From Candidatus Thorarchaeota archaeon SMTZ1-45 (GTDB lineage Archaea; Asgardarchaeota; Thorarchaeia; Thorarchaeales; Thorarchaeaceae): a stretch of 29,531 bases of DNA. The stretch is from positions 1 through 29,531 of the forward strand of contig LRSL01000057.1 in the NCBI GenBank assembly GCA_001563335.1, written 5' to 3'. How positions within the stretch are numbered: the stretch's first letter is position 1; every line of letters starts with the position of its first letter. Positions 1 through 29,531 of the stretch are shown here, piece by piece. The position numbers and the translations under genes are program-made. A model generated the notes under the pieces. It was not told where the DNA came from. It ran no database searches and saw only the letters and a program-made list of their open reading frames with translations.

Positions 1-1008
1 TATGACACTGAGGATGTAGAGATCTATTATGAATCGGACTATAGTTTTTCAATACCAGCAGGGAGTACAACCTATACCATGCCAGGACCATCAGTAAGAA
101 CAGGTTTTGTTAATGTCATAGCAAAAGGTATAGTTTCAAATCAAGTTACAGTTGCACTCTTTAGATGCTTGTCAGATGATCCAAAACCAGATCTCTATAT
201 TTTCAACCGGTGGGATGAATCTACATGGGGACCTGGAGTTTCTGGTGATGATATCGGATGGTCTAATCCAGATATCGCAGTCTACAATGGCGACACTCCA
301 GTCACATTAGCGGGTGGTGTTTACCCAACTATTACCTATGCTGTTTCTATAATAGTTCATAATCAGGGAGATGCTAAAGCTATTGATACGACAGTTACTC
401 TTTGGTACGCTGAAATAGGAGGAGGAGTTTCGTGGGATTACGCTGGAGATTTCACTATTCCAGAAATTCCTATTGATCAAGCAGGCTATGCGTGGATATA
501 TTGGACACCAGAATCAGATGGAGTATATTGTCTCAAAGTGGAGATAAGTAATGAGAGAGATAGAAATCTCAACAACAATGTTGGCGCTCTCGCTGTTACT
601 GTAATGGAGTATTCATCACCTGCAAAAACAGACTTCTATATAGGAAATCCGACAGATACGGACGATTATGTCTTCATATGTGTGAGACAACAAGGCAACC
701 ATTCAGATGTCTGGAATGCTACAGTAATGCATTATTTCTCACAAGTAATTAAGAGCCATGAAAATGTAACAATTTCATTGCAGGTAGATCCAGGACCAAG
801 CTTTGAGGGAAATGAGTCGCGTTTCTTTGTTGCAGACATCTATGTGAAATGTCAACTCGTTGGGGGATTATCATTCATAGTGTCAAGAGTACAGCAACCT
901 ACAAGCACTAGTCCTGATCCGTTCATGATGGGGATAGTGTTGGGAATTGGAATAGGGATGACACTAACAGTTATTGTACTTGTTGGAGTCATGAAACGGA
1001 AAAAATAG
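1..1008 (+). CDS. Membrane-anchored surface protein with CARDB/Ig-like domain (5' truncated by window edge)
   Basis: Frame is open from base 1 to the ATG at 79. CARDB-like signature (VHNQG...A...TVTLW...G.YCLKVEI....D.NL.NN). Thr/Ser/Pro linker, C-terminal hydrophobic helix and basic tail (MKRKK). Confidence 0.7.
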   Translation, partial: YDTEDVEIYYESDYSFSIPAGSTTYTMPGPSVRTGFVNVIAKGIVSNQVTVALFRCLSDDPKPDLYIFNRWDESTWGPGVSGDDIGWSNPDIAVYNGDTPVTLAGGVYPTITYAVSIIVHNQGDAKAIDTTVTLWYAEIGGGVSWDYAGDFTIPEIPIDQAGYAWIYWTPESDGVYCLKVEISNERDRNLNNNVGALAVTVMEYSSPAKTDFYIGNPTDTDDYVFICVRQQGNHSDVWNATVMHYFSQVIKSHENVTISLQVDPGPSFEGNESRFFVADIYVKCQLVGGLSFIVSRVQQPTSTSPDPFMMGIVLGIGIGMTLTVIVLVGVMKRKK

Positions 1009-1182
1009 AAGATCTAGGTTCATCAGTATCTGAGCCAGATTTTCAAGTTTAGCAAATCCATCATATAAGTCAAAACCATAGTAGGATTTTTAAGAAACAT
1101 AATAGAAATTTTACAACAAATCGCGTCATTGGGAGGAACTTGCATATTGTCAACTAGTGAAGGAAAGAAATTCAATAAGAAG

Positions 1183-1359
1183 ATGTTCGGAATAGATATT
1201 CTAATACGAATCATCATTTTTGCAATAGCCTATGTCTTGATATTCGTAATATGTCCAATGATACATGGGACAATAACACTAGAGTGTGTTGTCATTGTAA
1301 TTATCATAGTCGTATTAATTACTGACCTAATTCCGGGCACTGGCAAGGGAGGTTGGTAG
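1183..1359 (+). CDS. Small two-helix membrane protein (58 aa from ATG 1183; the track extends it to TTG 1129)
   Basis: Two strongly hydrophobic segments (ILIRIIIFAIAYVLIFVICP; VVIVIIIVVLITDLI). Confidence 0.5.
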   Translation: MFGIDILIRIIIFAIAYVLIFVICPMIHGTITLECVVIVIIIVVLITDLIPGTGKGGW

Positions 1360-1447
1360 GTCCAAGATCTATCAATCGCAAATCTAAACACACGTACTTT
1401 CAATAATCCAAATTGTAGGAGAACAACTATACGTGGAGTTAGGATTG

Positions 1448-2920
1448 TTACAATTTTCTCATCAATGCATCAAACTGGGGTTTCAAGAATTGGAGATTCT
1501 CTTTCTCTGAAAGCGACCGAATCTGAGGAATAATCTCTCTTAGAAGTACTTCATCATTGTTCTGAAGCGCAATATCAGCCTTGAGCAGCAACACTTGTCC
1601 TAGTATCCCAGGCAAATTCTCAGAAAGTGCTTTGTCTTCTAAAATTGCAAGTGAAGGAGAAACTTCTTCACCTGGATGAGATGAATAGACTTCAGCTCTA
1701 GCTAGTTGATGCAAGAAAAAGAGCTCCATGAGATATGCAGACCCTTGTTTCTCAATGATTCTAAGTGCTTGTTCAATACTACCTAAAGCCTGCGGAAATT
1801 CACCTTGCTCTAATTCCAAAGCACCTGTGACATAATGAAGCCAAGCAAGTTGTTTTTCATCTCCAGATTTCATGATTGATTCTTGTATTGTATCAATAAG
1901 AGCTTGAGCCTCTGTGATTCTTTTCAATAGAATGAGTGACCATATTTGATTGAGGACTGCACGGTTAATCAGGTATGGCCTAGACTGTAGTTGGGTTTCA
2001 GCCATGCAACCCCATTCCAAACCTGATTCAGCATCACCTATTATGTTATAGTAGAGTGCAAGGAAATAAGAAGCATTTCCGGTTTCAAGACCTGATCTCT
2101 CTCGGAGATTGACAGCTTGTAAACCTCTTTTGATAGCAATATCATACTCACCTCTTATTGCATCCAGCATGCTTAGATTGTATAGGATATCTGCATAGAA
2201 TGCAGGAAGTCCTAATGAGCTATCAACAATCCGATAAGCTTCCTCCAGTAATTCTCTTGATTGCTTCATATCTTGGTTCATTATGATATTTGCTTTCCAT
2301 ATCAATAAGTGTGCCATTCGGAGTCTATCGTCATACTTCTCTGCAATCTGTATTCCTCTCTCAGTACAAAGAAACCGTTCTTCCGTGTCGCCATCTGTAA
2401 GTGCACGATGTGACTGATAGTCATTCAATATGATCTCATAGAAACCAAAATCAGGATTACTATCGATAAGCTCATGGATTCTATCCATTGTTGACTCCTT
2501 GTATATTGTTGTGGGATAGTTTATCATATCAGCTTCAAACTTCATGAAATTCATTTCAAGAGCAATCCAGTCTTCCGGTTCTGTTGCCAATACAGCATCA
2601 GCTAGTTCATGAACTTTCTTTACATCTTCATACGTGCCCTGAAAAGCAGAAGTGATGAAGAGATTAGGACAAAGAATGAGATGCTCCTCGCCATATTTCT
2701 CTCTGATCATATCGATGAGGGGGTATTCTAATGCAAGAATGCAGTGATGGATCGCGAAATAGACAACCATTGTTGGTGGATCATCTTTGAGAACTAATTC
2801 GCCTAATTTGTGCACAAAATCATAGTAGTCCGATGACTCAGTCATGATATTCTCAAGTATTTCCTTGGTTTCTTCATCGATGAATGGGAAATACTGTGTA
2901 ATAGTTCCCATTGGCTCCAT
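1448..2920 (-). CDS. Tetratricopeptide-repeat-like helical protein
   Basis: 490-aa ORF with repeated TPR-like helices (e.g. LYNLSMLDAIRGEYDIAIKRGLQA; LHYVTGALELEQGEFPQALGSIEQAL). Confidence 0.7.
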   Translation of the reverse strand: MEPMGTITQYFPFIDEETKEILENIMTESSDYYDFVHKLGELVLKDDPPTMVVYFAIHHCILALEYPLIDMIREKYGEEHLILCPNLFITSAFQGTYEDVKKVHELADAVLATEPEDWIALEMNFMKFEADMINYPTTIYKESTMDRIHELIDSNPDFGFYEIILNDYQSHRALTDGDTEERFLCTERGIQIAEKYDDRLRMAHLLIWKANIIMNQDMKQSRELLEEAYRIVDSSLGLPAFYADILYNLSMLDAIRGEYDIAIKRGLQAVNLRERSGLETGNASYFLALYYNIIGDAESGLEWGCMAETQLQSRPYLINRAVLNQIWSLILLKRITEAQALIDTIQESIMKSGDEKQLAWLHYVTGALELEQGEFPQALGSIEQALRIIEKQGSAYLMELFFLHQLARAEVYSSHPGEEVSPSLAILEDKALSENLPGILGQVLLLKADIALQNNDEVLLREIIPQIRSLSEKENLQFLKPQFDALMRKL

Positions 2921-3025
2921 CTTCGTGCTCCCTCTGATTATAGAAACTTAAGGTACACTTACGACTATTCTCTCAATAAATGGAAGCTCTACTGAGAAAA
3001 AAATCTTGTTCAAGGAGTTGATCGA

Positions 3026-3949
3026 TTAATGCCCAATCTTACTAATCATTTCCTCAATCTTAATTCGACCTAGTCTTGGGAACTTCTTGACAGGATATGA
3101 TAGCAGGACATCGACTGATTTTGAAAAGGGTGCATTCTTCGAAATTCTCGAGATTTGTTCAGCATCTCTGAAGTGCTCGGTCACGAATTTGGCGAACAAG
3201 ACAGGCTCCATCGCAGAGTAGAAAGAAAACCAGTACTCATCAGGAAAGGTCTCGCGGAACCATCTGTCTATCTCTTCCATCTCTGAAGTCTGTTCATCAT
3301 ATTTTATCTTGAGATAGAACTCCGTGTTATTCCCTAGACTTAGGTTCCATCTTACTGCAAACCAGAAGGAATTACTGTCTAGCATCTCCTGAATAGCTCT
3401 GCTAACGCGTCTTGCTGTCGAACCTGATTCAGCTGAGATTTCACTTACTTGCATCCGGGCATCTTTCAATAGATATTTCAGAACTCGAAGATGCAACTTC
3501 TTGATGTCAAATTTCTCGCCGCGTTTAGTCAATGTTGTGTGTAATTCGATGTTGGTTACCGAGTCTAGTGTTCGAAGGAATGTTGCAAGATTTTGAAGTT
3601 CTTCAGTACCCACATACTCACAATGAATAAGGTATAATCTTCCAACACCAGTCACCTGTTGACCTACCTGAATAACCATTAAGTTGGAACCAATCAGTTC
3701 CATGAATTCTTCTTCATTTTCAGAACCATCTGTGGAAATTAAAGCTACTAGATAATCAGAGTTCATCATCGCTGGTCTCAAGATTATTGAGAATTCTTCA
3801 ATGACACCTGTTTCAATAAGTCGGTCCAATCGTTTTCTAATTGCTGTTGCTGTTAAGCCAAGACTTTCAGCAATTGCTTGATATGATAATCTACAATTCT
3901 CATCAAGTGCAAGAAGAATTTGCTTGTCAATACGATCCAAGACATACAC
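3026..3949 (-). CDS. Lrp/AsnC-family transcriptional regulator with two tandem HTH+RAM units
   Basis: N-terminal LDRIDKQILLALDENCRLSYQAIAESLGLT HTH. Second HTH (LRVLKYLLKDARMQVSEISAESG) in mid-protein. Confidence 0.85.
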   Translation of the reverse strand: MYVLDRIDKQILLALDENCRLSYQAIAESLGLTATAIRKRLDRLIETGVIEEFSIILRPAMMNSDYLVALISTDGSENEEEFMELIGSNLMVIQVGQQVTGVGRLYLIHCEYVGTEELQNLATFLRTLDSVTNIELHTTLTKRGEKFDIKKLHLRVLKYLLKDARMQVSEISAESGSTARRVSRAIQEMLDSNSFWFAVRWNLSLGNNTEFYLKIKYDEQTSEMEEIDRWFRETFPDEYWFSFYSAMEPVLFAKFVTEHFRDAEQISRISKNAPFSKSVDVLLSYPVKKFPRLGRIKIEEMISKIGH

Positions 3950-4017
3950 CTAGATTATGATTGTTCGGGGTTTTAGCATCTGCGAAGAAGCAGGTTAGTA
4001 TCCGAGGATTTGTAAAA

Positions 4018-4392
4018 CTATGGTGGAAGTAATGCGCTAAATAGATTATCTTTAGGAGTTTCTTGGATTACTTTTGACGCACAGTAGATGCAGCCACTCC
4101 CGATGATAGACAATTCAAAACCAAAGTTTCGAAGTTTCTGGAGATACTCCAGATGTTTAGAGAATTGGTCAATAATGTCTGAGGAGGCAGATTCTCCCAT
4201 AGCGGCAGAATCGGGTAGAGAAAGTTCTACCTCAATAGAGCAGATGCCAGTGTCTTGCATGTCACGATCTAGCAAAATGCGAACCCAGGGAGTCTTATGT
4301 ATCAAAATAGTACCTTCTGAGGAACTTGATGTTGCTCTGAGGTATTCATCTTTCAACTTGACAGTCATCATATATTTCACGAATATTGACAT
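4018..4392 (-). CDS. Hypothetical protein (124 aa)
   Basis: Fills the gap between co-oriented genes with protein-like composition. No motif recognised. Confidence 0.55.
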   Translation of the reverse strand: MSIFVKYMMTVKLKDEYLRATSSSSEGTILIHKTPWVRILLDRDMQDTGICSIEVELSLPDSAAMGESASSDIIDQFSKHLEYLQKLRNFGFELSIIGSGCIYCASKVIQETPKDNLFSALLPP

Positions 4393-4465
4393 TCATGACT
4401 GATTATGAAATGGCCTACACCTGCAAGTTTGGAAAGGAGCTATTATCATGGTGGTAAGATTATAA

Positions 4466-5929
4466 TTAGTCCGATACCTGTGCCAATGATTTTGCGAGTT
4501 TCTTTTTCGCTTCCAGGTCACTCAAGCGATTTATCATGATTCGTTGAGCTTGCGGAGATCCTGCACCATGCATAGATTCCGTTAAATATCCCACAGCTGC
4601 TCTTCCTAGAGTCAGATTCTCTATTAACCTCAACATCTTGACTCGGTCCATTGTAGAAACGCCCTCAGCTCCAACAAGATATTTCTCTATTATACTACGA
4701 GTTTCAGGATTGCTCAACTCTCGTGCACTTGGACATGTCACAAAAAGTCCTCCTGCAATATCCTGCAATAATCGAGAGATCTCATAGGGAAATCTAGTTA
4801 CATTCTGCTTGCAGATATTTGCCAAGAGAAGGTCTACGAGATAATTACCAGCAGGTGTTTTGTGACCAGCAGCAGAGCATGCAATTCCACAGGAGTAGAG
4901 GGTTTCATTAAGATGAACCATCTCGGTGATTTTGTCACGGATATGAGATGCACCTTCGACACCGTTGTATTCAGCAATGGATGCTGCGGCACCCACCAAT
5001 ACATCTCCGACTCCAACCTTGCATCCACCATAGCTCTGTCTGTGGTATGCTGCGAAAGATTCAACGAGGCGTGAACAGAACTCGCTTTCACCGTTCATGA
5101 AGATTCGCTCGTTTGGTACAAAAACATCATCAAAGACGATCAGACACTCTTGTCCACCATATACTGGATTTCCACAGTCCACATTTCCAGCTTCTGTTTC
5201 ATCAAGTCGACGAAGGTCGCATGACTGGCGACCATAGTAATATGTGATGCCTTTTACATCTGCGGGAACTGCACAACAGATTGCATAATCTTTGTCTTCG
5301 TTCCTCATAGCCAATGTTGGCATTATCAGATGCTCGTGAGAATTGACAGCTCCTGTCTGGTGAGCCTTAGCTCCCCTTATCACAACACCATCATCCCTAC
5401 GTTCAGTCACATGAACAAAGACATCTGGGTCCTTTTGTTCTGAAGGTCTTTTACTTCGATCCCCCTTAGGATCAGTCATACATCCGTCTATGGTCCAATC
5501 TTCAGCCTCTGCTAGTTTGATATACTCTATGAACCTCTGATGGTAGTCTGTCTTAAACTTCTGATCAATCTCATACGTTGTGAGAAAGACAGCATTAAGT
5601 GCATCCATACCCACGCATCTCTGAAAACATGTTCCAGAAACCTGACCAAGTACACGTTGCATTTTGACCTTATCTTGAAGGTCTTCTGTACTATTATGTA
5701 GATGGCAGAATCTGTTGATTGTATTTCCAGTTATGATGGACTTCGTAGTCATTAAAGCTGAATATTCAGGATTGTGAGCCAAGTCATAGGTGAGAGAGAC
5801 TGAATTAATTGAAGCCCTAATGATTGGATGTTCTATTGGATTCTCAATCTTTTCTCCAAGTAAATAGATTCTGAGAGGTCCGCGTTTCTTGAGGCTCTCG
5901 ATATATTCCGCACCAGTTTTCAGTACCAT
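4466..5929 (-). CDS. abfD: 4-hydroxybutyryl-CoA dehydratase / vinylacetyl-CoA delta-isomerase
   Basis: Characteristic motifs TCFQRCVGMD, MTDPKGDR, HRQSYGGCK (4Fe-4S ligands) and ESMHGAGSPQAQR. Likely start MVLKTG at ATG 5929. Confidence 0.92.
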   Translation of the reverse strand: MVLKTGAEYIESLKKRGPLRIYLLGEKIENPIEHPIIRASINSVSLTYDLAHNPEYSALMTTKSIITGNTINRFCHLHNSTEDLQDKVKMQRVLGQVSGTCFQRCVGMDALNAVFLTTYEIDQKFKTDYHQRFIEYIKLAEAEDWTIDGCMTDPKGDRSKRPSEQKDPDVFVHVTERRDDGVVIRGAKAHQTGAVNSHEHLIMPTLAMRNEDKDYAICCAVPADVKGITYYYGRQSCDLRRLDETEAGNVDCGNPVYGGQECLIVFDDVFVPNERIFMNGESEFCSRLVESFAAYHRQSYGGCKVGVGDVLVGAAASIAEYNGVEGASHIRDKITEMVHLNETLYSCGIACSAAGHKTPAGNYLVDLLLANICKQNVTRFPYEISRLLQDIAGGLFVTCPSARELSNPETRSIIEKYLVGAEGVSTMDRVKMLRLIENLTLGRAAVGYLTESMHGAGSPQAQRIMINRLSDLEAKKKLAKSLAQVSD

Positions 5930-6131
5930 ATCAGGTAGCTCCCTCTTTTGGAGTCGATTTTGGTAATAGTACAACTCTACTTATGAGCTATGTGCTAGTG
6001 ATTAGCGGAACGTGTTGAATGTGCTATTTTTCACTTAGCAAGAAATGGGAAAAGAAAAGATGAATCAATCTATCAATTCAACCGAAACATAAATGGATAT
6101 GAATTGAGGAATCTAGATTTCTTAGGATAAA

Positions 6132-7052
6132 GTGATTTCTATGGATGACATCGATAAAAGAATCATCTTAAAGCTTGATTCTGATTGCAGGATGACTTAC
6201 CAAATGATGGCCAACAAGCTAGGTCTGTCATCCACTGCCATTAGGAAAAGACTCACGAAATTACTTGATTCAGGTATAATTGACCGCTTTATGACAACTC
6301 TCAGCCTTGAAATGATTGACTCTGATTTGATAATCGCTATTGTCCAAACAGATGGATCGGAATTTCAAGACGAATTTATTAGTGAGATGAGAAAGAACTC
6401 CTCAGTTGTACAAGTTTCCCACGTTGCTTGTGGAAAAGGTGGGCTTTACTCCGTCTTTGCAGTTACGAGTGGAGTACAAGCTCTATCTGATTTTGGATTG
6501 TTTTTAAGAACCCTAAAATCAGTGACAAATGTAGAGATTCATGTTCTTGTTTATCCCAGAGGCAAGAAAGTTGAATTAACAAATTTGCAACTTAGGGTAC
6601 TGAAACACTTAGTTGACGATCCGCGCATGTCCATAGCGGATTTAGCAGAAATGACAGGGATGACCGCAAGAAGAGTTCGACGAGTTATAGATGAATTGCA
6701 TGAAGGCAGTGGAATCGATTTCTCAGTATATTGGAATCTAGGAAAAGGAGGACTCACTGAAATCCTTCTGCGAATTGAATGGGATGAGAATATTTCAAAT
6801 CACGAAAGTGTGACAGATTGGCTTAGGAAGGAATATCCACTTGAGTTCTGGACACCATTCATTAGTGCTACTTCTCCAATAATGTTTGCTCGATTCGTTG
6901 TAGATAAACTAGAAACTATCGAGTCCATAACAAAAGGAGTACGAAAAGCACCTTTTGTGAAATCGGTAACAATCCTAGTCTTCTTTTCAAATAATATGTT
7001 CGAATGGCCGGGAGTCAAAGAACTCAGACTTCGCCTTGAAGAAATCAAATAA
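6132..7052 (+). CDS. Lrp/AsnC-family transcriptional regulator with two tandem HTH+RAM units
   Basis: MDDIDKRIILKLDSDCRMTYQMMANKLGLS HTH. Second HTH LRVLKHLVDDPRMSIADLAEMTG. Paralogue of 3026-3949, divergent from abfD. Confidence 0.85.
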   Translation: MISMDDIDKRIILKLDSDCRMTYQMMANKLGLSSTAIRKRLTKLLDSGIIDRFMTTLSLEMIDSDLIIAIVQTDGSEFQDEFISEMRKNSSVVQVSHVACGKGGLYSVFAVTSGVQALSDFGLFLRTLKSVTNVEIHVLVYPRGKKVELTNLQLRVLKHLVDDPRMSIADLAEMTGMTARRVRRVIDELHEGSGIDFSVYWNLGKGGLTEILLRIEWDENISNHESVTDWLRKEYPLEFWTPFISATSPIMFARFVVDKLETIESITKGVRKAPFVKSVTILVFFSNNMFEWPGVKELRLRLEEIK

Positions 7053-7185
7053 TGGAGTGGATTTTTGAAACCTTGCAGTCTCTCGAATGCGATAACAAAA
7101 TAGTGTCGAATTTTAGGAACCAATTTTCCGACTCTATAAGTTGAGGTTAAGCTCGAGTAGTGTTCCTCACTCAGATATTATCCTC

Positions 7186-8076
7186 TCAATCGAATTGCTC
7201 ATCAAGCCATCTATTGAGTGGATCAAGACTTCCTAATGGAAATTCAGCATGTTTTCCCCCAATAGCGACATGAAACATTTTGTTGGTAGAAGGAATCTCA
7301 TCAAAGAGAGCACGACAGTTCTCAACTGAAAAAAGTTCATCATTATCACCCACACCTACAAAGATAGGCATGTTTGAAAGTTCTGGGAAGGTAAAGTCTC
7401 GAAGCTGTACAATTTTCATGAAACGATACGTATAGTTGAAGGTGAAGAGGGGATCATCAAGACCAACCATTCCTTCTCGGTAGTATCGTATCACAGGTTT
7501 CTTTGGATTGATAATAGTGCTGAAAAGTATCTTTAGTTTTTGAAGTGTAGACATGCTAGGATATGCAGTTGGTCTAGTAATTCTAGCCCCACTTAATAGC
7601 ACAGCTCCATCTATGTTTTCAAGACAATTGTTCATCACGAATGTAGCTGACAGCACTCCAAGGCTATGACCTAAGATAACAACCTTGTCATGATATTGTT
7701 TGACGAACTGAATAGATTCGCATAGGTCTTTGATGAATCTCTCTATACTAGGATAATCACCCCTATTACCATCAGAGAGACCATGACCTCTTAAATCAAG
7801 ACCATAGACTGTGAATCCTATTTCCGTTAAGGGAGTAGCAATTAACATGTATGGTCCACTATATGCGGTGATTCCATGGAAAATTAGAATTACAGATTCT
7901 TTTCTTTCATCTTCTATAGGTTCCCACTTCCTTAAGAAAAGGATTTGATTGTCAGAGGTAGTAATCAGATGATGAGGTTCTTTGAATTCATTCCGAAGTT
8001 TTGGAACATCAACCACCATAATATCACACTGAAATTGGAATGTGTTCTTGCTTAAAGTATTCTCTCTCAAAGACAA
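7186..8076 (-). CDS. Alpha/beta-hydrolase (lysophospholipase/monoglyceride lipase-like)
   Basis: FHG oxyanion motif, DLRGHGLS, nucleophile GHSLG, downstream Asp (GDNDE) and His (GGKH). True start may be ATG 8019. Confidence 0.88.
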   Translation of the reverse strand: MSLRENTLSKNTFQFQCDIMVVDVPKLRNEFKEPHHLITTSDNQILFLRKWEPIEDERKESVILIFHGITAYSGPYMLIATPLTEIGFTVYGLDLRGHGLSDGNRGDYPSIERFIKDLCESIQFVKQYHDKVVILGHSLGVLSATFVMNNCLENIDGAVLLSGARITRPTAYPSMSTLQKLKILFSTIINPKKPVIRYYREGMVGLDDPLFTFNYTYRFMKIVQLRDFTFPELSNMPIFVGVGDNDELFSVENCRALFDEIPSTNKMFHVAIGGKHAEFPLGSLDPLNRWLDEQFD

Positions 8077-8101
8077 TTATGATGCTAAGCTATTGCAAAA
8101 G

Positions 8102-8746
8102 TCATTTCCTGAATTCTTCCAGAATATCGATAACTTCACTATCAGGAACATCATACCATTTCTTGTAAGCATTGGCAACAGCAAAGATGAAACCTGACTC
8201 AATACGTGGACAAATGAGTACACTACCAGATCCTTTTACTAGATTAGCAGCACTTGATGATGCGGTTGGGACTGCAACGATTATGCTATTGGGTCTTAGA
8301 CCTTTAACTGACTCAATGGCGGCCATCATCGTATATCCACTAGCAAGTCCATCATCTACAAGAATTACATCTTTTCCTGTAGGATCAACAATTCCCACAA
8401 GACCACGATAGTCTGCTTTCCGTTTTTCAATCTGCTCCTGAGTCTGTTTGACAACTGAGTCTATCTGGTGTTGGTTCAAACCAATAGATCTGACCAACCG
8501 TTCATTGAGCAGCAATGAACCCTGAGAGGTCAAAGCTCCAAATCCCGCCTCTGTGTTTCCTGGAACCTGTAACTTTCGTACGATTATTACATCCAACTCT
8601 GCAGCCAGAGTTTCTGCGATCTCAACTCCCACAGGTATACCTCCATTTGGTATTGCCAAAACAACAGGACGAGTTTCGAATCGATTGTCTTTCAATTTTT
8701 TAGCTAAGACTTGTCCTGCTTCGGTCCGATTCTCGTACGAGTACAA
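8102..8746 (-). CDS. Phosphoribosyltransferase-family protein
   Basis: NRTEAG..LA, VLAIPNGG, and the PRPP-binding motif VILVDDGLASGYT. Confidence 0.88.
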   Translation of the reverse strand: MYSYENRTEAGQVLAKKLKDNRFETRPVVLAIPNGGIPVGVEIAETLAAELDVIIVRKLQVPGNTEAGFGALTSQGSLLLNERLVRSIGLNQHQIDSVVKQTQEQIEKRKADYRGLVGIVDPTGKDVILVDDGLASGYTMMAAIESVKGLRPNSIIVAVPTASSSAANLVKGSGSVLICPRIESGFIFAVANAYKKWYDVPDSEVIDILEEFRK

Positions 8747-8926
8747 TGGTTACTCCCCAGTTTGCTTGTTTGATGTACTCATTATACCCACATAAGGAGT
8801 ACGAACACCTGTCTTGACGATGAGATGTTTTTGATACGACATAATATTTTATTCATAAGCTCTAAAAGGTGGTTTCTATTGCCATAGCGAAAAAATTGCC
8901 CTTCACAGTTGTTTCATTTTATGTTG

Positions 8927-10207
8927 TCATCTACCGCTAGTCATTAGTTCTTCCTTTTTTTCTACTCTGCTTGTTTTCATTATAGATGATATTTTTAGAA
9001 AAGTATCATCAATCATTAGTTCCTCATCTCTAGCAATAGTTGTTGGAGGACCTTGCTCAACATCAATACCGGGCACATAATCGAAAATCTCACTGAGTTT
9101 CGAGTTTAAGAGAGTGAATAGCTTGGATAATGGTAATTCCATTGGACATGCATCTTGACACTGTCCGCAACCGATGCATGAATCAGCAACGTGGGCAAGT
9201 CGTGTAAGAGGGAAAATTCCATTGGGAGGTATTTCACCACCTACTAAGAACTCTCTATTGGCTTCAAGCAAGCAAGTTTCACAATAGCAAATTGGGCATG
9301 CGTCTCGACAGCCAAAACATTTGATGCACTTCTTGAACTCACTTGTCCAATATTTGAATCGATTTGGAAAACTCAGTTCAAGCAGAGGTTTGAAATCATG
9401 TTCTCTCCACATTCTTGCACGTTCAAGCTCAGTCTTGTCTTTTCTTGCTCTTAATTCGATACTTGTCTTATTGGGAGTGTCAATCTTAATGTAACCATTA
9501 TCTATTGCTTTCCTAAACAGCGATTGTCCTTTGTTAGAAGATACCTCGACAAATGTCCCAGCTTCTTCTAGCTCCTCTGTCCCCCATTTTCCAAAAGCGA
9601 GGTCTGCGAAAGTTGGTATGTTAAACTCACATCGACGACAATTTTCGCGGCGGCCTAAACCTTTCTTTTCAAGCTTCGCAAGATCCATTGATTTGACATT
9701 TCCATCTTCAAGAGTAATTGTAAGCATTCCATCATCAATATCTTCTTTTATGACAGCACTTGGGTCAACCTTGAACTCTTCAATATACATCTTTCTTGCA
9801 GTTGCTGGCGTTATGGTCCCAGTGCAATTCAGACCAATGAGAATCACATTGTCAATGTCAATCTGCTTCCTTTTTTGAAGCTCAATGATTGCTCTGATAT
9901 CACAAGGCTTACCAACTATAGCCAATTTCATGTTTGCAGCTCCTTCAAGATACTCCTTCACAAATCGGGGAATATTTGGTAGTGAGCAATGAAGCGATCC
10001 TGCTGTATCTGTCAAATCCTCAGGATTAGTTATCAAAACAGAAACACCTGAAAACCGATCACCACTGTTGGATTTCACTGTGACAACACCATTAATCTCA
10101 CCCGTTTCCAGGGCACACTTGAGTATGGATGTGACTGCTCCTCCTGAATCTGCTTTTTCTAGAATATCTGAATCAGATGAACGAGCTATGAACATTTCTG
10201 GATTCAT
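8927..10207 (-). CDS. fdhB: Formate dehydrogenase beta subunit (FrhB/FdhB family, C-terminal 2x[4Fe-4S])
   Basis: SGGAVT, GKPCD, IGLNCTG, RRENCRRC, CIKCFGCRDACPICYC, CIGCGQCQDACP. ATGA overlap with fdhA. Confidence 0.88.
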   Translation of the reverse strand: MNPEMFIARSSDSDILEKADSGGAVTSILKCALETGEINGVVTVKSNSGDRFSGVSVLITNPEDLTDTAGSLHCSLPNIPRFVKEYLEGAANMKLAIVGKPCDIRAIIELQKRKQIDIDNVILIGLNCTGTITPATARKMYIEEFKVDPSAVIKEDIDDGMLTITLEDGNVKSMDLAKLEKKGLGRRENCRRCEFNIPTFADLAFGKWGTEELEEAGTFVEVSSNKGQSLFRKAIDNGYIKIDTPNKTSIELRARKDKTELERARMWREHDFKPLLELSFPNRFKYWTSEFKKCIKCFGCRDACPICYCETCLLEANREFLVGGEIPPNGIFPLTRLAHVADSCIGCGQCQDACPMELPLSKLFTLLNSKLSEIFDYVPGIDVEQGPPTTIARDEELMIDDTFLKISSIMKTSRVEKKEELMTSGR

Positions 10208-12237
10208 TTTACCACCTCAATATTCACTGAACATACTTTATATTCTGGCATTCCGCATGATGGGTCAAGGACAGGATTTGTTATTTTATTAGCACATGAT
10301 TCACTGAAATGAAATGGCAGAAAGACAAATCCTTTAGGAACATCATCTGTCAATCGAGCTTTTGCTTCAATCGATCCCCGCCTTGTACTTAGAGTGATTT
10401 TGCATCCATCTGTGATGTTCTTCGCAGCAGCATCCTTTGGATTAACTTGGCAGTAGTTAATTGGAACTTCAGCATCCAGCTTTGGCGTTCGACGACTCAT
10501 AGTTCCTGTGTGATAATGAAATATACTTCTCCCTGTTGAAAGGATGTATGGATACGCTTTATCAGGCAATTCCGCTGGAGGTTTATACTCTATAACTTGT
10601 AGGTGTCCCAATCCATCAGGTGTGTTGAACTTCTCTGTGAAGAAAGTTGAAGTTCCTGGATGATCTTCAGATGGACAAGGCCATTGGATACCACCCAATG
10701 TGTTTTCAAGACGTTCATAGGTTATCCCTCTGTAAGGAGGTACAACTTTTCTTATCTCGTCGAGGATTTCACTTGGAGATGAGAAATCAAACTTGTCCTT
10801 GAAACCCATCCTATTTGCCACCTGGCAGACAACCCACCAGTCAGGTTTTGCATCACCCGGTGGTTCAACAAGCTTGTTGATTTTTTGTACTCGTCTATCA
10901 ACATAAGCGTGAACACCTTCACGTTCCACCCACGTACTCACTGGAAGAACAATATCAGCCAATTGAGCAGTTTCAGTGAGATAGATATCTTGTACTATTA
11001 ACAACTCCTTAGCCTCAAGAGATTCTCTCACTCTATCAACATCAGGAGCAGCCATCATTGGATTAGTACCAATTATCCACATGTACTTAGTTTGTTGAAT
11101 CATCTTTGTGTAGGGCAAACCAGGCTCAGCAGGTAGATTTTCTACGCCCCAAAGTTCACCGAATTTAATGTGAGGTTCAGCTGGTGTACCAACCCTTTGG
11201 AATCCCGGATAAAATACATTGAGACAGCCCATATCACCGGTACCCTCACCGTTGATTTGACCACGTGTGGGACATAGACCCGTACCTGGTCTTCCATATT
11301 GCCCAATAATGAGAGCTAGAGTAGCTAGGGCCTTGATACCATCAGTACCAGTTGTGTGTTGATTGAGTCCTTGGTTGTAGATTACACAACATGTTTTAGC
11401 TTTAGCAAGCATACGAGCTGTCTTGTTCAAGTCTTTCAAAGACACACTAGATATTTTTGACATCTCTTGAAGATCAAGAGAAGTCAGGTGTTCACGAAGG
11501 GCTTCTATTCCTGTTGTCCGAGATTCTATGAATTCCTTATCTTCGAGCTCATTTTCAAGGATGATTTTCATCAAAGAGTTTAGAACAAGAACATCCGTCC
11601 CAGCTTCAAGTTGTAGATGGATATCTCCTAGTTCTCTTGCTGTAATTGTCTTTCTTGGATCCATTACGATTATTTTCGCACCCTTTGCCTTTGCCCGCAT
11701 TGCCCTTTTTGCCATCAATGGGAATGTTTCTTTGAGATTGATACCTACAAGGAATATGCAGTCAGTCTTCTCAATATCCATTTGCGAGATTGGCATGACT
11801 CCAGATCCCACGGTTGGTCCAAGCCCTGCAGCAGTTGATGAGTGGCACAATCGTCCACAATACTCAACATTATTGGTCTTCATAACAACCCTTGTAAACT
11901 TCTGCTGGACATAGGCATCCTCGTTGGTATTTTTTCCTGAAGCAAGGAGACCAAACTCATTTGGTTCTGCTTCTTTCAACTTACTAGTAATGAGCTCGAA
12001 TACTTCATCCCAGGTAGACTGAACAAGTTCCCCATTTTTCCTAATAAGAGGTGTCTTCAATCTGTCTTCAGAATATAGAAACTGATAGGCGTTCCTCCCT
12101 TTTGGACAATTTCCACCTTCGTTTATTGGATGTTCATTCTGAGGCTCTTGACCTATAATCTTTCCATCTTCTATCACTAGATAGATTCCACAACCGCAGC
12201 TGCAATAAGGACAGATTGTTTGCTTATACTCTATCAT
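10204..12237 (-). CDS. fdhA: Formate dehydrogenase alpha subunit (Mo/W-bisPGD, Cys form)
   Basis: CPYCSCGC...CPKG [4Fe-4S], active-site CGRLCH, RGQ.N..G..DMG, and C-terminal molybdopterin dinucleotide-binding domain (LSTGR...HYHTGTM; PEYK). Confidence 0.9.
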   Translation of the reverse strand: MIEYKQTICPYCSCGCGIYLVIEDGKIIGQEPQNEHPINEGGNCPKGRNAYQFLYSEDRLKTPLIRKNGELVQSTWDEVFELITSKLKEAEPNEFGLLASGKNTNEDAYVQQKFTRVVMKTNNVEYCGRLCHSSTAAGLGPTVGSGVMPISQMDIEKTDCIFLVGINLKETFPLMAKRAMRAKAKGAKIIVMDPRKTITARELGDIHLQLEAGTDVLVLNSLMKIILENELEDKEFIESRTTGIEALREHLTSLDLQEMSKISSVSLKDLNKTARMLAKAKTCCVIYNQGLNQHTTGTDGIKALATLALIIGQYGRPGTGLCPTRGQINGEGTGDMGCLNVFYPGFQRVGTPAEPHIKFGELWGVENLPAEPGLPYTKMIQQTKYMWIIGTNPMMAAPDVDRVRESLEAKELLIVQDIYLTETAQLADIVLPVSTWVEREGVHAYVDRRVQKINKLVEPPGDAKPDWWVVCQVANRMGFKDKFDFSSPSEILDEIRKVVPPYRGITYERLENTLGGIQWPCPSEDHPGTSTFFTEKFNTPDGLGHLQVIEYKPPAELPDKAYPYILSTGRSIFHYHTGTMSRRTPKLDAEVPINYCQVNPKDAAAKNITDGCKITLSTRRGSIEAKARLTDDVPKGFVFLPFHFSESCANKITNPVLDPSCGMPEYKVCSVNIEVVK

Positions 12238-12657
12238 TCAACGACCTCCTATAGAATTGGGACCAAGCTCTTTGATCTCTTCTACAAAATCGTTAACTAC
12301 CGTAGCGAACTTAATAGCCTCAGATGCAGAAACCCACTCCAACCTCAGTCTGTTAGGGGGAATTCCAATAGTTTCAAGAACTGTCTTTAGCATCATTACT
12401 CTCCGTCTTGTGTAAAGATTCCCAGACTTGTAGTGACAGTCTCCTGGATGACAGCCAGCTACAAGTACGCCATCCGCTCCAGACATGATTGCTTTGATTA
12501 CAAATGTAGGATCTATACGACTTGAGCAATTTAGACGTAGAGCCTTTATGTTGGGAGAGTATTGGATACGACTTGTGCCAGTCAAATCTGCACCCGCATA
12601 ACTGCACCAATTACAAAGAAAAGCAACAATTCTAGGTTCGAATGTTCCATTGGACAT
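12238..12657 (-). CDS. mvhD: Methyl-viologen-reducing hydrogenase delta subunit ([2Fe-2S] Hdr adaptor)
   Basis: FLCNWCSYAGAD, LNCSSR, GADGVLVAGCHPGDCHY, WVSASE. Confidence 0.93.
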   Translation of the reverse strand: MSNGTFEPRIVAFLCNWCSYAGADLTGTSRIQYSPNIKALRLNCSSRIDPTFVIKAIMSGADGVLVAGCHPGDCHYKSGNLYTRRRVMMLKTVLETIGIPPNRLRLEWVSASEAIKFATVVNDFVEEIKELGPNSIGGR

Positions 12658-12671
12658 AAGTATCCCTCTGG

Positions 12672-12750
12672 ATTACAATAATTGTGCTAGTATGAGCTTG
12701 ATATAAATATTTTTTATCTGATTATAATATTATAACTTACAATTTGTAAC
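12672..12750. promoter_or_regulatory. AT-rich promoter region of mvhD-fdhAB with palindromic candidate operators
   Basis: ACAAT-A-ATTGT (12675-12685), perfect palindrome TTATAATATTATAA (12722-12735), TTACAA-T-TTGTAA (12737-12749). Confidence 0.4.
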
Positions 12751-12945
12751 TATCACTTAACCTCCCAAATAAGGCTACTAGGATTCACTGGAACTATTCA
12801 AATTCAAGATTAATAGAGAAAAAGGAGCGAAGAGCGGTAAAAGAATCCTTCCAAGACTGTTGCTTAAACTCGATCTGTTTCTCTTGCGACTCTTCCCATA
12901 ATGTATAACTGCTTGGAGTCCAAATGGAGTTTCTTGGTGCTTTTA

Positions 12946-13929
12946 ATGTCAGAATCAGAAAATCGCTTGCTCTATATTTCACAAGCAGACATCAATAGAA
13001 TCAACATTTCCATAAGGGAGATAATCGAACAACTTGAAGTCGCATTTGCAGAAAAAGCAGAGGGACGAATTGAAATGCCACCAAAACCGGGAATCCATCC
13101 TGGCAATGGTGACAATTTCATTCACGCGATGCCTGCATACATTCCCGCGATGAAGTCTGCAGGAGTTAAATGGGTTAGTGGTTTCCCACAAAACCAAGAG
13201 AGAGGGTTGCCATACATTTCTGGTCTATTGATTCTGAATGATCCGGAAACAGGTTTACCAATCTCAGTGATGGACTGTGTGTGGATTACAGCTAAACGAA
13301 CGGGTGCTGCAACTGCAATTGCTGCGAAACATCTGGCACATCCCGAGTCATCGGTCGTTGGTATTCTAGGCTGTGGTGTTCAGGGTCGGAGTAATATCGA
13401 AGCTCTATATGTCGACTTCCCTCTCAAACAAGTGATGGCATATGATATTGATCCTGAAGCTTCTGCTAAGTATGCAACAGAGATTGAAGAGCGTCATGGA
13501 TTGGAAGTGATACGTGTCGACCATCCCAAGGATGCAGTGTCTGGATGCGACATTATAGTGACGGCAGGACCGATTCTGAAGACACCACATGCAACAATAC
13601 AGGCGGGATGGATGGATGAGGGTGCCTTTGCCTCCCTAGTGGACTTTGATTCATATTGGCATCCTGATGCGATGAGGGAGTCTAACAAATTCTGTACCGA
13701 TGATATACCACAACTCCGACATTACCAGGAAGTAGGTTACTTTCAAAATATTCCTCCAATTTATGCAGACCTGGGCGAGTTGGTCGCTGGACTCAAGTTG
13801 GGGAGAGAAACACCTGAGGAACGCACTATCGCATGCAACCTTGGACTAGCCATAGATGACATGGCTGTTGCACCATTACTGTATGAAAAAGCAATCGAGA
13901 AAGGAATTGGCACGTGCCTGCCATTGTAA
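12946..13929 (+). CDS. Ornithine cyclodeaminase / mu-crystallin / archaeal alanine dehydrogenase family protein
   Basis: MPPK, MPAY....AGVKWV, ITAKRTGAA, Rossmann GILGCGVQG, GLAIDD. Likely start ATG 12946 (the track starts at 12901). Confidence 0.88.
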   Translation: MSESENRLLYISQADINRINISIREIIEQLEVAFAEKAEGRIEMPPKPGIHPGNGDNFIHAMPAYIPAMKSAGVKWVSGFPQNQERGLPYISGLLILNDPETGLPISVMDCVWITAKRTGAATAIAAKHLAHPESSVVGILGCGVQGRSNIEALYVDFPLKQVMAYDIDPEASAKYATEIEERHGLEVIRVDHPKDAVSGCDIIVTAGPILKTPHATIQAGWMDEGAFASLVDFDSYWHPDAMRESNKFCTDDIPQLRHYQEVGYFQNIPPIYADLGELVAGLKLGRETPEERTIACNLGLAIDDMAVAPLLYEKAIEKGIGTCLPL

Positions 13930-13951
13930 ACATCATATCAAACCAAAACTG

Positions 13952-15376
13952 TTAACACGGAATTATCTGAACTCCAGCTATTACAAAACCTCTTGAGTCA
14001 CTCTCCACAAGTGACGAGCTGATCTCCCAAGATTTTAAACCAAAAGTGCGAATCCATAGCACATAACCCGTTTCATCAACTCTAAAAAGGGACATGTCTA
14101 AATCGCGAATAGTATAATGTGTATCTACGGTCCCAGCGAGTACAAAACCACCCTCTCGTGGATTTATGACTGAACAACTCCAGCAATCTAGGTAAAAGCC
14201 CCCATATGCTATAGGTTCCCAATTCTTGTCATGTAGACTGCGATTCCATAATAAGTCACCGTTCGTATCGACTTGCATTAGCAATGTTTCTCTTGGCAAA
14301 TCCATGCAACCTCCTCCATAATCAGGTGGTTTTCTCATTGCGCCAGTGATAGCAAATTCACAGTTATTCAGCTCGACTAATGAGTATCCACGATTATTTG
14401 ATGTTTGATTATCCACAAATCTCCAAAGCCGGTTGCCATTCAAATCTGTACGGACCAATATTACATCCATATCAGAACGTCCTTCAGCTTGAACAGAACC
14501 AGAAATGGCAAATCCTTCATCATTACATTCAACAAGCGATAACCCTACATCCTGTGATGCCATACCTTGGATTTTTTTCCAGATCTCAGTACCATCTTCA
14601 TCTATACGAATTAATAGCACACTATCCATGGTCATGTTTCTAACCTCAATCATACCAGCCAAGGCAAAACCACCAGAAGTGCACTCAATGACTGAAAATC
14701 CCCATTCGTCCTTAGATTCACCATAGGTTTGCAGCCATATCTTCTCACCATTTGAGTCCGTGCGTAGAAGGAAAACATCTCGATTCCATCGGTTCGTGTT
14801 TGTGTCTAGAAATCGATTTGTACCAGCAATGACAAATCCACCGGTTCGTGATTCAATAATGGAGAAACCAAGCTCAGGGTTGAAACCATCGTAATATTGT
14901 GTCCATAACAGAGTTCCTCTGCTATCTAATCGAGTCAACAATAATGACCAAGTAGTTATGCCATCTTTTCGGTTGAGAGAAGGAGCTATCAGAGCTAGAC
15001 CTCCATCACTGCACTCTACAACATCCACCCATCCGGCATTGGTGTCAGGTAAGCTTACTTCCATAGCTATGATATGGGAATAATTCCAGAGCTGATCACC
15101 GTTTTCGTTTGTTCTTATTATCAAAGAGTTGATGTTGTATTTATGATTAGTTTGCTGCAAGGGGGGTAAGTAGAACCACGTATAGCTCATAAGGGACATA
15201 CCAGCCAGAGTAAGCACAACCATTCCAACAGCCAGAAATTGTGCTCTCTTCCTCCGGCTTCTGATGTTATCAGGGAGGGGAAATCTAAGGGGACGTCTGT
15301 TGGGACCTATCCTAGGTTTGGGACAGGGTTTGAAAGATGAAATTATCGACTTTATTAAACGATCTATGTGACCCAT
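13952..15376 (-). CDS. Single-pass membrane protein with extracellular beta-propeller-like repeats
   Basis: Basic N-terminus, TM helix (FLAVGMVVLTLAGMSLMSYTWFYL), then repeats of the type LLRTDSNGEKIW...G.S..EC..GGF..AG. Confidence 0.75.
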   Translation of the reverse strand: MGHIDRLIKSIISSFKPCPKPRIGPNRRPLRFPLPDNIRSRRKRAQFLAVGMVVLTLAGMSLMSYTWFYLPPLQQTNHKYNINSLIIRTNENGDQLWNYSHIIAMEVSLPDTNAGWVDVVECSDGGLALIAPSLNRKDGITTWSLLLTRLDSRGTLLWTQYYDGFNPELGFSIIESRTGGFVIAGTNRFLDTNTNRWNRDVFLLRTDSNGEKIWLQTYGESKDEWGFSVIECTSGGFALAGMIEVRNMTMDSVLLIRIDEDGTEIWKKIQGMASQDVGLSLVECNDEGFAISGSVQAEGRSDMDVILVRTDLNGNRLWRFVDNQTSNNRGYSLVELNNCEFAITGAMRKPPDYGGGCMDLPRETLLMQVDTNGDLLWNRSLHDKNWEPIAYGGFYLDCWSCSVINPREGGFVLAGTVDTHYTIRDLDMSLFRVDETGYVLWIRTFGLKSWEISSSLVESDSRGFVIAGVQIIPC

Positions 15377-15831
15377 TCAAGCCTCCTCATTATTGCACCG
15401 AATAGATAGCCGCTAAGCTCTGAAGGTGGTAAGCTCCTCTTCAATGGAATCTCCCATTCAGATCCTAGTTGAGTCAGAGTCTCTTTGCACACCTGAATAT
15501 CTGTACAAGAATCGCATTCTCCCTCATGGTCAAACCAGACTTGTATTCCTATTGTTGGTGAATAGAGGATGTATGCATCCATATTCTGTGCTGGACAAAA
15601 CCCAACTGCAAATCCATATTGTCCACTCATTTTTCGCAGTTTGATTCTATTGATCGATGCTGTATGGTTGAGAAGATCTCGGATACGTCCTTCTGCTATC
15701 CTTTGAGCCTGACTGACAAACGGACGGGACACATCAAATTCCTTGGCTATTCTTGAAGGTCTTACCTTCTGCCTTCGTTTCAGCCAGATTAGCCCTTGCG
15801 TGGGAGTGGGATATCGAAGTGTTAGGTACAT
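15364..15831 (-). CDS. HTH transcriptional regulator (sigma-70 region-4-like HTH plus Cys-rich C-terminal domain)
   Basis: PSRIAKEFDVSRPFVSQ HTH. H.GECDSC.....C putative metal site. Overlaps the start of the downstream membrane protein gene. Confidence 0.72.
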   Translation of the reverse strand: MYLTLRYPTPTQGLIWLKRRQKVRPSRIAKEFDVSRPFVSQAQRIAEGRIRDLLNHTASINRIKLRKMSGQYGFAVGFCPAQNMDAYILYSPTIGIQVWFDHEGECDSCTDIQVCKETLTQLGSEWEIPLKRSLPPSELSGYLFGAIMRRLEWVT

Positions 15832-16003
15832 TCTAGATACTCCTAATCAGTGTGAAGTTAACTACTCTTTGACAATAGACTAATGTTTCATCGAACCTTT
15901 TAAATCAATCCTTTTTTGTGTAAATAGTTGCATTAAACCAATTAACTTAAATAAGAATGTAATATATTAGTTTGTTGTATTAATTTAGTTAACTCAATGA
16001 GTA

Positions 16004-17194
16004 ATGGGAGATTTGAAGTTGAAAACCAAACTAATAGCTTTTTCTTGTTTCTGCATACTGATACTCAGTGTTCTTCCGCACCATGTAGTAGCTCAAACCG
16101 TTGAAGATATGCCACCAGCGAGGAACTCCTCACCAATAGCCTACGACAGTGAATCAGAACGCATTGTTTTGTTCGGCGGCTGGAAATCCGACTTCACTGC
16201 TGCAGACTATAATGACACTTGGTCATACCATCTGAACACTAACACATGGACAGAGATGTCGCCAGCAACTGTTCCACCTGCACGAGCTGGCCATGCATTA
16301 ACCTACGACATAGAATCAGATAGAATAATCATGTTCAGTGGTCACAGAACTGGAGGAGGGGGCACACTCCAGAACTGGAATGATACATGGGCATATGATT
16401 TCAACACAGACACCTGGACCAATATGAATCCTACAACAATGCCTCCTCCAAGACTGATGGCATGGATGACATATGACAGCGAATCTGATATTTGCATTCT
16501 CTTCGGAGGCATATGTGATGGAGGTAACTTTTATGGAGATACTTGGGCCTATGACTACAATACAAACAACTGGACCAACATGAATCCCTCGAATGCACCA
16601 TCGAATCGTGTAGCTGCAATGACATACGACTCAGAGTCGGACAAGATCATCCTCTATGGTGGAGGGGGGTATATCACCTGGCCAATCGTAATGTACACAG
16701 ACACATGGGTATACGATTACAATACCAATACATGGTCTGAGATGAATCCTGCCGAGAATCCTACATCATCAAATTGTGACTTAGCATATGATGAAGAATC
16801 AGACAAGGTGATCATGTTTGGAGGCGCACTAGATTGGTATGAGGAGAATATAGTGTCTGAAACATGGGTATACGACTACAACACCAACACATGGGAGGAG
16901 AAGACGCCAAATCCAGAGCCTAGCCCAAGGGCCAGACAGTACATGACTTATGACCCTGAATCTGATAAGACAGTTTTGTACAGTGGTGGTCAGTTTGAGG
17001 CTCCTGAGTCCTACAATATAACCAATGACCTCTGGGCGTATGACTACAATACAGACAACTGGACAAAAATGATGCCTATAGAGCCCACTGAGCATACTGA
17101 GCCCATTGATCCCTTCATAATAGTCGTTGTAGTAACGGCGATTGCCATCATTACTGTTGTTGTAATTGTGATTGTACGTAAGATTCGGACCTAG
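16004..17194 (+). CDS. Secreted, membrane-anchored Kelch-repeat beta-propeller protein
   Basis: Signal peptide, six Kelch-type repeats (YDSESD...LFGG...TW.YDYNTN.W..M.P), C-terminal TM and basic tail. Confidence 0.85.
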   Translation: MGDLKLKTKLIAFSCFCILILSVLPHHVVAQTVEDMPPARNSSPIAYDSESERIVLFGGWKSDFTAADYNDTWSYHLNTNTWTEMSPATVPPARAGHALTYDIESDRIIMFSGHRTGGGGTLQNWNDTWAYDFNTDTWTNMNPTTMPPPRLMAWMTYDSESDICILFGGICDGGNFYGDTWAYDYNTNNWTNMNPSNAPSNRVAAMTYDSESDKIILYGGGGYITWPIVMYTDTWVYDYNTNTWSEMNPAENPTSSNCDLAYDEESDKVIMFGGALDWYEENIVSETWVYDYNTNTWEEKTPNPEPSPRARQYMTYDPESDKTVLYSGGQFEAPESYNITNDLWAYDYNTDNWTKMMPIEPTEHTEPIDPFIIVVVVTAIAIITVVVIVIVRKIRT

Positions 17195-17201
17195 GGAACA
17201 A

Positions 17202-17229
17202 GAAAAGTAGCAAAGGAAAATGGAAGGAG
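17202..17229 (+). repeat. Highly degenerate partial copy of the vhuU-3' repeat
   Basis: gaaaagtagcaaaggaaaatggaaggag versus gaaaagagaaaggatggaaggag. Sits exactly at the junction where the ocd fragment begins. Confidence 0.4.
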
Positions 17230-17532
17230 CTCGCTTCTTTAGTGGACTTTGATTCCTACTGTCACCCTAACGAATTAAGGGAGTCCGACAAATTTTGCAT
17301 TGACGATGTTCCTCAACTCCGTCATTACCAAACAATGGGTTATTTTCAAGACATTCCTCCAATTCATGCAGATTTAGGGGAGCTGGTGGCGGGTCACAAA
17401 CCTGGTCGAGTAACTTATGATGAACACACTATCACGTGCAATCTCGGACTAGCCATGGATGATATGGTTGTTGCTCCATTGGTATATCAAAGAGCACTTG
17501 AGATAGGAATTGGCACCTGGTTACAATTGTAG
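17230..17532 (+). pseudogene. Orphan 3' fragment of the ornithine cyclodeaminase gene (duplicate of 13627-13929)
   Basis: The 96 codons at 17242-17529 align without gaps to 13639-13926, with 69/96 identical residues by manual count and many synonymous changes. The 5' two-thirds of the gene are absent. Confidence 0.88.
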
Positions 17533-17540
17533 ATTAAGAC

Positions 17541-17578
17541 TGAAAAGAGAAAGAATGAAAGGAGTGTGACCGAAGCAC
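17541..17578 (+). repeat. Direct repeat copy of the vhuU SECIS 3' arm/terminator
   Basis: tgaaaagagaaagaatgaaaggagtgtgaccgaagcac versus the native copy at 21832, tgaaaagagaaaggatggaaggagtgcgaccagcgcac. Confidence 0.85.
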
Positions 17579-17790
17579 TAAGTCGAGGAAGATTTCTCAT
17601 TCTGCATATCCCATCATCTTGATCTTTGCAATCCTTTTCATTTCGAATAGAAATCTATTGTCAAACTAGAGTTTTGGTATTTCTATTGCTTTTTAAAGGA
17701 ACCTTAAAAATCATGCCAAGTGATTATTCTAAATTAATCCAGTAATAATAATCGAGAAAGAAGCTGTCACTTAAAAATGAGGTCAAAACA

Positions 17791-18231
17791 ATGGTTTATC
17801 GTATTAAGAATATAGAGCAATTCACAGATTTGTGGACGACCATCTATAATACCAAGGGTAGACCTGATTGGTCTCATATCCTACAGTATTATGATGAAGA
17901 CATTTACTTTCGTGATTGTATTCAAGAAATACATGGTATGAGAGAATTCAAGGCAATGACTGAACGCCTGACCAACAGATCACAAGATTTGAAGATGAAG
18001 ATAACAAACATTATGATGGAAGGTAAATTGTTGTTTTTCGAGTGGGAGATGACACTGAACTTCAGGCAAACGCGAACTTCAACTATATACGGACTTAGTA
18101 GAATCACCCTAAATGAGGAAGGGAAAATCATAGAGCAAAGAGACTACTACGACCTGTGGGGCGATGTTTTCGATAATATCCCAGGTATTTCCAAAGTGTA
18201 CAGGATGTTCATGAAGAAGTTATTCGGGTGA
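17791..18231 (+). CDS. SnoaL-like / NTF2-fold protein
   Basis: YYDEDIYFRD...I.G, FFEW.M, EEGKIIEQRDYYD signature of SnoaL_2 proteins. Confidence 0.82.
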   Translation: MVYRIKNIEQFTDLWTTIYNTKGRPDWSHILQYYDEDIYFRDCIQEIHGMREFKAMTERLTNRSQDLKMKITNIMMEGKLLFFEWEMTLNFRQTRTSTIYGLSRITLNEEGKIIEQRDYYDLWGDVFDNIPGISKVYRMFMKKLFG

Positions 18232-19079
18232 CTGGTTTGAGTAAAATCAAGTATCTAAAACAATACAAGCTTTCCAACGTCTTTGCTATGATGCGTAATA
18301 ACCGAAAAAAGCCAGAGGTATGTAATGATGATTTCAAAGGACGCTTGGTGATCATTACAGGTGCTACATCAGGAATCGGGTATCAAGTAGAATGCGATTA
18401 CAAGATCGCAGATTTTGCAAGATTACCTGATGTACGCAAGGTTGGAAAGGAGCTTTTAGAATCTGACCTAGAAATCGATGTTCTTATCCATAATGCTGGT
18501 CTTTATTCAACGAAGAAGATATACACCGAAGATGGTAATGAGCTCGTGTTTCAAGTGAACTACCTTGGTTCTTTCATCCTGAATTACATGTTAAAGGATA
18601 AATTGAAGGCACAAGGAAAAACACGCATCATCCTTGTCAATTCAGAGGGTCATCGTTTTGCTGTGTTTGGTATAGGACTGTATGACCTCAAATATGAGAA
18701 GCGTCGACATTCTGGCTTGGGAAGCTATGGCGTTGCGAAAACTGGACAGCTTCTTTCGATAATAAAATTTGCAGAATATTTCGAGGATAGTGGCGTAACC
18801 ATAAATGCTGTGCACCCTGGAGATGTCAAATCCAATATGGGCCTAAACAATGGTCGATTGTATCGTTTCTTTAAGACGAAAATTGTTAACCGAACCTTGA
18901 AATCACCTGAAAGATCAGCAACTGCGTTATACTATCATGGAGTTTCAAAAGAAGTCGAGGGAATAAGTGGGAAGTTCTTCAATCTTACAACCGAGGAAGA
19001 ACCTGCACCTCCAGCACTGGATCGAGATGTAGCGGAGGAGCTCTGGCATAAAACAATAGAATTGGTGGGTCTAGAGTGA
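18228..19079 (+). CDS. Short-chain dehydrogenase/reductase with an apparent in-frame internal deletion (possibly inactive)
   Basis: TGATSGIG, HNAG, VNYLG, YGVAK, VHPG motifs. GIGYQ runs directly into VECDYKIADF, so the usual helix-strand-helix of the Rossmann fold is missing. Confidence 0.78.
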   Translation: MTGLSKIKYLKQYKLSNVFAMMRNNRKKPEVCNDDFKGRLVIITGATSGIGYQVECDYKIADFARLPDVRKVGKELLESDLEIDVLIHNAGLYSTKKIYTEDGNELVFQVNYLGSFILNYMLKDKLKAQGKTRIILVNSEGHRFAVFGIGLYDLKYEKRRHSGLGSYGVAKTGQLLSIIKFAEYFEDSGVTINAVHPGDVKSNMGLNNGRLYRFFKTKIVNRTLKSPERSATALYYHGVSKEVEGISGKFFNLTTEEEPAPPALDRDVAEELWHKTIELVGLE

Positions 19080-20707
19080 GCGAGAAAAGTCATCAAACGA
19101 TTGTTGTTGGTGGGGGCATGTCAGGATTGACCGCTGCTGCTTATTTATCAAAAACAGGACATGACGTCCTTTTGCTAGAGAAGAACAAAGGATGCGGCGG
19201 ACTCCTTAACTCATTTCAGCGAGAAGGATTCACATTTGATGCAGGTGCAAGATCAATCCTAAATGCGGGAATAATTCACCCGATGTTAAAAGAACTCGGA
19301 ATTGAGCTTGAATTTCTTGATAGCCCCGTTTCAATAGGAATCGAGAATGATGTTATCAATCTTGATTCGAAAACTAGCTTGGATGACTATAAACGATTGC
19401 TAGAGAAATTGTATCCCGAAAGCATCAACGATATCGACAAGATCATCTCGAAAATTGAGGGAATTATGAAAGACATGGCGATTTTGTACGGTATTGATAA
19501 TCCTAACTTTAGAGATATGAAGAATGACAGAGCTTATCTCAAAGAACTCCTTCCTTGGTTGGGAAAATTCATATTCGCCTTACGTCGAATGAACCGACAG
19601 AACGAACCTGTTGAATCTTTTTTGGAGAAACTGAGTTCAAATCAATCCCTAATCGATATCATTGCCCAGCATTTCTTCAAGAAGACACCGACCTTTTTCG
19701 CCTTGGGTTACTTCTATGCATATACTGATTACATATATCCAAGGGGAGGCACAGGCGAGTTACCAAAGGCAATCATGGAAAAAATCATTGAAAAGGATGG
19801 AAAAATCCAGACAGGTACCAAAATTGTAAAAGTCAATCTTTCTGAAAAAGAAGTGAAGGATAAGGATGGTAACTCGTATTCATTCGATTCTCTCATCTGG
19901 AGCGCGGATTTGAAGACACTATATAGAATATTAGACACCCGTGGTTTGGATGAGAAAATTACTCGAAAAATCTTCGAACAGAAGGAGCTTCTTCTTTCAA
20001 AACATGGTTGCGATTCTGTTTATTCAATGTTCATTGGTGTAGATATGCCCTTGGAAGCTTTTAGCTCTATTTCAAATGGACATTTCTTCTATACACCATC
20101 GAAAAAAGGCTTGGGAGAGTTACATTGGTCGGAACTCGATTCTTTAATCGAGAATTATGAAACTACATCTAGGGAACAAATTCTGCAGTGGTTGAACAAA
20201 TATTGTCAATTAACGACATATGAGATTTCAATTCCTGCTTTTAGAAACCCCGCATTGGCTCCTGAGGGGAAAACGGGTTTGGTAATAAGCATGCTCTTTG
20301 AATACGATTTAATGAAAAAAGTCAAGGATGCCAATTGGTATGAAGAATTCCGTATCGAGATCGAAAACCGCATGTTGGATACCCTCTCGAATTCTATCTA
20401 TCCAGGTTTGAAAGACAAGGTAATCTTTCAATCATCTTCAACCCCACTCAGTATTGAATCGGTAGCAGGAAGTTCAGAAGGGGCGATCGTGGGTTGGTCG
20501 TATAAATCACCCGTTCCCGTTGTAAACAATCTCCGAAAGATTTCTAGCTCAGTGAAGACGTCGATTCCAAATGTATACCAAGCAGGTCAATGGGCCTATA
20601 GTCCAGCGGGAATACCTACTGCAATCCTCACAGGCTGGTACGCTGCCAAAAATGCTATGAAGACCAAAAATGAAAAAAAATTGAAAAGAGAAAAGACGGA
20701 GGTGTGA
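19076..20707 (+). CDS. Phytoene desaturase-like FAD-dependent oxidoreductase
   Basis: IVVGGGMSGLTAA..L...G..V.LLEK....GG, FDAGA, YPRGG, C-terminal IPNVYQAGQW....AG...A..TG. Confidence 0.85.
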   Translation: MSEKSHQTIVVGGGMSGLTAAAYLSKTGHDVLLLEKNKGCGGLLNSFQREGFTFDAGARSILNAGIIHPMLKELGIELEFLDSPVSIGIENDVINLDSKTSLDDYKRLLEKLYPESINDIDKIISKIEGIMKDMAILYGIDNPNFRDMKNDRAYLKELLPWLGKFIFALRRMNRQNEPVESFLEKLSSNQSLIDIIAQHFFKKTPTFFALGYFYAYTDYIYPRGGTGELPKAIMEKIIEKDGKIQTGTKIVKVNLSEKEVKDKDGNSYSFDSLIWSADLKTLYRILDTRGLDEKITRKIFEQKELLLSKHGCDSVYSMFIGVDMPLEAFSSISNGHFFYTPSKKGLGELHWSELDSLIENYETTSREQILQWLNKYCQLTTYEISIPAFRNPALAPEGKTGLVISMLFEYDLMKKVKDANWYEEFRIEIENRMLDTLSNSIYPGLKDKVIFQSSSTPLSIESVAGSSEGAIVGWSYKSPVPVVNNLRKISSSVKTSIPNVYQAGQWAYSPAGIPTAILTGWYAAKNAMKTKNEKKLKREKTEV

Positions 20708-20718
20708 TGATCGCACCT
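20682..20718 (+). repeat. Degenerate direct repeat copy of the vhuU SECIS 3' arm/terminator
   Basis: tgaaaagagaaaagacggaggtgtgatgatcgcacct shares tgaaaagagaaa, ggaggtgyga and cgcacct with the other copies. It supplies the last codons and stop of the desaturase gene. Confidence 0.65.
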
Positions 20719-20864
20719 CATACTCGTGAAAAAATAATCAGAAAAGCAATCAATGCAATAACAACCGACACCATGTAAACCCATTTTGCTTTCCCATTAC
20801 TCTGTTTCTGTGCTCTGGCTGCTGCAGCAGCACCAGCACCAGCAGTACCGCCAATCCAAGCCAT
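20718..20864 (-). CDS. 48-aa small tail-anchored membrane protein (not in ORF track)
   Basis: MAWIGGTAGAGAAAAARAQKQSNGKAKWVYMVSVVIALIAFLIIFSRV*. Strong SD-like GGTGGTGA just upstream of the ATG. Single C-terminal TM helix. Confidence 0.65.
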   Translation of the reverse strand: MAWIGGTAGAGAAAAARAQKQSNGKAKWVYMVSVVIALIAFLIIFSRV

Positions 20865-21011
20865 TCAATATCACCACCTAAGACTTCTGATAATTTACTG
20901 ACCTAAATTGTGGATATTTATACGTGTGATTCTTGATGTTACGAAATTGGTCATGAAGAAGGAGCAAGTCAACAAAGATAGAACATCGAGATTCGTAAAT
21001 GAGCTTTGGAA

Positions 21012-21054
21012 CGAAAAGAGAAAGAATGGAAGGAGGTGCGACCAACGAACCTTT
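21012..21054 (+). repeat. Direct repeat copy of the vhuU SECIS 3' arm/terminator
   Basis: gaaaagagaaagaatggaaggaggtgcgaccaacgaaccttt has about 4 differences from the native copy at 21833-21873. Confidence 0.9.
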
Positions 21055-21066
21055 ACTTGGACAATA

Positions 21067-21621
21067 TTATTCTCGAGTCTTTGAGTCTTTCAAAAACTGT
21101 TCTAGTATGTCTTGTATCTCAAGCATGCTTGAGGTAGAATGGATGTAATCAAGATCAAGGTTTTCATGATTTCTGACGAAAATTCCAAGAGCATCCCTCA
21201 AGTCTTGCTCTCCTTGGAAGAGAATCTTATTTACGAATGTATCTTCAGCAGAACCAATCATGATTGTTGTACCAAACAGGTTTACTGGGATCGCTCTCTC
21301 AAGAGTGAGTCTATCAAATTCAGAATATACTCCTTGAATGTCTAAACGAAGTAGACTATCTCTGAAGAATAATGTACTGTGTGATTTTTCACGAAGGGCA
21401 GTTTGAATATCCTCGACTGAAGCCGCAAATCCTTTTGACTCTAGAAATTCAACAAAGGGGGGTATAGCATCCTCCTCAATCTGAAGTATGAAGTCAATAT
21501 CGACCGTAGTTCGAGGAACACCATGATACATGACGGCGACTCCTCCAACCACTACATAGCTGATTTTATTTTCATCCAAGTAGGAACAGACAAGTTGCAG
21601 AATCTCAGGGAATTCTTCCAT
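21067..21621 (-). CDS. Nucleotidyltransferase-fold protein (DUF6036/AbiEii-like), putative toxin
   Basis: YVVVGGVAVMYHGVPRTTVDIDF Pol-beta-type motif and C-terminal K......QD..D. Confidence 0.8.
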   Translation of the reverse strand: MEEFPEILQLVCSYLDENKISYVVVGGVAVMYHGVPRTTVDIDFILQIEEDAIPPFVEFLESKGFAASVEDIQTALREKSHSTLFFRDSLLRLDIQGVYSEFDRLTLERAIPVNLFGTTIMIGSAEDTFVNKILFQGEQDLRDALGIFVRNHENLDLDYIHSTSSMLEIQDILEQFLKDSKTRE

Positions 21622-21774
21622 CTATCTATCACCAGCTATCCTCAACGCCAATGCTGAGAGTTTTAGTCCCATTGTGAGAGTTTCAAGACCTGTATAGCGT
21701 CTAGCTTCGATAGCAGTTCTCACTTGGTCAAGGTCTCTTCTACGCTTCACTTGTTCAGCAATAGTGTTTGTCAT
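21622..21774 (-). CDS. 50-aa basic protein, putative antitoxin partner (not in ORF track)
   Basis: MTNTIAEQVKRRRDLDQVRTAIEARRYTGLETLTMGLKLSALALRIAGDR*. GAGGAG SD upstream. Its TAG directly abuts the ATG of the nucleotidyltransferase. Confidence 0.65.
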   Translation of the reverse strand: MTNTIAEQVKRRRDLDQVRTAIEARRYTGLETLTMGLKLSALALRIAGDR

Positions 21775-21831
21775 TCTCCTCGCACTACGACTATAACTAT
21801 ACTACTCATATATTCTACTATTCATATTTGG

Positions 21832-21873
21832 TGAAAAGAGAAAGGATGGAAGGAGTGCGACCAGCGCACCTTT
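21832..21873 (-). terminator. Pyrimidine-rich tract ending the hdr/vhu operon; native copy of the ~40-bp repeat
   Basis: Minus strand ...GGTCGCACTCCTTCCATCCTTTCTCTTTTC immediately after the SECIS. U/C-rich tract typical of archaeal terminators. Confidence 0.55.
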
Positions 21874-21934
21874 GCGGGGTGTGTCTGACGCGGCTCGTTT
21901 GTTTGCAGCCGCGCCTTCATCCGCCGCCGGTCAC
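21857..21934 (-). promoter_or_regulatory. Eukaryote-type SECIS element (selenocysteine insertion sequence)
   Basis: AUGAA (21920-21916) / AGAC (21886-21883) GA-quartet core. 9-bp helix GGCGCGGCU/AGCCGCGUC. Apical loop GCAAACAAACG with unpaired AAA. Basal 10-bp helix GUGACCGGCG/CGCUGGUCGC. Confidence 0.85.
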
Positions 21935-22069
21935 TAGCTCCTTCCTGACTAACTCGCGACCCTCATCGTCAACAATGACCAAATGAGCGCCGCATGATAG
22001 TCAGCAGTCGTAACACCGAACCACCATCTCAATGAGGTTCAGTATTCCTTCAGGTATTTCGTCCGTCAT
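21917..22069 (-). CDS. vhuU: [NiFeSe]-hydrogenase small peptide VhuU, selenoprotein (UGA at codon 23, 22001-22003)
   Basis: MTDEIPEGILNLIEMVVRCYDC(U)LSCGAHLVIVDDEGRELVRKELVTGGG*. Equivalent to the L2 motif R.YDP(C/U)xSCxxH that VhuA lacks. GGTG SD, ATG 11 nt after the vhuA stop, downstream SECIS. Confidence 0.92.
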
Positions 22070-22080
22070 GATTTACACCA

Positions 22081-23397
22081 TTATCTTTTTACCATAGGCT
22101 CAGGGAGAGTGAGACCCTCGTGAGCCTTGTCCTCAAATATCTGCTTGGCTGCGACCATGAGGCTCTTCTCGATGCCTGCGATGTTGTTGTTTGTCGCAAC
22201 GACCAGATTTGCTTTAGTAAGCATTCCTTTGTCATCTGACACATAGTTATGCATCAGTATTCCACGGGGAGCCTCAACAATACCCACGCCGTTTCCAGCC
22301 TTAGGTTCAACATCTGAAACCTTCACATCAGTGTCACAAATATCTGGATCATTCAGAAGTTTGGCAATCCATTCGAATGCTTGGACCGTTTCCACGATTC
22401 TCGCATAATGGTATGCAAATGTATGATGCGATGGTCTGCCAACAAGTTCCCGCATCTCTTTTAGCGCCGCGTCAGCTAGTGGAGTAGCCATCCTCTCATT
22501 AACATTACACCTTGCTAAAGTATTGGCTCTCCAGATACCTTCGGGATATCCTGCTGGTTTGTAGTACATGTGAGTTGCGTAGCTGTGCTTTGCTACATGT
22601 TCACCATAGTACTTTCTATAGTCCTTTGGTTCAAAGTCAGCGACGATCTCACCACCAGGCTCTTGAACTCGAACAGTGCCATCATAGATGTCAAGTGTAC
22701 CTTTGTTTGAGAGACCTATGTAGTACGTCGGAGTAACCGCAACCTTCGTAATAACATCCAGATAGTCAGTAACAACCTTCTTCGCAAGGTCCACGGTGTT
22801 CAGAGTCAATTGCTGAATCTCCTCAAGGCGACCTAGAAAGAAGTCACGATCCTCCTCCTTCATAGAAGTGAGCATTCCACCAGGAATTGCAGTGGTGGGG
22901 TGGATTGCTTTTGCACCTACGGTCTTAATCAGTTCTTGACCAAACTCCATCATCTTGATTGCTTGAACAGCTACATCAGGTAGGTCTCGTAAGACAGCAG
23001 CAACATTCCTATCAGCAGGATTCGCAAAAGGTCCATAGACAAAGTCTGGAGCAGCAAGAGCATAGAAGTGGATGACATGTGAGGAGAACTGCTTCGCCTC
23101 AATCATCAGTCTTCGCAGTTTGACTGCTGTCGGAGTTGGAGTCACATCCCATGCAGCCTCCACAGCTTTTACTGAGGCAAGATGGTGTGGAATAGGACAG
23201 ATGCCGCAGATTCTTGGAGCAATCCTTGGAGCTTCCTCCATTGGTCGACCCTCAAGGAACTTCTCAAAGAATCGAGTGGAGTTAACATTGAACTGTACAT
23301 CTTTCACTTTTCCATCTTTTCCAAGTTTCAGTGTTAGAGACCCATGTCCTTCAAGTCGAGTGACTGGATCAATTCTGATTGTCTTACCTTCGGTCAT
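22081..23397 (-). CDS. vhuA: Group 3c [NiFe(Se)]-hydrogenase large subunit, split form lacking the C-terminal L2 motif
   Basis: IDPVTRLEGH, R.FEKFL.GR, L1 motif RICGICP..H, EAPRG.L.H. No DPCxxC at the C-terminus. Confidence 0.92.
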   Translation of the reverse strand: MTEGKTIRIDPVTRLEGHGSLTLKLGKDGKVKDVQFNVNSTRFFEKFLEGRPMEEAPRIAPRICGICPIPHHLASVKAVEAAWDVTPTPTAVKLRRLMIEAKQFSSHVIHFYALAAPDFVYGPFANPADRNVAAVLRDLPDVAVQAIKMMEFGQELIKTVGAKAIHPTTAIPGGMLTSMKEEDRDFFLGRLEEIQQLTLNTVDLAKKVVTDYLDVITKVAVTPTYYIGLSNKGTLDIYDGTVRVQEPGGEIVADFEPKDYRKYYGEHVAKHSYATHMYYKPAGYPEGIWRANTLARCNVNERMATPLADAALKEMRELVGRPSHHTFAYHYARIVETVQAFEWIAKLLNDPDICDTDVKVSDVEPKAGNGVGIVEAPRGILMHNYVSDDKGMLTKANLVVATNNNIAGIEKSLMVAAKQIFEDKAHEGLTLPEPMVKR

Positions 23398-24317
23398 GTT
23401 TTCTTGACCTCCTCGCGCTTGATTCGTATTTTCCCAAGGTAACTTGTAGGATAGTCGAACCTATAGAATGTGCCAAGTGGGTCTTTTACCTGTTCCTTTA
23501 TTTCTTCAGGTGGAAGAGGAGCATATGTGCCAAGCATAGCCATGGAGTTGGCGCCATGATCCTGCATTATTGGAGGAGGTGGTCCAAAACAACCCCTGCA
23601 GGTAGCGCCTTTATTCACACACTGACCTTCACATAATCCCCAGGTTGATGAACCCACACAGATGTATCCCTGCTCGAGGAGACACCTGTCTGGGTCCGCA
23701 ATCCCTTGATACGGGCGGAGAACTTTTTCAATTGGTGTTTCTTTCTTTTCACGGTCGCAATAGTGACATACAGTGTGTGGTGGGAGCTCGATTGGTTCTC
23801 CAGCCAATAGCTTGCTTACAGCTGTGAGAATTAACTTGGATGTGGGTGGACATCCAGGAAGGTAGATATCTATGTCAACATAGCTGTTGTTAGGTTTCAC
23901 AACGGGAGCGATTCCGGGAAGATTTTCGCTTGGAACTTTGCCACCAGACACAGTAAAATTCTCACGAAACTTGACATCATAACACTCCTCTATGTCAGAA
24001 AAGTTTGCTAAGCCCGGAATTCCACCAAAACATGAACAAGAACCGAATGCAATTAAAACTTGACACTTCTCCCTCATTAGTTTGAGGAGATGAATGTCTT
24101 CTTCAGTCCGAGCCATTCCTTCATATAAACCGACAACTATCGACTTATCTTCATAGCTCTCAAGGTGGTGGAGCTTGAAGTCAGCGACTGCTTGCCAATA
24201 TTTAATTTCAAGTGCAGGAAGAACTGTGGCTAAGTTTAGATGGATGTCGACTAGACTTTGGAAACATCCCCAACAAGAGCTTCCTTGGCCCATTGCAATA
24301 GAAACTGGATCCGCCAT
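23394..24317 (-). CDS. vhuG: [NiFe]-hydrogenase small subunit (MvhG/VhuG)
   Basis: SCWGC, FGSCS.FGG, LPGCPP, CHYC, CLLEQG..C.G, C.G.C......CRGCFGP. Confidence 0.9.
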   Translation of the reverse strand: MADPVSIAMGQGSSCWGCFQSLVDIHLNLATVLPALEIKYWQAVADFKLHHLESYEDKSIVVGLYEGMARTEEDIHLLKLMREKCQVLIAFGSCSCFGGIPGLANFSDIEECYDVKFRENFTVSGGKVPSENLPGIAPVVKPNNSYVDIDIYLPGCPPTSKLILTAVSKLLAGEPIELPPHTVCHYCDREKKETPIEKVLRPYQGIADPDRCLLEQGYICVGSSTWGLCEGQCVNKGATCRGCFGPPPPIMQDHGANSMAMLGTYAPLPPEEIKEQVKDPLGTFYRFDYPTSYLGKIRIKREEVKKT

Positions 24318-24319
24318 CT

Positions 24320-24556
24320 TTAGACCTCCTTTAACACAAAGACCATCTCGTGTTCCTCTTCACCTGTTATTTCAACAACGCCCCAACGGAGCATTCCCAT
24401 GAGGTTCCACACAATGAGGTCTTTTTCATAGTTCGTAGTTTTAGCAATCTTCGAGATTGAAGCAGGTCCACCTTTGAGGACTTTTTCAATTGCTGATCGC
24501 TGCTCATGGATATCGCTCTTCTTTTGAGTGAAATAGCTGGAAAATAATCGACTCAT
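24320..24556 (-). CDS. Small winged-helix protein within the mvh operon
   Basis: GPASISKIAKTTNYEKDLIVWNLMGMLRWGVVE wHTH pattern. ATG 24556 overlaps the mvhD stop (ATGA). Confidence 0.7.
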   Translation of the reverse strand: MSRLFSSYFTQKKSDIHEQRSAIEKVLKGGPASISKIAKTTNYEKDLIVWNLMGMLRWGVVEITGEEEHEMVFVLKEV

Positions 24557-24993
24557 TTCCATTCCCTCCCTATAGGACCAAGTTTTCGCACTTGTTCGGT
24601 GAGTGTTTTCACACCATCTGCAAAAATCTGTGCTTCAGAAGCACTTGCCCATTGGAGTCGAACTCGTCGTGGATCAATCCCTGCCTGCTCGATTGCAGTT
24701 TCCATAAGAGCCCACCTTGCACGAGCCTTGAGGTTACCGCTTGTGTAGTGACAGTCTCCTGGATGACAACCTGATACAAGGACTCCGTCAGCTCCCATAT
24801 CAAGTGCTGCCAGAATGAATTCAGGACTTATGCGTCCAGTACAATTTACTCTAAGAATTCTTGCATTAGTTGGGTACTGTATACGGCTTGTACCTGCAAG
24901 ATCAGCTCCTGCATACGAACACCAATTACAACAATAAGCCATTATCTTTGGTTCCCATTCTTCTTGCTTTGTTACAGTTTGAGTTACAGTCAT
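24553..24993 (-). CDS. mvhD: Methyl-viologen-reducing hydrogenase delta subunit
   Basis: YCCNWCSYAGAD, VNCTGR, GADGVLVSGCHPGDCHY, WASASE. All-Cys form. Confidence 0.93.
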   Translation of the reverse strand: MTVTQTVTKQEEWEPKIMAYCCNWCSYAGADLAGTSRIQYPTNARILRVNCTGRISPEFILAALDMGADGVLVSGCHPGDCHYTSGNLKARARWALMETAIEQAGIDPRRVRLQWASASEAQIFADGVKTLTEQVRKLGPIGREWK

Positions 24994-26747
24994 GCTGAAC
25001 CACCTCCTTCAGCTTCAGGTGTAGGACATAGAAATGCCTCCACCATTGTAAGAATTTGATCATCTGTTGAATGATACATCACAATTGCACTACTCGGACA
25101 TGCTGCAGCACATGTTCCACAGCTATGACACTTTGCCTCCGTTACCATAGCAACAGGCGGGTCGTATTCTTCATTCATTGAGATTGCACCATAGGGACAA
25201 GCAGTTAGACAAGTATGGCATGAAGAGCATAATTCTGGGAGAACATGAGCAACTGTTGATTCAATTTCAACTTCGCCTTGTGCCATTAGTCCAACTGCCT
25301 TTGCGGCTGCACCACTGGCATCGATTACAGACTCAGATGCGTTCTTTGCCGCCTGAGCAGCACCAGCAATCATAACACCCGCAGTATGAGTTGTGAGTGG
25401 TGCTAGTTTGATATGTTCAGGATTGAAGAAACCGTCACCACTTCGAGTCAGACTGAACAGATGTGCAGTCTGTTCAACGTCGTCGGGTGGGATCATCGCA
25501 GTAGAGAGAACCACCATGTCCGGTTCAAACTCAAGGGGTTCTCCAGCGAGAACATCAAACCAATTAATCTTAATCTTTCCATTCTTGACAGTGACCTTGG
25601 GTTTGGAGTCTCTTGGAAACTTGCTATAGATGACGTGTTTTTGTCTAGCTAATCGATGAAGTTCCTCATGCCCAGATCCGTATGTTCGAATATCTTGGTA
25701 TAAGACAAGAGCCTCATCCACACGGACTCGAAGGTCAGAGGCTGCTTTTGCAGTAGCAGAACAACAATGTCTTGAACAATGCTCATGACCTTTGACACCA
25801 GGTTCACGGGAACCTACACATCCAATGAACACAAGTTTCTTCACGGGTTTTCCAGTACTTGGAACTAGGAGTATGTCACTAGGTGGTAATTTTTGAAGTT
25901 CTGCCAAGGTAAGAATATCAGGAGACTCTCCATATCCATAATAACCATATGGTTTGAAAGGTTCGAACCCAGTTGTTAATATGACCGTTCCAACTTCCAC
26001 TCTCTCCTCTTGTTCAGTTTCCAAGTTCTTGATTGTAACGCCAAAGTTCCCGATGTAACCTTCAAATGCAGACACCTTGCTATTGAGATGTACCTTGATT
26101 CGTTTGTTTCTCTTAATGGCTTTGACCAAGGGTACGATGACATCAACACCAGATTGATTCGATGGGAAAAGATGAGTCCAATTTACGACATTCCCACCCA
26201 ACTCCGAAGTTTTTTCTACAAGAATGACATTAAATCCACGTTCAGCAATATCTAGCGAAGCTCTCAAACCAGCAATGCCTCCACCAACAACCAAAGTTGA
26301 AGGGAGAACATTTACTTTCTTGACAGGAAGGTGTTCCAATTTTGCAGCTCTTGCCACAGACATTCTCACGAGATCTTTAGCTTTCTCCGTAGCAAGTTCT
26401 GGTTCCCTCATATGACACCAAGATACATGCTCACGAAGATTCACCTGATCAAACAGATACCTATTCACACCAGCTTCTTCTACTACTCGTCTAAATGTAG
26501 GCTCGTGCATCCGAGGAGAGCAACTCGCAACAACTACACGATTGAGATTGCATTCCTCAATCTTCTCTCTTATGAGAACCTGTCCAGCATCTGAACACAT
26601 AAACATCTCATCTGTAGAAAAGACGACTCCTGGTAATTTTAAAGCCATCTCTGCAACTTCTTTAACATCCACAGTACCAGCAATGTTATGCCCACAGTGG
26701 CAAACAAACACGCCGATTCTAGCTTCATTGTTTTTTAACATCTTCAT
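24990..26747 (-). CDS. hdrA: Heterodisulfide reductase subunit A (lacks the inserted ferredoxin domain)
   Basis: RIGVFVCHCG.NIA, ASCSPRMHE, NLREH, VVGGGIAG, CVGSR....CSRHCC, C-terminal 2x CxxCxxCxxxCP. Confidence 0.9.
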   Translation of the reverse strand: MKMLKNNEARIGVFVCHCGHNIAGTVDVKEVAEMALKLPGVVFSTDEMFMCSDAGQVLIREKIEECNLNRVVVASCSPRMHEPTFRRVVEEAGVNRYLFDQVNLREHVSWCHMREPELATEKAKDLVRMSVARAAKLEHLPVKKVNVLPSTLVVGGGIAGLRASLDIAERGFNVILVEKTSELGGNVVNWTHLFPSNQSGVDVIVPLVKAIKRNKRIKVHLNSKVSAFEGYIGNFGVTIKNLETEQEERVEVGTVILTTGFEPFKPYGYYGYGESPDILTLAELQKLPPSDILLVPSTGKPVKKLVFIGCVGSREPGVKGHEHCSRHCCSATAKAASDLRVRVDEALVLYQDIRTYGSGHEELHRLARQKHVIYSKFPRDSKPKVTVKNGKIKINWFDVLAGEPLEFEPDMVVLSTAMIPPDDVEQTAHLFSLTRSGDGFFNPEHIKLAPLTTHTAGVMIAGAAQAAKNASESVIDASGAAAKAVGLMAQGEVEIESTVAHVLPELCSSCHTCLTACPYGAISMNEEYDPPVAMVTEAKCHSCGTCAAACPSSAIVMYHSTDDQILTMVEAFLCPTPEAEGGGSA

Positions 26748-26753
26748 TATCTC

Positions 26754-27620
26754 CTAGTGTGCCTTGAGAATTGGTTGAGGATTGATCTTAATTAGTGAAA
26801 TTCCCAAAGAATCTTCATTGATTCCTAATGCAGGACCCAAGAACTGAGGAAGTGTAATGACTGGAATCTTTGGTTTGTCACCAGCCTCTTCTCCAAACTG
26901 AACTTGAGTCAATTGAATATCACAGAACACACAAGCAGTGACAATTCCATCTGCATTCTCAGCTCGAATATTCTCGATCTTGTCACGACCTATTGCATTC
27001 CCGACCTCTTCATCCATAGCTAGAAGAGGCCCACCACAGCATCTTGTTTTGCCATTGTAATCAACAGGGGTGCCACCTACTGCTTTAACAATTTGGTCAA
27101 TAATAGTCGGATTTTCAGCATCATCAACCTGCACAATTTCTTCAGGTCGAGTAACATGGCAACCATAATGTGCTGCGAGACGAATGTTCTTGTATGGATT
27201 TACAACTGCTGATCTTATGGCATCGTACCCGATGTCTTCCCTGAAAATTTGGAGTAAATGCTTTACCTGTACCTTTCCTGTGTATTTCAGACCCTCCTCT
27301 TCCAAGATATCATTGACTTCCGTACGGAGTTCTTCATTTCTATCCAAATCATGTTTGACATGTTTTAGAGAGCCAGAACAAGCTCCACAAATGGCTAGAA
27401 TGTCCAGGTCCATCTTTTCAGCAAGTGCTAGAATCCTACCGCTCATTGCAGCGAAAGCAACATGATTCACTGACTCAACATATTGGGCTCCGCAGCAATT
27501 GACATCTTTCAAAGTTGTTAAGCGGACTCCAAGTTTCTCCATAACTAGCTGGACTGCTTTCTCGTACGCAGGAAGTCTAACAGGCGTGGTGCATCCTGTG
27601 TAGAGTAAGAATTCCTTCAT
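26754..27620 (-). CDS. hdrB: Heterodisulfide reductase subunit B
   Basis: Two CCG domains: YTGC...CCGA...CGAC and HYGCH...CCGG...ACVFC. Confidence 0.92.
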   Translation of the reverse strand: MKEFLLYTGCTTPVRLPAYEKAVQLVMEKLGVRLTTLKDVNCCGAQYVESVNHVAFAAMSGRILALAEKMDLDILAICGACSGSLKHVKHDLDRNEELRTEVNDILEEEGLKYTGKVQVKHLLQIFREDIGYDAIRSAVVNPYKNIRLAAHYGCHVTRPEEIVQVDDAENPTIIDQIVKAVGGTPVDYNGKTRCCGGPLLAMDEEVGNAIGRDKIENIRAENADGIVTACVFCDIQLTQVQFGEEAGDKPKIPVITLPQFLGPALGINEDSLGISLIKINPQPILKAH

Positions 27621-28138
27621 TTTGCTGCACCTCCACTAAAGTATCTCTTCTTGACCTTTTTGACGAACTCGTTGTTCCAACCTAAGTCAGTGTCAAGTCC
27701 CAAGTCATCGCGCTCATCCTCCTCAAAATCAGTATAGGCATCATTCAAAAGCCAACCATCCTCAAGTACTTTGTTGATTGTATTCTGGAAGACTGGAGGA
27801 ATGTAGCCTTCACGAGCCGCTATCTCTCTAACAGCTGTGAATATCTCTGACAAGTCTACATCCTCTTGACATCGTTCCTCACAGAGCCTACAGGTCATGC
27901 ATAGCCAAGGTAGATCGCTACTCAGAACCTCTTTTCTCTTACCGAGAAGAATTTTCTGTATTAGTTTTCGAGGTCGATAGCGTTCTGTCTTGCTTGCAAC
28001 CATACATGATGCAGTACACATCCCACATTGGATGCATTGCATGATTCCTTCGCCGCCAGGTTCTTGGCTAATCTCTTTAGCAAAGGTTGAACTTGGTGCA
28101 TGATTAATTGGAGGTTGTTCCTTAGTCTGTTGTGTCAT
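27617..28138 (-). CDS. hdrC: Heterodisulfide reductase subunit C
   Basis: CIQCGMCTASC and WLCMTCRLCEERC. Confidence 0.92.
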   Translation of the reverse strand: MTQQTKEQPPINHAPSSTFAKEISQEPGGEGIMQCIQCGMCTASCMVASKTERYRPRKLIQKILLGKRKEVLSSDLPWLCMTCRLCEERCQEDVDLSEIFTAVREIAAREGYIPPVFQNTINKVLEDGWLLNDAYTDFEEDERDDLGLDTDLGWNNEFVKKVKKRYFSGGAAK

Positions 28139-28156
28139 TATTCACCACTTTCCTGT

Positions 28157-29531
28157 TCATTTTCCTTCATCAACTTTCGATAGTATGATCGTAGCTCTCA
28201 TAGCCGCAGCACTTCCTGCTGACACTGAGTCAGGGATGTCCTTTGGCCCATCAGCACACCCGCAGACGAAGACACCGTCAATTGATGTGTCAACAGGTTT
28301 GGTCATGCTGTCTTCAACACAGACATAACCCTCCTCTGAGAGGTGCATGTTCAATTCCACAGCAATGTCCGCAAGACCATCTGGAGGTTGGACTCCTGGG
28401 CTAATCACAACCATGTCATGATCCACTTGCTGTAGAAAACCAGTTTCAGTATCTTCAAATCTCACAGAGAGCAAGTCTCTCTCCTTGTTATGTAGAACTT
28501 CTGCAACTCTTCCACGTACAAAGTTTACACCGAAACGAGTCCGAGCCATCTCATAGAACTCTTCAAACCCCTTTCCAAAGGCTCGGATATCTGCGTAGTA
28601 AACGGTGACCTCCGTATCTGGATTGTGCTCTTTTGCCATCACTGCGTTTTTGATTCCATACATACAACAAACACGGCTGCAGTAAGGCACACCTTTTTGG
28701 ACGTCTCGTGCCCCTACGCATTGAATAAAACCAATACTATGGGGAACTTTGCCATCTGTGAGTCGTGTTAGATGACCATGAGTTGGTCCAGCAGCATTGA
28801 TTAGCCGTTCGTACTCCATAGCATTAATGACGTTGGGTAGCCTACCATAACCAAGTTGTGGATACTCTTCGACATCAAAGAGCTTGTATCCAGTTGCCAG
28901 AACAATAGCTCCTACATGCAAATCAATTACCTGATCCTCCATGGAGTGATTTATTGCATCTCTAGTGCAAGCATCAACACAACGTTCACACTCACAACAA
29001 ACTGAACAACCTAGACATCGCTCAGCCTCAGCTGCAGCAATGGCTTCATTGAAACCAAGCTCTACCTCTGTGAACTTACGCACCCTTGTTGTGACAGCTT
29101 GTTTTGGCATGGATGCTCTCTTTTCAATTGGTATCCCGGTCTTGTCAACTTCAAATGATTGCACTCGATGTAGATTATTCCCACGGCCCTCCCGGAGGTC
29201 TACACCACGAATATAACGGTCGATAGAGATAGCGGCCTGTTTACCATGGCCAACAGCCTTTACTACGGTAAGAGGCCCGAGGACAACATCGCCACCAGCG
29301 AATACTCCAGGCATATTGGTTTCTAGAGTGATTGGATCAGCTTTTACAGTTGCCCATTCAGAACAACTGAGTTCAGTTTGTACACCTTTTGGATCTGTTG
29401 ATTGTCCAATGGCGATAATCATGTTATCAACAGCCATGGTGAACTCTGAGTTAGGTATTGGAACAGGGCGTCTTCGTCCTGAGTGGTCTGGTTCACCAAG
29501 ACGCATCTTAACACATCTCAAGCCAATGATT
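28157..29531 (-). CDS. hdrA: HdrA-like flavoprotein with GltD-like insertion (5' truncated by window edge)
   Basis: GltD-like segment (LGEPD.SGRRRP, GVFAGGDV..GP..V..AV..G..AA, EAERCL.C) followed by the HdrA core (VGAIVLATG, CVGAR....YCSRVCC, GPKDIPDSV). Frame open to the window end. Confidence 0.85.
   Translation of the reverse strand, partial: IIGLRCVKMRLGEPDHSGRRRPVPIPNSEFTMAVDNMIIAIGQSTDPKGVQTELSCSEWATVKADPITLETNMPGVFAGGDVVLGPLTVVKAVGHGKQAAISIDRYIRGVDLREGRGNNLHRVQSFEVDKTGIPIEKRASMPKQAVTTRVRKFTEVELGFNEAIAAAEAERCLGCSVCCECERCVDACTRDAINHSMEDQVIDLHVGAIVLATGYKLFDVEEYPQLGYGRLPNVINAMEYERLINAAGPTHGHLTRLTDGKVPHSIGFIQCVGARDVQKGVPYCSRVCCMYGIKNAVMAKEHNPDTEVTVYYADIRAFGKGFEEFYEMARTRFGVNFVRGRVAEVLHNKERDLLSVRFEDTETGFLQQVDHDMVVISPGVQPPDGLADIAVELNMHLSEEGYVCVEDSMTKPVDTSIDGVFVCGCADGPKDIPDSVSAGSAAAMRATIILSKVDEGK

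Follow-up and report, generated by a model that had tools for sequence, protein, structure and literature searches.

Copies of a vhuU 3′-end repeat border the modules of a variable gene island in Thorarchaeota

Introduction

In Thorarchaeota archaeon SMTZ1-45, a roughly 50-nt element, here referred to as REP1, occurs in four clear copies and a weak fifth near the selenoprotein gene vhuU, with unrelated gene modules on either side of each copy. How did such a repeat come to stand at these borders, and did it take part in assembling the genes between them? A sequence-only reading of the window (the whole 29,531-nt stretch of DNA analyzed here) had proposed an integron-like cassette array, extended serially at the 3′ end of vhuU. 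Our preferred explanation, a tentative one, is that recombination at the REP1 copies has assembled and rearranged a flexible island, with host homologous recombination as the favored agent.

Results

A repeat search of the window returned one family of four direct copies of 38 nt, starting at positions 17541, 20682, 21012 and 21832 and 63-84% identical to the reference copy, copy D (Table 1). Together with an HMM of 52 positions, trained on 36 copies from the window and from relatives, this search placed the borders within a few bases of where the sequence-only reading had drawn them. Every HMM match in the window was on the minus strand, which is the sense of vhuU. Copy E, the weak fifth copy that the sequence-only reading had also picked out, was missed by the HMM at E ≤ 10; it has in common with copies A and B an exact 10-mer with 3 occurrences in the window, where 0.09 would be expected, a count reached in 0 of 100 shuffles. 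In the 3.54-Mb genome, the 23-nt core matched 3 times with ≤3 mismatches, always at the vhuU locus, and 4 times with ≤4 mismatches, 3 of them at this locus. The whole-genome HMM scan gave four matches at E < 0.1, all at the vhuU locus, the next best having E = 3. REP1 is specific to the vhuU locus within the SMTZ1-45 genome, and is not a generic terminator scattered genome-wide.

Table 1. Position of REP1 copies, the vhuU 3′ end and array modules in the window.
Feature	Position	Strand	Description and evidence
vhuU	21917-22069	-	50 codons, Sec (TGA) at codon 23; translation with TGA=U, alignment of 13 orthologous 3′ ends
SECIS lower stem, 5′ arm	21925-21945	-	Within last vhuU codons, pairs with REP1 core; RNAalifold
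SECIS core (AUGA ... GA), upper stem, apical loop	21887-21920	-	eSECIS-like; RNAalifold and match to excerpts of PMC11227280
REP1 copy A (native)	21834-21884	-	Small hairpin, 3′ arm of lower stem 21848-21866, pyrimidine tail 21834-21847; HMM E 7.7e-17, structure by RNAalifold
Cassette 1	21067-21774	-	50-aa ORF (21622-21774) and 184-aa DUF6036/AbiEii-like nucleotidyltransferase (21067-21621); Pfam
REP1 copy B	21014-21058	-	HMM E 1.9e-10, model positions 8-52
Cassette 2	20718-20864	-	48-aa ORF, no family match
REP1 copy C, diverged	20682-20718	-	Repeat search; HMM E 0.0042 for 20695-20718
Cassette 3	17791-20707	+	SnoaL-like 17791-18231, short-chain dehydrogenase 18228-19079, CrtI-family FAD oxidoreductase 19076-20707; Pfam, NCBIfam
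REP1 copy D	17541-17578	-	Reference copy of repeat search; HMM E 0.0033 for 17543-17573
Ornithine cyclodeaminase-family (ocd) fragment	17242-17532	+	Last 96 codons, frame still open; Pfam profile positions 233-312 of 314
REP1 copy E, weak	17202-17229	-	Core 10-mer and pyrimidine tail; 10-mer count, sequence comparison with relative L029

The native copy comprises the 3′ arm of the lower (basal) SECIS stem of vhuU and, directly after it, a pyrimidine tail, and this is the origin of the repeat, in line with what had been proposed from the window. In the RNAalifold consensus of 13 native vhuU 3′ ends, columns 16-36 pair with 95-114 to form the lower stem, most columns being paired in 13/13 ends and some showing one- and two-sided changes, and columns 46-54 pair with 66-74 to form the upper stem, with compensatory changes in 4 pairs. 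The stop TGA of vhuU is part of the AUGA in the SECIS core, and the genes upstream of vhuU encode the large and small subunits of a NiFeSe hydrogenase. eSECIS-like elements of Asgard selenoprotein genes were reportedly treated by Mariotti and colleagues in 2016. The frhA/vhuU-type SECIS of Thorarchaeia is described as having its AUGA over the stop codon, a 3′-side GA, an upper stem of 9 bp and an apical loop that begins with G[U/C]AAA (PMC11227280, in excerpt). The native copy shares all four features, whereas the same excerpts make no mention of the element, or of an arm of its lower stem, being duplicated as a repeat that bounds modules.

Among the modules of the window, cassette 1 is a putative, toxin-antitoxin-like pair without an NCBIfam match, and this pair (families cl7/cl8) lies behind a REP1 copy in 8 loci. 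The ORF of cassette 2 has an 81%-identical counterpart on metagenome contig L221, likewise located before a REP1 copy and a desaturase. Cassette 3 is encoded on the strand opposite to the REP1 copies and vhuU, and the last 8 codons of its desaturase overlap copy C, in which sequence inspection found the hairpin and tail kept and the TTCCATCC part missing. The oxidoreductase and dehydrogenase families (cl9/cl11) recur in 8 and 7 loci, respectively, at differing array positions. The ocd fragment is truncated precisely where copy E lies; it shares 71% identity with residues 247-342 of the full-length gene at 12901-13929, and 72-78% with orthologues in relatives. The junction between copy D and the 3′ end of ocd is conserved in L029.

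Comparison of the vhuU-to-ocd interval across relatives revealed the variable cassette content bounded by the repeat that the sequence-only reading had anticipated. The 20 loci recovered from 18 genomes of the same genus each contained 1-6 co-oriented REP1 copies; across 21 sources (1-6 copies each), 59/59 HMM matches at E ≤ 0.01 were co-oriented, spaced 319-5151 nt apart (median 1356). Shared module families, among them toxin-antitoxin-like pairs, enzymes and membrane proteins, were reshuffled in order and combination across these 20 loci and 13 metagenome contigs, as single- or multi-gene modules in either orientation. Of 52 gene adjacencies interrupted by a REP1 copy, 39 were confined to a single locus, compared with 76 of 183 adjacencies lacking a copy (Fisher p 2e-5, the related genomes not being independent). 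Alignment breakpoints fell ≤30 nt from REP1 in 95 cases, against 13.5 expected for uniform random positions and 88.5 for random intergenic positions, which is no enrichment over the latter.

One clean presence/absence difference was located at the repeat. Genomes G012 and G001, with flanks 94-97% identical, differ by one 1795-bp segment, and their alignments overlap by 26 nt corresponding to the REP1 core (L035:8615-8640), the core being duplicated at both ends of the indel; the difference sits exactly at the vhuU-proximal copy. Array turnover is fast, as G015, G024 and G007 are 95-96% identical around rpoB and nonetheless have different arrangements. Strictly serial addition at the vhuU end, as first envisaged, is not supported by the first array position, which holds the same toxin-antitoxin-like module in 6/13 native loci while the distal positions are variable. 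Tandem paralogues each with their own REP1 copy (two cl12 members in L023 that are 25% identical, and cl4 pairs) fit growth by unequal crossing-over. Arrays also persist in genomes in which the vhu hydrogenase was not found: searches at E ≤ 1e-20 recovered no VhuA orthologue in G002 or G013 and only a 29%-identical paralogue in G024, and all three genomes retain arrays with SECIS remnants.

The extra copies in relatives form a graded series that extends to complete copies of the vhuU 3′ end. The suggestion that extra copies lack the AUGA hairpin holds within the window, but not in relatives, where several retain the entire SECIS and some also the last ~22 vhuU codons. The copy behind the cl7/cl8 module ranges from an entire SECIS down to the tail alone. 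The copies have ragged 5′ ends; those of three long copies, in three differing contexts, lie within about 15 nt of one another. In predicted folds, truncated copies re-form the hairpin with new 5′ arms, which suggests that the copies are maintained as terminator-like hairpins: across the 12 truncated copies, pairing involved 7.1 of the final 12 core bases, against 4.75 with the upstream sequence shuffled, and the mean folding-energy z was −1.55, with z < −1 in 8/12. One stem pair was altered on both sides in 12 copies, which may be a single inherited change. A scan for bacterial-type terminators flagged none of the REP1 copies.

Discussion

REP1 derives from the 3′ end of the vhuU transcript, where the lower-stem 3′ arm of the SECIS and the pyrimidine-rich tail would form a terminator-like hairpin. 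We propose that in this genus it came to join the segments of a flexible island lying between two convergent units, the vhu operon and the ocd gene. Segments of 0.3-5 kb, with one or a few genes each between co-oriented REP1 copies, would be gained, lost and re-ordered through recombination in the ~26-nt core, each insertion duplicating the core. Extra copies would shed the SECIS part because it is useless away from vhuU, and would keep the hairpin, or rebuild it from the conserved 3′ arm and tail, because each copy likely ends the transcripts of its module. As the agent we lean towards host homologous recombination on the REP1 copies, by unequal crossing-over, deletion or Campbell-type insertion of REP1-bearing DNA from the arrays of relatives; a dedicated integrase is less likely. 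Some points run counter to homologous recombination. The imperfect 26-nt core is short, the first acquisition of REP1 by a foreign gene is left unexplained by this process alone, and the near-equal 5′ limits of the three long copies are better explained by a defined site.

Those limits would be expected from a dedicated, so far unrecognized site- or structure-specific recombinase acting in trans, whether chromosomal or from a virus or plasmid of the community, that inserts circular cassettes at the folded REP1/SECIS hairpin, in the manner of integron integrases at attC or of island integrases at tRNA 3′ ends. We consider such an enzyme unlikely, but a serious competitor. It would also account for the uniform orientation of all 59 copies, for the short, defined core duplicated in the G012/G001 indel and for a hairpin maintained though the sequence of one arm changes, as in attC. 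Furthermore, genomes with REP1 arrays carry a second array on another contig with a different, attC-like repeat (GTTRRRY, the attC R′ box, in 33/35 copies), and attC clusters without integrase are reported to be enriched in Asgard archaea (PMC9668308, in excerpt). However, the two array types have no cassette family in common and their repeat models do not match each other, and the ragged 5′ ends of the REP1 copies count against such an enzyme. The absence of an integrase from the window, already remarked upon, extends to the genome, which gave no match to PF00589, PF00239, PF07508 or PF01797 (tyrosine, serine and HUH recombinases); at 87.7% completeness, this genome could have a recombinase in the portion not recovered. 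PF00589 matched in 8 of the 28 genus genomes and not in the other 20, and REP1 was present in 0/12 integrase loci. In viral contigs, the only HMM match among 8 pattern matches was the pattern itself, leaving no true REP1 copy, and a search for viral relatives of the cassette nucleotidyltransferase found none. Excised circles or empty sites, for which the sequence-only reading had advised looking, did not appear in assemblies of four runs, whose low-depth contigs, with rare variants dropped, contained the window arrangement only and no copy-to-copy joint.

A canonical integron array without integrase (CALIN), with REP1 as its attC site, is highly improbable. Co-oriented repeats with toxin-antitoxin-like cassettes would fit, and archaeal CALINs, mostly from Asgard archaea, have been reported (PMC9668308, in excerpt). 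REP1, however, has GTTRRRY in 0/41 copies and no RYYYAAC partner, most copies form a local hairpin of only 4-7 bp, genes lie on both strands, in part as multi-gene modules with their own upstream regions, and IntI was not found in SMTZ1-45 or in 20 of the 28 genus genomes. Lacking the attC consensus, the locus is integron-like in layout, as first described, but not an integron. Still more doubtful, and disfavored here, is that REP1 is a small mobile or spreading element (MITE- or REP-like) inserted between pre-existing genes, with the content differences unrelated to it. Some identical adjacencies indeed include a copy in one genome but lack any detectable copy elsewhere (for example cl19/cl14 in 1/2 loci and cl12/cl9 in 1/2). 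Against this reading, REP1 occupies a single locus in SMTZ1-45, lacks terminal inverted repeats and passes by degrees into complete vhuU 3′-end copies, and what G012 and G001 differ by is a gene-bearing segment of 1.8 kb rather than a repeat-sized insertion.

Comparison with Known Systems

Large chromosomal integrons of Vibrio hold toxin-antitoxin cassettes. Similarly, the REP1 array has a toxin-antitoxin-like pair, often beside the anchor, which could stabilize the array against deletion between repeats; the function of this DUF6036 nucleotidyltransferase pair is putative. As far as the available portions of the CALIN survey go (Ghaly et al., 2022; PMC9668308), CALINs, including Asgard ones, likewise consist of small modules, variable and unrelated to each other, set apart by related repeats in one orientation, with toxin-antitoxin-like cassettes, repeats more alike within a lineage and no integrase nearby. 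REP1 differs in lacking R′/R′′ boxes, in deriving from the 3′ end of a resident gene and in bordering modules on both strands, some of them multi-gene. Islands at tRNA 3′ ends, such as the tycheposon islands of Prochlorococcus (Hackl et al., bioRxiv 10.1101/2020.12.28.424599, in excerpt), resemble the REP1 arrays in their intact target gene, in the partial 3′-end copies that are scattered across the island and separate successive insertions, in the presence of degenerate remnants, and in a content that differs among close relatives. In contrast to these islands, REP1 segments lack integrase, replication and excision genes, with no mobility observed, and the target is not a tRNA but the 3′ end of a selenoprotein mRNA, comprising the SECIS lower stem and a putative terminator.

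REP1 is part of the vhuU SECIS element

The native 3′ ends of vhuU were aligned from 13 loci, in all of which the gene is intact, and gave an extended SECIS consensus fold (RNAalifold). In this fold the AUGA overlaps the vhuU stop codon and the GA lies on the 3′ side, the upper stem is 9 bp long with compensatory changes in 4 of its pairs, and the apical loop starts with G[U/C]AAA. The lower stem (~18 bp) has its 5′ arm within the last vhuU codons, while its 3′ arm is the core of the ~50-nt repeat referred to here as REP1, which continues into a pyrimidine tail. This bears out the proposal, made from the sequence alone, that the repeat is the 3′ arm of the SECIS basal helix. Including its 5′ arm, the native copy folds as an imperfect hairpin of ~100 nt in the consensus structure. 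A study of Asgard eSECIS-like elements (PMC11227280) lists an AUGA_GA core, a stop codon that overlaps the AUGA, an upper stem of 7-15 bp and an apical loop rich in A; the native copy has the form described there for Thorarchaeia, and none of the extra copies of the window has the core. A scan of the window against Rfam matched no family.

The REP1 array of SMTZ1-45

Features of the vhuU locus and REP1 array on contig LRSL01000057.1
Feature	Position	Strand	Basis or remark
Hydrogenase small subunit	23394-24317	-	Pfam
NiFeSe hydrogenase large subunit	22081-23397	-	Pfam
vhuU, 50 codons	21917-22069	-	Translation; in-frame TGA at codon 23, stop TGA within AUGA
SECIS lower stem, 5′ arm	21925-21945		Consensus fold
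SECIS lower stem, 3′ arm (REP1 core)	21848-21866		Consensus fold
Pyrimidine tail	21834-21847		After REP1 core
REP1 copy A	21834-21884	-	HMM; downstream of vhuU, toward lower coordinates
50-aa ORF and DUF6036/AbiEii-like nucleotidyltransferase	between copies A and B		
REP1 copy B	21014-21058	-	HMM
48-aa ORF	between copies B and C		
REP1 copy C	20682-20718	-	Repeat search and HMM
SnoaL-like gene, short-chain dehydrogenase, CrtI-family FAD oxidoreductase	between copies C and D	+	On the other strand
REP1 copy D	17541-17578	-	Repeat search and HMM
ocd-family 3′ fragment, 96 codons	between copies D and E		
REP1 copy E, weak	17202-17229		10-mer shared exactly with copies A and B
Kelch-repeat membrane protein, then further on full-length ocd gene	beyond copy E		

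A repeat search of the window grouped four co-oriented REP1 copies into a single family, and a profile HMM matched the same four on the vhuU strand (E 7.7e-17 to 0.0042), confirming that the repeat is more than a chance similarity. Copy E was below the reach of the HMM; its 10-mer occurs 3 times in the window, compared to 0.09 expected, and none of 100 shuffles reached 3. In the whole assembly (3.54 Mb, 119 contigs, 87.7% complete) REP1 was confined to this one locus, with all significant copies no more than 4.7 kb apart, which argues against a dispersed MITE- or REP-like repeat. A generic terminator scattered through the genome, one of the two findings that would have told against the sequence-only reading, was rejected on the same ground. 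The underlying design, in which a C/T-rich tract comes after a GC-rich hairpin, is common behind other genes of this genome (e.g., on contigs C81, C83 and C110), and REP1 therefore looks like one terminator-type element and not a new class of signal.

At 20682-20707 the CrtI-family gene runs into copy C on the opposite strand and takes its final 8 codons and stop from there, so that the repeat supplies the C-terminus of that gene. The ocd (ornithine cyclodeaminase-family) fragment (17202-17532 region) still has an open 96-codon frame, which is about as distant from one ocd orthologue as from the next (72-78% identity to those compared, among them the full copy at a distance of 4 kb), and its truncation point adjoins copy E. 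The short-chain dehydrogenase (18228-19079) has 283 aa compared to 317-338 aa in relatives and its Pfam match begins at profile position 56, directly after the glycine motif, and may thus have undergone an internal deletion.

REP1 arrays in related genomes

In a DNA search with vhuU and copy A, 22 of the 24 further genus members gave matches, mostly at several nearby places, and in one genome of another genus the match was limited to the coding part of vhuU. Repeats and ORFs were mapped in a compared set of 20 loci from 18 genomes. REP1 copies at E ≤ 0.01 numbered 59 in 21 sources, with 1-6 copies per locus at a spacing of 319-5151 nt (median 1356), and all 59 were co-oriented within their locus. 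The DNA between copies in the 20 loci is drawn from a shared pool of module families in varying order, with genes on both strands in modules of 1-3 genes. The pool includes the toxin-antitoxin-like pair of a 50-aa ORF and nucleotidyltransferase (cl7/cl8; 8 loci), an oxidoreductase/dehydrogenase pair (cl9/cl11; 8 and 7 loci), an AMP-binding enzyme (6 loci), a membrane protein of 560-600 aa (7 loci), a subtilase (5 loci), small OB-fold proteins (10) and double winged-helix proteins (10), along with MNT/HepT pairs, saccharopine dehydrogenase and a Kelch protein. The stretch from vhuU to ocd therefore has no fixed set of genes among these loci and varies at the repeats, in line with what the sequence-only reading had predicted. 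Further permutations were seen in 13 of 19 metagenome contigs recovered with a 21-base pattern, and one metagenome contig carries a counterpart of the 48-aa ORF of the window at the same array position.

Gene adjacencies with a REP1 copy in between were restricted to a single locus in 39 of 52 cases, compared to 76 of 183 without a copy, a difference for which p = 2e-5 overstates the case, the genomes being related. Alignment ends between loci lay no closer to REP1 than random intergenic positions do (95 within 30 nt vs. 88.5 expected); this cruder test failed because at ~80% identity alignments stop at gene borders anyway, and breakpoint proximity was dropped as support in favor of the gene adjacencies. 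The strictly serial addition of modules at the vhuU end that had been proposed was not borne out, with the same module occupying the first slot in 6 of 13 native loci. Screening a genome collection with a 17-base pattern, which proved too short, returned 120 stretches, mostly chance matches in bacteria; the HMM-confirmed records were archaeal only, and among the matches listed were Thorarchaeota (9), Promethearchaeota (1) and uncultured archaeon (3). No sign of horizontal transfer of the cl7/cl8 cassette was seen between the genus genomes G024 and G015, in which the cassette is 94.7% and rpoB 95.5% identical.

Joints, extent and retention of REP1 copies

The closely related genomes G001 and G012, with flanks 94-97% identical, differ by an extra 1795-bp segment in G012 that lies directly behind vhuU and carries a now-split membrane-protein gene. 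Their alignments overlap by 26 nt (locus L035:8615-8640), present at both ends of the segment and comprising the 3′ arm of the lower stem and the beginning of the tail. Of the two copies in G012, the left one has kept its 5′ part and lost the tail, and the right one has kept the tail and lost its 5′ part. Insertion by crossover inside the core, or its exact reversal, would be expected to leave copies of this kind.

REP1 copies share their 3′ end and are ragged at the 5′ end, where they begin with the last ~22 codons of vhuU, at or inside the SECIS, at the small hairpin or inside the lower-stem arm; the shortest consist of the tail alone and the longest comprise ~22 codons, SECIS and tail. Long copies are found in three contexts that differ from one another, with 5′ limits no more than ~15 nt apart, just past the CxxH codons. 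Behind the cl7/cl8 module alone, copies extend from the whole SECIS (locus L028) down to only the tail (L021), a gradient which looks like erosion of a part that is useless there. The earlier statement that extra copies lack the AUGA hairpin thus holds in the window and fails in relatives, where some copies keep the whole SECIS. Arrays with SECIS remnants also persist in three genomes of 93-99% completeness (G002, G013, G024); a VhuA orthologue gave no matches at E ≤ 1e-20 in G002 and G013, and only a 29% paralogue in G024. At loci L023, L027 and L028 (in G013, G002 and G011, respectively) and at L208, the array is found behind a PEPCK gene instead of vhuU, again with SECIS remnants.

Core and tail are at least 90% conserved over 41 aligned copies, and the neighboring intergenic DNA is unalignable. 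Most extra copies are without the usual 5′ arm and form short local stems only. In the 12 copies that have lost it, structure prediction gives the conserved 3′ arm a new partner in the sequence upstream: 7.1 of 12 core bases are paired, compared to 4.75 with shuffled upstream sequence (mean z -1.55; z < -1 in 8 of 12 copies). One stem pair has changed from C-G to U-A in 12 copies, which may be a single inherited event. A scan for bacterial-type terminators did not flag the REP1 copies. We read the hairpin plus tail as probably selected at module ends, most simply as a predicted terminator.

A co-occurring relative is represented by contigs that follow the window as far as 20671 (sequencing runs X2, X4) or from 20827 onward (X1) and otherwise diverge; the former position is ~11 nt before copy C and the latter lies inside the 48-aa ORF. 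These loose ends count neither for nor against recombination at the repeats.

A second repeat-bounded array in the same genomes

A scan of the SMTZ1-45 genome for local repeats recovered another locus-specific repeat of ~90 nt, REP2, on contig C86:73030-82133 (L184:7031-16134), with 8 co-oriented copies and none elsewhere in the genome. Its modules are mostly single genes: TrmO, DUF6879, an FMN reductase, a prenyltransferase-like protein, a B12 radical-SAM enzyme, DUF3368 and an ICMT-like protein. REP2 is present in 22 of 28 genomes of the genus, SMTZ1-45 included, in arrays of up to 8 copies whose module content is almost wholly different between species. An almost invariant box in REP2 fits GTTRRRY in 33 of 35 copies, vs. 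0 of 41 aligned REP1 copies, and RNAalifold on the MAFFT alignment of REP2 gave no usable consensus. Clusters of attC sites have been reported as enriched in Asgard archaea (PMC9668308), and the REP2 arrays may correspond to such clusters. Treating REP1 and REP2 as one family was rejected, since their models do not cross-match and they have no cassettes in common. The REP2 array makes clear that these genomes habitually carry cassette arrays bounded by repeats.

In the same assembly, a ~90-nt unit in which a conserved mini-ORF of 19 codons precedes a GA/CT-rich hairpin occurs 9 times on C113:9971-21328 and 3 times, on the opposite strand, on C12:3652-10030.

Search for a recombinase

The sequence-only reading had noted no integrase in the window, and Pfam annotation of the window genes agrees; domains of tyrosine, small serine, large serine and HUH-Y1 recombinases were likewise not found in the SMTZ1-45 genome at its 87.7% completeness. 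PF00589 had no match in this genome and matched in 8 of 28 genomes of the genus, always on short contigs without the repeat, and at the 12 integrase loci extracted neither REP1 nor REP2 was found at E ≤ 1. The other 20 genomes, including one that is 97% complete, have no PF00589 match, and no XerA-type enzyme was therefore detected there. Pfam found no recombinase among 20 representatives of cassette and flank genes; five families had no Pfam match (cl12, cl26, cl27, cl41, cl96). One of these, cl12 (578 aa), was considered as a hidden recombinase and rejected as a multi-pass membrane family of paralogues 25-65% identical, unrelated to the AMP-binding family cl14. In viral contigs, none of 8 pattern matches was a true REP1 copy, and a search for viral relatives of the nucleotidyltransferase from the cassette came back empty. 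Contigs of the 4 runs holding the strain reproduce the window arrangement and contain no joints between REP1 copies, although contigs cannot show rare forms.

Insertion or loss of modules would proceed by crossover within the REP1 core, and host homologous recombination may be what acts on the copies. We lean to this over a dedicated enzyme, at somewhat less than an even chance, because known recombinases are absent, copy ends are ragged, tandem paralogues each carry their own copy, and the variation is slow and takes the form of reshuffling. Against homologous recombination, a core of 26 nt is short for it, and it leaves unexplained how a new gene first gains a REP1 copy. A dedicated enzyme acting in trans on REP1 is the rival kept alive by the REP2 array in the same genomes.

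Implications for gene capture in Asgard archaea

The means by which Asgard archaea, studied as the prokaryotes most closely related to eukaryotes, acquire and rearrange their genes are an open question. The REP1 locus offers a concrete and repeatable case of such gene flow, in which one intergenic space docks unrelated genes across a genus, the joints derive from an mRNA recoding element and known recombinases are absent. It makes testable whether recombination can use short folded 3′-end elements as joints, either unaided or served by a dedicated enzyme. A broader reading, which we regard as rather unlikely, is that Thorarchaeota possess a cassette-capture system whose attachment sites would be folded 3′-end elements of resident transcripts, namely the SECIS lower stem and terminator at vhuU and an attC-like element of ~90 nt elsewhere, working either with no dedicated enzyme or with a recombinase of an unknown family. 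If true, this would be an archaeal counterpart of the integron in which one element is both the attachment site and the terminator for each cassette. For selenoprotein biology, the arrays outlast the hydrogenase genes, and away from the gene only the lower-stem arm of the SECIS and the tail survive. Where annotation of these genomes meets a SECIS-like remnant behind a non-selenoprotein gene, it is a scar and not a signal.

Comparison with integrons and 3′-end islands

The REP1 observation is confirmed, and its earlier interpretation is supported in part. The integrase of an integron is a tyrosine recombinase with an IntI-specific domain, encoded beside the array or elsewhere in the genome. In integrons and CALINs each cassette, mostly a single gene and on the same strand as the others, ends at its 3′ side in an attC site, and these sites are co-oriented. 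An attC site is a single imperfect hairpin of ~55-141 nt with extrahelical bases and the core boxes R″ (RYYYAAC) and R′ (GTTRRRY). The REP1 array shares the co-orientation (59/59) and differs in having modules of 1-3 genes on both strands. The term integron-like therefore stands for the layout; we do not file the array as an integron because GTTRRRY is absent, the stems are mostly short, genes lie on both strands and no IntI was found. No earlier description of a REP1-type array was found in the open-access literature. The closer analogy is with the tRNA-anchored tycheposon islands (bioRxiv 10.1101/2020.12.28.424599), described as built at the 3′ end of a target gene, in which partial target copies also lie between successive insertions. 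At the REP1 locus, too, direct repeats of part of the target 3′ end flank the inserts and the target, vhuU, is left intact. An element-encoded integrase or excisionase, a further feature of 3′-end islands, was not found among the scanned cassette, flank and window genes, and compared to the tycheposon islands as described there, REP1 islands are without integrases and have the 3′ end of a selenoprotein mRNA as their target. The REP1 array is thus a variant of the target-3′-end island or integron-like array, in which the lower stem of a recoding element together with a terminator serves as the repeated joint.
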